From the UHGV virus genome UHGV-0181014: a stretch of DNA of 14,759 nucleotides. One strand, 5' to 3'. The DNA comes from a virus. Positions 1 through 14,759 of this stretch are shown here, one piece after another (the first letter of the stretch is position 1; the number at the start of each line of letters is the position of its first letter). The position numbers were made by a program, and so were the translations under genes. The notes beneath the pieces were generated by a model. The model was not told the origin of the DNA. It made no database searches and saw only the letters and a list, made by a program, of their open reading frames with translations.

Positions 1-5
1 ATTTT

Positions 6-54
6 TGGTCGGCACGAGAGGATTTGAACCTCCGACCCCCGACACCCCATGACG
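6..54 (-). other. Prophage attachment-site core: truncated 3' end (49 nt) of a tRNA-Pro(GGG)-like gene, not a complete tRNA
   Basis: Reverse complement of 6-54 reads CGTCATGGGGTGTCGGGGGTCGGAGGTTCAAATCCTCTCGTGCCGACCA, i.e. anticodon loop, T-arm (GGTTCAAATCC), acceptor 3' strand and CCA of enterobacterial tRNA-Pro(GGG) as I recall it. The matching 5' acceptor strand (CGGCACG) and D-arm are absent from 55-90, so only the 3' part is present, as expected for an att direct repeat at a prophage/chromosome junction. Confidence 0.7.
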
Positions 55-378
55 CCGCTTGTAAAACGCTGAGAACCGTACCATTGCTGGTGGTAGGTAC
101 TATTCATATGTATAAACAAACAGTGCTTTTTTAGCAAAATCTGCTCTATATACATCAATGACTTAGGCGATGGTTTCTCCCCATTCTATTTAAGTGGAAT
201 AACTCAAAGAATCTGTTAGTTTTTCAAGGCGTGATAAAAGTAACAGTATGAGTTTGCAGATAAAAAATTTAGGTGATTTTCGATCAATGTCATAGCTTGG
301 CACTTGGCCGAGTTTAAACTGCATGGGATAACCACACTTTAGCTGCTGTGTGATGGAGTCTCATAAAAGGTGATAATA

Positions 379-1479
379 ATGTGCAATGTTGACGATACAG
401 CTCCCGATACTCAACCACCTCTCGAACTAAGCCAGGATGTGCAGGCGCTGATCAACAACGGTTTGGACTTTCTGGATAAAGCCCGTGAAGAATTGGAAGC
501 ATCAAAGCCTAAGTTCTCCGTCGTCAGCTTCTGGACGGCAGTAGAGATTTTACTAAAAGTACCTCTTGCGCATGAACACTGGTCGTTGGTCTGCAGTCCA
601 AAGAAACCAATAAAAAAGCAGGACTACTTAGCTGGTGATTTTCAGTCTGTGACCTATGAAGAAACTCGTAGTAGGCTTAAGGATGTACTTGAAAAACCAC
701 TAGATAAGGAAACGGATAGTGCTTTTGATAAGGTCAGAAAGCACCGCAACCGCGTGGTTCATTTCTACCATCCAACTTTTACTGCAGATGAACAGCGCCA
801 GATACTCAAAGAACAAGCGGATGCTTGGTTTGCTCTGAACAGGTTATTAAGGGAAGAATGGAAAGTCATTTTTGGAGTCAAACATAATTGGACGCTTGCT
901 TTTGGTGAGACTCGATTAATTAGGGGAAATGAATTTTATGCCCAAGTGCGGCTTAATCAGGTTAAACCTGAATTAGAATCTCTTGCAGAAAAGGGCATGC
1001 TAATTGGTACTTGTAATGAGTGCCATCAGCGTTCGTTAGTAACGGACACTAAAATAATTGGTAATGAAAAACGTGAACTTGAAGTTACGCGATGTAAGGT
1101 TTGCACTAGTGTTTTACGGCAAATTAATCTAGTTTGTCCCGACTGTGGGGAAGTTCAATTGCTTCAGGAGGGGGATGATGTTTTTGAATGTAGACGCTGC
1201 AACTACGCTCGGAGTAGATATGATTTGCTAGATGAGGAAATATTCCATAGTGTGGATGAACAGCTTCTCTCTGCATTTCCTGCTGGATGTACCAACTGCA
1301 TGAACCCTGAAAGTGTATGCAAATTTGGCGAAGGCTATCTCTGTACTCGGTGTTTATCCTATTACACTGAAATTCAGCAATGTAATAGTTGCAACCACTT
1401 GAGCGATAGTGTTCCTGAATTTAGTCATATTCGAGGATGTGAATTTTGTGATGGCGACCAGCGTTATTTTGATGACTGA
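379..1479 (+). CDS. Hypothetical protein: N-terminal HEPN-like domain (R-x4-H motif) fused to four C-terminal CxxC...CxxC zinc-ribbon modules; candidate defence/toxin cargo gene
   Basis: Long ORF 370-1479; preferred ATG at 379 preceded by AAAGG (366-370). Motif RKHRNRVVH (DNA ~736-762) fits the Rx4-6H HEPN signature. C-terminal ~150 aa carry eight CxxC pairs (CNEC/CKVC, CPDC/CRRC, CTNC/CTRC, CNSC/CEFC). GC roughly 40 percent, lower than the prophage backbone. Function is inference only. Confidence 0.6.
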   Translation: MCNVDDTAPDTQPPLELSQDVQALINNGLDFLDKAREELEASKPKFSVVSFWTAVEILLKVPLAHEHWSLVCSPKKPIKKQDYLAGDFQSVTYEETRSRLKDVLEKPLDKETDSAFDKVRKHRNRVVHFYHPTFTADEQRQILKEQADAWFALNRLLREEWKVIFGVKHNWTLAFGETRLIRGNEFYAQVRLNQVKPELESLAEKGMLIGTCNECHQRSLVTDTKIIGNEKRELEVTRCKVCTSVLRQINLVCPDCGEVQLLQEGDDVFECRRCNYARSRYDLLDEEIFHSVDEQLLSAFPAGCTNCMNPESVCKFGEGYLCTRCLSYYTEIQQCNSCNHLSDSVPEFSHIRGCEFCDGDQRYFDD

Positions 1480-1639
1480 ATGGCTATACATAATCTAGGC
1501 CTGTACGGTAGCTATCTTTTGATGGGCGATCCTTACGTAATGTTAGAATTGCATGGCACAGAGCTTCCGTAAGAGGATATTTAGCTTTGTGCCATAGCAG
1601 GGGTCTGAACAAATATTAAAAATGTCTAATAAGATAGTA

Positions 1640-2818
1640 CTAACTAGCTTTAATTTCTCCATGAGGAACTACGACCCAATCGATATGATTTTGGGTATAG
1701 ATCTTTGTTGATTTCGCATCACTATGTGCCATTCGTCCTTGCGGATCGATACCCTGCTGATCGAAAAGATGCGCTGCCAGCGCTCTAATTTCATGAAAGG
1801 TTGGTCTTTCGTCCATCGATAGATGGTCGCATAAACCTAGCTTGTCACGCGTAGCTGAAAATGACCGACTCAAATAGTCCGGTGCAACTTGACTAGGGTG
1901 TGAAACCTCTTTGCTGCGTTTAATCTGCCGTTCAGGGATCCTGTGAACGACAAACGGACTGGCCACATTATCTCGGCTATCGTCTATTATCCGTTTCAAC
2001 TCTTCCCCAATCGGGATTGCAACGTGAGATGCCTCTTTTTTTTGCACTTTCTGCCTGTGGATGTAGAGAGTCCCATAAATACCGTTTTCTGGTTGCGCTA
2101 ACCATACGCACCCGCAGATACCGTCTTTTGGCTCTCTTATGGAGTAACGGATCCGTGAGACCTCCAATCGTGCGTGTGTTGTCTGCAATGCCAAATCCAT
2201 AGCGGTTCGTAACCATGGTTCGGCTGCGCGCCTGATGGCTTTAAAGTTATCAAGTGAAAGGCGCTGGCGCTTCTTCTCTTCTGTCCTACGCATTTTTTTA
2301 CGGGTTGCCGGGTTATCGAACATTAGTGATTCATCGACCGCATAGGAAAATAATTTTTTAAGAAAGCTGACTTTCCTGTTTTGTACGTTTGCTGATGCTT
2401 CGGCATGGTAGTGGTTTATATAGGCGTTCACATGCTCCAGCTCAATATCGCAAGCTGGTATGTTGATGAAGAATTCTTTTACCCTCAGAGCATCGTTGTT
2501 CCAATCGTCGAGTGTATTCTGTGAAGGGCGCTCATTCTCAATCGCCCGCTCCATAATATGATCTACGTGTTCAGCAAATGGTTTTGCTTCCCCAGTTACA
2601 CCGCCAGATTCACGGACAAGTATTTCTACTGAAGGTACATTTTCAGGTCTCATTCTTAGGTTGTATTCACGGGCTATAGCGATCGCTACAGCCCTGTCTT
2701 TACCAATATTCTTTTTTTTCCCAGTTATGAGCGTAAATTTATAAACGCCGCGATCTTTATCGAATATTAGATATTCGGGTAGATGGCGGTATTCTCTTTT
2801 TCTTGGCCTGGCTGCCAT
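1640..2818 (-). CDS. int: Lambda-family tyrosine integrase
   Basis: 392-aa ORF. N-terminus MAARPRKREYRHLPEYLIF...GKDRAVAIAIAREYN parallels lambda Int arm-binding N-terminus (MGRRRSHERRDLPPNLYIR...GRDRRIAITEA). C-terminus PTFHEIRALAAHLF...HSDAKSTKIYTQ parallels lambda Int PPTFHELRSLSARLY...HKSDTMASQY with the catalytic tyrosine. Lies next to the tRNA-derived att core and is preceded by xis. Confidence 0.9.
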   Translation of the reverse strand: MAARPRKREYRHLPEYLIFDKDRGVYKFTLITGKKKNIGKDRAVAIAIAREYNLRMRPENVPSVEILVRESGGVTGEAKPFAEHVDHIMERAIENERPSQNTLDDWNNDALRVKEFFINIPACDIELEHVNAYINHYHAEASANVQNRKVSFLKKLFSYAVDESLMFDNPATRKKMRRTEEKKRQRLSLDNFKAIRRAAEPWLRTAMDLALQTTHARLEVSRIRYSIREPKDGICGCVWLAQPENGIYGTLYIHRQKVQKKEASHVAIPIGEELKRIIDDSRDNVASPFVVHRIPERQIKRSKEVSHPSQVAPDYLSRSFSATRDKLGLCDHLSMDERPTFHEIRALAAHLFDQQGIDPQGRMAHSDAKSTKIYTQNHIDWVVVPHGEIKAS

Positions 2819-2820
2819 GG

Positions 2821-3030
2821 TTAACCCTCACTGATAAGCTGGCGAACCGTATGATTAACCATTGAGTCGACCCCCCATTTTTCAGACTCGCAGACCCAAA
2901 CAGATCCGTCTACGATTTTGCCTGTGAGAAGTCCGTTTTCAACCCAACGTTTAATGGTTCGATTATCCGGGATCGAGTCTTTGGTAAATTCGCGTTTACC
3001 CCATTGACTCGCCTTCATAAGTTTTGCCAT
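2821..3030 (-). CDS. xis: Excisionase (lambda Xis-like)
   Basis: 69-aa ORF immediately upstream of int with a 2-nt gap. Motif TIKRWVENGLL...GKIVDGSVWV resembles lambda Xis (TVRRWVRE...KDGREYL). GGAGAG RBS 6 nt before the ATG. Confidence 0.75.
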   Translation of the reverse strand: MAKLMKASQWGKREFTKDSIPDNRTIKRWVENGLLTGKIVDGSVWVCESEKWGVDSMVNHTVRQLISEG

Positions 3031-3119
3031 GACAGACTCTCCATACAGCCCGGCTGCACCCGGGCTTTAATATAAAACGATTGTGCTTTTAATATATAAA
3101 GAATTGCCTAATTGTTTAA

Positions 3120-4358
3120 TTACTTTTTCATCACCTTTTCAGCAACACCAGCAATTGCCTCAAGTCCATCAAACATTGCTGGTATATTATTTTCATTGTT
3201 TTGTATTGGACTAAAAATAAGAGCATCAAAAGAGTCTAAAACTTTCTCAATAGCAATGTTATTTTTTCTTCTATATTCAACATACCCATCAATGAAAGCA
3301 CATAAGCTGAGCCTTAGATCAATCTGCATAAGTTGAGTTCTTAAAGCCTTCGCTTCTAAATATGAAAGTCTGAAAAAATAAATAATTGCCATCTCAATAG
3401 TAATAAATGGGAATAGAATGAAGATCGCTGAATAATCTTTAGGATATAAATCAGGGAAAGAAAAATGGATTATTACAGCAATCACAGGAGCAATGAATAC
3501 AGTCCCAAATAAATTTTTATAATTCATTTCAGTTGTAGAAAGCTCTTTCTCTTTTTTTTCTTTTATTATGTTAAAACCAGAGCTTAACCCAACAAAATTA
3601 TACTCTGATTTTAAATTTCTCACACGCTCCTCTAGTGCCTTAATTTCATCCCTTGATTCATCCACGTATTTTAAATTAGCATCTGCTTCTAGTTTTCCAT
3701 CTACAATAGCTTTTTTAATGTCATTATAATTATCAGATATTAATGATATGGATGCTTTAGTGTCTTTGTTAATTTTATCAATAGCCAAATCTAAGTTGCT
3801 AGAAATTTCATCGAGAAACTTCCGTTTGTTTTCGTCGAGGTCTGATATAAAGTTTCTAGCATCAGTTAGTTTGTTACTGTTTAGTAACCACTTCATAAGT
3901 GAAATAGGTAGTTTGTCTCGAATCCATGAAAATTGGTATTTACCTTCATTATCCTTGAAAGTGTTTTCTAATAATGTCAATTTGCTGTCTGTGATAAAGT
4001 TAGGCGTGATAATGGAACGAGTGCCTGTCCAATAATAGTACTCGTACAATACTCTTAACAAGGTTGACAAAAAATCAATCTTGTCTTTCTTGTAATCGTC
4101 AACTTGAAATTCCATGTGCAACAATATATTGTCTTGATTAAAACCTGTATTCTCATCTAAATGTTGTGGGTTGTTATTTATTATTGATATAAAAGTCGAC
4201 CATGCTGAGTCCAATGTAGTATAGAATAAAGATATGCTATTATCTTTCTTTTTGGCGGATTTCTTGGACATTTCTTCAAACCTAATAAGATCTCTACTAA
4301 TTATAGTATTTGTTTCCTTTATTGAATTAAGTATTTTATTATCGCTATATAGTCCCAT
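3120..4358 (-). CDS. Hypothetical AT-rich membrane-anchored protein (412 aa, two predicted C-terminal TM helices); candidate abortive-infection or superinfection-exclusion cargo gene
   Basis: Uninterrupted 412-codon ORF in a segment of roughly 30 percent GC, against ~50 percent or more in flanking phage genes. Hydrophobic stretches FGTVFIAPVIAVIIHFSF and AIFILFPFITIEMAIIYFF near the C-terminus; coiled-coil-like segment ESRDEIKALEERVRNLKSEY. AAAAAGG RBS before the ATG at 4358. No recognisable catalytic motif. Confidence 0.7.
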   Translation of the reverse strand: MGLYSDNKILNSIKETNTIISRDLIRFEEMSKKSAKKKDNSISLFYTTLDSAWSTFISIINNNPQHLDENTGFNQDNILLHMEFQVDDYKKDKIDFLSTLLRVLYEYYYWTGTRSIITPNFITDSKLTLLENTFKDNEGKYQFSWIRDKLPISLMKWLLNSNKLTDARNFISDLDENKRKFLDEISSNLDLAIDKINKDTKASISLISDNYNDIKKAIVDGKLEADANLKYVDESRDEIKALEERVRNLKSEYNFVGLSSGFNIIKEKKEKELSTTEMNYKNLFGTVFIAPVIAVIIHFSFPDLYPKDYSAIFILFPFITIEMAIIYFFRLSYLEAKALRTQLMQIDLRLSLCAFIDGYVEYRRKNNIAIEKVLDSFDALIFSPIQNNENNIPAMFDGLEAIAGVAEKVMKK

Positions 4359-4439
4359 TTCTATACCTTTTTAAATATTATTATGTTTCATTGAGTGATG
4401 AGATATTTTACGATCAATTTTCCGGTTTTGCTTCATAAA

Positions 4440-4466
4440 ATCCCCACCCTTTCTAAGGAAGGGGAT
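4440..4466 (-). terminator. Putative intrinsic terminator downstream of the 275-aa early-left gene
   Basis: On the minus strand, imperfect GC-rich hairpin (GATCCCCTTCCTTAGAAAGGGTGGGGA) followed by UUUUAU, starting 10 nt after the stop of CDS 4476-5303. It would insulate the AT-rich cargo gene from early-left transcription. Confidence 0.4.
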
Positions 4467-4475
4467 CTAAATCTC

Positions 4476-5303
4476 TTATGGTTTAAATATTCCGATGAAA
4501 GTGTCCACTGATTCACCCTCGAACTTGCTGATCAGCAAATTGCGGAATTCGTTGGCGATCTCTTCTTCCTGGGCTTCAAGTTGGACGATGCGCAGAACAA
4601 AGCAGGGTTCATCGCTGGTCAGCAGGCTGTTACGCAAACTAAAGCGGCGTTCGCCCATACCTTCATACGGCACACATTTGAACTCGAACGCCACAGGCAT
4701 TACGTCTTTGCTGCTTGCTTCAACGCTTTGCATCAGGGATTTTTTACCAGCGAAATCACCAGTTTCATGGTCCTGCTGGGTTGCTTGCTGGATAGTGATA
4801 CGACGTACAGCCTGAGCTGCCTGGGAAATCTGCATCGTATTGCCATCAGCATCAAACGCCAGCAGGTAATCGCTCCAGTCTTCCAGCCATTCAGCGATTT
4901 GCTTTTGCTTCAGACGTTGACCGTCGATCTGCAGTAGCGCACGGAACGGGGCGGTTTTCTTTAGGGTGATTGAAGCAACGTTATCGGCGTGACCGGGATT
5001 ATCCAGGGTGCCGATGTTGAACACTGAACGAGCGGTCATGTTGTCAGCATCAATGAAGCAACGGGCTGGATCGCTGGCGCTGGCGTAACCTTTAGAATAA
5101 CGTGCGAAGTCGTCAATACTGGTTGTGGTCATTGCGCCACGGAAGCGGAAACGCTCCAGAGAAAAGCGCTCAAGGCTTTCAACGCCAGTACCTTCTGGCA
5201 ATAATGCGGTCGGGCAAGCCAGGTCCTGAATATCATTCAGGTGATAACCGGAAAGAACCAGGTCTTTGACCTGCTTGAAGGTACCGCTGTCTAACTGAGA
5301 CAT
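4476..5303 (-). CDS. Conserved prophage early-left protein, possibly YfdQ-like (DUF2303 family)
   Basis: 275-aa ORF with TAAGGAA RBS. Size and N-terminus (MSQLD...) match my recollection of E. coli CPS-53 YfdQ (274 aa); family assignment is from memory, not a search. Confidence 0.7.
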   Translation of the reverse strand: MSQLDSGTFKQVKDLVLSGYHLNDIQDLACPTALLPEGTGVESLERFSLERFRFRGAMTTTSIDDFARYSKGYASASDPARCFIDADNMTARSVFNIGTLDNPGHADNVASITLKKTAPFRALLQIDGQRLKQKQIAEWLEDWSDYLLAFDADGNTMQISQAAQAVRRITIQQATQQDHETGDFAGKKSLMQSVEASSKDVMPVAFEFKCVPYEGMGERRFSLRNSLLTSDEPCFVLRIVQLEAQEEEIANEFRNLLISKFEGESVDTFIGIFKP

Positions 5304-5359
5304 AAAAATTCCTTATTAACTGATGATCAAAGTGGTATCAGTGAGTTTGTTGTTGCGGA

Positions 5360-5731
5360 TCACTGAGCCGCTTTAAGCTTTCCATCCACCGCGCCAGTGA
5401 TCCCGAACAGCTGACCCTGATCTTCCTGCAGGATGGTGAGCTTCCCGCCTTTGTTGACCCACATCGGGGTTTCGGTTGTGTCCTCTTCGGATGCTTTACC
5501 ACGCGGTGTTGGGGTGCTGTAGTTCAGCTTGTGCTTGATCTTGACGCGCTTCTCTTCAACGGAATTACCCATGCGCTCAAAATCAAATGTGAGGACTACT
5601 TTGCCTTTGTTGCCGTTGTTCAGAACGCCAAGTGCGGTGGTATTAAGTGCTGCCGCGATTTTGTTCATGAACACGCCGGCATCCAGTTCGCCAAGAAAAT
5701 CTGGCACTACGGTCATGCGGTCATTACTCAT
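5360..5731 (-). CDS. Conserved small prophage protein (possibly YfdP-like), 124 aa
   Basis: Six-frame ORF 5360-5818 begins with TTG. The first ATG (5729-5731) has a strong GAGGG RBS 6 nt upstream, giving MSNDRMTVVPDFL.... It lies immediately upstream of, and co-oriented with, the YfdQ-like gene. Confidence 0.6.
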   Translation of the reverse strand: MSNDRMTVVPDFLGELDAGVFMNKIAAALNTTALGVLNNGNKGKVVLTFDFERMGNSVEEKRVKIKHKLNYSTPTPRGKASEEDTTETPMWVNKGGKLTILQEDQGQLFGITGAVDGKLKAAQ

Positions 5732-6236
5732 GGTTTTACCCTCGTTATGGCGGCTGCCACCGCCGAACTTTCTCCATACACAACAGAGAAGGGCACCTGC
5801 ATTTGTCGGCGACTGCAATCGCCATCCTCTTGCCCTGGTGGATTGGGTTATGAGCCCGTCGCCCGGTGATGCCCTTTTCTGTTGTGCCCTGAAAAAGGCT
5901 GGCGGTTACCGGACAAATGGGAAAACACCGGGCCGCCAGAACAGGGAGTTACTTGTTATTGCTTTGGCCTGCTTTTAACCACATCAGGCGCGGTGGTAGG
6001 TATCTTCGGGCGGGGTGCTAAGGGGGTGATTAGCCCTTGACCTTAACACTCCTGCTGGTTTTGGTATTCCTGGTTTGGGTATCGCCACCAGCTATAGGAA
6101 TTTGACTACGAGCTGCGGTTAATCAGGCCGCGCCTCTGTTACCCCTCCCGAAGACACCTGTCAGCGAATCATCCGGTTATTCATATGCCACCGGCGGCTA
6201 CTTCGTGGGCGTCCTGCCTGTTCGCTGTTGATGAAT

Positions 6237-6300
6237 AAAATCTAACTTAACTTAGCTTTTAGATCAAGAAAAAACACCAAACTATTCTTAGCTTGATGTT
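6237..6300 (-). promoter_or_regulatory. Putative oL/pL: operator repeats and leftward early promoter just downstream of the repressor gene
   Basis: CTAACTTAACTTAG (6243-6256) has the same CTAA-N6-TTAG form as CTAATCAAACTTAG in the cI-cro intergenic region. The 10-mer AATCTAACTT occurs here and, inverted, at 7002-7011. Minus-strand -35 TTGATC, 17-nt spacer, -10 TAGATT overlaps these repeats. Confidence 0.4.
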
Positions 6301-6321
6301 AAGAGGAAGGTTAGAGGTGGG

Positions 6322-6948
6322 TTAAAGCTCGTACTGAACGCCTTTGACAACGCCGATGATCAGGCAATTACCGTTAATTGAAATGTTTGGATAGCGTGGA
6401 TTTAAGGGAACTAAGAACTTTTGAGGCCCGTCGATGACAAGTTTTTTTACAGTAGCCTCGTTTGTCCCATCAAGCCTGGCTACGACTATCTTTCCATGAA
6501 GTGGCTCTGCATCTGGATCTACTATGACTGTTGCCCCTTCAGGGATTGTCGGGAGGCCATTAGGGTTTGTCATCGAATCACCTTTAACCTCCAATGCAAA
6601 GGAGCTATCCCCTATGCGGAGTGATGTCTCTATCCACTTATCTACTTCGCTGAAAACTTCTGCTGCTTTACATTCTGTAAACTGTCCAGCCTGAACCCAG
6701 GATATCACCGGAATCCTTCGCATCTTGGTTATCAGATTGCCTTCAAATTCAGTGCCATAAAGTATGTAATCAATTGATGTGTTGAAATACTTTGCAAGTT
6801 TCGCAAGTGACTCGCCTCCTGGCACATTAACGTCTTTTTCCCAATACCCAACCGCCACATCACTAACACCGCAGAACTTACCCAGTTCTTTCTGCGAGGT
6901 TTTGGTTATGCGCCTGAGAGCTTTGATGCGCTGACCGACAGTTTCCAT
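6322..6948 (-). CDS. CI-like prophage repressor (HTH_XRE N-terminal domain plus S24 LexA-like autopeptidase domain)
   Basis: 208-aa ORF. N-terminal HTH (QKELGKFCGVSDVAVGYWEKDVNVP), a probable Ala-Gly cleavage site (VQAGQF), and the S24 Ser/Lys dyad context (GDSM ... VKKL). Divergent from a Cro-like gene with operator palindromes between them. Confidence 0.85.
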   Translation of the reverse strand: METVGQRIKALRRITKTSQKELGKFCGVSDVAVGYWEKDVNVPGGESLAKLAKYFNTSIDYILYGTEFEGNLITKMRRIPVISWVQAGQFTECKAAEVFSEVDKWIETSLRIGDSSFALEVKGDSMTNPNGLPTIPEGATVIVDPDAEPLHGKIVVARLDGTNEATVKKLVIDGPQKFLVPLNPRYPNISINGNCLIIGVVKGVQYEL

Positions 6949-6974
6949 TTGAACACCATAAATAAATTAAAAGG

Positions 6975-7046
6975 CTAAGCAATCTTAGTTTTTATTGACC
7001 AAAGTTAGATTGGTTATTAATATCTAATCAAACTTAGCTAAGGAGG
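6975..7046. promoter_or_regulatory. oR-like operator cluster with rightward promoter (pR) for the Cro-like gene
   Basis: Inverted repeats built on CTAAG/CTTAG half-sites: CTAAGcaatCTTAG (6975-6988), CTAATcaaaCTTAG (7024-7037), CTTAGCTAAG (7033-7042). Candidate pR: -35 TTGACC (6995-7000), 17-nt spacer, -10 TAATAT (7018-7023). AGGAGG RBS at 7041-7046 before the ATG at 7051. Confidence 0.55.
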
Positions 7047-7050
7047 CGTT

Positions 7051-7278
7051 ATGACAACCGATGATATTGAAAACTACTTCGGCAGTACTGAGAAGGTTGC
7101 CGAATTTTTTGGAATCACAAGCGAGGCTGTTTACCAGTGGCGTAATAGAACTGGTCGCCTTATCCCAAAAGGGCGTGCAGCTGAAGCAGCATATCGAACC
7201 GGGGGGAAATTGGTTTTTCATCCCGACCTTTACGAAAAGCGTAGCGATGCTTCAGTAAAACTCAAACCACAGGAATAA
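7051..7278 (+). CDS. Cro-like small HTH regulator (Cro/YdaS-like)
   Basis: 75-aa ORF divergent from the repressor, strong AGGAGG RBS. Motif AEFFGITSEAVYQWRNRTGRLIP fits the Cro/YdaS-type HTH pattern. Confidence 0.75.
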   Translation: MTTDDIENYFGSTEKVAEFFGITSEAVYQWRNRTGRLIPKGRAAEAAYRTGGKLVFHPDLYEKRSDASVKLKPQE

Positions 7279-7288
7279 GGGGGGAGCT

Positions 7289-7840
7289 GTGGGTAACGAA
7301 CCTATTTGGAAAGTCGAACGTCAGCCAGCCTGGCTGGTGGCGGCGATAAAAAAAACGATCACCGATCTTCCTGGTGGTTATGCCGAGGCGGCGGAATGGT
7401 TGGGCGTGACAGAGAACGCATTGTTCAACCGCCTTCGTGTTGACGGCGACCAAATCTTCCCGCTGGGCTGGGCAATGGTTTTACAACGTGCTGGTGGTTC
7501 AACTCATATCGCTGATGCCGTTGCGCGCCATTCTCAGGGCGTATTTGTACCGCTGGCAGATGTTGATGATCTGGATAACGCCGATATCAACCAGCGCCTG
7601 ATGGAATCAATCGAATGGATAGGCCGTCATTCTAATTTTGTACGTAAAGCCACGGCTGATGGGGTGATTGACGCAGAGGAGCGCGCTCAGATTGAGGAAA
7701 ACAGCTATCAGGTGATCGCGAAGTTCCAGGAGCACGTAGCACTTCTTTATCGAGTTTTTTGTGTCGCTGAAAAGAGTGACGCCCGCGAGTGTGCAGCTCC
7801 GGGCGCCTTGGCGAACAACTCTTCGAGTATGGAGAAATAA
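7289..7840 (+). CDS. CII-like phage regulatory protein (183 aa)
   Basis: GTG-initiated ORF directly after the Cro-like gene, the canonical cII position. Sequence such as AAEWLGVTENALFNRLR and size are consistent with the phage CII/CP76-type regulator family as I recall it. Function by position plus weak motif recall. Confidence 0.55.
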   Translation: MGNEPIWKVERQPAWLVAAIKKTITDLPGGYAEAAEWLGVTENALFNRLRVDGDQIFPLGWAMVLQRAGGSTHIADAVARHSQGVFVPLADVDDLDNADINQRLMESIEWIGRHSNFVRKATADGVIDAEERAQIEENSYQVIAKFQEHVALLYRVFCVAEKSDARECAAPGALANNSSSMEK

Positions 7841-8012
7841 TCCGCATGAGCAGTTTAACGGCTTTTAACCGTCTACCGCAACTCAGGATGATCCCGGTTT
7901 CGGGTACTCCGTTGTTTCGGTATGAACGCAGATTATCAAACCGCTGGGTTCCGTGTAACCACAGTAGGGCGGTTTCAATTGTGGGGGTCTATAACCGGAG
8001 GGCAAAACGCCT

Positions 8013-8192
8013 GTGCGCGAACTTAACCGAAGGTTCAAAGACCACCGCGGAGTGTCTGTCCGTGTTATCCGCTGGGAGCCAGAAACACAGCGCGTTATCT
8101 ACCTGCGTGATGGCTACCCGCACGAATGCTTCAGCCCACTTGAGCATTTCAGGCAAAAGTTCAGGGAGATAACGGACGATCATGAGCACTAA
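8013..8192 (+). CDS. Putative small protein (59 aa, GTG start) overlapping the start of the replication gene
   Basis: Frame opens after TAA at 7992-7994. GTG at 8013 preceded by GGAGG (7996-8000, 12-nt spacing). The translation VRELNRRFKDHRGVSVRVIRWEPETQRVIYLRDGYPHECFSPLEHFRQKFREITDDHEH looks protein-like, whereas the overlapping 127-aa frame (7789-8172) is Ser/Ala/Thr/Arg-rich in this interval. It ends 10 nt into the next gene. Confidence 0.3.
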   Translation: MRELNRRFKDHRGVSVRVIRWEPETQRVIYLRDGYPHECFSPLEHFRQKFREITDDHEH

Positions 8193-9039
8193 ATTAACCG
8201 GCTACGTATGGGATGGTTGCGCGGCGTCGGGCATGAAGTTGTCTAGTGTCGCGATCATGGCGCGCCTTGCTGATTTCAGCAGCGATGAGGGGGTGTGCTG
8301 GCCGTCTATTGAAACTATCGCTCGCCAGCTTGGCGCAGGGACGAGCACTATCAGAACGGCAATCGCTAAGCTTGAAAAAGATGGCTGGCTCACGCGTACA
8401 CAGCGCCGTAATGGTAACCGTAATGCGTCGAACGTGTACCGCCTGAATGTGGCGAAACTTCAGGCTGCCGCATTTTCTCAACTGTCAGATTCTGACGCGT
8501 CAAAACCTGACGCATCAAATTTTGACACCTCAAAAACTGACCCGTCGAAATCTGGCAAAAACGGCGGTTTTGACCCGTCAGAATCTGGCGGGGATCCGTC
8601 AGTAAAATCAAAACAAGATCCACAAGTAACTTCAAAACCCTCTTGTCCGGTTGCGGCGCAACCAGACCCTGAAGTCGTGATTACTGACCAGGCAATTTTG
8701 GTTCTGACCCATTTGAACCAGATAAGCGGATCCCGGTATCAGAAATCAAAAACATCCCTGGAGAACATCCGTGCCCGACTGCGTGAGGGATACAGCGTTG
8801 CAGACCTGCAACTTGTTATCGACCTGAAGCATGAACACTGGCACGAGAACGACGAGCAGTACCAGTACATGCGCCCGGAAACGCTGTTCGGCCCGAAGAA
8901 ATTCGAGAGCTATCTGCAAAGCGCTACCCGCTGGGAGCAGAAGGGACGGCCTAAACGCGCTGACTGGGGAGCGAAAAAGCGCGATGTGATGGCTTTTGGT
9001 CCGGTTGAAACAACGATTCCAGAGGGGTTCAGAGGATGA
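8182..9039 (+). CDS. Replication initiator (O-like): N-terminal winged-helix/HTH domain, acidic Ser/Asp linker, conserved phage C-terminal domain
   Basis: 285-aa ORF. N-terminal LSSVAIMARLADFSSDEGVCWPSIETIARQLGAGTSTIRTAIAKLEKDGWL is a typical HTH replication-protein fold signature. The C-terminal ILVLTHLNQISGSRYQ...LVIDLKHEHWHENDEQYQYMRPETLFGPKKFESYL resembles the conserved phage C-terminal domain of replication proteins. Contains tandem iterons; the true start may be 8182 or the internal ATG at 8233. Confidence 0.75.
   Translation: MSTKLTGYVWDGCAASGMKLSSVAIMARLADFSSDEGVCWPSIETIARQLGAGTSTIRTAIAKLEKDGWLTRTQRRNGNRNASNVYRLNVAKLQAAAFSQLSDSDASKPDASNFDTSKTDPSKSGKNGGFDPSESGGDPSVKSKQDPQVTSKPSCPVAAQPDPEVVITDQAILVLTHLNQISGSRYQKSKTSLENIRARLREGYSVADLQLVIDLKHEHWHENDEQYQYMRPETLFGPKKFESYLQSATRWEQKGRPKRADWGAKKRDVMAFGPVETTIPEGFRG
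8478..8640. repeat. Origin-like iteron array inside the replication gene, followed by an A-rich tract
   Basis: Tandem 15-bp units: TGACGCGTCAAAACC (8493-8507), TGACGCATCAAATTT (8508-8522), TGACACCTCAAAAAC (8523-8537), TGACCCGTCGAAATC (8538-8552), TGACCCGTCAGAATC (8571-8585), plus degenerate copies at 8478-8492 and 8586-8600. TGACGCGTCA is itself palindromic. The array is followed by an A-rich stretch (8601-8640), analogous to ori-lambda within gene O. Confidence 0.6.
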
Positions 9040-9917
9040 CGTTAAACAAATATTGCCAGGCGCTGGCGGCACTGCGCAGCAAGCCAGCCCACGAACTGAA
9101 AGAGGTTGGCGATCAGTGGCGGACACCGGATCTGCTTTTTTGGGGTATCAACGCGCTATTTGGTCCATTAGTTCTGGACTTGTTTGCTGACGACGACAAC
9201 GCGAAGTGCCCGGCATGGTACACCGCCGAAGATAACGCGCTGACACAGAACTGGTCTGAACGTCTGGATGAACTGGGCGGCGCGGCTTTTGCCAATCCTC
9301 CATATAGCCGCTCCCAGTATCACGACAAGCAGGCGATCACGGGTATGACACACATCATGAATCACACCATGGACATGCGTGAAAGAGGTGGTCGCTATAT
9401 TTACCTGGTGAAGTCTGCCACAAGTGAAACATGGTGGCCGGAAGATGCCGATCACATCATGTTTATTCGTGGTCGTATTGGGTTCGATCTGCCTGTGTGG
9501 TTTGTACCTGCTGACGAAAAACAGAAACCCACCAGCGCGTTTTTTGCCGGTGCCATAGCTGTATTCGATAAGTCGTGGCGGGGTGAGCAGTTCAGCTATA
9601 TCAACCGCACAGAACTGGAGGAAAAAGGGCGGGCATTTATGGCTTTGGCTCAATTCGCCGTTGGTAAAGAGCAAACAATTGCAATGCAGGCAGCCAGGGA
9701 ACCAGCAGCAACACCGGAAACTGAGTCACGAATCTGGCCTCTCGAGGTTGGTCTGGTGTTTAACCAGGTGGAAGGCGTTGATGTATTGAGCGAGGCCCAG
9801 CAGAACAAACTGAAAGCCAACATCAATCAACTCTGGCTGGAACGAACGGCCACCAGCGAAATTATCACAATTGCGCGTGGTCTTGTTGGCAGCATGCAGG
9901 GGGCAACCCATGCGTGA
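9036..9917 (+). CDS. Phage-type DNA N6-adenine methyltransferase (Dam-like, orphan)
   Basis: 293-aa ORF with the catalytic NPPY motif (FANPPYS) and the N-terminal QWRTPDLLF...LVLDLFADDDNAKCPAWYT signature characteristic of phage N6-adenine methyltransferases. ATGA start/stop overlap with the replication gene. Confidence 0.85.
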   Translation: MTLNKYCQALAALRSKPAHELKEVGDQWRTPDLLFWGINALFGPLVLDLFADDDNAKCPAWYTAEDNALTQNWSERLDELGGAAFANPPYSRSQYHDKQAITGMTHIMNHTMDMRERGGRYIYLVKSATSETWWPEDADHIMFIRGRIGFDLPVWFVPADEKQKPTSAFFAGAIAVFDKSWRGEQFSYINRTELEEKGRAFMALAQFAVGKEQTIAMQAAREPAATPETESRIWPLEVGLVFNQVEGVDVLSEAQQNKLKANINQLWLERTATSEIITIARGLVGSMQGATHA

Positions 9918-11907
9918 GATTATCGTTGATAACTTTGCTGGTGGCGGTGGTGCATCAACGGGTATTGAACTGGCGATCGGACGCAGCGTGGATATTGCGA
10001 TCAACCACGACGAAAACGCCATTGCGATGCACAAGACGAACCACCCTGACACACTGCATTACTGTGAATCCGTATTTGACGTGGATCCGGTAGCCGCCAC
10101 CGGCGGCAATCCTGTTGGCCTGGCATGGTTTAGCCCGGACTGCCGACACTTCTCAAAGGCCAAAGGCGCAAAGCCTGTCAAAAAAGAGATACGCGGTCTG
10201 GCCTGGATTGTTCTGCGTTGGGCACTGGCTAAGCGACCGCGCGTGATGATGCTGGAGAACGTGGAAGAGTTCAAAACGTGGGGACCGTTAATTGACATCC
10301 CGCCTAAACCTGATTTGCCGGAAGCCCTTATGGCGGATTTTATTGGCCCGGTTTACCCTGGAAATAGTCGCCCAGACCCTGCCCGCACTGGAGAAACATT
10401 CAATGCATTTGTCGGCATGCTGTCCACTGGTATTCCTGCTGACCACCCGGCACTGTCAGAGGTTTGTGAGTTTCTGTCTATTGAAAGAGGTAGCGAGCAG
10501 GCGCAACAGCTGGTGGATGGGCTTGGATATGATGTTGATTATCGCGAACTGCGCGCGTGTGATTACGGAGCACCGACGATCCGCAAACGTTTCTTCATGG
10601 TTATGCGCTGCGATGGTTTCCCTATTCAGTGGCCTGCTGTTACCCATGGGGATCCTAAGTCTCTGGAGGTGCAGAGCGGCAGGCTGATGCCATGGCGTAC
10701 CGCTGCGGAATGTATCGACTGGAATGTTCCGGCCCTGTCCATCTTCGACCGCAAAAAACCATTGGCTGAAAATACGCTCAAACGCATCGCTCGTGGTATC
10801 CAGCGGTTTGTGATCGAGAGCGCGTCGCCGTTCATCGTTAAGTGCAACCACACGACGACCAAAGGGAAATACGACTGTTTCCGTGGTCAGGCGCTGGGCG
10901 AGCCTTTGCAGACCATTACGAAAACCCATGGCTACGCGATTGCCGTCCCACACCTGACAAAGTTCCGTACTGGCGCAACCGGGCAGCCCGTTACCGAACC
11001 CGTCCCGACGGTAACCGCTGGCACATCAAAACGTCCAGGTGGGAACGGGCATGCACTCGGGATTGTTGAGGCTGCACTGACGCCATTCCTGGCGGGTAAC
11101 GGTGGTAGTGAATACCAGGCGAAACCGCGCCCGCTGGATAAACCTGCTCATACCATTCTGAAGCAATCCCGCGCCTGTCTTGTTGCGCCAGTGATAGCCC
11201 GCCAGTTTGGGGCCAGCGTCGGCCACCGGGCAGACGAACCGAGCGCAACCATCACCGCTGGTGGTGGCGGTAAATCTCAACTGGTAACGCCTACGCTGAT
11301 CCAGATGGGTTATGGCGAACGACCTGGACAAGAACCGCGTGTGCTGCGGCTGGATAACCCGCTGGGGACCGTTACTGCAGGTGGAAATAAATTCGCGACG
11401 GTGACCGCGTTCCTGGCTAAACACTACGGCGGTAACTATACGGGACCGGGTGTCAGTATGGATGAACCCGCGCACTCAGTGACCACTGTCGACCATCATG
11501 CAGTAGTTGCCTCTCATCTGGTGAAACTGCGTGGAACATGCCGCGACGGGCAACGCCTTGATGTGCCAATGCCAACAATCACTGCTGGTGGCCAACACGT
11601 GGGTGAGGTACGCACATTTCTCGAGACGTATTGCGGGGAAAGTGACGATGAATGGCTGGTAACGATCGATGGGGTTAAATACCAGATCGTTGATATCGGA
11701 ATGCGCATGTTGCAGCCGCATGAACTCTACAAAGCGCAGGGCTTCCCGGATGGTTACGTTATTGATCAGGACTACCGTGGAAATCGCTATGCAAAAGATA
11801 AGCAGGTAGCCCGCTGCGGTAATGCGGTACCACCACCATTCGCCAGGGCGCTGGTGGAGGCAAATCTTCCGGAACTGTGTGCAGTGCAACAGCAGGAGGT
11901 GGCATGA
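9910..11907 (+). CDS. DNA cytosine-5 methyltransferase (large, 665 aa) with an expanded, internally repeated variable region
   Basis: Motif I FAGGGG (DNFAGGGGAS), catalytic Cys context SPDCRHFS, motif VI LENV, motif VIII IRKRFFMV, motif X GNAVPPP near the C-terminus. ATG at 9910 preceded by CAGGGGG and overlapping the Dam-like stop by 8 nt. The ~300-aa region between motifs VIII and X contains about seven repeats of a P-x-T-[IV]-T-A-G-G-like module. Confidence 0.85.
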   Translation: MREIIVDNFAGGGGASTGIELAIGRSVDIAINHDENAIAMHKTNHPDTLHYCESVFDVDPVAATGGNPVGLAWFSPDCRHFSKAKGAKPVKKEIRGLAWIVLRWALAKRPRVMMLENVEEFKTWGPLIDIPPKPDLPEALMADFIGPVYPGNSRPDPARTGETFNAFVGMLSTGIPADHPALSEVCEFLSIERGSEQAQQLVDGLGYDVDYRELRACDYGAPTIRKRFFMVMRCDGFPIQWPAVTHGDPKSLEVQSGRLMPWRTAAECIDWNVPALSIFDRKKPLAENTLKRIARGIQRFVIESASPFIVKCNHTTTKGKYDCFRGQALGEPLQTITKTHGYAIAVPHLTKFRTGATGQPVTEPVPTVTAGTSKRPGGNGHALGIVEAALTPFLAGNGGSEYQAKPRPLDKPAHTILKQSRACLVAPVIARQFGASVGHRADEPSATITAGGGGKSQLVTPTLIQMGYGERPGQEPRVLRLDNPLGTVTAGGNKFATVTAFLAKHYGGNYTGPGVSMDEPAHSVTTVDHHAVVASHLVKLRGTCRDGQRLDVPMPTITAGGQHVGEVRTFLETYCGESDDEWLVTIDGVKYQIVDIGMRMLQPHELYKAQGFPDGYVIDQDYRGNRYAKDKQVARCGNAVPPPFARALVEANLPELCAVQQQEVA

Positions 11908-12290
11908 AACTTGTGCTCCCGTTCCCTCCAAGCGTGAACACGTACTGGCGCGCCCCTAATAAGGGGCCGCTGGCCGGTCGTCACCTCATTAGCGCTGATG
12001 GCCGTAAATACCAGAGCGCTGCCTGCGTGGCGATCATTGAGCAATTACGACGTCTCCCGAAGCCTTCGACTGAATTAGCAGCGGTAGAAATCACTCTGTA
12101 CCCGCCGGATGCGCGCCGCCGGGATATCGATAATTACAACAAAGCCCTGTTTGACGCGCTGACGCATGCGGGTGTCTGGGAAGACGACAGCCAGATTAAG
12201 CGCATGCTGGTGGAATGGGGACCCGTTGTGCCGAAAGGTCGGGTAGAGATAACGATCAGCAGATATGAACCGGCGGGTGCAGCCGCCTGA
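11904..12290 (+). CDS. rusA: RusA-like Holliday junction resolvase
   Basis: ATG at 11904 with AGGAGGTGG RBS, overlapping the methyltransferase stop (ATGA). LPFPPSVNTYWR and RRRDIDNYNKALFDALTHAGVWEDDSQI closely parallel E. coli RusA ([40 protein letters not shown]). Confidence 0.85.
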   Translation: MKLVLPFPPSVNTYWRAPNKGPLAGRHLISADGRKYQSAACVAIIEQLRRLPKPSTELAAVEITLYPPDARRRDIDNYNKALFDALTHAGVWEDDSQIKRMLVEWGPVVPKGRVEITISRYEPAGAAA

Positions 12291-12303
12291 TATGGAGAAA
12301 AGT

Positions 12304-12990
12304 ATGAGCCAGTTAATCGTGAATGGTGTTGTAACAATGTCCAGCCGTGATATTGCGGATCTGGTTCAGAGTAAACACAGTGACGTGAAACGTTCGGCTG
12401 AGCGTCTTGTTGCTGCGGGAATTTTAACCGCGCCGTTGGCGCAGTTCGATTTTGAGCATAACGGTAATGTGTACCAGGAGTATCGTTTTAACAAACGCGA
12501 ATCTCTGGTGATTGTTGCCAGACTTTCACCTGAATTTACCGCCGCGGTTGTCGATCGCTGGCAGGAACTGGAAGAAGGGCAGAGTGTCAGTGTTCCCCGC
12601 TCATTGCCGGAAGCGCTTCGCCTGGCTGCTGATTTAGCCGAGCAGAAAGAGCAACTGACCATCCAACTGGCAGCCGCGGCGCCAAAAGTGGAGTTTGTTG
12701 ATCGTTATTGCTCTGCAAAAGGCTCCATGTCATTCCGGCAGGTAGCCAAATTGCTCAACGCAAAAGAAACTGAGTTTCGTCTGTTCCTTATCGAACGCAA
12801 TATCCTGTATCGCCTCGGCGGCACACTTACCCCCATGGCGCAGCACATTTCCGCGGGAAGATTTGAAGTTAAGACCGGAACATCGAGCACATCCAATCAC
12901 GCATTCAGCCAGACGCGTTTCACTGCCAAGGGAGTACGCTGGATTGGTGGTTTGTGGGCTGAACATATTGCGGGGGGGCAGGCGGCGTGA
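12304..12990 (+). CDS. Antirepressor-type protein (Rha-family N-terminal domain plus KilA-C/ANT C-terminal domain)
   Basis: ATG at 12304 preceded by GGAGAAAAG. N-terminus LIVNGVVTMSSRDIADLVQSKHSDVKRSAERL fits the Rha regulatory-protein pattern. C-terminus FRQVAKLLNAKETEFRLFLIERNILYR...GVRWIGGLWAEHIAG fits the KilA-C antirepressor domain as recalled. Confidence 0.65.
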   Translation: MSQLIVNGVVTMSSRDIADLVQSKHSDVKRSAERLVAAGILTAPLAQFDFEHNGNVYQEYRFNKRESLVIVARLSPEFTAAVVDRWQELEEGQSVSVPRSLPEALRLAADLAEQKEQLTIQLAAAAPKVEFVDRYCSAKGSMSFRQVAKLLNAKETEFRLFLIERNILYRLGGTLTPMAQHISAGRFEVKTGTSSTSNHAFSQTRFTAKGVRWIGGLWAEHIAGGQAA

Positions 12991-13982
12991 GGGCTTTGTT
13001 AACTCCTGAAGTCGCCCATCGCATGGGGATTGTGTTATTTCGTCCCGGCGCGGAACTGATGCACCTCTTCATGCGCGGTCGCGTTCTTCTCGAACCTGAA
13101 CCAGAAGAAATGGCGTCATTCAGTACAGGGGCTGTTCCCGCAGCCATTCAGCCGCTGGCTGATGATCCTGTAATGCGGCAGGTATTCGAGAATGAACGGG
13201 TTATTCAGCGTGCCGGCGGGATTTCTTCCCTTGAGCAATGGCTGAGTTCTCGGTTTGAATGCCAGTGGCCACATTCAACGTGGCACGACAAGAACTTCAC
13301 AACAATGCGGCACCCACCAGGAAGCATTCGCCTGTGCTGGCATTGCGATCACACTTTGTCGGGGCAGCATACCGAACAGCTTGCAGGTATAGCGGCCGGA
13401 AACCTGGTATCCTGGATTCTGGAAGTCATTCGGCGTGATTCTGGTTTTCCCGAGTCGCATATCCTGACGCTTCCGGAACTGTGCTGGTGGATGGTCAGAA
13501 ACGACCTGGCTGATGTTATTCCGGAAAGCGTTGCGCACAAAGGGCTGCGCCTTCCGGATGAGAAGATCCGCTCTGTCATGAGGGAAAGCGACATAGTGCC
13601 TTCCTCGTCAGCAACCAGACTCGTGCAGGAGAAGGCGAAGAAGATCCTCACGCTCTCTGTTGATCCTGAGTCGCCAGAGTCTTTTATGCTCAGGCCAAAA
13701 CGTCGCCGCTGGATAAATGAGACGTACACCCGCTGGGTTAAAACACAACCCTGTGAGTGTTGCCGACGGCCAGCAGATGATCCGCACCATATCGTAGGGC
13801 ACGGTATGGGGGGGACAGCAACAAAAGCCCATGACCTCTTCGTGATCCCTCTGTGCAGAGAGTGCCACGACGAGTTACACGCCGATGTACCAGCATTCGA
13901 GCAGAGGCATGGTACGCAGCTTGAGTTGCTACTGCGTTTTATGGATCGGGCGCTGGCGATCGGCGTAATTGCGAAAGCTTAA
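12987..13982 (+). CDS. DUF968/YdfU-like nin-region protein with C-terminal HNH-like Cys/His motif
   Basis: 331-aa ORF with GTG start overlapping the preceding stop (GTGA). C-terminal CECCRRPADDPHHIVGHGMGG...CRECHDELH is a zinc-binding HNH-like arrangement. Position and size match prophage YdfU-type proteins as I recall them. Confidence 0.65.
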   Translation: MRALLTPEVAHRMGIVLFRPGAELMHLFMRGRVLLEPEPEEMASFSTGAVPAAIQPLADDPVMRQVFENERVIQRAGGISSLEQWLSSRFECQWPHSTWHDKNFTTMRHPPGSIRLCWHCDHTLSGQHTEQLAGIAAGNLVSWILEVIRRDSGFPESHILTLPELCWWMVRNDLADVIPESVAHKGLRLPDEKIRSVMRESDIVPSSSATRLVQEKAKKILTLSVDPESPESFMLRPKRRRWINETYTRWVKTQPCECCRRPADDPHHIVGHGMGGTATKAHDLFVIPLCRECHDELHADVPAFEQRHGTQLELLLRFMDRALAIGVIAKA

Positions 13983-14001
13983 GCGTATGGAGAAGAACAG
14001 G

Positions 14002-14601
14002 ATGACACCACATCAACGCCGCAATCATTTTGAAGCACTGGGTAAAGCAGCATCTGCTCCGCGTAAAAGCTGGCTGGGTAAAAGCATTCTTCTGACGGGG
14101 ATCCAATCCGGATGGATTAAATCCCTGCTCACCACATGGGGCGAGGGTGTGGGAGGAAAAACTGCACCCCGTATGCCGCGGGGCCACGCCTGCTGGAATG
14201 TACTAAGAGGTCGTAACTGGTCAGATAAGGCACTGGACCGCTTCACTGCTGCGTTGAATCAGGCACGAGAAGAGGGATTCCGTGGACAGCAGGCAATGAA
14301 CAGGGCACATAGTATTCTGTGGCCGCAGTCACCTGCCAGTGTGATTGATGAAGCCCTGCATAATGATGATGTCGATTTTGTTGAGCAATGCGTGCTACAG
14401 GCACTGGATATAAACGATCCTGTTTATGTTGTTGGTCTTCAGTATTACACCACTCGAAAAAAAATCTCAGACATCACCCGGGAACTGCAGGTAATCGCGC
14501 CATGGCTGACTGATGGGGAGGCAAGAAAGCGCGTGCGCTGGTGCCTGGAAATATTCAGAGCGAAGACCTTTTTGGCAGCACGAAAACAGTTATCTGAATA
14601 A
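14002..14601 (+). CDS. Putative late-gene antiterminator (Q-like), assigned mainly by position
   Basis: ORF 13969-14601 begins with TTG. The ATG at 14002 has GGAG 9 nt upstream. It sits after the nin-like genes and immediately before a candidate late promoter. I do not recognise a lambda-Q zinc finger, so the assignment is positional and tentative. Confidence 0.4.
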   Translation: MTPHQRRNHFEALGKAASAPRKSWLGKSILLTGIQSGWIKSLLTTWGEGVGGKTAPRMPRGHACWNVLRGRNWSDKALDRFTAALNQAREEGFRGQQAMNRAHSILWPQSPASVIDEALHNDDVDFVEQCVLQALDINDPVYVVGLQYYTTRKKISDITRELQVIAPWLTDGEARKRVRWCLEIFRAKTFLAARKQLSE

Positions 14602-14650
14602 ACACACTGAACTCAATTTTAGCTATTAATGCTATTTCTTGATAATGGAG

Positions 14651-14678
14651 TTGAAAATGGGCCAGAAAATCAGATAAT
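14651..14678 (+). promoter_or_regulatory. Candidate late promoter (pR'-like) downstream of the Q-like gene
   Basis: -35 TTGAAA (14651-14656), 16-nt spacer, -10 GATAAT (14673-14678), in the AT-rich intergenic region after the stop at 14601. Confidence 0.35.
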
Positions 14679-14759
14679 CCATTCATGCTTGGCAGAGCTG
14701 CGCCGCGATGGCAGCGACGAAAAGCGAACAATTTGAATATAACGAGAACCCCGCCAGCG

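Follow-up and report, generated by a model that had tools for sequence, protein, structure and literature searches.

Evidence for an int-proximal prophage junction in the proL tRNA-Pro(GGG) gene of Citrobacter

We analyzed a 14,759-nt stretch of viral DNA (UHGV virus genome UHGV-0181014; hereafter, the window), the left end of which very probably represents the int-proximal junction of a ~42-kb lambdoid prophage integrated in the Citrobacter proL tRNA-Pro(GGG) gene, between narP and yejM (probability, approximately 0.93). A displaced tRNA fragment, the unoccupied chromosomal site (attB), the phage attachment site (attP), the recombinant junction, and an integrase (Int) with its domains and active-site motifs were each observed directly. 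The features of the window are listed below.

1..54, unstranded: the portion within the window of the 56-bp core common to attB and attP; the block starts 2 bp left of base 1
6..54, minus strand: displaced 3' fragment of the proL tRNA-Pro(GGG) gene, gene positions 29..77, from the anticodon stem to CCA
44..50, minus strand: anticodon loop, ATGGGGT on the tRNA strand (anticodon at 46..48); putative strand-exchange (overlap) region
55..378, unstranded: phage-derived int-side att arm, up to the first cargo ORF (120/120 with attP on contig L004, 16/120 with the yejM side of attB)
379..1479, plus strand: 366-aa cargo ORF, candidate defence gene (PADLOC HEC-08, full length, E=8.9e-167, with DUF3644)
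1640..2818, minus strand: integrase, 392 aa, lambda-type heterobivalent tyrosine recombinase (Pfam, lambda Int structures, motifs, PHROG integrase)
2821..3030, minus strand: 69-aa Xis-like ORF (directly upstream of int; size; weak PHROG excisionase match, E=6e-4)
3120..14759, unstranded: remaining lambdoid early region (Pfam; mosaic similarity to temperate phages LLS, Flotzy, Eeyore, phiNP, and ST64B)
6322..6948, minus strand: CI-type S24/HTH repressor (Pfam)
7051..7278: Cro (Pfam)

Results

A fragment of tRNA-Pro(GGG) at the start of the window

The window begins with ATTTT (bases 1..5), which is followed by TGGTCGGCACGAGAGGATTTGAACCTCCGACCCCCGACACCCCATGACG at 6..54. Read on the minus strand, the latter segment is CGTCATGGGGTGTCGGGGGTCGGAGGTTCAAATCCTCTCGTGCCGACCA, and it is identical at 49/49 positions with the 3' end of the 77-nt Citrobacter proL tRNA-Pro(GGG) gene called by ARAGORN at unoccupied sites. 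The 49-mer has a single exact match in the window, and a chance match as the source of the fragment was rejected, since none was expected in 200 shuffles with up to 3 mismatches allowed. The 5' 28 nt of the gene have no copy anywhere in the window according to the sequence search, and ARAGORN called no tRNA in the window. Rfam gave a partial tRNA match of 15 bits, which is sub-threshold, at 9..54 on the minus strand. The sequence from base 55 rightward is non-tRNA. The position of the left end of the fragment in the gene should be noted. The first-pass annotation had described a 49-nt 3' piece of a tRNA-Pro(GGG) gene on the minus strand, starting at the anticodon loop. The piece is there in its full length, but its start had been placed too far downstream: the fragment begins at gene position 29, so that it includes 4 nt of the anticodon stem on the 5' side of the loop.

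Comparison of the junction with the empty site and attP

Contigs carrying the element were collected by means of the exact 366-aa protein sequence, and empty sites, along with the occupied contigs L067 and L068, were collected by means of the CcmH sequence of the left flank. The junction was found in the same form as in the window in 7 independent contigs (L003, L005, L006, L007, L009, L067, and L068). To the left of the junction, the occupied contigs have the chromosomal region napGHBC-ccmABCDEFGH-narP. NarP and CcmH of this flank are identical to proteins recorded under the name Citrobacter, indicating that the host is Citrobacter. The empty attB, arranged as narP, proL tRNA-Pro(GGG), and yejM, was found in six Citrobacter contigs with identical CcmH (L062-L066 and L069). 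In these related strains, narP is followed by one complete tRNA-Pro(GGG) gene and then by yejM-yejL-yejK-rplY, and the empty site that the first-pass annotation had pointed to is one intact proL gene between narP and yejM. No complete tRNA was called at the junction in the 7 occupied contigs, which extend beyond the window on the left, or in the contig carrying attP.

The attP site is located on L004, a 41.7-kb contig from another sample, in which tail genes and the genes for DinI, UmuD, UmuC, and an SRAP peptidase lie left of the core. Over 11,479 bp, the window shows 100% identity both with integrated contigs and with the attP-bearing contig L004, indicating that the same phage was captured both in the integrated form and in the attP configuration. 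L004 could be a tandem lysogen instead of an excised circle; attP is displayed either way.

The exact identity block between attB (L066) and attP (L004) is 56 bp long and consists of the 49 tRNA bases and 7 bp past CCA. To the right of window base 54, the identity between attB and attP extends for 0 bp. The left arm of the junction matches attB at 116/120 positions and attP at 44/120, whereas the right arm matches attP at 120/120 and attB at 16/120. These values support the interpretation of the window junction as the attB-left/attP-right recombinant that would be expected from integrase-mediated exchange between attB and attP, judging from the sequences of the arms. The junction is the int-proximal one, B-O-P' in lambda nomenclature, and in the tRNA orientation it is the downstream junction with the displaced fragment. 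Two proposals of the first-pass annotation, namely that the junction is an att site produced by integration into the tRNA gene and that the left edge of the element lies at the start of the window, agree with these results: attB, attP, and the recombinant arms were all found, and the 56-bp block is bordered by the narP-side chromosome on the left and by the phage arm on the right.

Integrase, Xis-like ORF, and crossover

The int gene is situated where it had been expected from the first reading, about 1.6 kb inside the element (1640..2818, minus strand). The Arm-DNA-bind_1 domain of Int scores 24.9 bits (cut-off, 22.0), and two SAM-like families are also above the Pfam curated cut-offs, while the Phage_integrase catalytic family of Pfam scores 21.7 bits, just under its cut-off of 27.1. 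Int aligns with lambda Int structures over lambda residues 3-326 (E=1.6e-12). We take the catalytic residues of lambda Int to be R212, K235, H308/R311, H333, and Y342. The sequences FHEIR, MAH-SD, and KIYTQN in Int are aligned with H308/R311, H333, and Y342, respectively. A Lys residue is aligned with K235, while R212 and the first Arg of Int are no more than one alignment column apart. The 69-aa ORF directly upstream is kept beside int in the prophage of E. coli LD91-1 and in phages Eeyore and Flotzy, and it probably encodes the excisionase, judging from its position, its size, and the PHROG match.

The position of strand exchange was considered using a scan for a pattern composed of the phage-side arm and the core. 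The scan gave 50 loci, one from a genome collection and 49 from viral or metagenome sequences (L013-L061). Among the 50 loci, the same core is found with at least 10 unrelated classes of int-side arms. Because the tRNA identity ends 0-10 nt past the anticodon loop across these classes, the crossover most likely takes place in the 7-nt anticodon loop (window 44..50). In a search for arm-type Int sites, the exact 8-mers common to four related attP regions were those of the terminator stem only, and the repeats in attP of L004 are only short two-copy ones.

Terminator hairpins of the phage and of the native gene

An intrinsic-terminator hairpin of attP is found at 9590..9617 of L004 on the minus strand. 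It starts 15 nt after the tRNA 3' half and has a folding energy of -16.1 kcal/mol. The native proL gene also has a hairpin (L066, ~7926..7956), which starts 13 nt after CCA and has an energy of -16.2 kcal/mol according to direct folding. This native hairpin was not called in the terminator scan, probably because its T-run was counted as stem. The phage and native stems differ by one compensated pair (CCAACC/GGTTGG versus CCAGCC/GGCTGG). With its equivalent hairpin, the phage supplies a replacement 3' half together with a replacement terminator for the split gene.

Several attP cores at the scanned loci have a base change in their tRNA part; one example is CTCCGCCCCCC in place of CTCCGACCCCC in L014, L018, L023, L045, L046, L058, and L059. 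If the crossover takes place in the anticodon loop, integration would write such a base change of attP into the host tRNA.

Far end of the prophage

In the closed genome of E. coli LD91-1, the prophage, the Int of which is 90% identical to that of the window, lies between yejO and yejM. The tRNA fragment adjoins yejO and int, whereas a complete annotated tRNA-Pro adjoins yejM, 40,082 bp away, and the ends of the prophage form a 57-bp exact direct repeat. Junctions of the far type, in which a phage arm is joined to a complete tRNA-Pro(GGG), are also found in the metagenome contigs L044, L049, and L054. We infer that a far junction also exists on the yejM side in the genome from which the window derives. 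The occupied contigs carrying the phage of the window all end ~14.4-14.8 kb into the prophage, and the arm of this phage joined to a Citrobacter yejM flank was found at 0 of the 49 viral and metagenome loci in the scan. Neither of the two findings that would have spoken against the junction according to the first-pass annotation, a complete tRNA across the position in longer assemblies or the lack of another copy of the core, applies as far as the contigs reach.

The ends of the contigs should be noted separately. At least three independent assemblies, two integrated (L003 and L005) and one with attP (L004), end ~14.4-14.8 kb right of the core. This suggests that assembly breaks past DUF968 and the downstream ORFs (window ~14,400..14,759), at a repeat or a strain-variable region.

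Two candidates for the far junction were rejected. P0001, the closest relative returned by the search with the SRAP protein, occupies another site, beside an autotransporter gene and with no tRNA. The other candidate, Citrobacter braakii ATCC 51113 (L011, NZ_NAEW01000002.1), is the sole match from the genome collection in the scan, and it is not a clean far junction but a composite site with a 55-nt fragment. In L011, the core is located at 4225..4273, and the tail/UmuD end abuts this 55-nt tRNA-Pro fragment, beyond which a 274-aa unknown ORF, an SRAP gene, and a porin gene are found. The 8-kb locus contains no complete tRNA. Two elements probably lie at proL in L011, in a composite or tandem arrangement.

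Cargo ORF and early region

The 366-aa ORF is located between the att core and int and is outside the recombination machinery. Apart from the PADLOC match, it belongs to a PHROG of unknown function and has no above-threshold match in Pfam, and some NCBI records label it 'hsdR'. A GTG start (ORF 370..1479) was rejected, since the corresponding product is not on record, whereas that from the ATG start at 379 is. The ORF is absent in Eeyore and Flotzy, in which int directly follows the core, and E. coli LD91-1 has a different ORF in the slot between att and int. The slot beside attP thus looks like an exchangeable cargo slot. At the loci L013-L061, at least 10 unrelated int-side arms follow the phage-side arm and the tRNA-Pro core, indicating that modules have been shuffled extensively around a single attachment site.

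A broader idea, which we consider tentative and rather unlikely as a whole, is that the int-proximal att arm serves as an exchangeable cargo slot, occupied here by the HEC-08 candidate, and that, separately, lysogeny may subtly rewrite or re-regulate the host tRNA-Pro(GGG). The latter part is conceivable because proL receives its 3' half and its terminator from the phage and because some related attP cores carry base changes in the tRNA part.

Other genes of the early region are an unknown 412-aa ORF and those for YfdQ, YfdP, a CII-like protein, an O-like replication protein, RusA, an antirepressor, and DUF968. The DNA of the window shows mosaic similarity, at ~78-83% identity, to sequenced temperate phages whose hosts are E. 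coli, Citrobacter, and Salmonella. A 293-aa Dam-type N6-adenine methylase gene followed by an overlapping 678-aa C5-cytosine methylase gene occupies 9036..11907 on the plus strand. The pair is an unusually large methylation module among lambdoid early regions.

Alternative explanations

The junction might be an internal boundary in a tandem array at proL instead of the outer edge of a single prophage. The gene hosts many different elements with the same core, and in the composite locus of C. braakii ATCC 51113 a 55-nt fragment lies between two phage-like blocks, as an array would have it. We nevertheless regard this arrangement as improbable for the window, because the sequence to the left of the junction is always housekeeping chromosome, matching the left arm of the empty site at 116/120. 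Since the left side is chromosome in every junction contig, the window contains the outermost narP-side junction; a tandem partner, if any, would be on the yejM side. A phage-carried tRNA pseudogene or an assembly chimera, formed with no site-specific integration, is scarcely credible. Some phages do contain tRNA genes or fragments, and the fragment lies 5 nt from the start of the window, so that the window alone gives no left context. This context is, however, provided by at least 7 independently assembled contigs, which share the junction with the Citrobacter narP/ccm/nap region on the left. Furthermore, the limits of the fragment coincide with those of the attB/attP identity block, the arms are recombinant, and the related prophage in the closed E. 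coli genome has a matching direct repeat at both ends.

It might also be supposed that the element is a decayed, immobile prophage remnant that has lost excision, its tRNA fragment being a fossil att scar. The window shows no more than 14.8 kb of the element, the occupied contigs stop before the far end, and the search of four related attP regions with exact 8-mers found no arm-type sites, all of which would suit a remnant. However, on L004 the identical phage is joined across the core to its own tail/SRAP end, pointing to a form that is circular, replicating, or in tandem. The domains and active-site motifs of Int are preserved, and there are no interruptions in the ORFs of the repressor, cro, cII, replication, and regulatory genes. 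In addition, among Citrobacter genomes that share the same CcmH sequence, the site is empty in some and occupied in others. These observations make a remnant very improbable, less so than a pseudogene or chimera and somewhat more so than a tandem array. Integration of a lambdoid prophage into proL, with its int-proximal junction at the start of the window, is the reading that we prefer.

Discussion

In the integration model that we prefer, attP carries the last 49 nt of the tRNA and the 7 nt that follow, together with a terminator hairpin of its own, and the lambda-type Int would recombine attP with the identical stretch of proL. Strand exchange would take place in the anticodon loop, which is flanked by the inverted repeat of the anticodon stem. 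The tRNA gene would thereby be rebuilt at the int-distal end from the native 5' 28 nt and the phage-supplied 3' half and terminator, while the original 3' half would be displaced to the int-proximal end beside narP, where it is seen as window 6..54. Excision would require Int together with the small Xis-like protein, the ORF for which directly precedes int. Since the same phage is also found in the attP configuration, the element is probably still mobile, as far as can be judged from contig sequences, and the phage may be active at present.

The left boundary of the prophage is fixed to the base, as the block that starts 2 bp before the window and ends at base 54, and the host (Citrobacter) and the target gene (proL) are identified. 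The junction offers no new principle; it adds one more well-resolved case to the textbook kind of prophage junction in a tRNA gene. Its practical value lies in annotation and in the definition of the att sites for this group of Citrobacter and E. coli phages.

The tRNA-Pro gene beside yejM is a phage integration site in Shigella flexneri, where a CP4-57-type integrase adjoins the intact tRNA (PMC4924310), and the tDNAs used in Klebsiella include pro2A (bioRxiv 10.1101/2020.11.02.365908). A literature search for proL with prophage and for the names Eeyore and Flotzy returned nothing specific, and no paper was found on the Citrobacter phage of the window.

The prophage of E. coli LD91-1 (NZ_CP042585.1, 1564671-1604834), with similar prophages in other E. 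coli, uses the same tRNA target and the same 49-nt core. Besides the 90% identical Int, it shares the Xis-like ORF and the YfdQ/YfdP module, and its displaced fragment is likewise int-proximal, with the rebuilt tRNA beside yejM. It differs in the host genus, in the presence of yejO between the site and narP, in its int DNA, which is only ~80% identical, and in its own late region, which is Mu/P2-like with a sheathed tail. The sequenced temperate Escherichia phages Eeyore (PP925821) and Flotzy (PP925827) have Ints 77-78% identical to that of the window. In both phages, the core and a terminator-like hairpin lie between the DinI/UmuD end and int; the att bases were compared in Eeyore only, where the tRNA identity stops 3 nt earlier (CATG|TCAC). 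Unlike the window, neither has a cargo ORF between att and int, and their early genes are mosaic relatives with ~78-80% identity.

The resemblance to lambda lies in the heterobivalent Int with an N-terminal arm-binding domain, in the placement of int and a small upstream xis-like gene beside attP, and in the lambdoid layout of the immunity and replication genes. The two Ints are only 27% identical, however, and the attachment sites are different: lambda attaches at a 15-bp core between gal and bio, whereas the phage of the window targets a tRNA gene, with which it shares an identity block of 56 bp.

Classes of tRNA att sites according to sublocation were reportedly described by Williams in 2002. 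In Islander, the restored tRNA and the displaced 3' fragment are the stated basis for finding islands; a 3' fragment is present in 3,760 of 3,919 islands, and attP is anticodon-centred in 2,083 islands (PMC4383910). The anticodon-centred class is also discussed in the study that covers Klebsiella (bioRxiv 10.1101/2020.11.02.365908). The junction in the window resembles this class (Islander class A) in that the split tRNA would be restored, the displaced 3' fragment marks the end of the element (PMC4383910), and the identity block extends from the anticodon stem-loop to past CCA; between the two, there is no difference in kind.

Follow-up and report, generated by a model that had tools for sequence, protein, structure and literature searches.

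A probable HEC-08 anti-phage gene carried as cargo between the attachment core and the integrase gene of a tRNA-Pro lambdoid prophage

The prophage end contained in the DNA analysed here (14,759 nucleotides, hereafter the window) raises the question of what is encoded by a gene lodged between the attachment core and the integrase gene, and of how such a gene came to occupy that place. A preliminary description, made from the raw sequence alone, had correctly deduced a defence gene at positions 379-1479, in which a HEPN-like N-terminus was combined with four zinc ribbons and which, it was suggested, may be a single-gene system carried as a prophage moron. Judged by sequence comparison, 379-1479 is very probably an intact member of HEC-08, a family of single-polypeptide anti-phage proteins, borne as a moron by a lambdoid prophage integrated at a tRNA-Pro gene, in its att-int slot. 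The features of the gene and its product are the following:

Positions 368 to 373, forward strand: Shine-Dalgarno sequence AGGTGA, 5 nt ahead of ATG379
Positions 379 to 1479, forward strand: HEC-08 coding sequence, 366 aa plus stop (PADLOC, PHROGs, BLASTP)
Positions 427 to 990, forward strand: predicted all-helical N-terminal HEPN domain of the DUF3644 / EC042_2821 type, approximately residues 17-204
Positions 745 to 762, forward strand: Rx4H motif R123-N-R-V-V-H128, putatively catalytic, from its invariance in homologues
Positions 1012 to 1449, forward strand: eight CxxC pairs in the C-terminal half (C212-C357), arrayed as four putative Cys4 zinc ribbons
Positions 311 to 1500, forward strand: HEC-08 cassette common to unrelated contexts, made up of the gene flanked by 68 bp on its upstream and 21 bp on its downstream side

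The six-frame list of open reading frames holds one long frame here, at 370-1479 on the forward strand, and this list together with the tRNA-Pro fragment described below confirms the position first given for it, between the att core and int and convergent with the latter. The coding start is ATG379, which yields the 366-residue protein; the methionine equivalent to ATG379 is the start in all 32 of the 32 aligned homologues, and AAGGAG or AAGGTG is kept at Shine-Dalgarno distance upstream in the closer homologues from E. coli and Klebsiella. The frame had also been described as lower in GC, and so it is, with 42.3% against 52.2% for the rest of the prophage (4476-14759) and 45.2% for int. A consensus scan upstream of the gene returned no convincing sigma-70 promoter, and a terminator scan of the 160-bp gap between the convergent HEC-08 and int genes found none; a 13-bp inverted repeat lies between the two at 1553-1595. 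The gene stands outside the int-xis operon and converges on it, with a ribosome-binding site of its own and a short conserved leader, an arrangement that fits expression in the lysogen.

The family to which the protein belongs is identified by profile searches, with PADLOC, one of the checks on the locus proposed at the outset, naming it as HEC-08: model PDLC04162 matches residues 12-365 along profile positions 7-357 of 358 (E 8.9e-167, 552.7 bits), and the PADLOC DUF3644 HEPN model matches residues 17-165 (E 4.4e-71). PHROGs assigns the protein to phrog_37794, of unknown function (E 3.8e-229), and BLASTP against the E. coli ECOR52 protein WP_150698383.1 aligns 304 of 366 residues as identical (83%), with 0 gaps and the same motif residue numbers. 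The zinc-ribbon and HEPN matches in Pfam and NCBIfam were all sub-threshold (for Pfam, below the gathering thresholds), so that those libraries alone would leave the protein unnamed, and a sequence-profile search of the PDB gave no solved relative, with weak cysteine-rich matches only. Among 5.8 billion proteins 233 homologues were found, nearly all of them 345-369 aa long and from Enterobacterales, the nearest being a Citrobacter protein of 99% identity. AlphaFold2, supplied with the homologue alignment, produced a model (mean pLDDT 85, pTM 0.72) in which the N-terminal half is all-helical (helices 19-204) and the C-terminal half rich in beta-hairpins, and for which Foldseek ranked HEPN families first, with weak E-values (0.39 at best). 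The claim of a HEPN-like N-terminus is thus upheld by the DUF3644 profile and by the helical half of the model.

The motif on which that claim had been founded lies in RKHRNRVVHFYHP, which is residues 120-132 of the 366-aa protein. Its residues had been numbered R126 and H131, a count that started from GTG370 and has to be abandoned, since from ATG379 they become R123 and H128; the motif itself stands. H122, R123, N124, V127 and H128 are invariant across 33 homologues whose identity to the window protein is 43-80%. By our estimate, chance alone would give about one Rx4H motif in a protein as long as this, and the weight accordingly rests on this invariance and on the place of the motif in the HEPN fold, not on the motif alone. 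The CxxC pairs, at 212/215, 239/242, 253/256, 271/274, 304/307, 322/325, 335/338 and 354/357, all fall within the C-terminal 155 residues, and all 16 of their cysteines are invariant in the alignment of the 33 homologues, in keeping with the four zinc-ribbon-like modules that had been proposed from the eight pairs.

Sequence, motif, fold and architecture together establish membership of HEC-08, and the statement that this domain combination corresponds to no named family was mistaken, as it is entered under that name in PADLOC-DB v2 and its architecture had been recorded earlier still. The HEPN plus zinc-ribbon (ZnR) arrangement of the EC042_2821 family, which overlaps DUF3644, was catalogued by Anantharaman et al. 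(2013, Biol Direct 8:15), who found this HEPN family in restriction-modification (R-M) operons and tied it to conflict systems. Experimental evidence was obtained by Payne, Hughes, Fineran and Jackson (bioRxiv 2024, doi 10.1101/2024.01.29.577857); in that study nine gene families embedded in Hma systems were selected, one representative of each was cloned with its native promoter region, and E. coli was challenged with the BASEL collection and classic coliphages, whereupon 7 of the 9 HEC systems, HEC-08 (Hma-embedded candidate 8) included, defended their host. The preprint also reports that mutation of H128, the histidine of Rx4-6H, abolished defence by HEC-08 and that HEC-08 is structurally similar to the Shewanella HEPN toxin SO_3166, and its Table S2 gives the tested protein as the E. 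coli ECOR52 protein WP_150698383.1, of 366 aa. Defence by a protein 83% identical to that of the window, with a requirement for H128, has thus been shown, and this, with the full-length PADLOC match, sustains the early proposal of single-gene defence; by its sequence the window gene is closely orthologous to a named defence protein whose activity has been validated by experiment. None of the outcomes that the preliminary description had listed as refuting its interpretation was encountered. The family is already known, being named, modelled in PADLOC and validated, and is not a new system, so that the locus holds little that is new for defence-system discovery; what the present analysis adds is an att-int slot whose cargo is interchangeable, a trace of the history of the cassette in the form of a recombinase relic, and a probable mis-annotation in the databases.

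Comparison with characterized relatives places the window protein closest to the HEC-08 type, WP_150698383.1, which is alike in length, in its DUF3644-type HEPN domain, in R123-x4-H128, in its eight CxxC pairs and in being a single gene; the type was found embedded in Hma systems, whereas the window copy is att-int cargo of a tRNA-Pro-integrating lambdoid prophage in a different genus, probably Citrobacter. With the EC042_2821 / DUF3644 family of Anantharaman et al. (2013), compared by description, it has in common a HEPN domain with Rx4-6H and a ZnR fusion, but that family was described computationally with several architectures (wHTH, REase and ZnR fusions), while the window protein has the ZnR array only. 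Ishtar1 and Ishtar2 (bioRxiv 2026, doi 10.64898/2026.07.06.735840) likewise have an N-terminal DUF3644 or DUF4145 HEPN domain and are single-gene immune proteins on mobile elements; their C-terminus, in contrast, is an alpha/beta domain of unknown function and not a CxxC array, and the activity reported for them is loss of a plasmid, RP4, not phage restriction. AbiV (PDB 9BJ5), a single-protein HEPN abortive-infection RNase, is approximately 10% identical and lacks zinc ribbons. Identity to the HepT/MNT type VII toxins (SO_3166, PDB 5YEP) is also approximately 10%, and the window protein is some 230 aa longer than toxins of the SO_3166 type and differs from them in its fused zinc-ribbon array and in having no adjacent MNT nucleotidyltransferase antitoxin. 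No MNT antitoxin gene was found near the HEC-08 gene, where int and xis have no nucleotidyltransferase domain and the other flanking frames are only 42-50 aa long.

HEPN RNases such as HepT, AbiV, Csm6 and Cas13 act as dimers with a composite active site and cleave RNA independently of metal ions. By analogy with these enzymes, we infer that HEC-08 targets RNA: two copies of its N-terminal HEPN domain probably pair and form between them a composite R-x4-H active site, which would cleave host RNA, phage RNA or both without a metal ion. As neither an antitoxin nor a sensor gene accompanies it, the fused four-ribbon array is the best candidate for a binding or silencing element and probably stands in for the antitoxin or sensor that two-gene HEPN systems encode separately; the array would keep the nuclease inactive, releasing or directing it once phage nucleic acid or protein is sensed. 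Translation would then stop and the infection abort or stall. If, as we assume, the gene is expressed in the lysogen from its own short upstream region, the host, and hence the prophage, would be protected from other phages.

How the gene came to its present place is best approached through the organization of the prophage end, which comprises the following features:

Positions 6 to 54, reverse strand: 3' part of a tRNA-Pro gene, representing the att core at this end of the prophage, recognised by eye as the reverse complement of TGGTCGGCACGAGAGGATTTGAACCTCC...
Positions 55 to 184, no strand assigned: conserved phage att arm, 84-93% identical in E. coli prophages and 88% in K. pneumoniae, with the same int type
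Positions 183 to 1639, no strand assigned: cargo insertion of approximately 1.46 kb in the att-int slot, from comparison with E. coli F467
Positions 1640 to 2818, reverse strand: lambda-type tyrosine integrase, convergent with HEC-08 (Pfam, PHROGs)
Positions 2821 to 3030, reverse strand: 69-aa excisionase-like gene adjoining int (list of open reading frames; weak HTH match)

ARAGORN and Rfam detected no intact tRNA at 6-54, and Rfam gave no match on the window as a whole; the first 30 nt of the tRNA-Pro fragment are found at the corresponding place in E. coli, Klebsiella and own-species prophage loci. Phages Flotzy and Eeyore also share the att arm, at approximately 80% identity. The integrase matches Arm-DNA-bind_1 and Phage_int_SAM_5 above the Pfam cut-offs and Phage_integrase below them, and falls in phrog_1, integrase (E 2.4e-29), and the excisionase-like gene is kept beside int in all related prophages. 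Those of E. coli have the same att core and an int approximately 80% identical, and are integrated at the tRNA-Pro site by yejO and narP. At least 24 contigs, taken from different samples, encode a protein identical to that of the window, always within the same prophage and, in most of the loci listed, with ccm-narP adjoining; the host genus of this prophage is probably Citrobacter.

The slot between att arm and int is variable among these relatives. In the prophage of E. coli F467 the counterparts of window 1-182 and 1640-3063 are separated by just 23 bp, compared with approximately 1.46 kb in the window, which shows that the window carries an insertion at 183-1639. Other related prophages carry different cargo there, namely a 289-aa gene in LD91-1, a 283-aa gene in EC20-4B-2, and in 100181 a 256-aa RelA_SpoT-domain protein with a 118-aa partner, a pair that resembles the toxic small-alarmone-synthetase toxin-antitoxin pairs. 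PADLOC gave no match for these other slot occupants or for a 412-aa neighbour; the 283-289-aa genes of the sister prophages could be further unknown defences. As relatives carry different cargo at this place, or none, the att-int slot is a variable moron site, and the interpretation of the gene as a prophage moron holds, with its lower GC as a further point in favour; HEC-08 also travels as prophage cargo at such a slot and not only embedded in Hma systems. HEC-08 also fills the slot in prophages of K. pneumoniae that share the tRNA-Pro fragment and have an int 81% identical, as an intact gene with only 72% nucleotide and 69% protein identity to that of the window, and this divergence beyond that of the flanks means that the arrangement is old, or that the allele was exchanged, or that it evolved faster than its surroundings.

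Beyond this prophage, HEC-08 is widely distributed on mobile DNA. At the DNA level a homologue is present in 384 of 5426 complete E. coli genomes, with coverage of at least 80% and approximately 82% identity in 338 of the 384, Nissle 1917 among them, and 206 plasmids also carry one; tblastn against deposited phage genomes gave no HEC-08 match, although PHROGs holds phrog_37794. The preliminary description had asked whether homologues recur beside integrases or in defence islands, and both situations are seen, together with prophages, integrative and conjugative elements (ICEs) and plasmids. In Nissle 1917 the gene lies in a genomic island with dynamin-like and patatin-like genes; elsewhere it shares an island with a gene for reverse transcriptase or lies in the middle of a lambdoid prophage. 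A Pantoea megaplasmid carries it as well, as does an IncR plasmid, there beside relBE, and one copy is surrounded by the tra genes of an ICE. In Rahnella its island also contains HEPN_Toprim_N, a kinase and a reverse transcriptase, and in C. braakii it is found at prophage ends, approximately 1.4 kb from a tRNA-Pro fragment. The contexts of HEC-08 are thus mobile elements and defence-island-like regions of Enterobacterales. Window positions 311-1500, and exactly that span, are 81.7% identical in nucleotides to E. coli Nissle 1917, E08 and AZ159 and to the Pantoea megaplasmid, whereas the neighbouring genes differ wholly between contexts and include no conserved partner; shared DNA limited to this span, amid differing neighbours, points to a single-gene system.

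The neighbours do, however, include tyrosine recombinases in several unrelated settings: the convergent lambda-type int here and in Klebsiella, a 200-aa integrase divergently upstream of HEC-08 in E. coli and Pantoea (the protein being identical in both), and, on an IncF plasmid of Enterobacter, an intact XerD-like recombinase of 277 aa that immediately precedes HEC-08. A relic of the 3' end of this XerD-like recombinase makes up the non-coding DNA ahead of the E. coli and Pantoea copies (61% identity across 74 aa and an in-frame stop; tblastn E 1e-28); ahead of the window gene the relic is undetectable at the protein level (E 3.8). The three recombinases are hardly related to each other, and the ICE, Rahnella and C. 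braakii copies have no recombinase within 6 kb of flank on either side. We read the linkage as a trace of cassette movement and not as a sign of a role in recombination. As one part of a joint reading, HEC-08 may once have travelled as a two-gene integrative cassette of tyrosine recombinase and HEC-08; this we consider doubtful, but if true it could explain the entry of HEC-08 into recombinase-proximal slots such as att-int.

These same contexts are what could be held to favour a role other than phage defence. That the protein serves as a toxin-like addiction or stabilisation module, or as an accessory of site-specific recombination, would accord with the repeated company of recombinases and with the XerD-like relic, yet such linkage is expected for any cargo at the edges of mobile elements, and the recombinases concerned are hardly related where they are present at all. 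Related prophages, moreover, integrate and persist without HEC-08, and the tested homologue defends on a plasmid without any recombinase; we regard this explanation as very unlikely. Much the same low probability attaches to the proposal that the main target is other mobile DNA, for example conjugative plasmids, for which one can cite the frequency of HEC-08 homologues on conjugative plasmids and ICEs and the HEPN domain (DUF4145 or DUF3644) shared with the RP4-eliminating Ishtar proteins; the C-terminal domain of the latter is different and not of the zinc-ribbon kind, and it is an anti-phage phenotype that has been demonstrated for HEC-08. By analogy with the Ishtar proteins, anti-plasmid activity is possible as an addition to phage defence and is not an exclusive alternative.

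The databases themselves offer another identity, in that NCBI and UniRef name most homologues as the type I restriction subunit HsdR. The label 'hsdR' or 'HsdR' stands on dozens of them, and the occurrence of the EC042_2821/DUF3644 family in R-M operons, as well as the discovery of HEC-08 within Hma systems, could be taken in its favour. The protein, however, has 366 aa against about 1000 aa for HsdR and no helicase, ResIII or HSDR_N match in Pfam or NCBIfam, its predicted fold is HEPN plus zinc ribbons, and no hsdM or hsdS lies nearby in the window. Domain content and size refute the identity, to which we assign practically no probability; the label, which probably spread from gene-neighbourhood naming, appears to be wrong throughout its wide use for HEC-08 homologues. 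It might finally be argued that the window copy, whatever its family, is an inactive and decaying passenger, given that no promoter is recognisable and that the filler at 185-310 and 1501-1639 found no other match in the comparisons made. We hold this to be extremely unlikely for a gene whose frame is full-length, which retains every invariant residue of the family and whose exact protein recurs across samples as noted above, and the preferred reading, an intact HEC-08 defence gene, agrees with the intact 69%-identical copy in the same slot of the Klebsiella prophages, which argues for long-term maintenance under selection.

The slot between the tRNA-Pro att core and the convergent integrase gene, which in the window is occupied by the anti-phage gene HEC-08, is filled with different cargo in sister prophages of E. 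coli, as listed below; in E. coli F467 (L013) it contains no cargo.

Occupants of the att-int slot in E. coli prophages
LD91-1 (L001), 4491-5360: gene for 289 aa, unannotated
EC20-4B-2 (L011), 1747-2598: gene for 283 aa, unannotated
100181 (L012), 1749-2876: RelA_SpoT-domain protein of 256 aa with a 118-aa partner

The 256-aa RelA_SpoT-domain protein and its 118-aa partner look like a toxSAS toxin-antitoxin pair, and a comparison of all these alternative occupants (the 289-aa gene, the 283-aa gene, and the RelA_SpoT pair) with the PADLOC library of defence-system profiles gave zero matches. When K. pneumoniae loci L017-L019 were set against window positions 1-3063, the HEC-08 genes of the Citrobacter-type and Klebsiella prophages were found to share 72% nucleotide and 69% amino acid identity, whereas their flanks are closer, at 88% for the att arm and 81% for int. 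Divergence of HEC-08 beyond that of its flanks suggests that the defence gene has either evolved faster or been replaced by another allele.

Contig L003 (1-9350) carries sequence 100% identical to window 1-4500; its att site is preceded by the tail genes of another phage. These resemble lambda I and J, and after them come dinI, umuDC-like genes, and an SRAP gene; narP is absent from this position. The presence of these foreign tail genes in the place of narP suggests that elements are arranged in tandem at this tRNA-Pro site. The genome of Citrobacter braakii CP101082.1 (L026, L027) carries a HEC-08 homologue, 51% identical, in two copies about 25 kb apart. At a distance of about 1.4 kb from each, at a prophage end, the first 52 bases of the window (a tRNA-Pro fragment plus five flanking bases) recur without a mismatch.

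The seemingly intergenic DNA upstream of HEC-08 in E. coli and Pantoea is a relic, left over from the 3' end of a gene for a XerD-like tyrosine recombinase; this gene is intact on an Enterobacter plasmid.

Recombinase sequences upstream of HEC-08
E. coli Nissle 1917 (L008), ~8760-8985: relic
Pantoea pPANA10 (L014), ~6760-6985: relic
Enterobacter plasmid OW849196 (L016), 6107-6940: intact XerD-like recombinase, directly upstream

The relic aligns with the XerD-like recombinase over 74 aa at 61% identity (E 1e-28), contains an in-frame stop, and has Asn in place of the Tyr of the "STEVY" motif, presumed to be the catalytic tyrosine. The HEC-08 locus of OW849196 also encodes two other HEPN-type proteins, one with DUF4145 and one with HEPN_Toprim_N.

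NCBI and UniRef give the name "hsdR" or "HsdR" to most proteins of this 366-aa HEPN and zinc-ribbon family, as seen in homologues P0001-P0116 and in records H20, H41, H44, H47, H49, and H54 from E. coli and plasmids. Because neither a helicase nor a restriction-subunit domain occurs in the 366-aa HEC-08 protein, the label looks like a propagated mis-annotation.

Two further regions of the prophage are as follows.

Window 3120-4358, minus strand: 412-aa ORF between xis and a DUF2303/YfdQ-like early gene
Window 9036-11907, plus strand: early region with methyltransferase genes

The 412-aa ORF, with a GC content of 30.7% against 52% in the backbone, may be a second moron or exclusion gene. It had no match in Pfam or PADLOC and matched phrog_9373 (unknown function); two hydrophobic stretches were judged by eye at about residues 283-333 of its product. 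Its relatives, all named "hypothetical" and mostly limited to Enterobacterales, are carried on prophages; in Cronobacter they take up the same slot, and in Serratia they lie in the nin/Q region. In the early region, the gene for a Dam-family adenine methyltransferase (293 aa) overlaps the start of a gene whose 678-aa product has a C-5 cytosine methyltransferase domain; both enzymes are orphan methylases, probably serving anti-restriction, and downstream of them lie genes for RusA, an Ant/Rha-type antirepressor, and a DUF968/HNH protein.

Follow-up and report, generated by a model that had tools for sequence, protein, structure and literature searches.

The question raised by this locus is what a single, strongly AT-rich gene is doing between the xis-like and early-left genes of a prophage, and whether its product could serve to protect the lysogen. 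The window analyzed here is the whole 14,759-nucleotide stretch of virus genome UHGV-0181014, and the host element is a Citrobacter-type prophage. All features given with coordinates below lie on the minus strand. They include a tyrosine integrase gene at 1640..2818 (Pfam Arm-DNA-bind_1, SAM-like, and Phage_integrase domains; phrog_1), a 69-aa xis-like gene at 2821..3030, assigned by its position directly upstream of int, the cargo gene at 3120..4358, and, directly upstream of the cargo gene, the early-left gene yfdQ (DUF2303) at 4476..5303 (PF10065, E = 8e-66; phrog_210). The exact xis-like protein is widespread beside the same int in related prophages. The cargo gene starts with ATG and encodes 412 amino acids plus a stop codon, in agreement with the long minus-strand frame of the original prediction. 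At the base composition of this gene, about 7.8% of random triplets would be stop codons, and the chance probability of a 412-codon open frame, computed from that composition, is about 3e-15.

The base composition and the comparison with relatives identify the gene as foreign. Its GC content is 30.7%, as against 45% for int, 46% for xis, 51% for yfdQ, 53% for phrog_204, and 53% for the remaining window, which confirms the marked AT-richness first noticed. In blastn comparisons with prophages L007-L014, homology runs up to 3073 and resumes at 4476, the yfdQ stop codon, and together with the GC profile this delimits a foreign AT-rich cassette at 3074..4475, comprising the gene and its 5' and 3' untranslated flanks. 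Of the limits initially proposed (3047-4475), the right end is thus retained, while the homology break moves the left end to 3074. L007-L014 lack the cargo gene despite flanks that are 93 to 99% identical, and in these related prophages the place of the cassette is taken by small early-left genes spanning about 2.9 kb; this replacement indicates cargo status and counts in favor of a defense role. Relatives with the same int/xis and yfdQ are likewise without the gene, as expected from the separate acquisition suggested at the outset. Because it is present or absent among close relatives, the cargo gene is dispensable for the phage. Given this presence/absence between collinear relatives and its deviant composition, it is a moron, a separately acquired single-gene unit. 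A GC hairpin at 3047..3066, AGCCCGG-GUGCAG-CCGGGCU, identified by folding just upstream of the xis RBS, lies outside the cargo and marks the right junction; although downstream of the cargo gene, it is assigned to the backbone because relatives without the gene also have it, and it precedes three unrelated xis genes.

The protein had been described as impossible to place in any known family, and this holds only in part. It belongs to phrog_9373 (PHROGs v4; residues 1-412 against model positions 1-387/388, E = 1.7e-101, 341 bits), a family that has no functional annotation, so that belonging to it gives no clue to function. No relative of the 412-aa protein was found in Pfam, NCBIfam, PADLOC, or the PDB. 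PADLOC, as a check for a known defense system, returned 0 matches for the protein and just sporadic single matches among 121 family members, and structure prediction with fold search, as a route to a known family, gave coiled coils and generic helices with no assignable fold. PDB sequence searches with full-length and C-module profiles retrieved coiled coils and the COX2 TM hairpin only, all at E > 0.01, and the sporadic Pfam matches (two of 30 members for DUF2207_C, and one of 30 for each of DUF6161, MPS2, and others) are regarded as TM or coiled-coil noise. The literature yielded no described equivalent of the family and no experimental data for any member.

Lambdoid prophages, P2-like phages, and over 200 Klebsiella phage-plasmids carry members of the family. 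In every one of the 11 + 54 homologous loci examined, irrespective of the host, the GC content of the family gene is 8 to 28 points below that of the flanking DNA. The family gene has moved on its own into five or more different slots of temperate elements, and the description of the locus as a single-gene unit accordingly extends across the homologous loci. In the yfdQ-xis-int slot it is found with three unrelated int modules; it is also present in the nin region, in the gpS|gpV slot of P2-like phages (occupied in P2 by the nonessential orf30 and vacant in Aeromonas phage LPM4), in Klebsiella SSU5-like phage-plasmids, on the strand opposite the replication genes, and, with Phd/ParE, in a Psychrobacter nrdA-nrdB islet. 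Within the gpS|gpV slot, the gene is opposite to the tail genes in Yersinia phages and co-oriented with them in Aeromonas prophage L074, and presence/absence with deviant base composition is also seen in the Aeromonas P2-like phages. A functional link to YfdQ was considered and rejected, as homologues in other genera are not adjacent to DUF2303.

The predicted architecture is largely that proposed originally, with about 280 aa preceding two C-terminal TM helices and a tail of about 80 aa. Hydropathy identifies two hydrophobic 19-mers, at residues ~283-301 and ~311-329, with a loop of 9 residues between them and about 82 aa C-terminal to TM2. Across the family, K+R counts are 4.6 on the N-terminal side of TM1, 0.8 for the loop, and 2.7 on the C-terminal side of TM2, which places both termini in the cytoplasm (N-in/C-in). 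The AF2 model is all-helical, and a single helix spanning residues 162-300 corresponds to the coiled-coil-like stretch noted earlier, forming a stalk that runs into TM1. From the N terminus, a fast-evolving, cytoplasmic, all-alpha domain that is a putative sensor or specificity domain (residues 1-160; 3879..4358) is followed by the long helical coiled-coil-like stalk (residues 161-245; 3624..3878), the PDB matches of which are to coiled coils only, and by a pre-TM motif conserved in alignments, SEYNFVGLSxGF..K..KxxEL (residues 246-282; 3513..3623). The TM hairpin (3372..3512) consists of TM1 (283-301; 3456-3512), a periplasmic loop (302-310; 3429-3455), and TM2 (311-329; 3372-3428), and leads into a conserved cytoplasmic tail (residues 330-412; 3123..3371) with the elements YFFR, QxxQIDLRLSLCxFI, FExLIFSPI, and IPxxFDG and an amphipathic basic C-terminal helix (muH = 0.47). 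Assignment as a class II holin was rejected, since these are small two-TM proteins of <150 aa encoded in the lysis cassette, whereas the cargo protein has 412 aa and its gene lies beside xis/int, far from the lysis genes.

Selection acts very unevenly along this architecture. The juxtamembrane module and tail are under extreme purifying selection, with dN/dS of about 0.01 at dS of about 0.9 and a value of 0.014 for the tail, as against 0.49 for the N-domain; a C-terminal-half dN/dS well below 1, together with the profile match, also supports the assignment of the coding sequence. The pre-TM motif has dN = 0 in comparison with L026, and in family alignments its residues N254, F255, L258, and F262 vary little or not at all, while Q342, Q345, C353, F355, F377, F382, and P393 of the tail are invariant. 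In comparison with P0017, the tail is 99% identical but the N-domain just 58%, and neither the length nor the sequence of the periplasmic loop is conserved in the family alignment. Free swapping of N-domains was considered as an explanation and set aside, as BLAST clustering groups the N-domains into two large classes plus roughly eight small ones, mostly reflecting divergence instead. Selection thus marks the product as a genuine protein under constraint, with a mosaic pattern that is immune-like. As the conserved parts are cytoplasmic or juxtamembrane and the periplasmic loop is variable, intracellular sensing is favored over the blocking of entry from outside.

Inside the foreign cassette, between the yfdQ stop codon and the gene, folding identifies a terminator-like hairpin followed by UUUUAU (4435..4467), in line with the hairpin and U-tract originally predicted for this strand. 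Its stem (4439-4467) has 12 pairs with one mismatch and a dG of -16.3 kcal/mol (z = -2.7; 1 of 200 shuffles folds equally well), and it was because of the mismatch that a simple terminator scan missed it. A hairpin is kept at the equivalent position in L026 and L030, and the latter locus differs in sequence yet has a perfect GC hairpin plus TTTTT. In the 5' leader (4359..4434), AAGG at 4366-4369 resembles a Shine-Dalgarno sequence, and the hexamer CATAAT, which is also found upstream of the L030 homologue, resembles a -10 element; inspection gave no convincing -35 element. A promoter scan and inspection of 4359-4434 identified no sigma-70-like promoter between the hairpin and the ATG and so do not support the suggestion that the gene has a promoter of its own, and an Rfam search over the cassette gave no match. 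As no promoter was found and the gene follows a terminator within the early-left operon, its expression in the lysogen is no more than presumed, and this counts against a defense role.

Placement elsewhere in the family bears on the same point. In Pseudoalteromonas prophages L072, L073, and L077, cI, the family gene, and a PF16872 putAbiC gene, the Pfam label of which is "putative phage abortive infection", follow one another on the same strand, with cro divergent from them; the gaps are 25 to 31 nt between cI and the family gene and 4 to 5 nt between the family gene and putAbiC. The position so close behind cI, which is that of rexAB, implies cotranscription with the repressor. Co-occurrence with putAbiC is limited to 3 of 54 viral loci, and PADLOC analysis of 127 neighbors (±2 genes, 33 viral loci) identified 3 AbiP-like proteins and 2 methyltransferases, with no further defense-gene enrichment among these neighbors. 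No conserved partner antitoxin is adjacent to the family gene in the viral loci examined. In the window itself, the other side of int carries a full-length HEC-08, a HEPN gene that has been validated as a defense gene (bioRxiv 10.1101/2024.01.29.577857), and CBASS occupies the same int-side cargo slot in a relative. That HEC-08 fills the second cargo slot of this prophage argues for a defense role, while the lack of homology to a known defense protein, the lack of a fold assignment, and the small number of defense neighbors argue against it. The proposal of a defense or exclusion role is therefore upheld circumstantially, by the cI and PF16872 neighbors, by moron slots such as that of P2 orf30, and by HEC-08 beside int, but not by homology to known defense proteins.

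On this circumstantial support, we tentatively favor as quite possible that the moron product is a single-protein effector that acts at the inner membrane and protects the lysogen from other phages. The C-terminal TM hairpin would anchor the protein, with both the 280-aa N-terminal part and the 82-aa tail in the cytoplasm, and the fast-evolving N-terminal helical domain may recognize a cue from an infecting phage. It is conceivable that the long helical stalk then couples this cue to the invariant juxtamembrane module of pre-TM motif, hairpin, and post-TM tail, which could oligomerize or rearrange to cause a membrane leak or early lysis, so that infection would be aborted, as with lambda RexB or lactococcal AbiZ. 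TM proteins of known defense systems are generally suicide effectors (PMC9122126).

It could instead be speculated that the product is not anti-phage at all but a coiled-coil protein, anchored in the membrane, that works for the element itself or changes the physiology of the host; it might, for instance, affect lysis timing, remodel membranes, help to handle stress, or tether a cytoplasmic partner to the membrane. In both Psychrobacter genomes examined (n = 2, different), the family gene has one chromosomal position between nrdA and nrdB, and such a stable position would also fit a housekeeping role at the membrane and counts against defense. In lambdoid contexts, the family gene is co-oriented with early operons, and the sparse defense genes among its neighbors fit this explanation as well. 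Weak, nonspecific fold matches to the membrane-remodeling or membrane-inserting helical proteins Vipp1/ESCRT-III, IncA, and IpaB may point in the same direction, although these are generic helices matched with high rmsd. A role of this kind is nonetheless somewhat doubtful, as the gene is dispensable for the phage, its slots vary by phage type and thus offer no fixed functional module partner, and its opposite-strand placement in tail and replication modules and its placement in cI operons are typical of lysogen-expressed morons.

Non-abortive superinfection exclusion, in which the membrane-proximal module would bind a conserved inner-membrane host component or the phage DNA-entry machinery and block genome entry or an early step while the cell survives, appears unlikely. 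Genes of the sieB, sim, and gp15 type are prophage cargo beside int/xis or cI, which is also where the family gene is found, and the inner-membrane location indicated by hydropathy and K+R counts, as well as tolerance of the gene in many genomes without an adjacent antitoxin, would agree with such a function. The extreme juxtamembrane conservation would likewise suit binding of an invariant host partner. However, an unconserved periplasmic loop of about 9 residues leaves little exposed to an incoming phage, the protein is mostly cytoplasmic with a fast-diverging N-domain, and known Sie proteins are small, none being similar to the cargo protein in Pfam, PADLOC, and PHROG searches. It is highly improbable that the gene is selfish, acting through toxicity or addiction, or that it is a silenced relic in decay that no longer has a function: AT-rich DNA of this type is typically H-NS-silenced in Enterobacteria, and the gene is kept in the degraded prophage remnants L025, L029, and L003-5, but purifying selection is strong with synonymous sites saturated, clustering of the family at 50% identity gives about 850 clusters, almost all of them full length, and a partner antitoxin is not conserved.

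If the favored defense function is correct, the family would add a widespread one-gene membrane effector that is invisible to PADLOC, Pfam, and NCBIfam; if not, these phage-borne membrane proteins would still form a large, conserved family without a known role. The ultraconserved juxtamembrane module set against the fast-evolving N-domain gives a direct experimental handle. The family also marks reusable cargo slots (yfdQ|xis, int|att, P2 gpS|gpV, and downstream of cI) in which more unannotated defense genes may be sought.

AbiC/AbiP proteins (PF16872, putAbiC) resemble the cargo protein in being encoded by single, AT-rich genes and in having a membrane anchor and a cytoplasmic helical domain, but their TM helices are N-terminal rather than C-terminal, and Pfam searches gave no PF16872 profile match in the cargo protein or in 30 family members. 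The SLATT/2TM effectors of CBASS, which are believed to permeabilize the membrane once activated, share a TM hairpin with conserved cytoplasmic helices; the cargo protein differs in having its own 280-aa N-terminal region. There is no SLATT Pfam match in 30 family members, the family HMM reaches E = 0.3 against the SLATT_4 effector of L010, the PADLOC "2TM" model matches 1 of 121 members (E = 1.6e-4), and no cyclase or other nucleotide-signal-generating enzyme lies beside the family gene in any locus examined.

Durmaz and Klaenhammer are said to have described, in 2007, an AbiZ product with two predicted TM helices. AbiZ, from Lactococcus plasmid pTR2030, is a single-gene system that acts at the membrane to give premature lysis with the phage holin and has no recognizable domain or PDB fold match (PMC13064643). 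The cargo protein is similarly encoded by a single gene and has two TM helices without a recognizable domain or fold, but it differs in host phylum and in having no detectable sequence relationship at the level of profiles. Homology to AbiZ was rejected on the basis of PADLOC model PDLC02354, which gave no match to the cargo protein (E ≤ 1) and matched 1 of 121 members (E = 6.7e-4). P2 orf30 occupies the same gpS|gpV slot, is opposite to the tail genes as the family gene is in Yersinia phages, and is annotated as nonessential, but its sequence is unrelated (family HMM against Orf30 and YjcF, E of ~0.3).

Lambda Rex is prophage-encoded, with an inner-membrane effector thought to depolarize the cell on infection. 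No similarity of the cargo protein to RexA or RexB was found in Pfam, PHROG, or PADLOC, and Rex is a two-protein system in which RexB has four TM segments, whereas the cargo is one protein with a TM hairpin. In the window, some 2 kb with yfdQ and phrog_204 separate the cargo gene from cI, and the cargo gene lies near xis/int instead; the likeness to RexA/RexB comes from the Pseudoalteromonas prophages, where the family gene itself takes the rexAB position downstream of cI.

The minus-strand ORF at 3120..4358 encodes a protein of 412 aa and has a GC content of 30.7%, compared with 45% for int, 46% for xis, 51% for yfdQ, 53% for the phrog_204 gene, and 53% for the remaining window, which bears out the original prediction of a long, uninterrupted, and strongly AT-rich gene. 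As stops would account for about 7.8% of random triplets at this composition, the chance of 412 open codons is by arithmetic about 3e-15, and the length of the ORF is therefore not accidental. The gene lies between a small xis-like gene (2821-3030, minus strand), followed by a tyrosine integrase gene (1640-2818, minus strand), and a YfdQ/DUF2303 gene (4476-5303, minus strand). The phrog_204 gene is placed between YfdQ and a cI-type repressor (6322-6948, minus strand), past which cII, an O-like replication gene, and a Dam-like N6-adenine methylase (9036-9917) are found on the plus strand. The latter is overlapped by a 678-aa ORF (9871-11907, plus strand) with strong C5-cytosine methyltransferase matches (PADLOC models MTase_II, DrmMII, and DruM, E down to 1e-30), and consequently the early-right region bears two DNA methylases.

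The exact xis protein of the window is very widespread, and eight loci encoding it (L007-L014) were used for boundary alignment. Their alignment to the window, with identities of 83-99% (for the best-matching relatives, L007 and L008, 93-99%), ends at 3073 and resumes at 4476, the yfdQ stop codon. Between these breakpoints, the relatives have six to nine small early-left genes, among them an Rv2179c-like exonuclease, instead of which the window holds a 1,402-bp AT-rich segment; the separate acquisition proposed for this segment is supported by these other genes between the same flanks. As homology breaks off and restarts at these positions, the cargo segment is 3074-4475, with the upstream hairpin included.

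A GC hairpin at 3047-3066 (minus strand, AGCCCGG-GUGCAG-CCGGGCU), directly before the xis ribosome-binding site, is kept before three unrelated xis/int modules, including those of L026 and L030, two loci with alleles of the cargo gene, where it sits just upstream of xis. It is also kept in relatives without the cargo gene. This hairpin belongs to the backbone and not to the cargo, and of the limits first proposed (3047-4475), the right end stands while the left end moves to 3074. No U-run is present on its transcribed strand, and TTTAATAT comes after it on the plus strand. Possible roles are processing or attenuation that controls how xis-int is expressed from the left operon, or transcript termination on the opposite strand. 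The hairpin and U-tract predicted beyond yfdQ are real, as 3' of the yfdQ stop a stem at 4439-4467 (dG -16.3 kcal/mol, z -2.7) is followed by UUUUAU. The cargo gene is placed after this terminator within the early-left operon, and since a scan found no sigma-70-like promoter for it, the suggestion that it has its own promoter is unproven.

The original prediction assigned the protein to no known family. It does match phrog_9373 from end to end (E 1.7e-101), although this is a family of unknown function, and Pfam, NCBIfam, and PADLOC gave no match to the protein. An exhaustive profile search recovered 850 clusters at 50% identity (E<=0.001), 598 at E<=1e-30, nearly all of 350-430 aa. Named members, all annotated as hypothetical, come from Citrobacter, Cronobacter, Kosakonia, Enterobacter, Kluyvera, Pectobacterium, Dickeya, Serratia, Yersinia, and Paramixta, and further from Psychrobacter, Klebsiella phage-plasmids, and Aeromonas and Pseudoalteromonas prophages.

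Hydropathy identifies two 19-residue hydrophobic segments (~283-301 and ~311-329) separated by a 9-residue loop, with ~280 residues before them and 82 after, in agreement with the two TM helices, ~280-aa N-terminal region, and ~80-aa tail predicted at the outset. By charge counts across the family, the topology is N-in/C-in, and the periplasmic loop is short and not conserved. In an AlphaFold model (28-sequence alignment, mean pLDDT 77), residues 1-160 form a compact helical N-domain, a single very long helix (162-300) enters TM1, and TM2 extends as a helix to residue 365, with the final 27 residues at low confidence. The conserved region of the family is the C-terminal half (~175 residues), comprising a pre-TM motif (SEYNFVGLSxGF..K..KxxEL), YFFR where TM2 ends, a post-TM helix (QxxQIDLRLSLCxFI), the elements FExLIFSPI and IPxxFDG, and a basic, amphipathic C-terminal helix; the sequence of the two TM helices is free across the family. 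Against L030, the 71%-identical C. amalonaticus allele, dN/dS in the tail (331-412) is 0.014 (dS 0.9). Against L026, the 93%-identical allele, it is 0.49 in the N-domain and 0 in the pre-TM motif and tail, which show no amino acid change at a dS of ~0.2. Identity to the family protein P0017 is 58% in the N-domain, 60% in the stalk, and 99% in the tail. These ratios and regional identities indicate that the gene is probably expressed and is constrained, with a membrane-proximal module that is almost frozen and a cytoplasmic head that changes fast.

In every locus examined (11 loci and 54 IMG/VR loci), the family gene is far AT-richer than its surroundings, and it is a lone gene with six recurrent context types. 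These are the order YfdQ, gene, xis, int, in which the xis/int modules and attachment sites are of three or more unrelated kinds; the nin region of Enterobacter, Serratia, and Pectobacterium prophages of the Rac-like or lambdoid type; the P2-like gpS|gpV slot, in Yersinia phages opposite in strand to the tail genes; ~110-kb Klebsiella phage-plasmids (225 PLSDB plasmids), beside primase and on the opposite strand; a Psychrobacter islet between nrdA and nrdB; and three Pseudoalteromonas prophages, where it starts 25-31 nt past a co-oriented cI-type repressor gene. The gpS|gpV junction is a variable cargo slot, vacant in many phages (L090 5912-5991), and differs from the cos-proximal hotspot of Rousset et al. 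2022. It is occupied by the nonessential orf30 in P2 (L032 1364-2149) and by 'YjcF' in vB_EcoM-613R3 (L033 1263-2099), and is empty in Aeromonas phage LPM4; in a closely related Aeromonas prophage, the family gene occupies it.

In the Pseudoalteromonas prophages, a gap of 4-5 nt separates the family gene from a downstream gene for a 346-aa PF16872 protein named 'putative phage abortive infection protein' (cI, family gene, and putAbiC as a tight string; L072 5344-7567, L073 5335-7566, and L077 5326-7555), an order that corresponds to the lambda cI-rexA-rexB position. As the gap after cI leaves no space for a separate promoter, the family gene should be made in these lysogens. The two genes co-occur in just 3 of 54 viral loci, and their products, both membrane proteins, might work together in these prophages.

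Defence genes are found beside the integrase. In the window, an ORF of 369 aa that separates int from the host flank (370-1479, plus strand) is matched over its full length by PADLOC HEC-08 (E 9e-167). It further has an N-domain of the DUF3644/HEPN type (E 4.5e-71), a weak Zn-ribbon match, and a match to phrog_37794. Phage defence by HEC-08, a single-gene system, has been validated experimentally and needs the HEPN histidine (bioRxiv 10.1101/2024.01.29.577857). This second cargo slot spans roughly 196-1628; in the relative L012, counterparts of 1-195 and 1629-3073 directly adjoin each other. Relatives that share this int carry at the int|att slot a type I CBASS (L010 7534-8974; cyclase PDLC00786, E 6e-144, and 2TM/SLATT_4 effector, E 2e-84), a Peptidase_M78+HTH pair, or some other small cassette, or have nothing inserted; L008, L009, and L013 also have cassettes there, and some relatives have an LRR-NEL (SspH-like) effector gene slightly farther out. 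As the contents of this slot vary and the cargo gene replaces early-left genes, both flanks of int-xis are exchangeable cargo slots, one of which demonstrably carries defence genes.

An anti-phage role of some kind is the probable function of the cargo gene, given that it behaves as a moron, that its relatives can lie in a cI operon next to an Abi-family gene, that selection along the protein forms a mosaic, and that it keeps company with a defence gene in this prophage, and given the general rule that transmembrane proteins of known defence systems are suicide effectors (PMC9122126). Against this, no homology to known defence proteins, including AbiZ, SLATT, PF16872, and Rex, was found for the protein or its family, and in 33 viral loci the 127 genes immediately around the family gene, mostly for integrases, repressors, and baseplate or tail proteins, show little defence enrichment beyond three AbiP-like proteins and a few methylases. 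A cellular role could be indicated by the fixed chromosomal position in Psychrobacter, where the islet also contains a Phd/ParE pair (L006 8001-10191, L022 8001-10242) and a 117-122-aa ORF, and is flanked by long REP-like palindromes in L022, with only a downstream partial copy in L006. For an anti-phage role, it can be hypothesized that the protein acts as a single-protein, lysogen-protective factor, in which the cytoplasmic N-domain would sense infecting phage, and the stalk would relay the signal to the conserved juxtamembrane and TM module, which would perturb the inner membrane. Such an abortive membrane mechanism is preferred to entry blocking because the conserved parts are all cytoplasmic and the periplasmic loop is short and variable, and it is put forward as a tentative proposal, somewhat short of probable.

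A prophage-borne, one-gene membrane effector is a familiar kind of element. The phrog_9373 family is itself uncharacterized and escapes detection by Pfam, NCBIfam, and PADLOC v2, and it differs from known one-gene membrane effectors in its fast-evolving helical head, long stalk, C-terminal TM hairpin, and frozen tail.

Follow-up and report, generated by a model that had tools for sequence, protein, structure and literature searches.

A patchwork of structured RNA modules, headed by a conserved three-way junction, ahead of the early-left genes of an N-less lambdoid prophage

Gene content of the locus and of the gap

The window, by which is meant the whole 14,759-nucleotide stretch of DNA analysed here (virus genome UHGV-0181014), covers a lambdoid prophage's immunity and early region. 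All 17 of its substantial open reading frames (ORFs) were scanned against PHROG, which assigns integrase, YfdQ/YfdP-like, cI, cro, cII-like, O-like (replication) and Q-like proteins; methyltransferases, RusA and Ant are identified as well. The principal genes are as follows (PHROG scan unless otherwise stated; for the YfdQ-like and YfdP-like genes, also RefSeq and LLS annotations of homologues):

1640-2818, minus strand, integrase
3120-4358, minus strand, low-G+C gene of unknown function
4476-5303, minus strand, YfdQ-like gene
5360-5731, minus strand, YfdP-like gene (123 aa, phrog_204), the first early-left gene
5743-5739 and 5731-5729, minus strand, Shine-Dalgarno sequence GAGGG and ATG start codon of the YfdP-like gene (read from the sequence)
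6322-6948, minus strand, cI/LexA-type repressor
7051-7278, plus strand, cro
7289-7840, plus strand, cII-like gene
13969-14601, plus strand, Q-like antiterminator

The 412-residue product of the gene at 3120-4358, which lies between the YfdQ-like gene and xis/int and has ~30% G+C against a window mean of ~50%, matches phrog_9373 (unknown function) and has no PADLOC match; the gene looks like a moron inserted into the early-left operon. Near the integrase end, a plus-strand gene (370-1479, 369 aa) matches HEC-08 (PADLOC; a candidate anti-phage defence family) and DUF3644, with E = 9e-167.

Between the cI-type repressor and the YfdP-like gene lies a gap in which the ORF listing contains only four minus-strand ORFs (5732-6236), of 24-34 aa:

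5825, minus strand, ATG start, 26 aa
5802, minus strand, ATG start, 24 aa
5928, minus strand, GTG start, 26 aa
6088, minus strand, GTG start, 34 aa

None of these has a PHROG match, and the 26-codon frame at 5825 is exactly the one given as the longest ATG-initiated frame by the first-pass annotation, which had seen no convincing ORF at 5735-6236. Its description of the gap as GC-rich is likewise borne out by a G+C content of 55%, against ~42-48% in the adjoining immunity region, and its report of a missing N-like antiterminator gene agrees with the PHROG scan, in which none of the 17 substantial ORFs gives an N-like match. In related E. coli prophages the corresponding gaps, of 958 and 627 bp, are free of CDS annotation in RefSeq, and so is that of phage LLS (628 bp) in its curated genome. 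The plus-strand ORFs, which had been set aside as spurious, give weak and short PHROG matches only, the best of which (26 bits over 38 residues) falls exactly on domain E described below. Comparison of 42 homologues reveals no conserved protein-coding gene at this position: every frame, sense or antisense, is closed in at least one of them, and three (two sense, one antisense) are each open in only 30-35 of the 42.

The gap and its borders contain instead the following signals and RNA modules:

6273-6300, minus strand, terminator-like hairpin followed by a U run, just past the cI stop codon (terminator scan)
6267-6262 and 6244-6239, minus strand, putative pL, with −35 TTGATC, a 17-nt spacer and −10 TAGATT (read from the sequence)
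6242-6255, operator-like palindrome CTAACTTAACTTAG overlapping pL; a palindrome of the same kind lies at pR
6227-6162, minus strand, module A, three-way junction RNA of ~66 nt (covariance model and covariation)
6158-5999, minus strand, module B, long-stem domain (MFE and centroid folds)
5997-5967, minus strand, module C, ACCACCGCGCCUGAUGUGGUUAAAAGCAGGC (ACCACCGAGCCUGAAGUGGUGAAAAGACAGGC), possible H-type pseudoknot (sequence inference)
5939-5892, minus strand, module D, predicted intrinsic terminator (hairpin of −18 kcal/mol)
5886-5778, minus strand, module E, branched RNA beginning directly after the U run of D (RNAalifold, 22 homologues)
5764-5749, minus strand, module F, GGCGG/CCGCC hairpin before the Shine-Dalgarno sequence (read from the sequence)
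4465-4437, minus strand, second terminator-like signal, just past the YfdQ-like gene (−12.6 kcal/mol)

The pL candidate scores 8/12 against the consensus, the cut-off of the scan tool being 9/12. mEp460, LLS and many viral contigs have the same −10 element and operator, and this conservation among relatives, together with the fit to TTGATC-17 nt-TAGATT, upholds the leftward promoter that had been proposed here. Transcription is predicted to start near A6232. The hairpin at 6273-6300 would insulate the pL leader from the repressor transcript, and SfV has an annotated terminator at the matching position.

When folded as minus-strand RNA, the segment 6232-5720 (513 nt) has a minimum free energy of −193.6 kcal/mol, compared with −168.7 ± 6.8 kcal/mol for shuffled sequences (z = −3.7). 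Covariation-based structure prediction across homologues, a check suggested together with the idea of a long structured leader, shows compensatory changes in three separate modules, A, D and E, and both results speak for such a leader. Comparison with relatives further shows that the leader is a patchwork of blocks, A to F, each of which is found elsewhere in differing combinations. The best explanation of 5732-6232 is that here the early-left (pL) operon of a lambdoid prophage with no N has its untranslated 5′ leader, built from reusable structured RNA modules.

A conserved three-way junction at the start of the leader

Module A begins ~5 nt past the predicted start site and comprises three helices arranged around a junction:

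6227-6221 with 6168-6162, minus strand, helix P1
6218-6216 with 6210-6208, minus strand, helix P2, with a loop containing GGA
6194-6190 with 6177-6173, minus strand, helix P3

The sequence of the module includes the segments CACGAAGUAGC, an invariant junction, and GGCAUAUGAA. Invariance extends to the P3 loop GGCRUAYGAA and to the junction AUGA; eleven or more unpaired nucleotides are constant, and the GGA of the P2 loop is retained despite changes in loop length (AGGAC, AUGGA, AAGGAAA). The helices, by comparison, covary. In an alignment of 54 distinct sequences (A2), 90.0% of the cells pair, compared with 22-42% when the partners are slid; compensatory changes occur in 12 of the 15 pairs, and the covariation score is 0.565 versus 0.145, a value of 0.565 being reached by none of 500 shuffles. 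A larger alignment of 93 distinct sequences (A4), which was fitted to the model of A and is biased towards its structure, gives 89.4% paired cells, a covariation score of 0.563 and compensatory changes in 11 of 15 pairs; the pattern that fetched its loci excluded the P1 strands and left the 5′ strand of P3 unspecified, and the slid controls across both alignments pair in 22-43% of cells. RNAalifold independently recovers the same three helices unaided. The covariance model, built from the viral set, finds exactly one strong match in 99 of 100 genome loci and matches the window at 6232-6157 with 94.8 bits. Module A is a real RNA structure.

Rfam 15 yields no match in the whole window at gathering thresholds, and a search of 5600-6400 with E up to 10 returns nothing overlapping module A (6162-6232); five chance-level matches (E 1.1-9) fall at 6268-6304 and within 5731-5983. 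Resemblances of the junctions to the hammerhead, K-turn, loop-E and SRP domain IV motifs, drawn by eye (18 of 26 nt for SRP domain IV), are contradicted by the variable P2 loop and the covarying P3. No description of A was found in the literature on put-like RNAs, ST64B sRNAs, prophage RNA motifs and mEp phages, in which an earlier mention is still possible; the Pas sRNAs and the nut sites of mEp021 are distinct from it. The leader is a familiar kind of object; what appears new is the RNA fold with which it starts. The first-pass annotation had also considered a small RNA gene in the gap, and a separately terminated small RNA is unlikely since no terminator follows module A.

A megablast search of the gap against phage genomes shows that only ~70 nt at the very start of the presumed transcript are conserved, with 85-97% identity. 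Carriers of A include ST64B, SfII, SfIV, SfV, mEp237, mEp460, SPN3UB, SEN34, Klebsiella phages and T5-like Providencia phages, as well as ZF40 (Pectobacterium), YeP1-3 (Yersinia), AH07 (Pantoea) and pAEv1818 (Aeromonas); the matching phage records are very diverse and have no annotation at A. In total, ~200 distinct copies were collected from Enterobacterales prophages, an Aeromonas phage and T5-like Providencia phages. A scan of IMG/VR with the invariant 14-mer GCCCACGAAGTAGC returns ~99 true instances, and a stricter pattern locates A in ~110 bacterial species, nearly all of them Enterobacterales; genomes of Xenorhabdus and Photorhabdus have several copies each. Of 5426 complete E. coli genomes, 1383 carry the module (Nissle 1917, UTI89 and O157:H7 are among them), and none annotates it. 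Whatever its role, A is a new RNA family for annotation pipelines, and it marks the start of early-left operons in prophages.

In temperate phages a cI-type repressor gene on the same strand ends 100-150 nt before A, as measured from its stop codon, and a promoter directly precedes the module. In the T5-like Providencia phage PR1, the pre-early genes come after A, which is part of the terminal repeat. Upstream of A, 140 of 196 contexts have a sigma-70 promoter with a score of 8/12 or more, and over the 196 contexts the distance from the −10 element to P1 peaks at 14-17 nt, which places the beginning of P1 at ~+5 to +9. There is one copy per locus (99 genome loci) and one in the window, where no second copy is found anywhere, the right operon included. 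The genes located 3′ of A form 112 unrelated clusters, which argues that A is self-contained and that its constant partner must be a host component. A second conserved motif, module d (CGCGCAGCAGGU...AACGUUCCGCCAGCCUGGCGA; for example at ~2565-2615 of mEp237, L241), occurs within 120 nt after A in 52 of 200 contexts and before A in 3.

The three-way junction, the invariant junction and loop nucleotides and the covarying helices give A the usual look of an aptamer or protein site. It is conceivable, if unlikely, that A is a sensor or a binding site, riboswitch-like or for a protein, which sets the level of the early-left message by a host signal and has no processive effect on terminators. The retention of GGA in the P2 loop fits recognition by a protein or another RNA; a CsrA-type GGA-binding protein is one suggestion for what might recognise it. 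Against a sensor, there is no conserved expression platform, a gene start, boxA, module d or modules B-C following A in different phages, and no Rfam riboswitch matches A even at E = 10. As a transcriptional riboswitch A was rejected, there being no conserved expression platform, a sequence past A that differs completely between contexts, and, in the window, a distance to module D of >220 nt.

The presence of A both in temperate lambdoid phages and in the pre-early, first-injected region of virulent T5-like phages would also fit an early RNA decoy or sponge, possibly a mimic of the tRNA elbow that would sequester a host factor or a nuclease of anti-phage defence. Loose tRNA-like traits can be recognized in the 7-bp P1, the 2-nt linker, the 3-bp P2 with its GG loop and the P3 loop UAYGAA, which resembles a T-loop. 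Such a decoy is nevertheless improbable: ARAGORN reports zero tRNA or tmRNA genes in the whole window and the Rfam tRNA and tmRNA models have no match in it either, four nucleotides separate P3 from P1, unlike the T-stem/acceptor stack of tRNA, the module has no CCA end, and its release from the mRNA would have to be assumed.

Downstream modules and terminators

Module B is closed by a predicted stem of GGUGUCUUCGGGAGGGGU (6158-6141) with CACCCCGCCCGAAGAUACC (6017-5999), which encloses branched hairpins. It is present only in six of the loci compared (L031, L099, L051, L022, L160 and L074), with 93-97% identity, and has no match in 5426 complete E. coli genomes, so that it is not a common repeat; its structure is predicted only, the divergent copies being too few for a covariation test. 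B takes the place of the short variable hairpin that precedes C in other phages and is a giant version of that hairpin.

Module C, in contrast to B, recurs in ~60 distinct contexts, nearly invariant and usually behind a variable hairpin. It may fold as an H-type pseudoknot through pairing of ACCAC (5997-5993) with GUGGU (5982-5978) and of GCCUG (5989-5985) with CAGGC (5971-5967); because C is nearly invariant, this fold is read from the sequence and lies beyond the reach of covariation. Early genes, kil-like ones among them, often have the module 10-20 nt 5′ of their ribosome-binding sites, and it stands at the 5′ end of the leaders of LLS, L001 and L002.

Module D consists of the hairpin CUGGCGGCCCGG...CCGGUAACCGCCAG (5939-5899), followed by CC and by UUUUU (5896-5892). 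In 22 aligned homologues, its stem sequence varies with compensatory changes in four stem pairs, and a run of five to seven U is constant. With a G+C-rich hairpin and a U run kept across homologues, D has the features expected of an intrinsic terminator. The second terminator-like signal, past the YfdQ-like gene, is formed by the hairpin UCCCCUUCCUUAGAAAGGGUGGGGA (4465-4441) and UUUU (4440-4437), which brings the predicted sense-strand terminators between pL and xis/int to at least two. Across carriers of A, terminator-like signals 3′ of the module are no commoner in the sense orientation (91 of 149 loci) than in antisense (113 of 149), as counted with an improved detector, the first detector having missed even D. 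Some variants of D (L031, L238, L163, L181 and ST64B, L006) carry in the hairpin loop a GGAGG followed after 7-9 nt by AUG or GUG UUC UGC, an insert that the D of the window does not have. In these variants, an upstream ORF could start inside the terminator and be translated through its 3′ arm.

Module E has an outer helix of ~19 bp, formed by CACAACAGAAAAGGGCA with UGCCCUUCUCUGUUGUG, and inner parts that comprise a CCGGG/CCNGG helix, a GGG/CCC hairpin with the loop CUCAUAA and a variable hairpin. RNAalifold analysis of the 22 homologues yields 38 pairs, 10 of which show compensatory changes, and G-U pairs occur on the minus strand only (for example, columns 108-185 are U-G in 22 of 22). E is found 5′ of several unrelated genes. 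Module F covaries too, its stem becoming GACC/GGUC or other pairs in homologues in which the hairpin is kept.

The D/E boundary is also where the near-identical viral contig L031 carries ~670 extra bases (its positions 7677-8350, at window ~5880), in which no convincing sense-strand ORF is found; the exact placement of this insert marks the junction as a recombination point. Phage LLS (L244, 2225-2810, minus strand) has two tandem units of a terminator and a structured domain, D-E-like and then D′-E, and no A. The leaders of L001 and L002 are built like that of LLS.

The D-E segment bears most directly on the proposal that the gap encodes one or more micro-proteins, either in a frame ...YRPFY.TEKSITGRRAHNPIHPG... 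running over D-E or in the 24-codon ORF that ends in ATGA at the start of the YfdP-like gene. ORFs of 74-82 codons exist in the D-E frame in L031, L099 and SfV-like loci, and the D variants with GGAGG, 7-9 nt and AUG in the hairpin loop could provide a start. Yet the D-E frame of the window has no start codon before the 26-codon ATG at 5825. In L213, L160 and L161 a TGA interrupts the frame, and the substitutions that create it are compensated in the RNA helix; at other sites, paired substitutions alter amino acids, and the lengths of the D-E core vary among homologues by non-multiples of three. Added to frames that stay open in 30-35 of 42 homologues only and to small ORFs devoid of PHROG matches, these observations make a micro-protein gene, which the first-pass annotation had raised as one option, highly improbable. 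The conservation of the gap is explained by RNA structure rather than by coding.

The lambda N leader and sib are under RNase III control. Module E resembles these elements in forming a long near-perfect helix by a terminator, 5′ of the first ribosome-binding site, and in that it would form fully only in read-through transcripts; it differs from them in having no sequence similarity, and any cleavage of E is putative. E is plausibly an RNase III or stability site. One reading extends this to the whole leader, such that A would be a 5′-end stabiliser or processing element, E an RNase III site, and the leader would mainly control mRNA decay and translation. The RNase III precedents of lambda, the invariable location of A at the extreme 5′ end and the wealth of long helices (B and E are each closed by an outer stem of ~18-19 bp) are in its favour. 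The reading is rather unlikely: a plain 5′ hairpin would suffice for such a task and leaves the eleven or more invariant unpaired nucleotides unexplained, and the ~5-9 unpaired nucleotides that precede P1 are a poor guard against 5′-end-dependent decay.

Module A and a possible role in the control of elongation

boxA is the NusB/NusE site in rrn and lambda antitermination. A canonical boxA (GCUCUUUAACAA) follows module A in 39 of 195 contexts, compared with 0 of 195 in antisense. Most of these 39 sites lie 1-57 nt 3′ of A with a mode of 28-29 nt, and they are usually preceded by a small hairpin, AAGCGCCC-NNNN-GGACGCUU, in the hairpin-then-boxA order of rrn leaders. Examples are L019, L030, L003 and Providencia phage PR1 (L008, ~2065-2080), in which boxA starts 7 nt past A. 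The leader of the window has no boxA (consensus (C/U)GCUCUUUAACAA), and the sole match in the window, with one mismatch (9661-9672, minus strand), lies outside the leader and is at chance level. The adjacency of boxA, together with the conserved terminators in the operon, ties A to elongation control.

The single most likely role of module A, put forward tentatively, is a cis effect on the elongation complex. Transcription would start near 6232 and yield module A as its first product, which would act in cis on the very polymerase that made it, either by itself or together with host elongation factors. This polymerase would then read through D, with its U run at 5896-5892, and through the terminator at ~4440 after the yfdQ-like gene, so that pL transcripts could reach yfdP/yfdQ and subsequently xis and int; E would form only in such read-through transcripts. 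In favour of this cis effect are the structure of A, its promoter-proximal position, the boxA adjacency, the conserved D, the second terminator and the lack of N. The counter-evidence comprises the dissimilarity of A to put, its single copy, the existence of LLS without A, the ~5% of loci with an N-like protein, the lack of enrichment of sense terminators and the absence of boxA from the window. The sensor or protein-binding site, the stabiliser or processing element and the early decoy RNA rank after the cis effect.

The nearest precedent for such an effect is the put RNA of HK022 and HK639, which suppresses termination and pausing via the β′ zinc-binding domain. Like put, A is structured, measures ~70 nt, opens the predicted pL transcript of a lambdoid phage that has no N, is autonomous of downstream sequence and lies upstream of terminators. 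Its position is also that of put, with P1 ~5 nt after the predicted start and HK022 putL starting at +1 to +3. For the comparison, HK022 putL was taken from the genome, with its numbering checked against the cryo-EM paper (PMC9378689), and HK639 putL from the record annotation. The differences are substantial. The blocks shared by the two putL sequences (CGAACGGCGCG, AAACCAUGCGUCGG, UCAGGAnGAnCGGCAAU) are absent from the leader of the window; the HK022 and HK639 RNAs fold into a V of two adjacent stem-loops, with a triplex in stem I, and A into a closed three-way junction made of a closing helix and two hairpins; A has no −10-like NANNAT at +23 to +28; and it is a single copy with no putR equivalent in the right operon. 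Moreover, the covariance model of A (R1) has no match at the HK022 or HK639 put site. These differences in sequence blocks, topology, copy number and model match rule out that A is a put RNA. Of the HK022-type put-like RNA envisaged in the first-pass annotation, what stands is a conserved cis RNA directly after pL, in the place of putL; its identity with put does not.

Two of the observations that weigh against the cis effect come from other phages. The same pL, C, D and E occur with no A in the viable phage LLS and in two E. coli prophages, which indicates that A is dispensable for expressing the early-left operon. In favour of the effect, the authors of a 2025 paper on LLS (PMC12315714), a phage that has no N and whose left operon is homologous to that studied here, suggest an RNA-mediated, put-like early antitermination. 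The second contrary observation is that ~5% of A-bearing loci also encode an N-like protein, a coexistence which argues that A is no simple replacement of N.

The same loci raise the converse possibility that A is a nut-type site for a phage-encoded N-like antiterminator. The boxA that follows A in 20% of contexts would fit such a site, as would the phrog_271 N-like genes downstream of A in a few Xenorhabdus/Photorhabdus-type loci. As in lambda nut and rrn leaders, A is promoter-proximal and, in other phages, can be followed by a hairpin and a perfect boxA. It is very unlikely, however, that A serves an N-like protein. The window has neither an N-like gene nor a boxA, the genes downstream of A fall into 112 unrelated clusters, and the P2 loop is no GNRA-like pentaloop. 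A is also far larger and more conserved than boxB: boxB and N change together from one specificity to another, whereas A is almost invariant across phages and shows no such dependence.

A cis effect exerted with host factors also has a parallel outside phages in the leader RNAs of processive antitermination, such as EAR, the eps-associated RNA of Bacillus, a structured leader RNA of a long operon for which a terminator-resistant polymerase has been proposed with no dedicated phage protein. A and EAR are unrelated in sequence, fold, host clade and genetic context, and no Rfam match connects them.

Many lambdoid phages of Escherichia, Shigella and Salmonella (SfV, ST64B, LLS) have no N, and how terminators are passed in their early operons is the question addressed here, for which the present leader supplies candidates in a covarying, uncatalogued RNA at the 5′ end of the pL transcript, a conserved terminator and a second structured domain. 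Should A act on RNA polymerase, the phage RNAs known to do so would number just two kinds, and A would be far more widespread than put, occurring in ~25% of complete E. coli genomes, in many Enterobacterales genera and in T5-like phages. A broader proposition, possible and more doubtful than the cis effect itself, is that A belongs to a previously undescribed class of phage RNAs with a conserved host machine as their target, either polymerase or Nus factors, in which case A would be an antiterminator unrelated to put, or a tRNA-handling or defence protein. This RNA would be the first transcribed from the early operons of both lambdoid and T5-like phages and would have been overlooked as pL is silent in lysogens.

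The record of HK639 (L010) contains an additional RNA annotation in its right operon, an ‘M3-like RNA’ at 7911-7970 after the cII-like gene, which is unrelated to modules A-F; the name refers to the M3 RNA of phi80, a substrate of RNase P.

Follow-up and report, generated by a model that had tools for sequence, protein, structure and literature searches.

Two real, overlapping genes very probably occupy the interval between the YmfL-family regulator and the replication-initiator-like gene of this prophage region. Only the N-terminal domain of the first gene (the N-domain of ymfM) and the product of the second (a DUF4222 protein) appear to be conserved as proteins. The fuller interpretation is that the interval contains two separately initiated protein genes, nested out of frame, and that the second half of ymfM (its tail) serves as a conduit; this is considered likely. 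The overlap would then offer a clean natural example of selection that acts on the passage of ribosomes and not on a peptide. Each gene was already known by itself; the nesting of the two, the open but sequence-free tail and the ambiguity that surrounds SfiC appear to be undescribed.

The window and the two nested genes

The window (the whole stretch of 14,759 nucleotides that was analysed, from the virus genome UHGV-0181014) represents the immunity and early-right region of a prophage that is lambdoid and e14-like. Among annotated relatives, the nearest are prophages of E. coli (90% identity) and the Escherichia phages Eeyore, Flotzy and LLS (82%). The features relevant to the interval are the following.

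1640-2818, minus strand: integrase
6322-6948, minus strand: S24-peptidase CI-type repressor
7051-7278: P22-Cro-like gene
7289-7840, plus strand: YmfL family, CII(CP76)-like regulator (NCBIfam NF041471 phage_reg_YmfL, E=9e-56; Pfam Phage_CP76, E=1e-9)
7831-7837, plus strand: GGAGAAA, Shine-Dalgarno-like motif for the ymfM ATG (from the sequence)
7846-8172, plus strand: ymfM-family ORF, 108 codons plus TAA at 8170-8172 (PHROG 1170, BLASTP, position, openness)
7846-8025, plus strand: YmfM N-domain, residues 1 to ~60, predicted three strands plus a helix (dN/dS, AlphaFold2, hhalign, stand-alone versions)
7997-8002, plus strand: GGAGGG, Shine-Dalgarno-like motif for DUF4222, inside ymfM (purine-rich motif in nearly all lineages)
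8013-8192, plus strand: DUF4222 gene, 59 aa, GTG start, TAA at 8190-8192, -1 frame relative to ymfM (PF13973, PHROG 1343, dN/dS)
8026-8169, plus strand: YmfM tail, that is, the DUF4222 gene read in the +1 frame (pLDDT, dN/dS 2.3, stop avoidance, hydrophobic fraction)
8170-8172, plus strand: conserved ymfM stop TAA, formed by DUF4222 codon 54 (ATA) and base 1 of codon 55
8182-9039, plus strand: replication-initiator-like gene with HTH_36 and Phg_2220_C (Pfam matches)

The preliminary description of this DNA, made from the letters alone, had placed a long frame of 108 codons between the ATG at 7846 (with GGAGAAA ahead of it) and 8172. It had also noted a -1 frame, open from 7995, with a 59-aa product running from the GTG at 8013 to 8192. 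Both frames are borne out by the sequence. The Shine-Dalgarno of ymfM sits within the final codons of the upstream YmfL-family gene, and the TAA of that gene (7838-7840) falls between GGAGAAA and the ATG. The junction TGGAGAA-TAA-N5-ATG is common to nearly all relatives. The -1 frame opens after a TAA at 7992-7994, and the GTG at 8013 is the only start codon beyond 7995 in that frame. The DUF4222 gene is nested in the 3' half of ymfM and its end reaches 11 nt into the replication gene. The replication gene shares the frame of ymfM; its ATG (8182) comes 9 nt past the ymfM stop and 8 nt ahead of the DUF4222 stop.

The annotations of this arrangement conflict with each other. The K-12 record and several phage records call the long ORF only, while PGAP calls DUF4222 only and places it at the same position in the closest E. 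coli relative. PHROGs lists both products, as unrelated families, and in NCBIfam a model was found for neither of them.

Downstream of the replication-initiator-like gene, the gene order is Dam and C5 methyltransferases, RusA and DUF968. The Dam-type N6-adenine methyltransferase (9036-9917) is followed by a 678-aa C5-cytosine methyltransferase ORF (9871-11907). Taken from its first possible start (TTG at 9871), the latter overlaps the Dam ORF by 47 nt, which is ordinary for this phage group. On the other side of the window, a 369-aa Cys-rich ORF (370-1479, plus strand) adjoins the integrase and corresponds to the PADLOC candidate defence family HEC-08 (E=9e-167); it has a DUF3644 N-terminal part and is without a Pfam match. 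A 412-aa ORF on the minus strand (3120-4358), located between xis and the early-left genes, lies in an island of 32% GC versus ~52% for the remaining window. It has neither a Pfam nor a PADLOC match and resembles a moron or accessory gene.

The interval itself was also scanned for an antisense RNA like oop of lambda. One weak promoter-like site was found (1.0 in shuffles), together with no terminators and no Rfam match. With no promoter excess, terminator or Rfam match, the possibility that an oop-like antisense RNA, or a terminator, separates the CII-like gene from the replication gene was rejected. The minus strand also holds a 66-aa antisense ORF (7989-8189) whose codons are precisely in register with those of DUF4222; K-12, ST64B and yong2 have similar antisense ORFs. 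This has the look of an ordinary 'shadow' ORF, as such a frame gains stops only at sense-strand TTA, CTA or TCA.

Conservation of the N-domain, DUF4222 and the overlap

The comparative set was gathered via DUF4222 similarity alone, from genome contigs, IMG/VR and annotated records. It contains 112 loci, which reduce to 102 unique region sequences and span Citrobacter, Kluyvera, Enterobacter, Escherichia, Pantoea, Mixta and Phytobacter. All 102 of these homologous regions contain both frames.

The 59-aa product matches Pfam PF13973 with E=3.2e-16 (59.1 bits, where the curated cut-off is 27; residues 4-53 on positions 5-52 of the 53-position profile) and PHROG 1343 with E=2.4e-33. Its homologues in the database number 108 and are distributed across the Enterobacterales. 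They share the conserved core VIRWEPETQRVIYLRxGYxHECFSPL, in which WEPETxRVIYLR...ECF is invariant. The protein is predicted to form a five-stranded SH3/KOW/Tudor-like barrel (AlphaFold2, pLDDT 85). In structural comparison the model reached a TM of ~0.65 with Spt5 KOW domains; because only generic SH3/KOW/Tudor barrels were matched, and these with weak E-values, the fold does not reveal a function.

The gene also seems to have start signals of its own. The start codon is ATG in 67, GTG in 30 and TTG in 4 of the 102 sequences, and nearly every lineage has a purine-rich, Shine-Dalgarno-like motif 6-11 nt upstream, of which the Pantoea/Mixta group carries a weaker form (CTGGGG). In one IMG/VR relative (L046) the start codon is replaced by GCG, probably through decay or an assembly artefact. 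As judged from the family matches and the predicted fold, the ORF at 8013-8192 is a genuine DUF4222 gene that has a Shine-Dalgarno and start of its own. Neither the DUF4222 entries nor the searched literature were found to note that most lambdoid members lie inside another ORF, and papers that address the function of DUF4222 or treat the two frames separately were not found in that literature either.

For the long frame, the match to PHROG 1170 (E=9.4e-17) covers residues 1-107, and the product is 40% identical to YmfM of K-12 (BLASTP, E=4e-15). The homology to YmfM of e14 (b1148) includes the non-overlapped N-terminal part. When the N-domains of the window type and the e14 type were compared alone, hhalign returned a profile-profile probability of 97.8% (E=7.6e-13). 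The position corresponds as well: as in e14 of K-12, the gene follows ymfL and precedes the replication gene in the rightward early operon.

Codons 1 to ~56 of ymfM (7846-8012) have a dN/dS of 0.25 in their own frame and of 0.87 and 1.29 in the other two (73 window-type sequences). For the e14-type N-domain the corresponding values are 0.42, 0.79 and 1.29. AlphaFold2 models residues ~10-60 of YmfM with a pLDDT of ~92, placing strands at 13-17, 24-30 and 33-37 and a helix from residue 39 onwards, and predicts residues 69-108 to be disordered (pLDDT <50). A PDB fold search with this model gave no significant match. Codons 1 to ~56 are, on these rates and this model, a small folded domain under purifying selection and form the conserved unit of ymfM.

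The N-domain is also encountered without the tail. An exhaustive phmmer search found stand-alone N-domain proteins of 53-66 aa in 14 of 25 cluster representatives. In Yersinia phage YeP1 the 53-aa N-domain ORF stops where DUF4222 begins, and in Hafnia phage yong2 the N-domain gene (59 aa) and DUF4222 are ~850 nt apart. Citrobacter phage phiNP has the order N-domain, rha, stand-alone DUF4222. In Providencia phage PSTRCR_117lys a 63-aa N-domain lies directly ahead of O and DUF4222 is missing. Since the N-domain stands alone in such lineages, the tail is evidently dispensable there. N-domain types and DUF4222 variants have moreover been reassorted among relatives. Judging by these arrangements, the N-domain and DUF4222 are independent modules.

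In the overlap, dN/dS is 0.11-0.13 for the DUF4222 frame, 2.3 for the ymfM frame and 2.1 for the third frame. The nucleotide diversity at DUF4222 codon positions 1, 2 and 3 amounts to 0.13, 0.09 and 0.38, respectively. The ymfM frame was not seen to place any added constraint on the synonymous sites of DUF4222 (pS 0.46 versus 0.28 in the N-domain). From the undepressed pS and the dN/dS of 2.3 it follows that no amino-acid constraint beyond that of DUF4222 can be measured for the ymfM frame in the overlap. By these substitution patterns, the second half of ymfM is an overprinted +1 reading of DUF4222 whose amino-acid sequence is free to drift.

These results also settle what the preliminary description had left undecided. 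It had proposed an alignment across related prophages; in the 102 unique relatives, amino-acid conservation in the overlap belongs to the DUF4222 frame only, and conservation of the 7846 frame alone along its full length, which it had named as the opposing case, is not what is found. Its impression that the 59-aa product is protein-like agrees with the Pfam family, the dN/dS of 0.11 and the confident beta-barrel model. The composition typical of out-of-frame reading past ~8013 is likewise real, as the residues after ~56 consist for 54% of Ser, Thr, Ala and Gly. This part of the long frame is indeed unconserved in amino-acid sequence, but the frame is kept open and has a conserved stop just before the next gene. 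Of its three readings, the closest is that of a small regulatory gene accompanied by a separate short peptide, and those of a frameshifted or decayed gene and of chance ORFs have to be dropped. The observation is confirmed: both frames are real, and neither is a chance ORF or a decayed gene.

The open tail and the junction with the next gene

Across the overlap the ymfM frame is open in 102 of 102 unique sequences (95-116 aa), and the third frame is always closed. When DUF4222 was recoded with synonymous codons drawn from the flanking genes, the +1 frame was open in 2-8% of the trials, corresponding to a P(open) of 0.02-0.08 per sequence. The codons themselves reveal how stops are avoided. Leu and Val codons that precede an A (alignment columns 4, 18 and 28) are xTT or xTC only and never xTG or xTA, and GTG, CTG and ATA are common in DUF4222 columns that precede a C or T. 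Inside columns 14-15, 16-17 and 19-20, the codon choice covaries with the next base.

Every synonymous change in DUF4222 that would create a stop is a transversion, which lowers the neutral expectation of stops in the tail. A very conservative count was made on this class of changes: for at least 26 synonymous transversions, 4.4 stop-creating ones were expected and 0 were observed (P~0.01, the most conservative phylogeny-aware bound for these 102 related sequences). The idea that any DUF4222 gene is intrinsically open in its +1 frame was rejected, because the stand-alone copies do carry stops in that frame (many in phiNP and two in CharmingMan). In addition, the hydrophobic fraction of the tail is 17-21% versus the 30-33% expected for open recodings, which places it in the lowest 0.1-3% of the trials.

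Comparison of the codons shows that selection keeps the tail frame free of stops, apparently through a context-dependent choice of synonymous codons in DUF4222, and that it fixes the stop of the frame 3-18 nt ahead of the next in-frame ATG. On the same comparisons, real translation of the tail, with selection as the cause of its openness, is held with good confidence.

The end of the tail is equally regular. DUF4222 codon 54 is ATA in 74, TTA in 24 and GTA in 3 of the 102 sequences, with A or G always as the next base, and a TAA or TAG of the ymfM frame is found at the same alignment column in 101 of them. Elsewhere in DUF4222, Ile is mostly encoded by ATC. The distance from the ymfM stop to the next ATG is 9 nt in 96 of the 102 sequences, 3 nt in five and 18 nt in one, and this ATG is always in frame. 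The spacing is kept across at least six downstream gene types, and the length of DUF4222 varies from 57 to 86 aa. With 9 nt between the upstream stop and the downstream start, the two are close enough in the window for translational coupling.

There is no ymfM-frame stop in ST64B, SfV and phage 2H10, nor in E. coli prophages that are very common. Here, the frame continues directly into an Ash/Rha antirepressor ORF of ~280-400 codons. In Stx1 and Stx2 phages, a +1 ORF that begins 17 nt before DUF4222 also runs into the antirepressor ORF. The continuous +1 frames of ST64B, SfV, the Stx1/Stx2 phages and the common E. coli prophages are located at L115 1358-2515, L117 1622-2773, L118 1641-2789, L122 1152-1988 and L123/L124 1284 onward. 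As the same +1 frame through DUF4222 feeds into the Ash/Rha/Ant ORFs, the annotated starts of these genes in Stx, ST64B and SfV phages are unreliable; between records they differ by up to ~90 codons. Hafnia phage yong2 (L113) holds a distant DUF4222 copy (2001-2186, 49% identity) that is overlapped in the +1 frame by an 'Ash family protein' ORF (2005-2688). The 5' end of this ORF overlaps DUF4222, its ATG comes directly after the stop of the upstream gene, and it has no YmfM N-domain.

In the proposed mechanism, ribosomes that initiate at ymfM would cross DUF4222 and terminate beside the start of the replication gene, where termination-reinitiation could couple the two genes. In the sister lineages without the stop, they would instead continue into the Ash/Rha antirepressor ORF. 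The tail would be translated mainly as a conduit and its composition would be kept benign. Because only the openness, hydrophilicity and stop position of the tail are conserved, selection would act on translation through the region and not on the peptide.

It is plausible that downstream coupling is the reason for the open tail, at a probability somewhat short of even. Some of the downstream genes have a reasonable Shine-Dalgarno of their own, so coupling may not be needed. Recombination where two modules meet, and not selection for coupling, may account for part of the conservation of the junction GATCATGAG, and in the window the DUF4222 stop overlaps the next start as well, which provides an alternative coupling partner.

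The main rival explanation is that the tail is kept open since it is functional within YmfM, for example as a disordered degron, linker or interaction region. Its composition departs from that of open synonymous recodings (lower hydrophobicity and more Ser, Thr, Ala and Gly), by which selection appears to act on the tail product. The tail length is fixed, with the stop at one column in 101 of 102 sequences, and proteolysis controls other division inhibitors, SulA among them. However, a functional segment fits poorly with the lack of any amino-acid conservation in the tail (dN/dS 2.3), with its absence from about half of the N-domain family representatives and with the sister lineages, whose frame continues into the unrelated Ash/Rha protein. 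A role within YmfM is hence judged unlikely, yet it deserves more weight than the other rivals. Alternatively, only the N-domain ORF and DUF4222 might matter, with an openness of the tail that is functionless and was inherited from a recent ancestor by inertia or hitch-hiking. The relatedness of the sequences, the need for transversions to create a stop and the unconstrained tail sequence would all agree with this. Yet the synonymous sites of DUF4222 are near saturation (pS 0.46) and still 0 stops occur in 102 sequences; codon choice covaries with the following base, rare codons maintain the stop in three amino-acid states, and stand-alone DUF4222 genes do have +1 stops. Inherited openness is for these reasons considered improbable.

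A programmed -1 ribosomal frameshift, fusing the N-domain to DUF4222 in a protein of ~115 aa, would make use of the fact that the DUF4222 frame is the -1 frame and is open from 7995, inside ymfM. An A-rich run, GCAAAAC, is indeed present at 8002-8008, just past GGAGGG. The window does not contain an X XXY YYZ heptamer, though, and the junctions differ between lineages (GGGCAAAAC, GGAGACAGTCC, GGAGAAAGT). DUF4222 has its own Shine-Dalgarno-like motif and an ATG, GTG or TTG in 101 of 102 sequences, the N-domain and DUF4222 also occur as separate and even distant genes, and a frameshift leaves unexplained why the zero frame is open up to its conserved stop. The fusion was rejected on the basis of these start signals, the missing conserved slippery heptamer and the separate occurrence of the domains, and is left with a very slight probability. 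Two proteins (P0127 and P0137) in which the N-domain is joined to the DUF4222 C-terminus in one frame were rejected as natural fusions as well; they are internal-deletion variants, probably decay or assembly artefacts. Least probable of all, to the point of being negligible, is the reading of the interval as a gene that was frameshifted or has decayed, or as intergenic DNA with chance ORFs. The odd composition in the second half of the long frame and the fact that the long ORF is without a match in Pfam had made this conceivable. It is contradicted by purifying selection on both segments, each in the appropriate frame, by an architecture kept in more than 100 sequences with both parts confidently modelled, and by the want of a terminator, promoter excess or Rfam match in the interval.

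E. coli K-12 e14 and other known systems

The arrangement of the window is also found in E. coli K-12 MG1655. A 59-aa DUF4222 ORF (NC_000913.3 1204001-1204180; L004 5002-5181) is nested there inside ymfM (L004 4823-5161). It has a TTG start preceded by the Shine-Dalgarno AGGAGA, and its protein is 78% identical to that of the window. The ORF is unannotated, as the curated record lists ymfM only. The two K-12 frames correspond to different peptides, namely WEPETQR and EGYEHECFSPLEQFR for DUF4222 and HNGLSTSAK and VMSMNASAR for the ymfM tail.

The ymfM gene of e14 has been reported as the SOS-inducible 'cell division inhibitor YmfM', SfiC (Ansari et al., bioRxiv 10.1101/2020.11.19.390815). By that paper's own account, the SfiC protein had been sought for some 35 years. 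A block of the FtsZ ring and filamentation were reported for the e14 ymfM DNA segment alone and were not assigned to either frame; the annotated ymfM ORF was cloned into pBAD24, ymfM was also deleted, and an earlier library clone, D1-8E, carried ymfL 142-185, ymfM and ymfN 1-92 (bioRxiv 10.1101/2020.11.19.390815). Frame-specific mutants are not described in the preprint (bioRxiv 10.1101/2020.11.19.390815). The final version in J. Bacteriol. may add such controls. If the insert of pBAD-ymfM is the exact annotated ORF, it includes the Shine-Dalgarno and TTG start of DUF4222 as well as its codons 1-53, and with these the entire Pfam domain. Clone D1-8E carries the complete DUF4222 ORF, and a deletion of ymfM would take out most of DUF4222 as well. 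Since these constructs carry ymfM together with all or most of DUF4222, the published work on the division block cannot tell YmfM from DUF4222. It is possible, though rather doubtful, that the SOS-inducible division block of e14 (SfiC), which was assigned to 'YmfM' in 2020-21, derives wholly or partly from the nested DUF4222, with the ymfM tail as only a translated conduit from ymfM to the replication or antirepressor gene. If true, the widespread DUF4222 family would represent division inhibitors or early regulators of a new, phage-encoded class.

Compared to its e14 counterpart (b1148), ymfM of the window holds the same position in the order cro - ymfL - ymfM - replication gene and has a similar length (108 versus 112 aa). 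The nested DUF4222 ORF and the 9-nt gap from stop to ATG are shared as well. The N-domain of the window, however, is a divergent sequence type that is ~33-40% identical to that of e14.

The junction resembles the termination-reinitiation systems of tightly packed phage and bacterial operons, in that 3-18 nt separate the ymfM stop from the ATG that follows, for various downstream genes. Unlike in those systems, the ymfM ORF must traverse an entire other gene to get there, and the dependence of the downstream gene is putative here. Embedded, out-of-frame gene pairs are known from other phages, such as Rz/Rz1 of lambda, D/E of phiX174 and the lysis gene of MS2. These share with ymfM and DUF4222 the near-complete nesting and frames that are asymmetrically constrained, as in overprinting. 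In these pairs, however, both overlapping segments are functional sequence, whereas the ymfM tail is without amino-acid conservation.

Follow-up and report, generated by a model that had tools for sequence, protein, structure and literature searches.

Two apparently orphan DNA methyltransferase genes beside the replication initiator in the probable early rightward operon of a lambdoid prophage, with a candidate recognition-cassette array in the C5 enzyme

We analysed a stretch of 14,759 nucleotides of viral DNA (UHGV virus genome UHGV-0181014), hereafter called the window. Its right part holds a compact set of rightward genes in the order cro, cII-like, a small ORF, the replication initiator with internal iterons, an N6-adenine methyltransferase (N6A), a C5-cytosine methyltransferase (C5), rusA, an antirepressor, a DUF968 gene and a Q-like gene. 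The identities that the preliminary description had given to the replication protein, N6A, C5 and RusA hold by profile matches. The features are as follows.

6322..6948, minus strand: CI/LexA-type repressor (Pfam Peptidase_S24 3.8e-27; HTH_3 8.9e-10)
6995..7023, plus strand: PR-like promoter candidate, TTGACC, 17 nt, TAATAT, between the repressor and cro (consensus match only)
7051..7278, plus strand: Cro-like regulator, first gene of the rightward operon (Pfam P22_Cro 1.2e-11)
7289..7840, plus strand: CII-like regulator (Pfam Phage_CP76 1.1e-9)
8182..9039, plus strand: replication initiator, O-like or DnaD-like (Pfam HTH_36 and Phg_2220_C; PHROGs 'primosomal protein / replication initiation O-like')
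8484..8590, no strand assigned: iteron-like array in the initiator gene, five copies, period about 15 nt (repeat family D1, inverted repeats I1-I3)
9036..9917, plus strand: N6-adenine methyltransferase of the phage 'Dam' family (PF05869 5.5e-45; TIGR01712 9.4e-62)
9910..11907, plus strand: C5-cytosine methyltransferase, 665 aa, large-phage broad-specificity family (PF00145 3.7e-20)
10894..11637, plus strand: seven tandem cassettes, candidate target-recognition domains, aa 329-576 (motif statistics, alignment indels, unit HMM, unit typing)
11904..12290, plus strand: RusA Holliday-junction resolvase (PF05866 4.3e-16, 60 bits)
12304..12990, plus strand: Rha/KilAC antirepressor (Pfam)
12987..13982, plus strand: DUF968 protein with a C-terminal HNH-type motif (PF06147 8.7e-78; phrog_96 'HNH endonuclease' 4.2e-156)
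14002..14601, plus strand: Q-like antiterminator, end of the early operon (phrog_753 4.8e-60; gene call)

The replication initiator consists of an N-terminal winged helix followed by the Phg_2220_C domain, and two GATC-containing repeats, at 8593 and 8617, directly adjoin the iterons inside its gene. The lambda origin sits within gene O, and by analogy the iteron-like array is the probable origin of replication. For the antirepressor, a start at 12265 was rejected in favour of the ATG at 12304 on the basis of the gene call on a contig encoding the identical C5 protein and of an SD-like GGAG upstream.

Direct reading of the junctions confirmed the three gene overlaps described earlier. The stop codon of the replication gene (TGA 9037-9039) and the N6A start codon (ATG 9036) share an ATGA at 9036-9039, the end of N6A (TGA 9915-9917) overlaps the start of C5 (ATG 9910) by the 8 nt ATGCGTGA at 9910-9917, and the C5 stop codon (TGA 11905-11907) again shares an ATGA with the rusA start (ATG 11904) at 11904-11907. 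These starts are consistent with homologues of N6A opening MTLNKYC and aligned homologues of C5 opening MREIIVDNF, and they match independent gene calls on a contig encoding the identical C5 protein. phiNP and Flotzy have the same unit of replication gene, N6A and C5, joined as here by overlaps of 4 nt and 8 nt. Co-directional gene pairs overlap in 35-46% of cases in these two complete genomes (18 of 51 in phiNP, 26 of 57 in Flotzy); 4-nt overlaps are the commonest class (10 pairs in phiNP, 11 in Flotzy) and 8-nt overlaps occur in two and three pairs. The overlaps of the window unit are therefore ordinary, no more than chance or custom would give.

The four genes had been described as one tightly coupled rightward unit. 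One rightward operon stands: a consensus scan found no plus-strand promoter-like site inside 8182-12290 and only weak plus-strand terminator-like matches there, and the candidate at 6995..7023 is the sole plus-strand promoter-like site upstream of the unit. The four genes are thus presumably co-transcribed. A coupling particular to the methyltransferases does not stand, as all junctions from cro to DUF968 are overlaps or gaps of at most 13 nt and the compact packing extends as far as the Q-like gene. Since N6A, C5 and rusA are each preceded by their own Shine-Dalgarno-like sequence, translational coupling is possible and not required.

The catalytic domain of the N6A protein (PF05869, 153 bits; TIGR01712, 207 bits; also phrog_111 and phrog_16025) covers aa 19-199 and includes NPPY (aa 87-90); a linker connects it to a module of 64 aa at the C-terminus (aa 230-293). 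The enzyme is about 73% identical to the Dam of the Stx2 phage VT-2 and 27% to that of phage T1. As in the phage 'Dam' family (T1, VT-2, HP1, lactococcal M.Phi93DAM), it carries NPPY, is orphan and lies in an early or replication region; unlike these, it has the extra linker and C-terminal module (phrog_16025), which recur in only 12 of 458 matching phage records (tblastn) at a coverage of at least 80%. Two methylation chemistries are likewise paired in one phage-encoded expression unit in phage P1, where Dmt is a single protein said to fuse adenine and C5 methyltransferase domains; the window instead has two separate genes with an 8-nt overlap. No P1-type phages appear by organism among the tblastn matches of C5, and therefore the C5 parts are not closely related. 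Related small NPPY enzymes of Alphaproteobacteria target GANTC. Among Gammaproteobacteria, GATC is the usual target of phage Dam-like enzymes, which thereby copy the specificity of their hosts (PMC5537653). The NPPY-only M.Phi93DAM, probably a PF05869 member given that motif and its resemblance to an enzyme of a staphylococcal prophage, has been validated as GATC-specific (PMC4190342). Extrapolating from these statements about the family, the window N6A would be expected to recognise GATC.

The C5 enzyme (73 bits to PF00145) contains motifs I (FAGGGG), IV (SPDCRHFS), VI (ENV), VIII (RKR), IX (QGFPDGY) and X (GNAVPP), with S-P-D-C in motif IV in place of the usual P-C. It belongs with the large phage m5C enzymes of about 700 aa and relaxed specificity (PMC5537653), which include JCM7686_0772 and _2655 of Paracoccus aminophilus, ARM81mr_p29, ARM81ld_p31 and Phi2LM21_p23 (PMC3925955, PMC5537653, PMC6536676). 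Over its full length the window enzyme is 44.7% identical to ARM81mr_p29; for the ARM81ld enzyme the figure is about 40%, and for a protein closely related to JCM7686_0772 it is 38%. These relatives share the S-P-D-C and a cassette array of 5 to 9 units and, like the window enzyme, are orphan and lie in or beside a replication module. The window enzyme differs from these relatives in its host clade, Enterobacteriaceae, and in having its own set of seven cassette types without the most conserved last cassette of the family. Its gene follows the initiator and N6A, whereas in ARM81mr the C5 gene precedes gene O and overlaps it by ATGA. ARM81mr_p29, from an Aeromonas phage, has been reported as an active enzyme of relaxed specificity (PMC5537653).

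The cassettes are 32-48 aa each, with a core of the form D/E-x-P-x-x-T-[IV]-T followed by a hydrophobic strand, and the core motif occurs seven times against 0.1 expected in shuffles. Typing the units of 393 proteins gave 181 types in 246 architectures, with each protein carrying between 1 and 11 units. In the SPR, phi3T/SPbeta, rho11s and H2 enzymes of Bacillus phages, too, a single catalytic core is combined with several recognition cassettes in tandem, placed between motifs VIII and IX. These enzymes are orphan, phage-borne and anti-restriction in role, and presence or absence of cassettes separates otherwise similar ones. Cores of the same kind can be recognised on both sides (window EPAHSVTTVDHHAVVA and Bacillus EPAFTVNTIDRHGVAI; window PSATITAGGGGK and Bacillus SPTLTTMGGGHR), numbering two to four in the four Bacillus enzymes, seven in the window C5 and up to 11 in its family. 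The proteins are otherwise distant, with only weak local blastp matches (best E 0.007 in the core region and 0.013 in the cassette region) and FPC instead of SPDC as motif IV in the Bacillus enzymes. For the Bacillus enzymes multispecificity has been established by experiment (PMC8936443, PMC4190342); for the window C5 it is putative.

It is possible that the array is instead a flexible repeat region, for DNA wrapping or as a spacer, in an enzyme with a single relaxed short-motif specificity or another role, and we give this idea real though lesser weight. Two AlphaFold runs left the array below pLDDT 50, one of them throughout residues 306-582 despite an input of 132 diverse sequences, and so lend a recognition-domain fold no structural support. 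Individual units are too divergent to match any Pfam model, the recognition core of the single-site E. coli Dcm escapes the unit profile, and the published 'partial protection' could mean one relaxed mode rather than several discrete ones. However, the array lies between motifs VIII and IX, exactly where the recognition domain is expected, and the profile specifically picks out the Bacillus multispecific cores (5.4-7.0 bits; the highest score among 400 shuffles was 2.3). The units are moreover discrete conserved types, gained and lost as whole cassettes between proteins 82-98% identical, and no simple short motif fits the protection of GCGC and ACGT but not CGCG (PMC3925955). The architecture and its modular variation are evident from these comparisons, while a recognition function of the cassettes is what we infer.

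Taken together, we consider it likely that the locus represents the right early operon of a lambdoid prophage and carries phage-borne orphan methyltransferases which protect replicating phage DNA, the C5 enzyme perhaps drawing its breadth from its cassettes. The CI-type repressor (6322..6948) would shut off the rightward operon in the lysogen, sparing the host chromosome a methylation that could provoke methyl-dependent nucleases such as McrBC, a conflict described earlier (PMC2993543). After induction or infection the methyltransferase genes would be transcribed together with the replication genes, so that replicating phage DNA would be methylated before packaging and would enter the next host already protected. 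The seven cassettes would each present a different target to one catalytic core, as in the multispecific enzymes of Bacillus phages. That placement beside replication genes matters for such timing has been speculated before (PMC5537653). Of the possible roles for the C5 enzyme, anti-restriction has the best support, because those of its relatives that have been characterised shield DNA from many restriction enzymes with unrelated sites (PMC3925955, PMC6536676); with the Paracoccus enzymes, DNA was partially protected from 16 of 28 restriction enzymes (PMC3925955). The earlier suggestion that the pairing may be anti-restriction is to this extent upheld for C5. Anti-restriction by orphan methyltransferases has been shown in lactococcal phages (PMC4190342) and reviewed for mobile elements (PMC12707154).

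An alternative is that the methyltransferases chiefly help the phage to replicate, package its DNA or regulate its genes, or that they interfere with methyl-directed processes of the host such as MutHLS, SeqA or Dam-regulated promoters, with restriction evasion secondary. Such genes recur beside replication genes across phyla, the same speculation has been published, Dam-type enzymes of phages recognise the same target as the regulatory methyltransferase of their host (PMC5537653), GATC-containing repeats lie directly beside the iterons, and P1 packaging requires GATC methylation (cited in PMC4190342). We nevertheless find it rather unlikely as the main role. The C5 gene is dispensable, exchangeable cargo: in the most similar E. 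coli prophage its place is taken by a 40-aa ORF, the replication gene, N6A and rusA being the same. Further, a broad-specificity m5C enzyme is hard to square with site-specific regulation, a GATC enzyme adds little regulatory information in a Dam+ host, and the four methyltransferases stacked in phiNP look like breadth of protection. The two functions can coexist.

Pfam and PADLOC scans found no restriction endonuclease in the window, which bears out the earlier remark that the methyltransferases look orphan, with the caveat that the DUF968 protein is of an HNH family. A search of adjacent prophage sequence, which the preliminary description had proposed as a check, likewise found no endonuclease when the next 7 kb or so to the right were read on a contig encoding the identical C5 protein; none is annotated in the complete phiNP (four methyltransferase genes) or Flotzy, and none was found in the Salmonella, Enterobacter and Brevibacillus neighbourhoods. 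As far as can be seen, both methyltransferases are orphan. They share their folds with Type II restriction-modification enzymes, and the nearest PADLOC models are 'Type II methyltransferase'; unlike such systems, the pair lacks a cognate endonuclease and sits in a repressor-controlled phage early operon. That they form the modification half of a restriction-modification system, with DUF968 or a gene beyond the window as the nuclease, is very improbable. DUF968 does lie in the same operon, two genes downstream, match PHROG 96 ('HNH endonuclease') and contain the motif CxxC...HH...CxxCH, and an N6A gene was present in all DUF968-bearing loci examined. However, it matches no PADLOC defence or restriction model, has unchanged neighbours in the E. 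coli prophage without C5, adjoins the Q gene in phiNP, Flotzy and the Salmonella and Enterobacter prophages, and is absent from the neighbourhood in the Firmicute relative, and no other nuclease candidate occurs in 22 kb of the same prophage or in the two complete related genomes. DUF968 is a conserved gene of the lambdoid nin region, not a demonstrated restriction partner.

That C5 is a decaying or inactive passenger, as Asp in place of the Pro of the catalytic Pro-Cys and the inactivity in E. coli of its Sinorhizobium family member Phi2LM21_p23 (PMC5537653) might suggest, is hardly credible: SPDC is invariant in 122 of 122 close homologues and in 132 diverse members (S75 P76 D77 C78), which argues for purifying selection and not decay, the frame is unbroken over 665 codons, and the identical protein recurs in 30 blocks of the contig index (24 carrying contigs examined). 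The objection from SPDC is mitigated because ARM81mr_p29, reported as active, has the same motif (SPDCKHFS), while the Sinorhizobium case means that activity is not assured for every family member.

The arrangement itself is already published as a documented phage anti-restriction layout, large m5C and small m6A methyltransferases in phage replication modules having been described by Decewicz, Radlinska, Dziewit and colleagues, one laboratory (PMC5537653). The cassette architecture is not mentioned in PMC3925955, PMC5537653 or PMC6536676, the three papers compared here. The cassette array is the point added beyond the published layout of phage N6A and C5 in a replication module: its seven units resemble target-recognition domains and may explain the broad specificity of the C5 family.

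The methyltransferase genes lie in a compact rightward unit between the replication initiator gene and rusA. The features of this region are as follows.

6322-6948, minus strand, CI/LexA-type repressor
6995-7023, plus strand, promoter-like site between the repressor and cro (consensus scan)
8182-9039, plus strand, replication initiator (HTH_36 and Phg_2220_C, Pfam)
8484-8638, iteron-like array with its neighbouring repeats, within the replication initiator gene (repeat finding)
9036-9917, plus strand, N6-adenine methyltransferase, here N6A (PF05869 'Dam' 153 bits, TIGR01712 207 bits; Pfam, NCBIfam)
9910-11907, plus strand, cytosine methyltransferase, here C5 (PF00145 73 bits, Pfam)
11904-12290, plus strand, rusA (PF05866 60 bits, Pfam)
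12987-13982, plus strand, DUF968 protein (PHROG 96 'HNH endonuclease'; C-terminal CxxC...HH...CxxCH)

Reading of the junctions confirmed the three gene overlaps noticed in the preliminary description, namely ATGA at 9036-9039 between the replication gene and N6A, the 8-nt ATGCGTGA at 9910-9917 between N6A and C5, and ATGA at 11904-11907 between C5 and rusA. At all three junctions the upstream stop codon overlaps the downstream start codon. The start of N6A is backed by homologues beginning MTLNKYC and that of C5 by aligned homologues beginning MREIIVDNF, and gene calls made independently on a metagenomic contig with the identical C5 protein chose the same start codons. The proposed placement of the four genes in one rightward operon is also supported, as the consensus scan found no plus-strand promoter-like site within 8182-12290 and the sole one upstream of the unit is that at 6995-7023. 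Terminator-like matches within 8182-12290 are weak only, with stems of 3 G-C pairs, and all lie in coding sequence. Since there is no internal promoter-like site and the only upstream one lies between the repressor and cro, the unit is best interpreted as belonging to a lambdoid early-right operon, in which the gene order is cro, cII-like, a small ORF, replication initiator, N6A, C5, RusA, antirepressor, DUF968 and Q-like. The plus-strand ORF at 7789-8172 (phrog_1170, function unassigned) shares 52 nt with the cII-like gene in its listed coordinates, and was not called by the gene callers on the identical contig; since its profile match begins only at residue 20, its true start is probably located downstream of the cII stop.

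The emphasis of the preliminary description on translational coupling to the replication gene is unwarranted in view of the compact packing from cro to DUF968, the ribosome-binding signals of the individual genes and the frequency of overlaps in relatives. From cro (7051) to the end of DUF968 (13982), neighbouring genes without exception overlap or lie no more than 13 nt apart. Overlapping co-directional gene pairs amount to 18 of 51 and 26 of 57 in the complete genomes of the related Citrobacter phage phiNP and Escherichia phage Flotzy, respectively, where the 4-nt class is the most frequent and the 8-nt class is present too. Since a separate Shine-Dalgarno-like sequence precedes each of the three downstream genes (GAGGGG, AGGGGG and AGGAGG), coupling seems plausible but not required, and it would not be specific to the methyltransferases.

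The view that both methyltransferases are orphans has held up. In the Pfam and PADLOC scans, models of restriction endonucleases and of other nuclease-defence proteins had no match among the ORFs of the window, and the neighbouring prophage sequence, where a partner was to be sought, provided none in the 7 kb right of the window on the identical-C5 contig, which encode holin, lysozyme, Rz, terminase, portal and protease. No nuclease was found in 22 kb of the same prophage on this contig, and neither complete phiNP, with its four methyltransferase genes, nor complete Flotzy has an annotated endonuclease. An endonuclease adjoining the methyltransferase, as in Type II restriction-modification systems, is thus not seen here. 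The DUF968 protein is unlikely to be a restriction partner, as it matches no PADLOC defence model and keeps its place beside the Q gene in a prophage without a C5 gene; it adjoins the Q gene in all enterobacterial relatives examined. The phiNP gene syntenic with DUF968, whose 3' end matches the window gene, carries the label 'antitermination protein Q'. Further orphan methyltransferases are stacked in related phages, the total in phiNP being four. In several relatives the Q gene and the holin gene flank an N6_N4_Mtase gene (locus L015 10338-11390); at this position the window's own prophage, as represented by the identical-C5 contig, has none.

N6A scores 153.5 bits against PF05869 (curated threshold 28.1) and 207.4 bits against the TIGR01712 equivalog (curated threshold 97.05). 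Its catalytic (D/N)PP(Y/F/W) motif is NPPY at aa 87-90 and is kept in the E. coli and Flotzy homologues. Matches were obtained in 458 phage records, with identities of about 73% in Stx2 phages and 27% in phage T1, and a sequence search against solved structures returned nothing meaningful. A C-terminal module of 64 aa (phrog_16025; aa 230-293, window 9723-9914) is joined to the catalytic domain through a variable linker, which is about 150 aa longer in the Flotzy homologue (78% identity over the catalytic domain; locus L009 38618-39952). The Flotzy gene is mis-annotated as 'phosphoadenosine phosphosulfate reductase' ('PAPS reductase'), a label which also lies over N6A matches in ST-101, other chi-like Salmonella phage records and PHROG 33262; in ST64B it sits on the gene neighbouring the N6A match. 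M.EcoGII and Hia5, which are non-specific adenine methyltransferases, were both rejected as relatives, the former being a class beta enzyme and the latter a DPPY-type enzyme of another subfamily, while the window enzyme is a PF05869 member with NPPY. Literature on relatives suggests a GATC specificity for N6A. Small NPPY-type phage m6A enzymes mimic the specificity of the host regulatory methyltransferase, which is GANTC for phages of Alphaproteobacteria and GATC for most Dam-like enzymes of Gammaproteobacteria phages (PMC5537653). A lactococcal phage 'Dam' with only NPPY proved GATC-specific when validated (PMC4190342).

C5 matches PF00145 with 73 bits against a cut-off of 22, the match being split over three stretches. 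Motif I (F-x-G-x-G) is present as FAGGGG at aa 9-14 and is invariant in 132 diverse homologues, and motifs VI (ENV, aa 116-118), VIII (RKR, 225-227), IX (QGFPDGY, 610-616) and X (GNAVPP, 637-642) can also be identified. The motif IV cysteine, C78, stands in an S-P-D-C context, with Asp at the position before the Cys where Pro is usual. This form is invariant across the C5 family and is found likewise in ARM81mr_p29, a large Aeromonas phage m5C methyltransferase reported to be active. A sequence search among solved structures aligned motifs I, VIII and IX-X of C5 only. ARM81mr_p29 is 44.7% identical over the full length (C5 aa 3-665) and overlaps its replication gene O by ATGA. A P. siganidrum protein shows 38% identity (E 7e-125), and its gene starts with the exact cloning primer of the Paracoccus enzyme JCM7686_0772; it is a close relative of the assayed P. 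aminophilus protein rather than that protein itself. Relatives of C5 are encoded in or beside the replication module, and in the window C5 is the second gene behind the initiator and has no nuclease partner. Sequence similarity therefore ties C5 directly to the Paracoccus/ARM81 group of m5C enzymes with relaxed specificity, of which it would be a member. The C5 family as a whole comprises 8319 clusters at 50% identity (E <= 0.001) and spans Proteobacteria, Firmicutes and Verrucomicrobia; in a Brevibacillus prophage, a C5-family gene is again located among replication genes.

With the Paracoccus enzymes JCM7686_0772 and JCM7686_2655, DNA is partly protected from 16 of 28 restriction enzymes (PMC3925955, supplementary table). 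Protected sites include AGCT, GGCC, CCNGG, CCWGG, CCGG, CCSGG, GCGC, ACGT and CAGCTG, among others, while CGCG, GATC, CTAG, CATG, CCATGG and others are unprotected (PMC3925955). Genes for m5C and m6A methyltransferases have been described inside the replication modules of Sinorhizobium prophages (Decewicz, Radlinska, Dziewit; PMC5537653), and the Aeromonas ARM81 phage enzymes, likewise encoded in a replication module, show relaxed specificity; the authors speculated that the location may mirror a role at the replication stage (PMC5537653). In reviews, the orphan methyltransferases that mobile elements carry are regarded as a means of anti-restriction (PMC12707154). The arrangement of N6A and C5 in a replication module is thus already described and the locus is an unexceptional case of a known phage strategy, in which orphan methyltransferases are co-expressed with replication genes and progeny DNA is pre-methylated on leaving the cell. 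The earlier interpretation is largely right, though not new.

The replication gene, N6A and C5 recur as a unit on differing phage backbones, with the same 4-nt and 8-nt junctions kept in phiNP, a phage with a tail sheath, and in Flotzy, and this unit is also present in Salmonella and Enterobacter prophages. In the closest E. coli prophage, that of strain C3728, DNA identity to the window amounts to 84% as far as the stop codon of N6A and to 96% from 12 nt inside rusA rightward. The ATGCGTGA joint is kept there, and an ORF of 40 aa (MRETVFYLH...; locus L002 6749-6874), ending in TAATG at the rusA start, stands for the 2-kb C5 gene. Since the flanks in C3728 are alike and the short ORF takes its stead, the C5 gene is, on this comparison, exchangeable cargo in a fixed slot between N6A and rusA (window 9918-11915) and not integral replication machinery.

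The unusual element of the locus, and the only part of it which deserves follow-up, is the variable region of C5. Between motif VIII and motif IX (aa 599 onward) we identified seven tandem units, or cassettes, starting at about aa 329, 361, 409, 441, 481, 517 and 550. Each has the core D/E-x-P-x-x-T-[IV]-T, after which GG and a hydrophobic strand usually come. The core motif occurs 7 times against 0.1 expected in shuffles, and the mean unit-pair score is 34, that of shuffles being 19 ± 4. Whole units are cleanly present or absent between the window C5 and proteins 82-98% identical to it (alignment A1), and the lengths of close relatives vary in steps between 575 and 717 aa. A natural variant of 626 aa has no cassette 5, and cassettes 2 and 5 are absent from the phiNP protein. 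Among 393 sampled family members the unit profile detects 1-11 units per protein (mode 7), which fall into 181 types and 246 architectures, and unit order is mostly kept, 57 of the 68 frequent type pairs holding one order. The types were defined by average-linkage, single-linkage having merged all units into two groups, and the profile was built from diverse members, an HMM of close homologues having been overfitted and having missed both divergent units and the Bacillus cores described below. The terminal cassette that is most conserved in the family, 'PLHTVTTKDRFGLVTV', occurs in phiNP and ARM81mr but is absent from the window C5 and its closest relatives, which have 'ETYCGESDDEWLVTIDG' in its place (about 11620-11680, aa 570-590).

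Cassette arrays of the same style form the variable regions of the multispecific enzymes of Bacillus phages SPbeta/phi3T, SPR, rho11s and H2, which have cores such as 'LSPTLTTMGGG', 'LSPTITTNKGEG', 'VSHTLSAS' and 'EPAFTVNTIDRHGVA'. SPbeta has two such cassettes, SPR three, and rho11s and H2 four each. These counts equal or exceed the known target numbers, some of the domains being dormant. Units 4 and 6 of the window protein are similar to two of the Bacillus cores. With the family unit profile, 'EPAFTVNTIDRHGVA' is the best match in all four Bacillus enzymes (5.4-7.0 bits, against a maximum of 2.3 bits in 400 shuffled controls), with the 'PTLTT' and 'PTITT' cores ranking next, and the profile has no matches in unrelated window proteins. 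The C5 family and the four Bacillus enzymes vary alike, by gain, loss and exchange of whole cassettes. C5 is nevertheless not close kin to M.SPRI, M.Phi3TI, M.Rho11sI and M.H2I, and blastp against SPbeta MtbP gives short local matches only, the best with E 0.007 in the core and E 0.013 in the cassette region. Against the cassettes being recognition domains, the recognition core of the single-site E. coli Dcm was not found by the unit profile, a control which shows only the limited sensitivity of the profile, and single cassettes have no matches in Pfam. Nor did AlphaFold models of C5 give a confident structure of the array, the mean pLDDT being 47.8 with 23 close sequences; with 132 diverse sequences the catalytic core became confident, and residues 306-582 have pLDDT <50 in both runs. 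A reading of the cassettes as recognition domains is supported, not demonstrated, by their position, motif similarity and modular evolution and by the published many-site phenotype. It is tempting to propose, at slightly below an even chance in our estimation, that C5 is hyper-multispecific, carrying seven alternative recognition domains on one catalytic core and covering up to seven classes of restriction sites with one 2-kb gene.

In the lysogen, the repressor would silence the operon, which would also spare the host chromosome from methylation, a possible trigger of McrBC-type killing (PMC2993543). On induction the operon would be transcribed, the initiator would act at the internal iterons (8484-8590), and N6A and C5 would modify the replicating phage DNA ahead of packaging. 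The m5C marks may then block many Type II enzymes, as shown for relatives only, while the m6A enzyme probably secures full GATC methylation. A role of the methyltransferases in the control of replication or packaging may coexist with anti-restriction. In its favour, two 22-nt repeats, each starting with GATC (8593 and 8617), directly adjoin the iterons, which comprise five copies of the TGAC(N)CGTCAAA type with a period of about 15 nt and inverted symmetry. The array is probably an origin inside the initiator gene, as in lambda O, and the GATC sites beside it could tie Dam-type methylation to origin function.

Several other features of the window are worth recording. The plus-strand ORF at 370-1479 (369 aa) matches the PADLOC candidate defence family HEC-08/DUF3644 (E 9e-167) and lies just beyond the integrase (1640-2818, minus strand); it may represent a defence gene, situated either at the edge of the prophage or in host DNA flanking it. 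The leftward early region contains a 412-aa phrog_9373 protein, function unassigned (3120-4358, minus strand), and a DUF2303 protein (4476-5303, minus strand), the gene for which, with adjacent DNA, is common to phiNP at about 83% DNA identity. GGCC occurs 36 times in the window against 57 ± 7 expected from a first-order Markov model, and since host-wide bias is not controlled in this figure, we do not count the deficit toward any specificity. By the same model, again with host-wide bias not taken out, GATC (71 against 54) and CCWGG (37 against 25) are somewhat over-represented.

The main value of the locus lies in correct annotation, for instance of the Flotzy 'PAPS reductase' and the phiNP DUF968 'antitermination protein Q'. 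If the proposal for C5 is true, its family would evolve its protection repertoire by gain, loss and exchange of cassettes, and the multispecific principle of the Bacillus phages, with 2-4 domains, would reach a large and widespread family with 1-11 cassettes. It would also provide a mechanism for the 'relaxed specificity' reported from experiments, and the methylated motif would be predictable from the cassette type. Should cassette types correspond to motifs one-to-one, the family would furnish a natural set of exchangeable m5C recognition modules for use as tools, and the restriction systems which a temperate phage can evade would be readable from its sequence.

What the first reader, a model, noticed from the sequence alone, without database searches (positions are those of the whole stretch)
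8478..8640. Iteron array embedded in the replication initiator coding sequence, read as a low-complexity Ser/Asp linker
Five to seven 15-bp direct repeats (consensus roughly TGAC-N-C-R-TCA-R-AA-NN, several of them partial palindromes), followed by an A-rich tract, lie in the middle of the O-like gene. They are translated as the repetitive acidic linker SDSDASKPDASNFDTSKTDPSKS.... This is the same dual-use architecture as ori-lambda inside gene O. No P/DnaC-like helicase loader gene follows, so the initiator may recruit host factors directly.
Basis: partly seen in the sequence, partly recalled or inferred. Interest (0 to 1): 0.4.

Follow-up and report, generated by a model that had tools for sequence, protein, structure and literature searches.

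The report
Replication origin inside phage initiator gene
A run of short repeated DNA motifs in the middle of a prophage's replication-initiator gene is conserved as DNA rather than as protein, so it is most likely the phage's replication origin, built on the plan of the origin inside gene O of phage lambda; this is an ordinary kind of element, but undescribed for this widespread phage group.

Summary
Positions 8484-8589 hold five tandem dyad units, GTCA-N5-TGAC, spaced 15 bp apart, plus a sixth unit 33 bp further on. An A-rich tract with two GATC sites follows at 8593-8640, then a small palindrome at 8645-8667. All of this lies in the linker of a 285-aa phage initiator (HTH_36 winged-helix N-domain and Phg_2220_C C-domain).

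The repeat is not a by-product of a Ser/Asp peptide repeat. In 77 distinct homologues, synonymous diversity falls from 0.27 (N-domain) and 0.32 (C-domain) to 0.046 across codons 101-160, while amino-acid diversity there is higher than in the N-domain. Third codon bases stay fixed while the encoded residue changes.

Relatives with other N-domains carry different dyad repeats at the same place, with periods of 21-24 bp that cannot be peptide repeats. The N-domain and the array are inherited as one module. No helicase or loader gene is in the window or in the complete related phage phiNP.

Two limits apply. The protein is not a lambda O homologue, and binding and origin firing are inferred, not shown. 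It is a new member of a known kind, of modest interest.

The parts
6995..7023 (+). pR-like sigma-70 promoter candidate, between the cI-like repressor gene (6322-6948, minus strand) and cro (7051-7278). It is the likely source of rightward transcription through the initiator gene. Context only.
   Evidence: Consensus scan, 9 of 12 matches; Pfam for the neighbouring genes. It is a consensus match only.
8182..9039 (+). Replication initiator gene, 285 aa: N-terminal winged-helix domain, disordered Ser/Asp/Lys linker, C-terminal Phg_2220_C domain.
   Evidence: ORF and translation. Pfam HTH_36 6.5e-12 and Phg_2220_C 1.3e-23. PHROGs 11896 'primosomal protein' 1.6e-80, 428 'replication initiation protein' 1.5e-70 and 391 'replication initiation O-like' 1.2e-49.
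8182..8481 (+). Coding region of the N-terminal winged-helix DNA-binding domain (aa 1-100), the presumed iteron reader.
   Evidence: Pfam HTH_36 at aa 23-70, with weaker GntR, MarR, DnaD_N and RP-C matches. It evolves as an ordinary coding sequence: synonymous diversity 0.27, amino-acid diversity 0.046.
8484..8556 (.). Five tandem 13-bp dyad units (consensus GTCA-N5-TGAC, A-rich centre) with a 15-bp period, at 8484-8496, 8499-8511, 8514-8526, 8529-8541 and 8544-8556. These are the presumed iterons.
   Evidence: Ser is always TCA, and the T before GAC is invariant while the encoded residue varies. Copy number is 4, 5, 6 or 8 in relatives, always in 15-bp steps.
8557..8576 (.). Spacer holding an A5-GGCGG-T4 inverted element and a TTTTGAC half-site.
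   Evidence: Sequence. GGT TTT GAC CCG is invariant or nearly so in 77 homologues.
8577..8589 (.). Sixth dyad unit, GTCAGAATCTGGC. With its flank (8566-8587) it is an inverted copy of 8486-8507 (22 nt, 95% complementary).
   Evidence: Inverted repeat I2. Essentially invariant in 77 homologues; YeP1 and phiP27 carry close variants (GCCAGAATCTGG and TTCAGAATCTGG). The motif GTCAGA-N0-5-TCTGGC is expected 0.01 times per window.
8593..8640 (.). A-rich, low-GC tract made of two 22-nt imperfect repeats that each start with GATC (8593-8614 and 8617-8638, 24 bp apart). Candidate DNA-unwinding element and Dam/SeqA target.
   Evidence: Direct repeat D4. GC 0.325 at 8600-8639. GAT CCG is found in 76 of 77 and GAT CCA in at most 72 of 77 homologues. 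An equivalent GATC-containing repeat pair occurs in phiP27.
8645..8667 (.). Small palindrome, GTCCGGTTGCG / CGCAACCAGAC, at the right edge of the constrained zone.
   Evidence: Inverted repeat I17, 11-nt arms, 91% complementary. Largely conserved in relatives. Synonymous variation returns to normal from codon 161, at 8662.
8482..8661 (.). Full zone of nucleotide-level constraint (codons 101-160). This is the proposed origin as a whole.
   Evidence: Synonymous codon diversity is 0.046 (median 0; 75% of columns have none) against 0.271 and 0.322 in the flanks; Mann-Whitney p = 1.5e-16 and 3.8e-18. Third-position identity to diverged relatives is 0.78-0.85 here and 0.44-0.57 in the N-domain.
8701..8919 (+). 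Coding region of the Phg_2220_C domain (aa 174-246), the presumed partner-recruiting domain of the initiator.
   Evidence: Pfam. PHROG 1701 'DnaD-like helicase loader' 6e-8 on aa 132-284. The same domain is joined to other N-domains and other repeat arrays in other phages.
9036..9917 (+). Dam-type N6-adenine methyltransferase gene, directly after the initiator gene in the place where lambda has P. Context: there is no helicase loader here.
   Evidence: Pfam Dam 5.5e-45. The same gene order is found in phiNP, in Klebsiella phage ST147-VIM1phi7.2 and, with one small ORF between, in Salmonella phage 118970_sal3.

Best explanation
Positions 8482-8661 are the replication origin of this lambdoid prophage, lying inside the gene for its own initiator.

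Proposed mechanism:
1. Early rightward transcription makes the initiator.
2. Dimers of its N-terminal winged-helix domain bind the 13-bp dyads GTCA-N5-TGAC. There are five in tandem at 15-bp spacing and a sixth in inverted context 33 bp further on. Together they form a lambda 'O-some'-like nucleoprotein complex on intrinsically A-tract-rich DNA.
3. The strain opens the adjacent A-rich tract at 8593-8640. Its two conserved GATC sites may put firing under Dam/SeqA control.
4. The C-terminal Phg_2220_C domain brings in the host DnaB helicase machinery, because the phage encodes no P- or DnaC-like loader.

The same bases are translated as the flexible Ser/Asp/Lys linker between the two protein domains. 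Because the repeat period is 15 bp (five codons), units can be gained or lost without breaking the reading frame.

Shown here: the repeats, their dyad symmetry, nucleotide-level selection on them, their linkage to the N-domain type, and the absence of a loader gene. Inferred: binding, unwinding, helicase recruitment and the role of GATC.
For: 1. Nucleotide-level constraint.
- In 77 distinct homologous genes, synonymous diversity is 0.046 in codons 101-160, against 0.271 in the N-domain and 0.322 in the C-domain (p about 1e-16). Amino-acid diversity in codons 101-160 is three times that of the N-domain.
- At codons 109, 114 and 119 the residue varies (S/P/C/H, F/S/Y, T/F/S/A/N) while the third base T, which completes TGAC, never changes. 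Ser is TCA throughout, and 8566-8604 is virtually invariant.
- Pairwise, third-position identity to diverged relatives is 0.78-0.85 in the element and 0.44-0.57 in the N-domain.

2. The host gene is a phage replication initiator.

3. The same position holds arrays in relatives, and the array sequence follows the N-domain type.
- YeP1 (N-domain 75% identical) keeps the TGAC/GTCA 15-bp array.
- phiP27 L17 (61%) has a 15-bp array with TGAA/TTCA half-sites.
- Min27 O, RothC and ST64B (35-43%) have unrelated dyad repeats spaced 21-24 bp.
- Three phages with the same C-domain but other N-domains have arrays spaced 23 bp or multiples of it, a period that cannot be a peptide repeat.

4. Mosaic joints. 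Gene nucleotides 1-440 (N-domain + array + A-rich tract) are shared with SfIV, SfII and prophages in 1850 of 5426 E. coli genomes. Nucleotides 453-858 are shared with Salmonella phage 118970_sal3.

5. The layout matches ori-lambda as annotated in NC_001416: dyad repeats in mid-gene (O codons 117-145 of 299; here codons 101-137 of 285), then an A-rich tract, then a palindrome (PMC7466680).

6. The phage has no loader. None is in the window, and phiNP, a complete 44.9-kb relative, has only the rep gene annotated for replication.
Against: - There is no experimental evidence for binding or for origin activity in this family, and I found none in the literature searched.
- The 15-bp period is short compared with the 20-24 bp of lambda and of the sister arrays. 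It places neighbouring dimers on nearly opposite faces of the helix.
- The most invariant block (8566-8612) stays nearly unchanged even where the N-domain has drifted to 61% identity. That block may serve something other than N-domain recognition.
- The array also folds into a strong hairpin in silico (z = -6.2).
- The A-rich tract is only moderately AT-rich (GC 0.33).
- The 'DnaD-like' nature of the C-domain rests on one PHROG match. Sequence and fold searches of the PDB gave nothing.
Confidence: 0.78

Rival explanations
1. The dyads are binding sites for the initiator's N-domain or for another phage DNA-binding protein, but they serve regulation rather than origin firing. They might act as an autoregulatory roadblock inside the gene, or as a copy-control, incompatibility or handcuffing site. 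The true origin would then lie elsewhere.
For: Public records name identical proteins 'GntR family transcriptional regulator'. The first and last sites are in inverted orientation (I2), as in the operator-type inverted iterons of plasmids (my own knowledge). A bound array inside the gene would necessarily obstruct its own transcription.
Against: Family matches are to replication initiators, not regulators. An A-rich tract and a palindrome adjoin the array, as in ori-lambda. The same arrangement recurs in many initiator genes, including ones followed by P-, DnaC- or helicase-type genes. No other repeat cluster of comparable strength exists in the window. Autoregulation and origin function are not mutually exclusive.
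Confidence: 0.1
2. The constrained element is a nucleic-acid secondary structure. It could be a long mRNA hairpin controlling translation, decay or attenuation within the initiator gene, or a single-stranded DNA hairpin or cruciform, rather than a set of protein-binding sites.
For: 8482-8591 folds into an extended hairpin: -67.8 kcal/mol, z = -6.2 on the plus strand and z = -5.1 on the minus strand. The 22-nt inverted repeat I2 also includes non-palindromic spacers.
Against: Any tandem array of dyad units folds this way. The footprinted lambda iteron array gives z = -7.25 in the same test (footprinting in PMC7466680). There is no Rfam match. Where arm positions vary there is no compensation: 8497 is A in 68 of 77 homologues opposite an invariant C at 8576, and 8490 T-to-A changes are unmatched at 8583. 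Copy number changes by 1 to 3 units on one side only. Half-site changes in phiP27 are concerted across units rather than pairwise.
Confidence: 0.06
3. This is a purely protein-level feature: a low-complexity D-x-S-K-x pentapeptide linker produced by recent tandem duplication, with no function for the DNA sequence itself.
For: The period is exactly five codons and the array is in frame. The region is predicted to be disordered, though only by a weak single-sequence model. Copy number varies as expected from slippage.
Against: Amino acids vary while synonymous sites are frozen, which is the reverse of protein-level selection. Sister arrays at the same position have periods of 21-24 bp, mostly not multiples of three, which rules out a peptide repeat for them. 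The constraint continues through the non-repetitive A-rich tract and the palindrome.
Confidence: 0.03

Closest known systems
ori-lambda inside gene O of phage lambda (and the Stx phages 933W and P27 as studied in PMC7466680)
   Same: The origin lies in the middle of the initiator gene, between the DNA-binding N-domain and the partner-binding C-domain. It has an array of dyad-symmetric repeats with A-rich centres (lambda: TCCCTCAAAACGAGGGA), then an A-rich tract, then a palindrome. The origin DNA is translated as an acidic, Ser-rich linker. The number of repeats differs between relatives (4 in lambda, 6 in the Stx phages) (PMC7466680).
   Different: The initiator is not homologous to O: no Pfam PF04492 match and a best BLASTP E-value of 0.76. 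The repeat period is 15 bp and in frame, against 20-24 bp. The units are 13 bp, against 18-19 bp. A sixth unit is displaced and inverted. Conserved GATC sites sit in the A-rich tract. No P gene follows. Function is proven for lambda and only inferred here.
Initiators of Shigella phages SfIV and SfII, the E. coli K-12 CPS-53 pseudogene yfdO, Yersinia phage YeP1 and phiP27 L17 (same N-domain family)
   Same: They share a homologous N-domain (61-89% identity) and the same type of 15-bp dyad array at the same position. The GGTTTTGACCCGTCAGAATCTGG and GATCCGTCAGTAAAATCAA blocks are shared, with a few substitutions in YeP1 and phiP27.
   Different: The C-terminal halves and the neighbouring genes differ. 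SfIV and YfdO have another C-terminus followed by a PerC-like gene. phiP27 L17 is followed by DnaC-like and helicase genes. K-12 yfdO has lost about 77 N-terminal codons but keeps the array. None of these records, nor the SfIV genome paper (PMC3851460), describes an origin.
Other phage initiators with a Phg_2220_C C-domain or an HTH_36-like N-domain (Klebsiella ST147-VIM1phi7.2, Providencia PSTCR8lys, Salmonella 118970_sal3, Min27 O, RothC, ST64B sb42, Aeromonas phage 51)
   Same: They have the same gene architecture, with a mid-gene array of 2-5 dyad repeats followed by a short-period A-rich repeat. Several have the same downstream order of Dam methylase, RusA and DUF968.
   Different: The repeat sequences are unrelated. 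The periods are 21-24 bp, or 45 bp in Aeromonas phage 51, and mostly out of frame. Some are followed by P-like or DnaC/IstB-like loader genes.
Iteron origins of theta plasmids (pSC101, R6K, RK2, P1 oriR) and oriL of Bacillus phage SPP1 inside gene 38. This comparison rests on my own knowledge and was not tested here.
   Same: These origins have tandem initiator-binding repeats next to an AT-rich unwinding region. GATC sites occur in the unwinding region of P1 oriR and oriC. Inverted copies of iterons occur. In SPP1 the origin also lies within the initiator gene.
   Different: Plasmid iterons lie outside the rep gene, are usually 17-22 bp on a period of about 22 bp, and are read by WH1-WH2 Rep proteins. 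No Rep_3-type Pfam match was found here.

Membership tests
Lambda-type origin embedded in the initiator gene (architecture class) | Array of at least 3-4 direct repeats with internal dyad symmetry, inside the initiator ORF, between the DNA-binding and C-terminal domains | tested here: met
   Five tandem units plus one displaced unit at 8484-8589, in codons 101-137 of 285, between HTH_36 (aa 23-70) and Phg_2220_C (aa 174-246).
Lambda-type origin embedded in the initiator gene (architecture class) | AT-rich tract directly beside the repeats | tested here: met
   GC is 0.325 at 8600-8639, the minimum of the gene. It is less extreme than the A-rich tract of lambda.
Lambda-type origin embedded in the initiator gene (architecture class) | Selection on the DNA sequence itself, beyond what coding requires | tested here: met
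   Synonymous diversity is 0.046, against 0.27 and 0.32 in the flanks (p about 1e-16). Third bases are invariant under varying residues.
Lambda-type origin embedded in the initiator gene (architecture class) | Repeat sequence specific to the N-domain type and inherited with it | tested here: met
   Mosaic joint at gene nucleotides 440-453. The arrays differ between N-domain types and drift with N-domain divergence.
Lambda-type origin embedded in the initiator gene (architecture class) | The initiator binds the repeats, and the segment supports initiator-dependent replication | not testable with these tools
   This needs EMSA or footprinting and a plasmid replication assay. No published data were found.
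Lambda O protein family (Pfam PF04492, Phage_rep_O) | Sequence match of the N-domain to the Phage_rep_O profile | tested here: not met
   PF04492 is absent from the Pfam hits at E <= 0.01, whereas lambda O scores 5.7e-36. The best BLASTP E-value against lambda O is 0.76.
Phage initiators with HTH_36 N-domain and Phg_2220_C C-domain (PHROGs 11896, 428, 391) | Both domains present, above the curated cut-offs | tested here: met
   HTH_36 scores 45.5 bits (cut-off 25) and Phg_2220_C 83.2 bits (cut-off 27). PHROG E-values range from 1e-49 to 1e-80.
Initiator plus helicase-loader replication module (lambda O-P, DnaC/IstB type) | A loader or helicase gene adjacent to the initiator gene | tested here: not met
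   The downstream genes are Dam methyltransferase, C5 methyltransferase, RusA, antirepressor, DUF968 and Q. None is found upstream either. None is annotated in the complete phiNP genome. Relatives that do have one: phiP27, RothC and Vibrio vB_VpP_1.
DnaD-like domain (for the C-terminal domain) | Sequence or fold similarity to DnaD/DnaB_2 domains | tested here: inconclusive
   PHROG 1701 'DnaD-like helicase loader' matches at 6e-8. There is no Pfam DnaB_2 hit and no PDB sequence hit. Foldseek on a single-sequence model (pLDDT 74.7) found nothing at E <= 0.001.
Plasmid iteron/Rep systems (Rep_3, WH1-WH2 initiators) | A Rep_3-type initiator, with iterons of 17-22 bp on a period of about 22 bp outside the rep gene | tested here: not met
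   There is no Rep_3 match. The period is 15 bp and the array lies inside the gene.

The most novel reading that the evidence does not exclude
The nearly invariant 45-bp block 8566-8610 may not be read by the phage initiator at all. The block comprises the inverted sixth dyad GTCAGAATCTGGC and the first GATC-headed A-rich repeat. It could instead be a landing site for a host factor that lets this loader-less ('initiator-solo') origin capture DnaB without a phage P or DnaC protein.

Three observations leave this open. The block is conserved even where the N-domain is only 61% identical. Its core motif, GTCAGA-N-TCTGGC, recurs in the right arm of ori-lambda. The in-frame 15-bp period would let iteron number be tuned without breaking the gene.
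Probability: 0.1. Interest if true: 0.6.

Novelty: new member of a known kind. Interest (0 to 1): 0.3.

Why it matters
It assigns a probable origin, with base-level boundaries, to a very common group of enterobacterial prophages. The N-domain-plus-array module matches sequence in 1850 of 5426 complete E. coli genomes. The group includes the Shigella serotype-converting phages SfII and SfIV and the K-12 cryptic prophage CPS-53.

In public records the initiator is named only 'conserved phage C-terminal domain-containing protein' or 'GntR family transcriptional regulator'.

It also gives a clean natural example of one stretch of DNA under two constraints at once, protein linker and binding-site array, in which the DNA constraint dominates.

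Finally, it defines a loader-less lambdoid replicon in which helicase recruitment could be studied. It does not change the general picture of how lambdoid origins are built.

Tried and rejected
- Overlapping gene. Other frames across codons 95-160 contain stops in all 77 homologues, except antisense frame -3, which is open in only 57 of 77. I rejected this reading.
- Known RNA family. Rfam gave no hit in the window.
- RNA-fold z-scores. They are strongly negative on both strands, but the proven lambda iteron array scores the same, so the test does not discriminate.
- Structure. Single-sequence AlphaFold2 of the whole protein was poor (mean pLDDT 54.6; N-domain mostly below 50). The C-domain alone reached pLDDT 74.7. 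Foldseek against the PDB gave nothing at E <= 0.001 in either case. PDB sequence and profile searches gave only marginal MarR-type hits. Deeper alignments could not be submitted, because the 120 homologues listed by the protein search (the best of 2825) were all at least 97% identical.
- Positive control for the synonymous-site test on lambda O. All 80 IMG/VR relatives were 99-100% identical, so there was no variation to measure.
- DnaA boxes. There is none with one mismatch or fewer in 8000-9100.
- Internal promoter or terminator in the array. None was found.
- Literature. I found no description of an origin for SfIV/SfII/SfV-type, CPS-53 or phiP27-type initiators. The SfV genome paper is not held, and the 2006 review of phage replication modules (Weigel and Seitz) did not come up in the search. 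From memory, that review describes loader-less 'initiator-solo' modules and repeats inside O-type genes, so prior mention cannot be excluded.
Full report
**Context.** The window is the early region of a lambdoid prophage. Its genes, in order, are:
- integrase (1640-2818, minus strand)
- a DUF2303/YfdQ-like gene (4476-5303, minus strand)
- an S24 cI-type repressor (6322-6948, minus strand)
- cro (7051-7278)
- a cII/CP76-like gene (7289-7840)
- a DUF4222 gene (8013-8192)
- the gene under study (8182-9039)
- a Dam-type methyltransferase (9036-9917)
- a C5 methyltransferase (9871-11907)
- RusA, an antirepressor, DUF968 and a Q-like antiterminator

An identical protein is on record from a Citrobacter sp. 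metagenome-assembled genome.

Tandem Repeats Finder reports 8484-8554 with period 15 and 4.7 copies. The repeat finder places six copies in register, spaced 15, 15, 15, 15 and 33 bp. Read as 13-bp dyads the units are:
- GTCAGATTCTGAC (8484)
- GTCAAAACCTGAC (8499)
- ATCAAATTTTGAC (8514)
- CTCAAAAACTGAC (8529)
- GTCGAAATCTGGC (8544)
- after a 20-bp spacer, GTCAGAATCTGGC (8577)

The core TGACNCRTCA occurs four times in the window, always here, against 0.27 expected. The lag-15 self-similarity is the strongest of any lag from 6 to 40 anywhere in the window, 41/60 against a mean of 15.4 and sd of 3.5. The array is followed by the GC minimum of the gene (0.325 at 8600-8639). That tract is built from two 22-nt repeats, each starting with GATC (8593 and 8617). 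An 11-bp-arm palindrome follows at 8645-8667. The array is in frame and reads SDSDASKPDASNFDTSKTDPSKS.

**The host gene is a phage replication initiator, but not a lambda O homologue.**
- Pfam finds HTH_36 (aa 23-70), with weaker GntR, MarR, DnaD_N and RP-C matches, and Phg_2220_C (aa 174-246).
- PHROGs places it in 'primosomal protein', 'replication initiation protein' and 'replication initiation O-like' families, with E-values from 1e-49 to 1e-80.
- It does not match Phage_rep_O, which lambda O matches at 5.7e-36, and BLASTP against lambda O is insignificant.

So 'O-like' describes the architecture, not ancestry.

**Is the repeat a DNA feature or a peptide feature?** This is the key question, because a 15-bp period is five codons. 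I collected 80 homologous loci from viral contigs, plus SfIV, phiNP and an E. coli prophage. This gave 77 distinct genes, which I aligned by codon.

Third-position diversity is 0.23-0.33 in most of the N-domain. It falls to between 0.008 and 0.21 across codons 101-160, and returns to 0.31 or more from codon 161. Among sequences that share the majority residue:

| Region | Synonymous codon diversity | Columns with no synonymous variation |
|---|---|---|
| N-domain | 0.271 | 7% |
| Codons 101-160 | 0.046 (median 0) | 75% |
| C-domain | 0.322 | 7% |

Mann-Whitney p values for the middle region against the two flanks are 1.5e-16 and 3.8e-18. Amino-acid diversity runs the other way: 0.146 in the element and 0.046 in the N-domain.

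The detail is telling. At codons 109, 114 and 119 the residue is S/P/C/H, F/S/Y and T/F/S/A/N respectively, yet the third base, the T of TGAC, never changes. Serine is TCA at nearly every unit. Positions 8566-8604 are essentially invariant. In pairwise comparisons with diverged relatives, third-position identity is 0.78-0.85 in the element and 0.44-0.57 in the N-domain. This is selection on the nucleotide sequence. It extends from 8482 to about 8661, through the A-rich tract and into the palindrome.

**Comparative evidence that the array goes with the DNA-binding domain.**
- Megablast shows gene nucleotides 1-440 (N-domain, array and A-rich tract) shared at about 83% with SfIV, SfII and prophages in 1850 of 5426 complete E. 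coli genomes. Nucleotides 453-858 are shared at about 92% with Salmonella phage 118970_sal3, which has a different N-terminal half. The recombination joint therefore falls at the right edge of the proposed origin.
- Yersinia phage YeP1 (N-domain 75% identical) keeps the same array. phiP27 L17 (61%) has a 15-bp array whose half-sites have shifted to TGAA/TTCA in several units.
- More distant N-domains carry unrelated dyad repeats at the same place, spaced 21-24 bp: Min27 O, Klebsiella RothC and ST64B sb42, at 35-43% identity.
- Phages that share the C-domain but have other N-domains have arrays with a 23-bp period. These are Klebsiella ST147-VIM1phi7.2, Providencia PSTCR8lys and Salmonella 118970_sal3. 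A 23-bp period changes frame at every unit, so in those genes a peptide-repeat explanation is impossible.
- Lambda, run through the same tool, gives its four annotated iterons spaced 20, 24 and 23 bp in O codons 117-145, followed by an A-rich tract and a palindrome (architecture as described in PMC7466680).

**Copy number.** The tandem part is 4, 5, 6 or 8 units long in different relatives, always in 15-bp steps. An in-frame period allows this without frameshifting the initiator.

**Helicase loader.** No helicase, DnaC/IstB-like or P-like gene was found in the window by Pfam or PHROGs. The complete 44.9-kb genome of Citrobacter phage phiNP has a full-length homologue and the same gene order, and rep is its only annotated replication gene. 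Relatives with other C-terminal halves do have such partners:
- phiP27 L17 is followed by DnaC-like and helicase genes.
- RothC is followed by a P gene.
- Vibrio phage vB_VpP_1 is followed by an IstB-like ATPase.

How the helicase is recruited remains an inference. The only pointer is a PHROG 'DnaD-like helicase loader' match of the C-terminal half (6e-8), which PDB sequence searches and fold searches on weak single-sequence models did not corroborate.

**Rival readings.**
- An overlapping gene is unlikely. Only one alternative frame is ever open, and it is interrupted in 20 of 77 homologues.
- An RNA or DNA hairpin is possible in principle (z = -6.2). But the proven lambda iteron array behaves identically (z = -7.25). 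Variable arm positions show no compensation. Unit number changes on one side only. There is no Rfam match.
- A purely regulatory binding array cannot be excluded without experiments. It is also compatible with an origin that autoregulates as well.

**Most likely mechanism.**
1. The N-terminal winged-helix domain binds as dimers to the GTCA-N5-TGAC dyads.
2. The complex distorts the adjacent A-rich, GATC-bearing tract, which opens.
3. The C-domain recruits the host helicase machinery.

None of these steps has been tested; the observations they rest on are set out above.

**Novelty.** An origin inside the initiator gene is the textbook lambda arrangement. This is a new member of that kind, in a different and very common initiator family. 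Its unusual features are the short in-frame period, an inverted sixth site, conserved GATC sites and the lack of a loader. I found no description of it in the held literature. The SfIV genome paper names only a 'replication module' (PMC3851460). Earlier reviews that I could not read may mention repeats in such genes.

Noticed in passing
window 8577-8589; L090 563-578 (lambda 39162-39177): The rare motif GTCAGA-N0-5-TCTGGC is expected 0.01 times per window. It occurs once in the window, in the invariant sixth dyad, and once in the 1.8-kb lambda locus, in the palindrome on the right arm of ori-lambda (TTCGTCAGAGAATTCTGGCGAATCC against CCGTCAGAATCTGGCGGGGATCC). Both are translated as S-E-(N)-S-G. 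I noticed this post hoc, so it may be chance, a shared remnant or a shared host-factor site.
   Followed up: partly
L004 4002-4709 (E. coli K-12, CPS-53 prophage, yfdO pseudogene): K-12 keeps the complete dyad array, the GATC A-rich block and the palindrome. It lacks about 77 N-terminal codons of the initiator, so the laboratory strain carries an orphan copy of this presumed origin.
   Followed up: partly
window 8182-9039: Identical and near-identical proteins are named 'GntR family transcriptional regulator' or 'conserved phage C-terminal domain-containing protein' in public records. Some phage records name homologues 'putative transcriptional activator' or 'transcriptional regulator'. The replication role is mostly unannotated.
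   Followed up: yes
L092 2501-5291 (phiP27 L17-L19): phiP27 L17 is annotated 'hypothetical protein; unknown'. It has the same N-domain family and a 15-bp dyad array with TGAA/TTCA half-sites, and is followed by DnaC-like and helicase genes. The same origin-reading module is thus combined with different helicase-recruitment solutions.
   Followed up: partly
L086 2438-2473; L087 2428-2471; L003 3957-3994; L094 2308-2348; L095 2311-2351: In the sister initiator genes the iteron-like array is followed by three copies of a 12-bp A-rich repeat (ACAGAGAATACA type or GAACCAGTCACT type). The repeat is conserved across phages whose iterons differ. It is possibly the equivalent of the unwinding element.
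   Followed up: no
window 9036-11907: Two DNA methyltransferase genes follow the initiator directly and overlap each other: a Dam-type N6-adenine gene and a 678-aa ORF with a C5-cytosine methylase domain. Their position beside an origin with conserved GATC sites may or may not be meaningful.
   Followed up: no
window 4476-5303 (minus strand): This is a DUF2303/YfdQ homologue in the early-left region. In K-12 the yfdQRST cluster of CPS-53 inhibits oriC initiation, and YfdR binds DnaA (PMC4776307). No YfdR homologue was seen in this window.
   Followed up: no
window 370-1479 (plus strand) and 3120-4358 (minus strand): These are two large ORFs of unknown function (369 aa, PHROG 37794; 412 aa, PHROG 9373), with no Pfam domain above threshold. 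The first lies outside the integrase gene at the prophage edge.
   Followed up: no

Follow-up and report, generated by a model that had tools for sequence, protein, structure and literature searches.

A prophage C5-cytosine methyltransferase with seven TRD-like modules predicted to serve as separable target-recognition cassettes

The stretch of DNA analyzed here (14,759 nt of the virus genome UHGV-0181014, hereafter the window) encoded a 665-aa protein that, judging from its sequence, is probably an orphan phage C5-cytosine methyltransferase with one catalytic core and seven different, separable target-recognition cassettes, by which several sequences would be methylated. The evidence supported the variable region as an array of seven TRD-like modules, which sequences of close relatives present as separable cassettes. 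We infer that more than one cassette is active, each with its own target, and some modules may be inactive pseudo-domains.

The gene lay within an ORF at 9871-11907 (+), with the ATG at 9910 as the likely start and an AGGGGG ribosome-binding site 5-6 nt 5' of it. The exact protein with this start was called independently on at least 24 metagenome contigs. Its first-pass annotation as a C5-cytosine methyltransferase was borne out by the Pfam score and by the fold: PF00145 gave 73 bits (cut-off 22), split over three stretches of the protein, and Foldseek matched the AF2 model to the solved structures of 3g7u, DNMT1/MET1, HaeIII and HhaI at E 1e-11 to 1e-8, consistent with an HhaI-type fold (a Rossmann-like large domain and a small domain) in the model. 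The NCBIfam dcm superfamily model scored 53.5, below its cut-off of 100.65. 5-methylcytosine (5mC) is the predicted product.

Table 1. Positions in the window of the C5 methyltransferase gene, its motifs and modules, and the adjoining Dam-family gene.
Feature	Nucleotides	Residues (aa)	Strand	Basis or remark
Dam-family N6-adenine methyltransferase, 293 aa	9036..9917		+	PF05869, E 5.5e-45
C5-cytosine DNA methyltransferase gene, 665 aa	9910..11907 incl. stop codon		+	PF00145 score, Foldseek matches, gene calls on at least 24 contigs
Motif I FAGGGG, AdoMet binding	9934..9951	9	+	Near-invariant in family alignment
Motif IV variant S-P-D-C, catalytic Cys78	10132..10143	75-78	+	Aligns to GPPC of 3g7u
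Motif VI ENV	10255..10263	116	+	Invariant in family alignment
Variable insertion of ~26 aa, motifs VI-VIII, LIDIPPKPDLPEALMADFIGPVYPGN	10288..10365 (boundaries approximate)		+	Present or absent in close homologues
Motif VIII TIRKRFFMV, TxRxR replacing QxRxR	10576..10602	223	+	T223, R225, R227 invariant
Module 1 EPLQTITKTHGYAIAVPHL	10900..10956	331-349	+	Profile match aa 329-351, 14.2 bits
Natural cassette unit of module 2	10942-11076	345-389	+	Cleanly missing from homologue P0104
Module 2 EPVPTVTAGTSKRPGG	10996..11043	363-378	+	Profile 8.6 bits
Natural cassette unit of module 3	11089-11193	394-428	+	Missing from P0060, P0096
Module 3 KPAHTILKQSRACLVAPV	11140..11193	411-428	+	Profile 12.3 bits
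Module 4 EPSATITAGGGGKSQLVTPTL	11236..11298	443-463	+	Profile 11.7 bits
Natural cassette unit of module 5	11284-11400	459-497	+	Missing from P0001, P0043, P0027, P0060
Module 5 NPLGTVTAGGNKFATVTAFL	11356..11415	483-502	+	Profile 20.4 bits
Module 6 EPAHSVTTVDHHAVVASHL	11464..11520	519-537	+	Profile 26.4 bits
Module 7 VPMPTITAGGQHVGEVRTFL	11563..11622	552-571	+	Profile 21.7 bits
Motif IX RMLQPHELYKAQGFPDGY (QGFP at aa 610)	11704..11757		+	Aligned to motif IX of DNMT1/3g7u
Motif X GNAVPPP	11818..11838	637	+	G637, N638, V640 invariant

Motifs I, VI, VIII, IX and X followed the canonical linear order and were invariant or nearly so over 134 relatives, with motif IX (RMLQPHELYKAQGFPDGY) covered by positions 269-320 of the Pfam profile. 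The insertion LIDIPPKPDLPEALMADFIGPVYPGN had low pLDDT in the AF2 model. The canonical Pro-Cys dipeptide of motif IV was absent, the Pro standing one position farther from the Cys throughout the family: S75, P76 and C78 were invariant in the 134 members, and D77 was conserved in at least 90%. The catalytic Cys was found in SPDC, as first annotated, and what had looked like an atypical context is, on the alignment, shared as the invariant form of motif IV by a very large proteobacterial family (thousands of sequence clusters) and no peculiarity of one gene. With Asp-Cys in place of the canonical Pro-Cys, ordinary catalytic activity is an assumption, and the invariant S-P-D-C offers a test case for how strict the need for a Pro-Cys dipeptide is.

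About 405 aa separated motifs VIII and X, in agreement with the long variable region of ~400 aa in the first-pass annotation, and about 365 aa separated motifs VIII and IX. Between the latter two lay exactly seven diverged modules with the consensus (D/E)PxxT(I/V)T-loop-strand. All seven repeat peptides quoted in that annotation were present in one frame (nt 10900-11622), and its count of about seven tandem repeats held by two measures. The pattern P..[ST][IVL][TL] occurred seven times at a spacing of 32-48 aa, compared with a mean of 0.14 and a maximum of 3 in 5000 protein shuffles, and a profile derived from 391 modules in distant relatives matched the protein exactly seven times, at 8.6-26.4 bits (shuffled 99th percentile, 3.0 bits). 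No DNA tandem repeat was found, and the direct repeats in the DNA were all short and weak. As the repeat exists at the protein level only, the module copies are old and diverged; recent duplication or slippage as their origin was ruled out by the lack of a tandem array in the DNA-level repeat searches.

Each 32-48-aa module corresponds to a TL-loop-plus-strand unit, about half the size of the canonical small domain, so that the description of the repeats as TRD-like stood in this form and not as whole ~80-aa HhaI-type small domains. Single modules scanned against Pfam gave no match. The AF2 model of the full protein had pLDDT 31-71 in the seven-module region and no confident model of the array, and it thus lends no structural support to the docking of each module on the core. 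In the two-module relative P0235, which was modelled instead, a confidently predicted strand followed each module, including the counterpart of module 7.

The relationship to known TRD elements was assessed by ungapped weighted profile scans with shuffle controls, using an HhaI sequence of which the relevant segment, ERIYSTRGIAITLSAYGGG, was confirmed by PDB alignment. The top window of the 391-module profile in M.Phi3TI was EPAFTVNTIDRHGVAI, at 12.6 bits, a score reached by 3 of 2000 shuffles, and the next-best window was the other TL element of the same enzyme. The top windows in HhaI and Phi3TII also fell on the TL element, with scores that were not significant alone. Between the variable regions of the 665-aa protein and Phi3TI the local score was 55 (shuffles, 30 ± 5), and of the seven modules it was module 6 (EPAHSVTTVDHHAVVASHL) that best matched the second Phi3TI TRD element, EPAFTVNTIDRHGVAI, with a local score of 47. 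Module 4 (EPSATITAGGGGKSQLVTPTL) resembled both SPTLTTMGGG of Phi3TI and AITLSAYGGG of HhaI, which HMMER paired with each other. An HMM of the seven window modules alone found nothing above shuffles in Phi3TI or HhaI, and hmmsearch with the 391-module HMM did not report the short Phi3TI elements. The comparison with a TRD consensus proposed in the first-pass annotation thus placed the repeats on the TL element of Phi3TI and HhaI, in short matches that were statistically clear for one Phi3TI element only. The tandem units with a TL-type element number seven and are mutually dissimilar, where two different ones suffice for a multi-TRD enzyme.

Near-identical natural variants of the protein lose or gain single units, in register, and such variants are widespread among the sequences. 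The homologue P0001, 99.8% identical over shared columns, was without aa 459-497; P0060 was without both aa 394-428 and aa 459-497, and P0104 without aa 345-389. An extra 32-aa module after aa 534 occurred in two alleles (P0026, P0041 and P0114; also P0094, P0079 and P0052). All breaks were in register and concerned single modules, in proteins 98-99.8% identical, and some of the single-module variants belonged to clusters of more than 1000 member sequences. Because widespread variants lose single modules, no single module appears to be required for a viable protein. Across family representatives, the 391-module profile counted from 1 to 11 modules. The core was ~63% identical to distant relatives, compared with mostly 25-55% for the modules, and several module types kept the same order in the family consensus. 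At 55%, single-linkage clustering put almost all modules together, and stricter thresholds were used; the strict clusters were dominated by 120 close homologues. None of 199 proteins had two modules of one type, and the similarity between modules of one protein was at most ~51%.

These observations bear on an alternative that we consider unlikely though worth serious attention, namely that the enzyme has one specificity, or a relaxed to near-nonspecific one, and that the seven modules are structural repeats. The loop-strand units would then form a beta-meander, building one large DNA-binding small domain or clamp, of which one module at most, or the whole set jointly, would read DNA, the others being pseudo-domains. 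The strands modelled in P0235 may together form a single sheet, a canonical TRD is longer than these modules, and very relaxed phage orphan methylases exist, such as M.EcoGII (PMC12707154). The recurrence of module types in the same order across the family also fits a conserved multi-part DNA-binding domain, and the first-pass annotation had itself raised a conserved non-TRD structural element as an alternative. Against it stand the clean cassette-wise loss and gain between almost identical proteins, the sharp differences between modules in the loops after T-x-T, and the finding that 1 to 11 modules occur and never two of the same type in one protein, a pattern that distinct specificities predict and that would be unexpected for a structural repeat. 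An array of distinct target-recognition cassettes remains the preferred reading. That the S-P-D-C enzyme is no plain 5mC maker, being impaired, transferring another group (cf. the C5-carboxymethyltransferase 8yf3) or acting on another substrate, with the module array in some other role, is improbable, given that no variation occurred in motif I, ENV, either motif VIII arginine, motif IX or the GN of motif X, that an intein in six long relatives sits exactly between D and C of SPDC and so marks its +1 residue, Cys78, as essential, that conservation over thousands of clusters argues for an active enzyme, and that TRD-like modules suit duplex DNA recognition.

Arrays of TRDs in one polypeptide are the way in which Bacillus temperate phages get past many restriction systems (PMC12707154, PMC8936443). 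The comparison set of multispecific C5 enzymes comprised M.SPRI, M.Phi3TI, M.Rho11sI, M.H2I and M.SPBetaI, together with M.BssHII and M.phiBssHII. Like the Bacillus phage enzymes, the 665-aa protein is a phage-borne orphan C5 methylase with one catalytic core and an enlarged VIII-IX variable region of several different tandem TRD units, and both share Pro-x-x-Thr-(Leu/Ile/Val), as in SPTLTTMGGG and EPAFTVNTIDRHGVAI of Phi3TI compared with EPSATITAGGGG and EPAHSVTTVDHHAVVA here. Units can be lost from the Bacillus enzymes by engineered deletion without destroying the rest, and the same may hold here, where natural variants lack single units at the sequence level; Trautner and colleagues reportedly made such deletions with the rest kept, in work said to have appeared in EMBO J in 1988 and 1996. 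Inactive pseudo-domains occur in the Bacillus phage enzymes. The two differ in motif IV (S-P-D-C here, P-C there), in the extra insertion between motifs VI and VIII found here and in host range (Proteobacteria here, Firmicutes there). The modules number seven here and up to 11 in relatives, and the Bacillus enzymes have two to five specificities, which are experimentally defined. Alignment of the family with Phi3TI by hhalign covered core motifs IV-VIII only, at 21% identity and 92.7% probability. With only the core aligning at ~21% identity and a differing motif IV, common descent with the M.SPRI/M.Phi3TI lineage was not indicated; on these alignments the enzyme has no orthology to those of Bacillus phages and belongs to a separate lineage, which would work like them. 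In the literature searched, multispecific enzymes were described only for Bacillus phages, with nothing on the S-P-D-C family and no methylome data for the 665-aa protein or any family member.

Enzymes of the M.HhaI/M.HaeIII type (PF00145) have one recognition unit compared with seven here, a P-C dipeptide and usually a paired restriction enzyme, and about 100 aa separate motifs VIII and IX in the M.HhaI type, compared with ~365 aa. Of the solved structures, 3G7U, a putative DNA modification methyltransferase of the E. coli O157 prophage CP-933R, matched best both by sequence and by Foldseek. It is likewise prophage-encoded with a T-I-R-x-R motif VIII (TIRTR), but has 376 aa; its only variable region is short, and its motif IV is the canonical GPPC. 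The anti-restriction phage orphan adenine methylases M.EcoGII and P1 Dmt would share the anti-restriction logic of the present enzyme; they use N6-adenine chemistry, however, and achieve breadth by relaxed specificity instead of a cassette array.

The window is a lambdoid prophage and carries integrase, cI, cro, cII, O-like, Dam, C5 methylase, RusA, Ant, DUF968/HNH and Q genes. Prophages of this kind occur commonly in Citrobacter, Klebsiella, Enterobacter, Salmonella and E. coli. The C5 gene occupied the early-right (nin) region, downstream of cI, cro, cII and the O-like gene and upstream of Q. The Dam-family gene was directly coupled upstream, its stop overlapping the C5 gene start by 8 nt, and the same pair was found on other contigs and phages. 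No restriction enzyme or nuclease partner lay beside the C5 gene among its prophage neighbours, as for a phage-encoded orphan methylase. A TET or other hypermodification enzyme, or a restriction partner, to which the methylase might be fused or on which it might depend, was also considered, and none occurred in the window. Scanning the window for tRNAs and Rfam families gave no hits.

In the proposed mechanism, each cassette, consisting of a (D/E)PxxT(I/V)T recognition loop and the beta-strand after it, would correspond to the unit on which M.HhaI and the TRDs of multispecific Bacillus phage enzymes bear their TL recognition loop. Any one cassette would pair with the core and read one short DNA sequence, whereupon the target cytosine would be flipped into the active site; with seven cassettes, one enzyme could methylate several unrelated sequences. 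From its early-right position, the gene is expected to stay off in the lysogen and to be switched on upon induction, and together with the Dam-family methylase its product would methylate progeny DNA in advance, as protection from several restriction systems of the host. Prophage-encoded broad-coverage methylation that is silent in the lysogen has a precedent among adenine methylases (PMC12707154).

Should every cassette recognize a sequence of its own, a single small prophage gene would shield phage DNA beforehand from many restriction systems at once, and multi-target 5mC would also expose that DNA to 5mC-dependent nucleases such as McrBC. PacBio sequencing sees 5mC poorly, and for this reason a 5mC layer of the epigenetics of enterobacterial phages may have been missed. 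The natural one-cassette variants are a ready-made experiment for assigning targets to modules of 35-45 aa, and such assignments would provide the engineering of cytosine methyltransferases with a set of very small specificity modules that can be transplanted. More tentatively, and with the balance leaning slightly against it, the S-P-D-C family may have evolved independently as a second class of multispecific 5mC methyltransferases, much larger than that of the Bacillus phages. It would extend over temperate phages of Enterobacteriaceae, Pseudomonas, Vibrio, Aeromonas, Burkholderia and other Proteobacteria, with up to ~11 cassettes swapped by recombination to give each phage a customised multi-target anti-restriction methylome. 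If this is true, the cassettes would form a naturally occurring collection of minimal DNA-sequence readers (~35-45 aa) for C5 methylation.

The repeats lay entirely within one long ORF (9871–11907, +), for which ATG 9910 is almost certainly the true start, because an AGGGGG ribosome-binding site lies 5–6 nt upstream and the identical 665-aa protein, called independently on at least 24 metagenome contigs, begins there each time. The product matched the C5-cytosine DNA methylase family PF00145 (Pfam score 73 bits, cut-off 22), and its core motifs kept the canonical order. In an AlphaFold2 model based on a 134-sequence alignment, pLDDT was mostly >90 in the core (~aa 1–310 and 590–660) and only 31–71 in the module region (aa 310–590). 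The PDB matches of this model were cytosine methyltransferases only (the prophage enzyme 3g7u, DNMT1/MET1, HaeIII and HhaI; E 1e-11 to 1e-8, Foldseek), supporting the enzyme identity proposed in the first-pass annotation. Close homologues bear the generic database name "DNA cytosine methyltransferase", and neither Pfam nor NCBIfam holds a family-specific or module-specific model.

All seven repeat peptides listed in that annotation were present, at aa 331–571 (nt 10900–11622), and its count of about seven was reproduced by two measures. The pattern P..[ST][IVL][TL] occurred seven times, 32–48 aa apart; 5000 shuffled versions of the protein gave a mean of 0.14 and at most 3. With a profile derived from 391 modules found in distant relatives (consensus DADEPLHTVTAKGRHALVVAALLLKY), the protein gave exactly seven matches of 8.6–26.4 bits, far above the 99th percentile for shuffled proteins (3.0 bits). 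Tandem Repeats Finder detected no DNA-level tandem repeat in the window, and direct DNA repeats were short and weak; since the repeat is visible at the protein level only, the copies are old and diverged, with no recent duplication. In most distant relatives the array ended in a well-conserved module (PxxTxTxKDRxGLVTV) directly before motif IX. In its place, the window protein and close homologues have ETYCGESDDEWLVTIDGVKYQIVDIG (aa 572–598; window 11623–11703, +), so that no module is universal in the family.

The main differences among close homologues (77–94% identical, 580–717 aa; Citrobacter, Klebsiella, Enterobacter, Salmonella, Kluyvera and E. coli) were single modules carried by some and missing from others, in register. 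Homologue P0001, with 99.8% identity over shared columns, lacked aa 459–497 (the module 5 unit); P0060 (98% identity) lacked both aa 394–428 and 459–497, and P0104 lacked aa 345–389. An extra 32-aa module followed aa 534 in P0026, P0041 and P0114, and a different one occupied this position in P0094, P0079 and P0052. Some length variants belonged to clusters of >1000 member sequences, indicating that they are not rare broken copies. None of 199 proteins held two modules from one 70% cluster, and the top within-protein similarity was ~51%. Four lines of comparative evidence support the modules as recognition cassettes: this cassette-wise gain and loss, the distinct types within each protein, the variability of the array on a conserved core, and the likeness to known recognition elements described below. 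The modules could instead be loop-strand repeats with a structural role that together build a single extended DNA-binding domain, whose specificity is single or relaxed and in which the remaining modules are pseudo-domains; this reading gains from the conserved order of several module types in the family consensus, the shortness of the modules and the lack of a confident array from AlphaFold2, but is rendered unlikely because widespread, near-identical proteins differ cleanly by single modules and never hold two of the same type. A second variable segment, between motifs VI and VIII (LIDIPPKPDLPEALMADFIGPVYPGN, aa ~127–152; window ~10288–10365, +), was modelled with low confidence; close homologues retain it, lack it or have another sequence there, irrespective of their module array, and a 17-aa indel (TLAVEDYDEERAQQVLEF) followed aa 569 in other homologues.

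The modules were compared with M.Phi3TI, a multispecific Bacillus phage methyltransferase (phage phi3T, KY030782, 105236–106549) whose variable region includes SPTLTTMGGGH and EPAFTVNTIDRHGVAI. The best module-profile window in this enzyme was EPAFTVNTIDRHGVAI (12.6 bits, reached by 3 of 2000 shuffles) and the second best was SPTLTTMGGGH, of which SPTLTTMGGG was aligned by HMMER to AITLSAYGGG of the monospecific M.HhaI, a loop with a conserved Thr-Leu (TL). The comparison with the target-recognition domain (TRD) consensus suggested in the first-pass annotation thus placed the profile on known TL elements. The best windows in Phi3TII and HhaI also fell on the TL element, with scores not significant alone. 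Local alignment of the variable regions of the window protein and Phi3TI scored 55 vs 30 ± 5 for shuffles, and of the seven modules, module 6 (EPAHSVTTVDHHAVVA) most resembled the second Phi3TI element. Because of this likeness, each module looks like one unit of the canonical small domain, made up of the TL loop and the strand after it. By analogy, the enzyme may work like the multispecific Bacillus phage methyltransferases, although it lies outside their lineage: hhalign aligned the core alone (21% identity), motif IV differs, and the hosts of its family are Proteobacteria. Its module count (7, and up to 11 among the relatives listed) is above that known for the Bacillus enzymes.

The family with the S-P-D-C motif is very large, with 8319 clusters at E <1e-3 and 2528 at E <1e-30 when 1.84 billion representatives were scanned in full with phmmer. 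Among 150 matches listed, proteins held 1–11 modules, most commonly 5–7. Across 78 representatives, the catalytic core was ~63% identical to that of the window protein, while the best counterpart of each module was mostly 25–55% identical. By tblastn, 112 phage records carried the family, the majority of them from Pseudomonas, Vibrio, Aeromonas, Burkholderia, Rhizobium, Klebsiella and Escherichia. This proteobacterial-type methylase also had a match in two pieces (48.8% identity, 99% query coverage) in an unannotated stretch of KY197768.1 ("Bacillus phage phi105", 29224–30543); either the family has an unusual host here, or the record is mislabelled or mis-assembled.

The atypical context of the catalytic Cys, SPDC, proved to be family-wide. 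HMMER aligned FSPDCRHFS to GGPPCQGFS of 3g7u, placing Asp directly before the catalytic Cys and Pro one position further off. S75, P76 and C78 were invariant and D77 ≥90% conserved among 134 family members, so the motif is no local mutation. A different chemistry or substrate, perhaps not plain 5mC, is improbable, since every other catalytic and cofactor motif is invariant, even with the natural C5-carboxymethyltransferase 8yf3 among the closest structures. Six long relatives (P0131, P0163, P0199, P0203, P0219 and P0194; 938–1113 aa) contained an intein of ~345–360 aa, in which Pfam detected a Hint domain every time and LAGLIDADG in three cases. It was inserted exactly between D and C (WFSPD|CFPAGT...VVHN|CKHFS; equivalent to window aa 77/78, nt 10138–10143), making the catalytic Cys the +1 extein residue. 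Inteins usually occupy essential active-site positions, and this location fits Cys78 as the putative nucleophile. No published intein at this site was found in the literature.

The window is a lambdoid prophage, in which no tRNA or Rfam family was detected and no restriction enzyme was seen near the C5 methylase gene. Four of its genes, the ORFs of 369, 412 and 152 aa and the DUF2303 gene, carry no functional assignment. The 8-nt overlap between the Dam gene stop and the C5 gene start suggests translational coupling of the adenine and cytosine methylases, and the pair recurs elsewhere, both on contigs and in phages such as Flotzy, Eeyore and phiNP. Within the Dam-family protein, the Dam domain covers only aa 19–199, the C-terminal ~90 aa have no Pfam assignment, and one PHROG family calls the protein "PAPS reductase". 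Judging by its position, the C5 gene would be silent in the lysogen and, once the prophage is induced, transcribed from the early-right promoter.

Genes of the prophage window and core motifs of the C5 methylase
Feature	Position	Strand	Detail
ORF left of integrase gene, toward window start	370–1479	+	369 aa; PHROG 37794, no Pfam match
Integrase	1640–2818	-	
ORF	3120–4358	-	412 aa; PHROG 9373, no Pfam match
DUF2303 protein	4476–5303	-	
ORF	5360–5818	-	152 aa; PHROG 204
cI-type repressor	6322–6948	-	
cro	7051–7278		
cII-like	7289–7840		
O-like replication gene	8182–9039		
Dam-family N6-adenine methylase	9036–9917	+	293 aa; PF05869
C5 methylase	9910–11907	+	
Motif I	aa 9		FAGGGG
Motif IV	aa 75–78		SPDC
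Motif VI	aa 116		ENV
Motif VIII	aa 223		TIRKRFFMV
Motif IX	aa 610		QGFP
Motif X	aa 637		GNAVPPP
RusA	11877–12290		
Ant	12265–12990		
DUF968/HNH	12987–13982		
Q-like antiterminator	13969–14601		

Overall, we consider it reasonably probable that separable recognition cassettes in an array serve one catalytic core, giving multi-target C5 methylation with an anti-restriction role. More than one cassette would be active, each pairing with the core and presenting one short DNA sequence for conversion to 5mC, and progeny DNA would be shielded from several restriction systems jointly with the coupled Dam adenine methylation. The same scheme has been given for the Bacillus phage enzymes in reviews (PMC12707154; PMC8936443). 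Full-text literature returned multi-TRD cytosine methylases for Bacillus phages only and none on the S-P-D-C family, of which an earlier characterisation is possible. The multi-TRD principle would be no surprise to a specialist; what is worth pursuing is the scale of the family, its invariant non-canonical motif IV and the natural one-cassette variants, which make the assignment of specificity directly testable.
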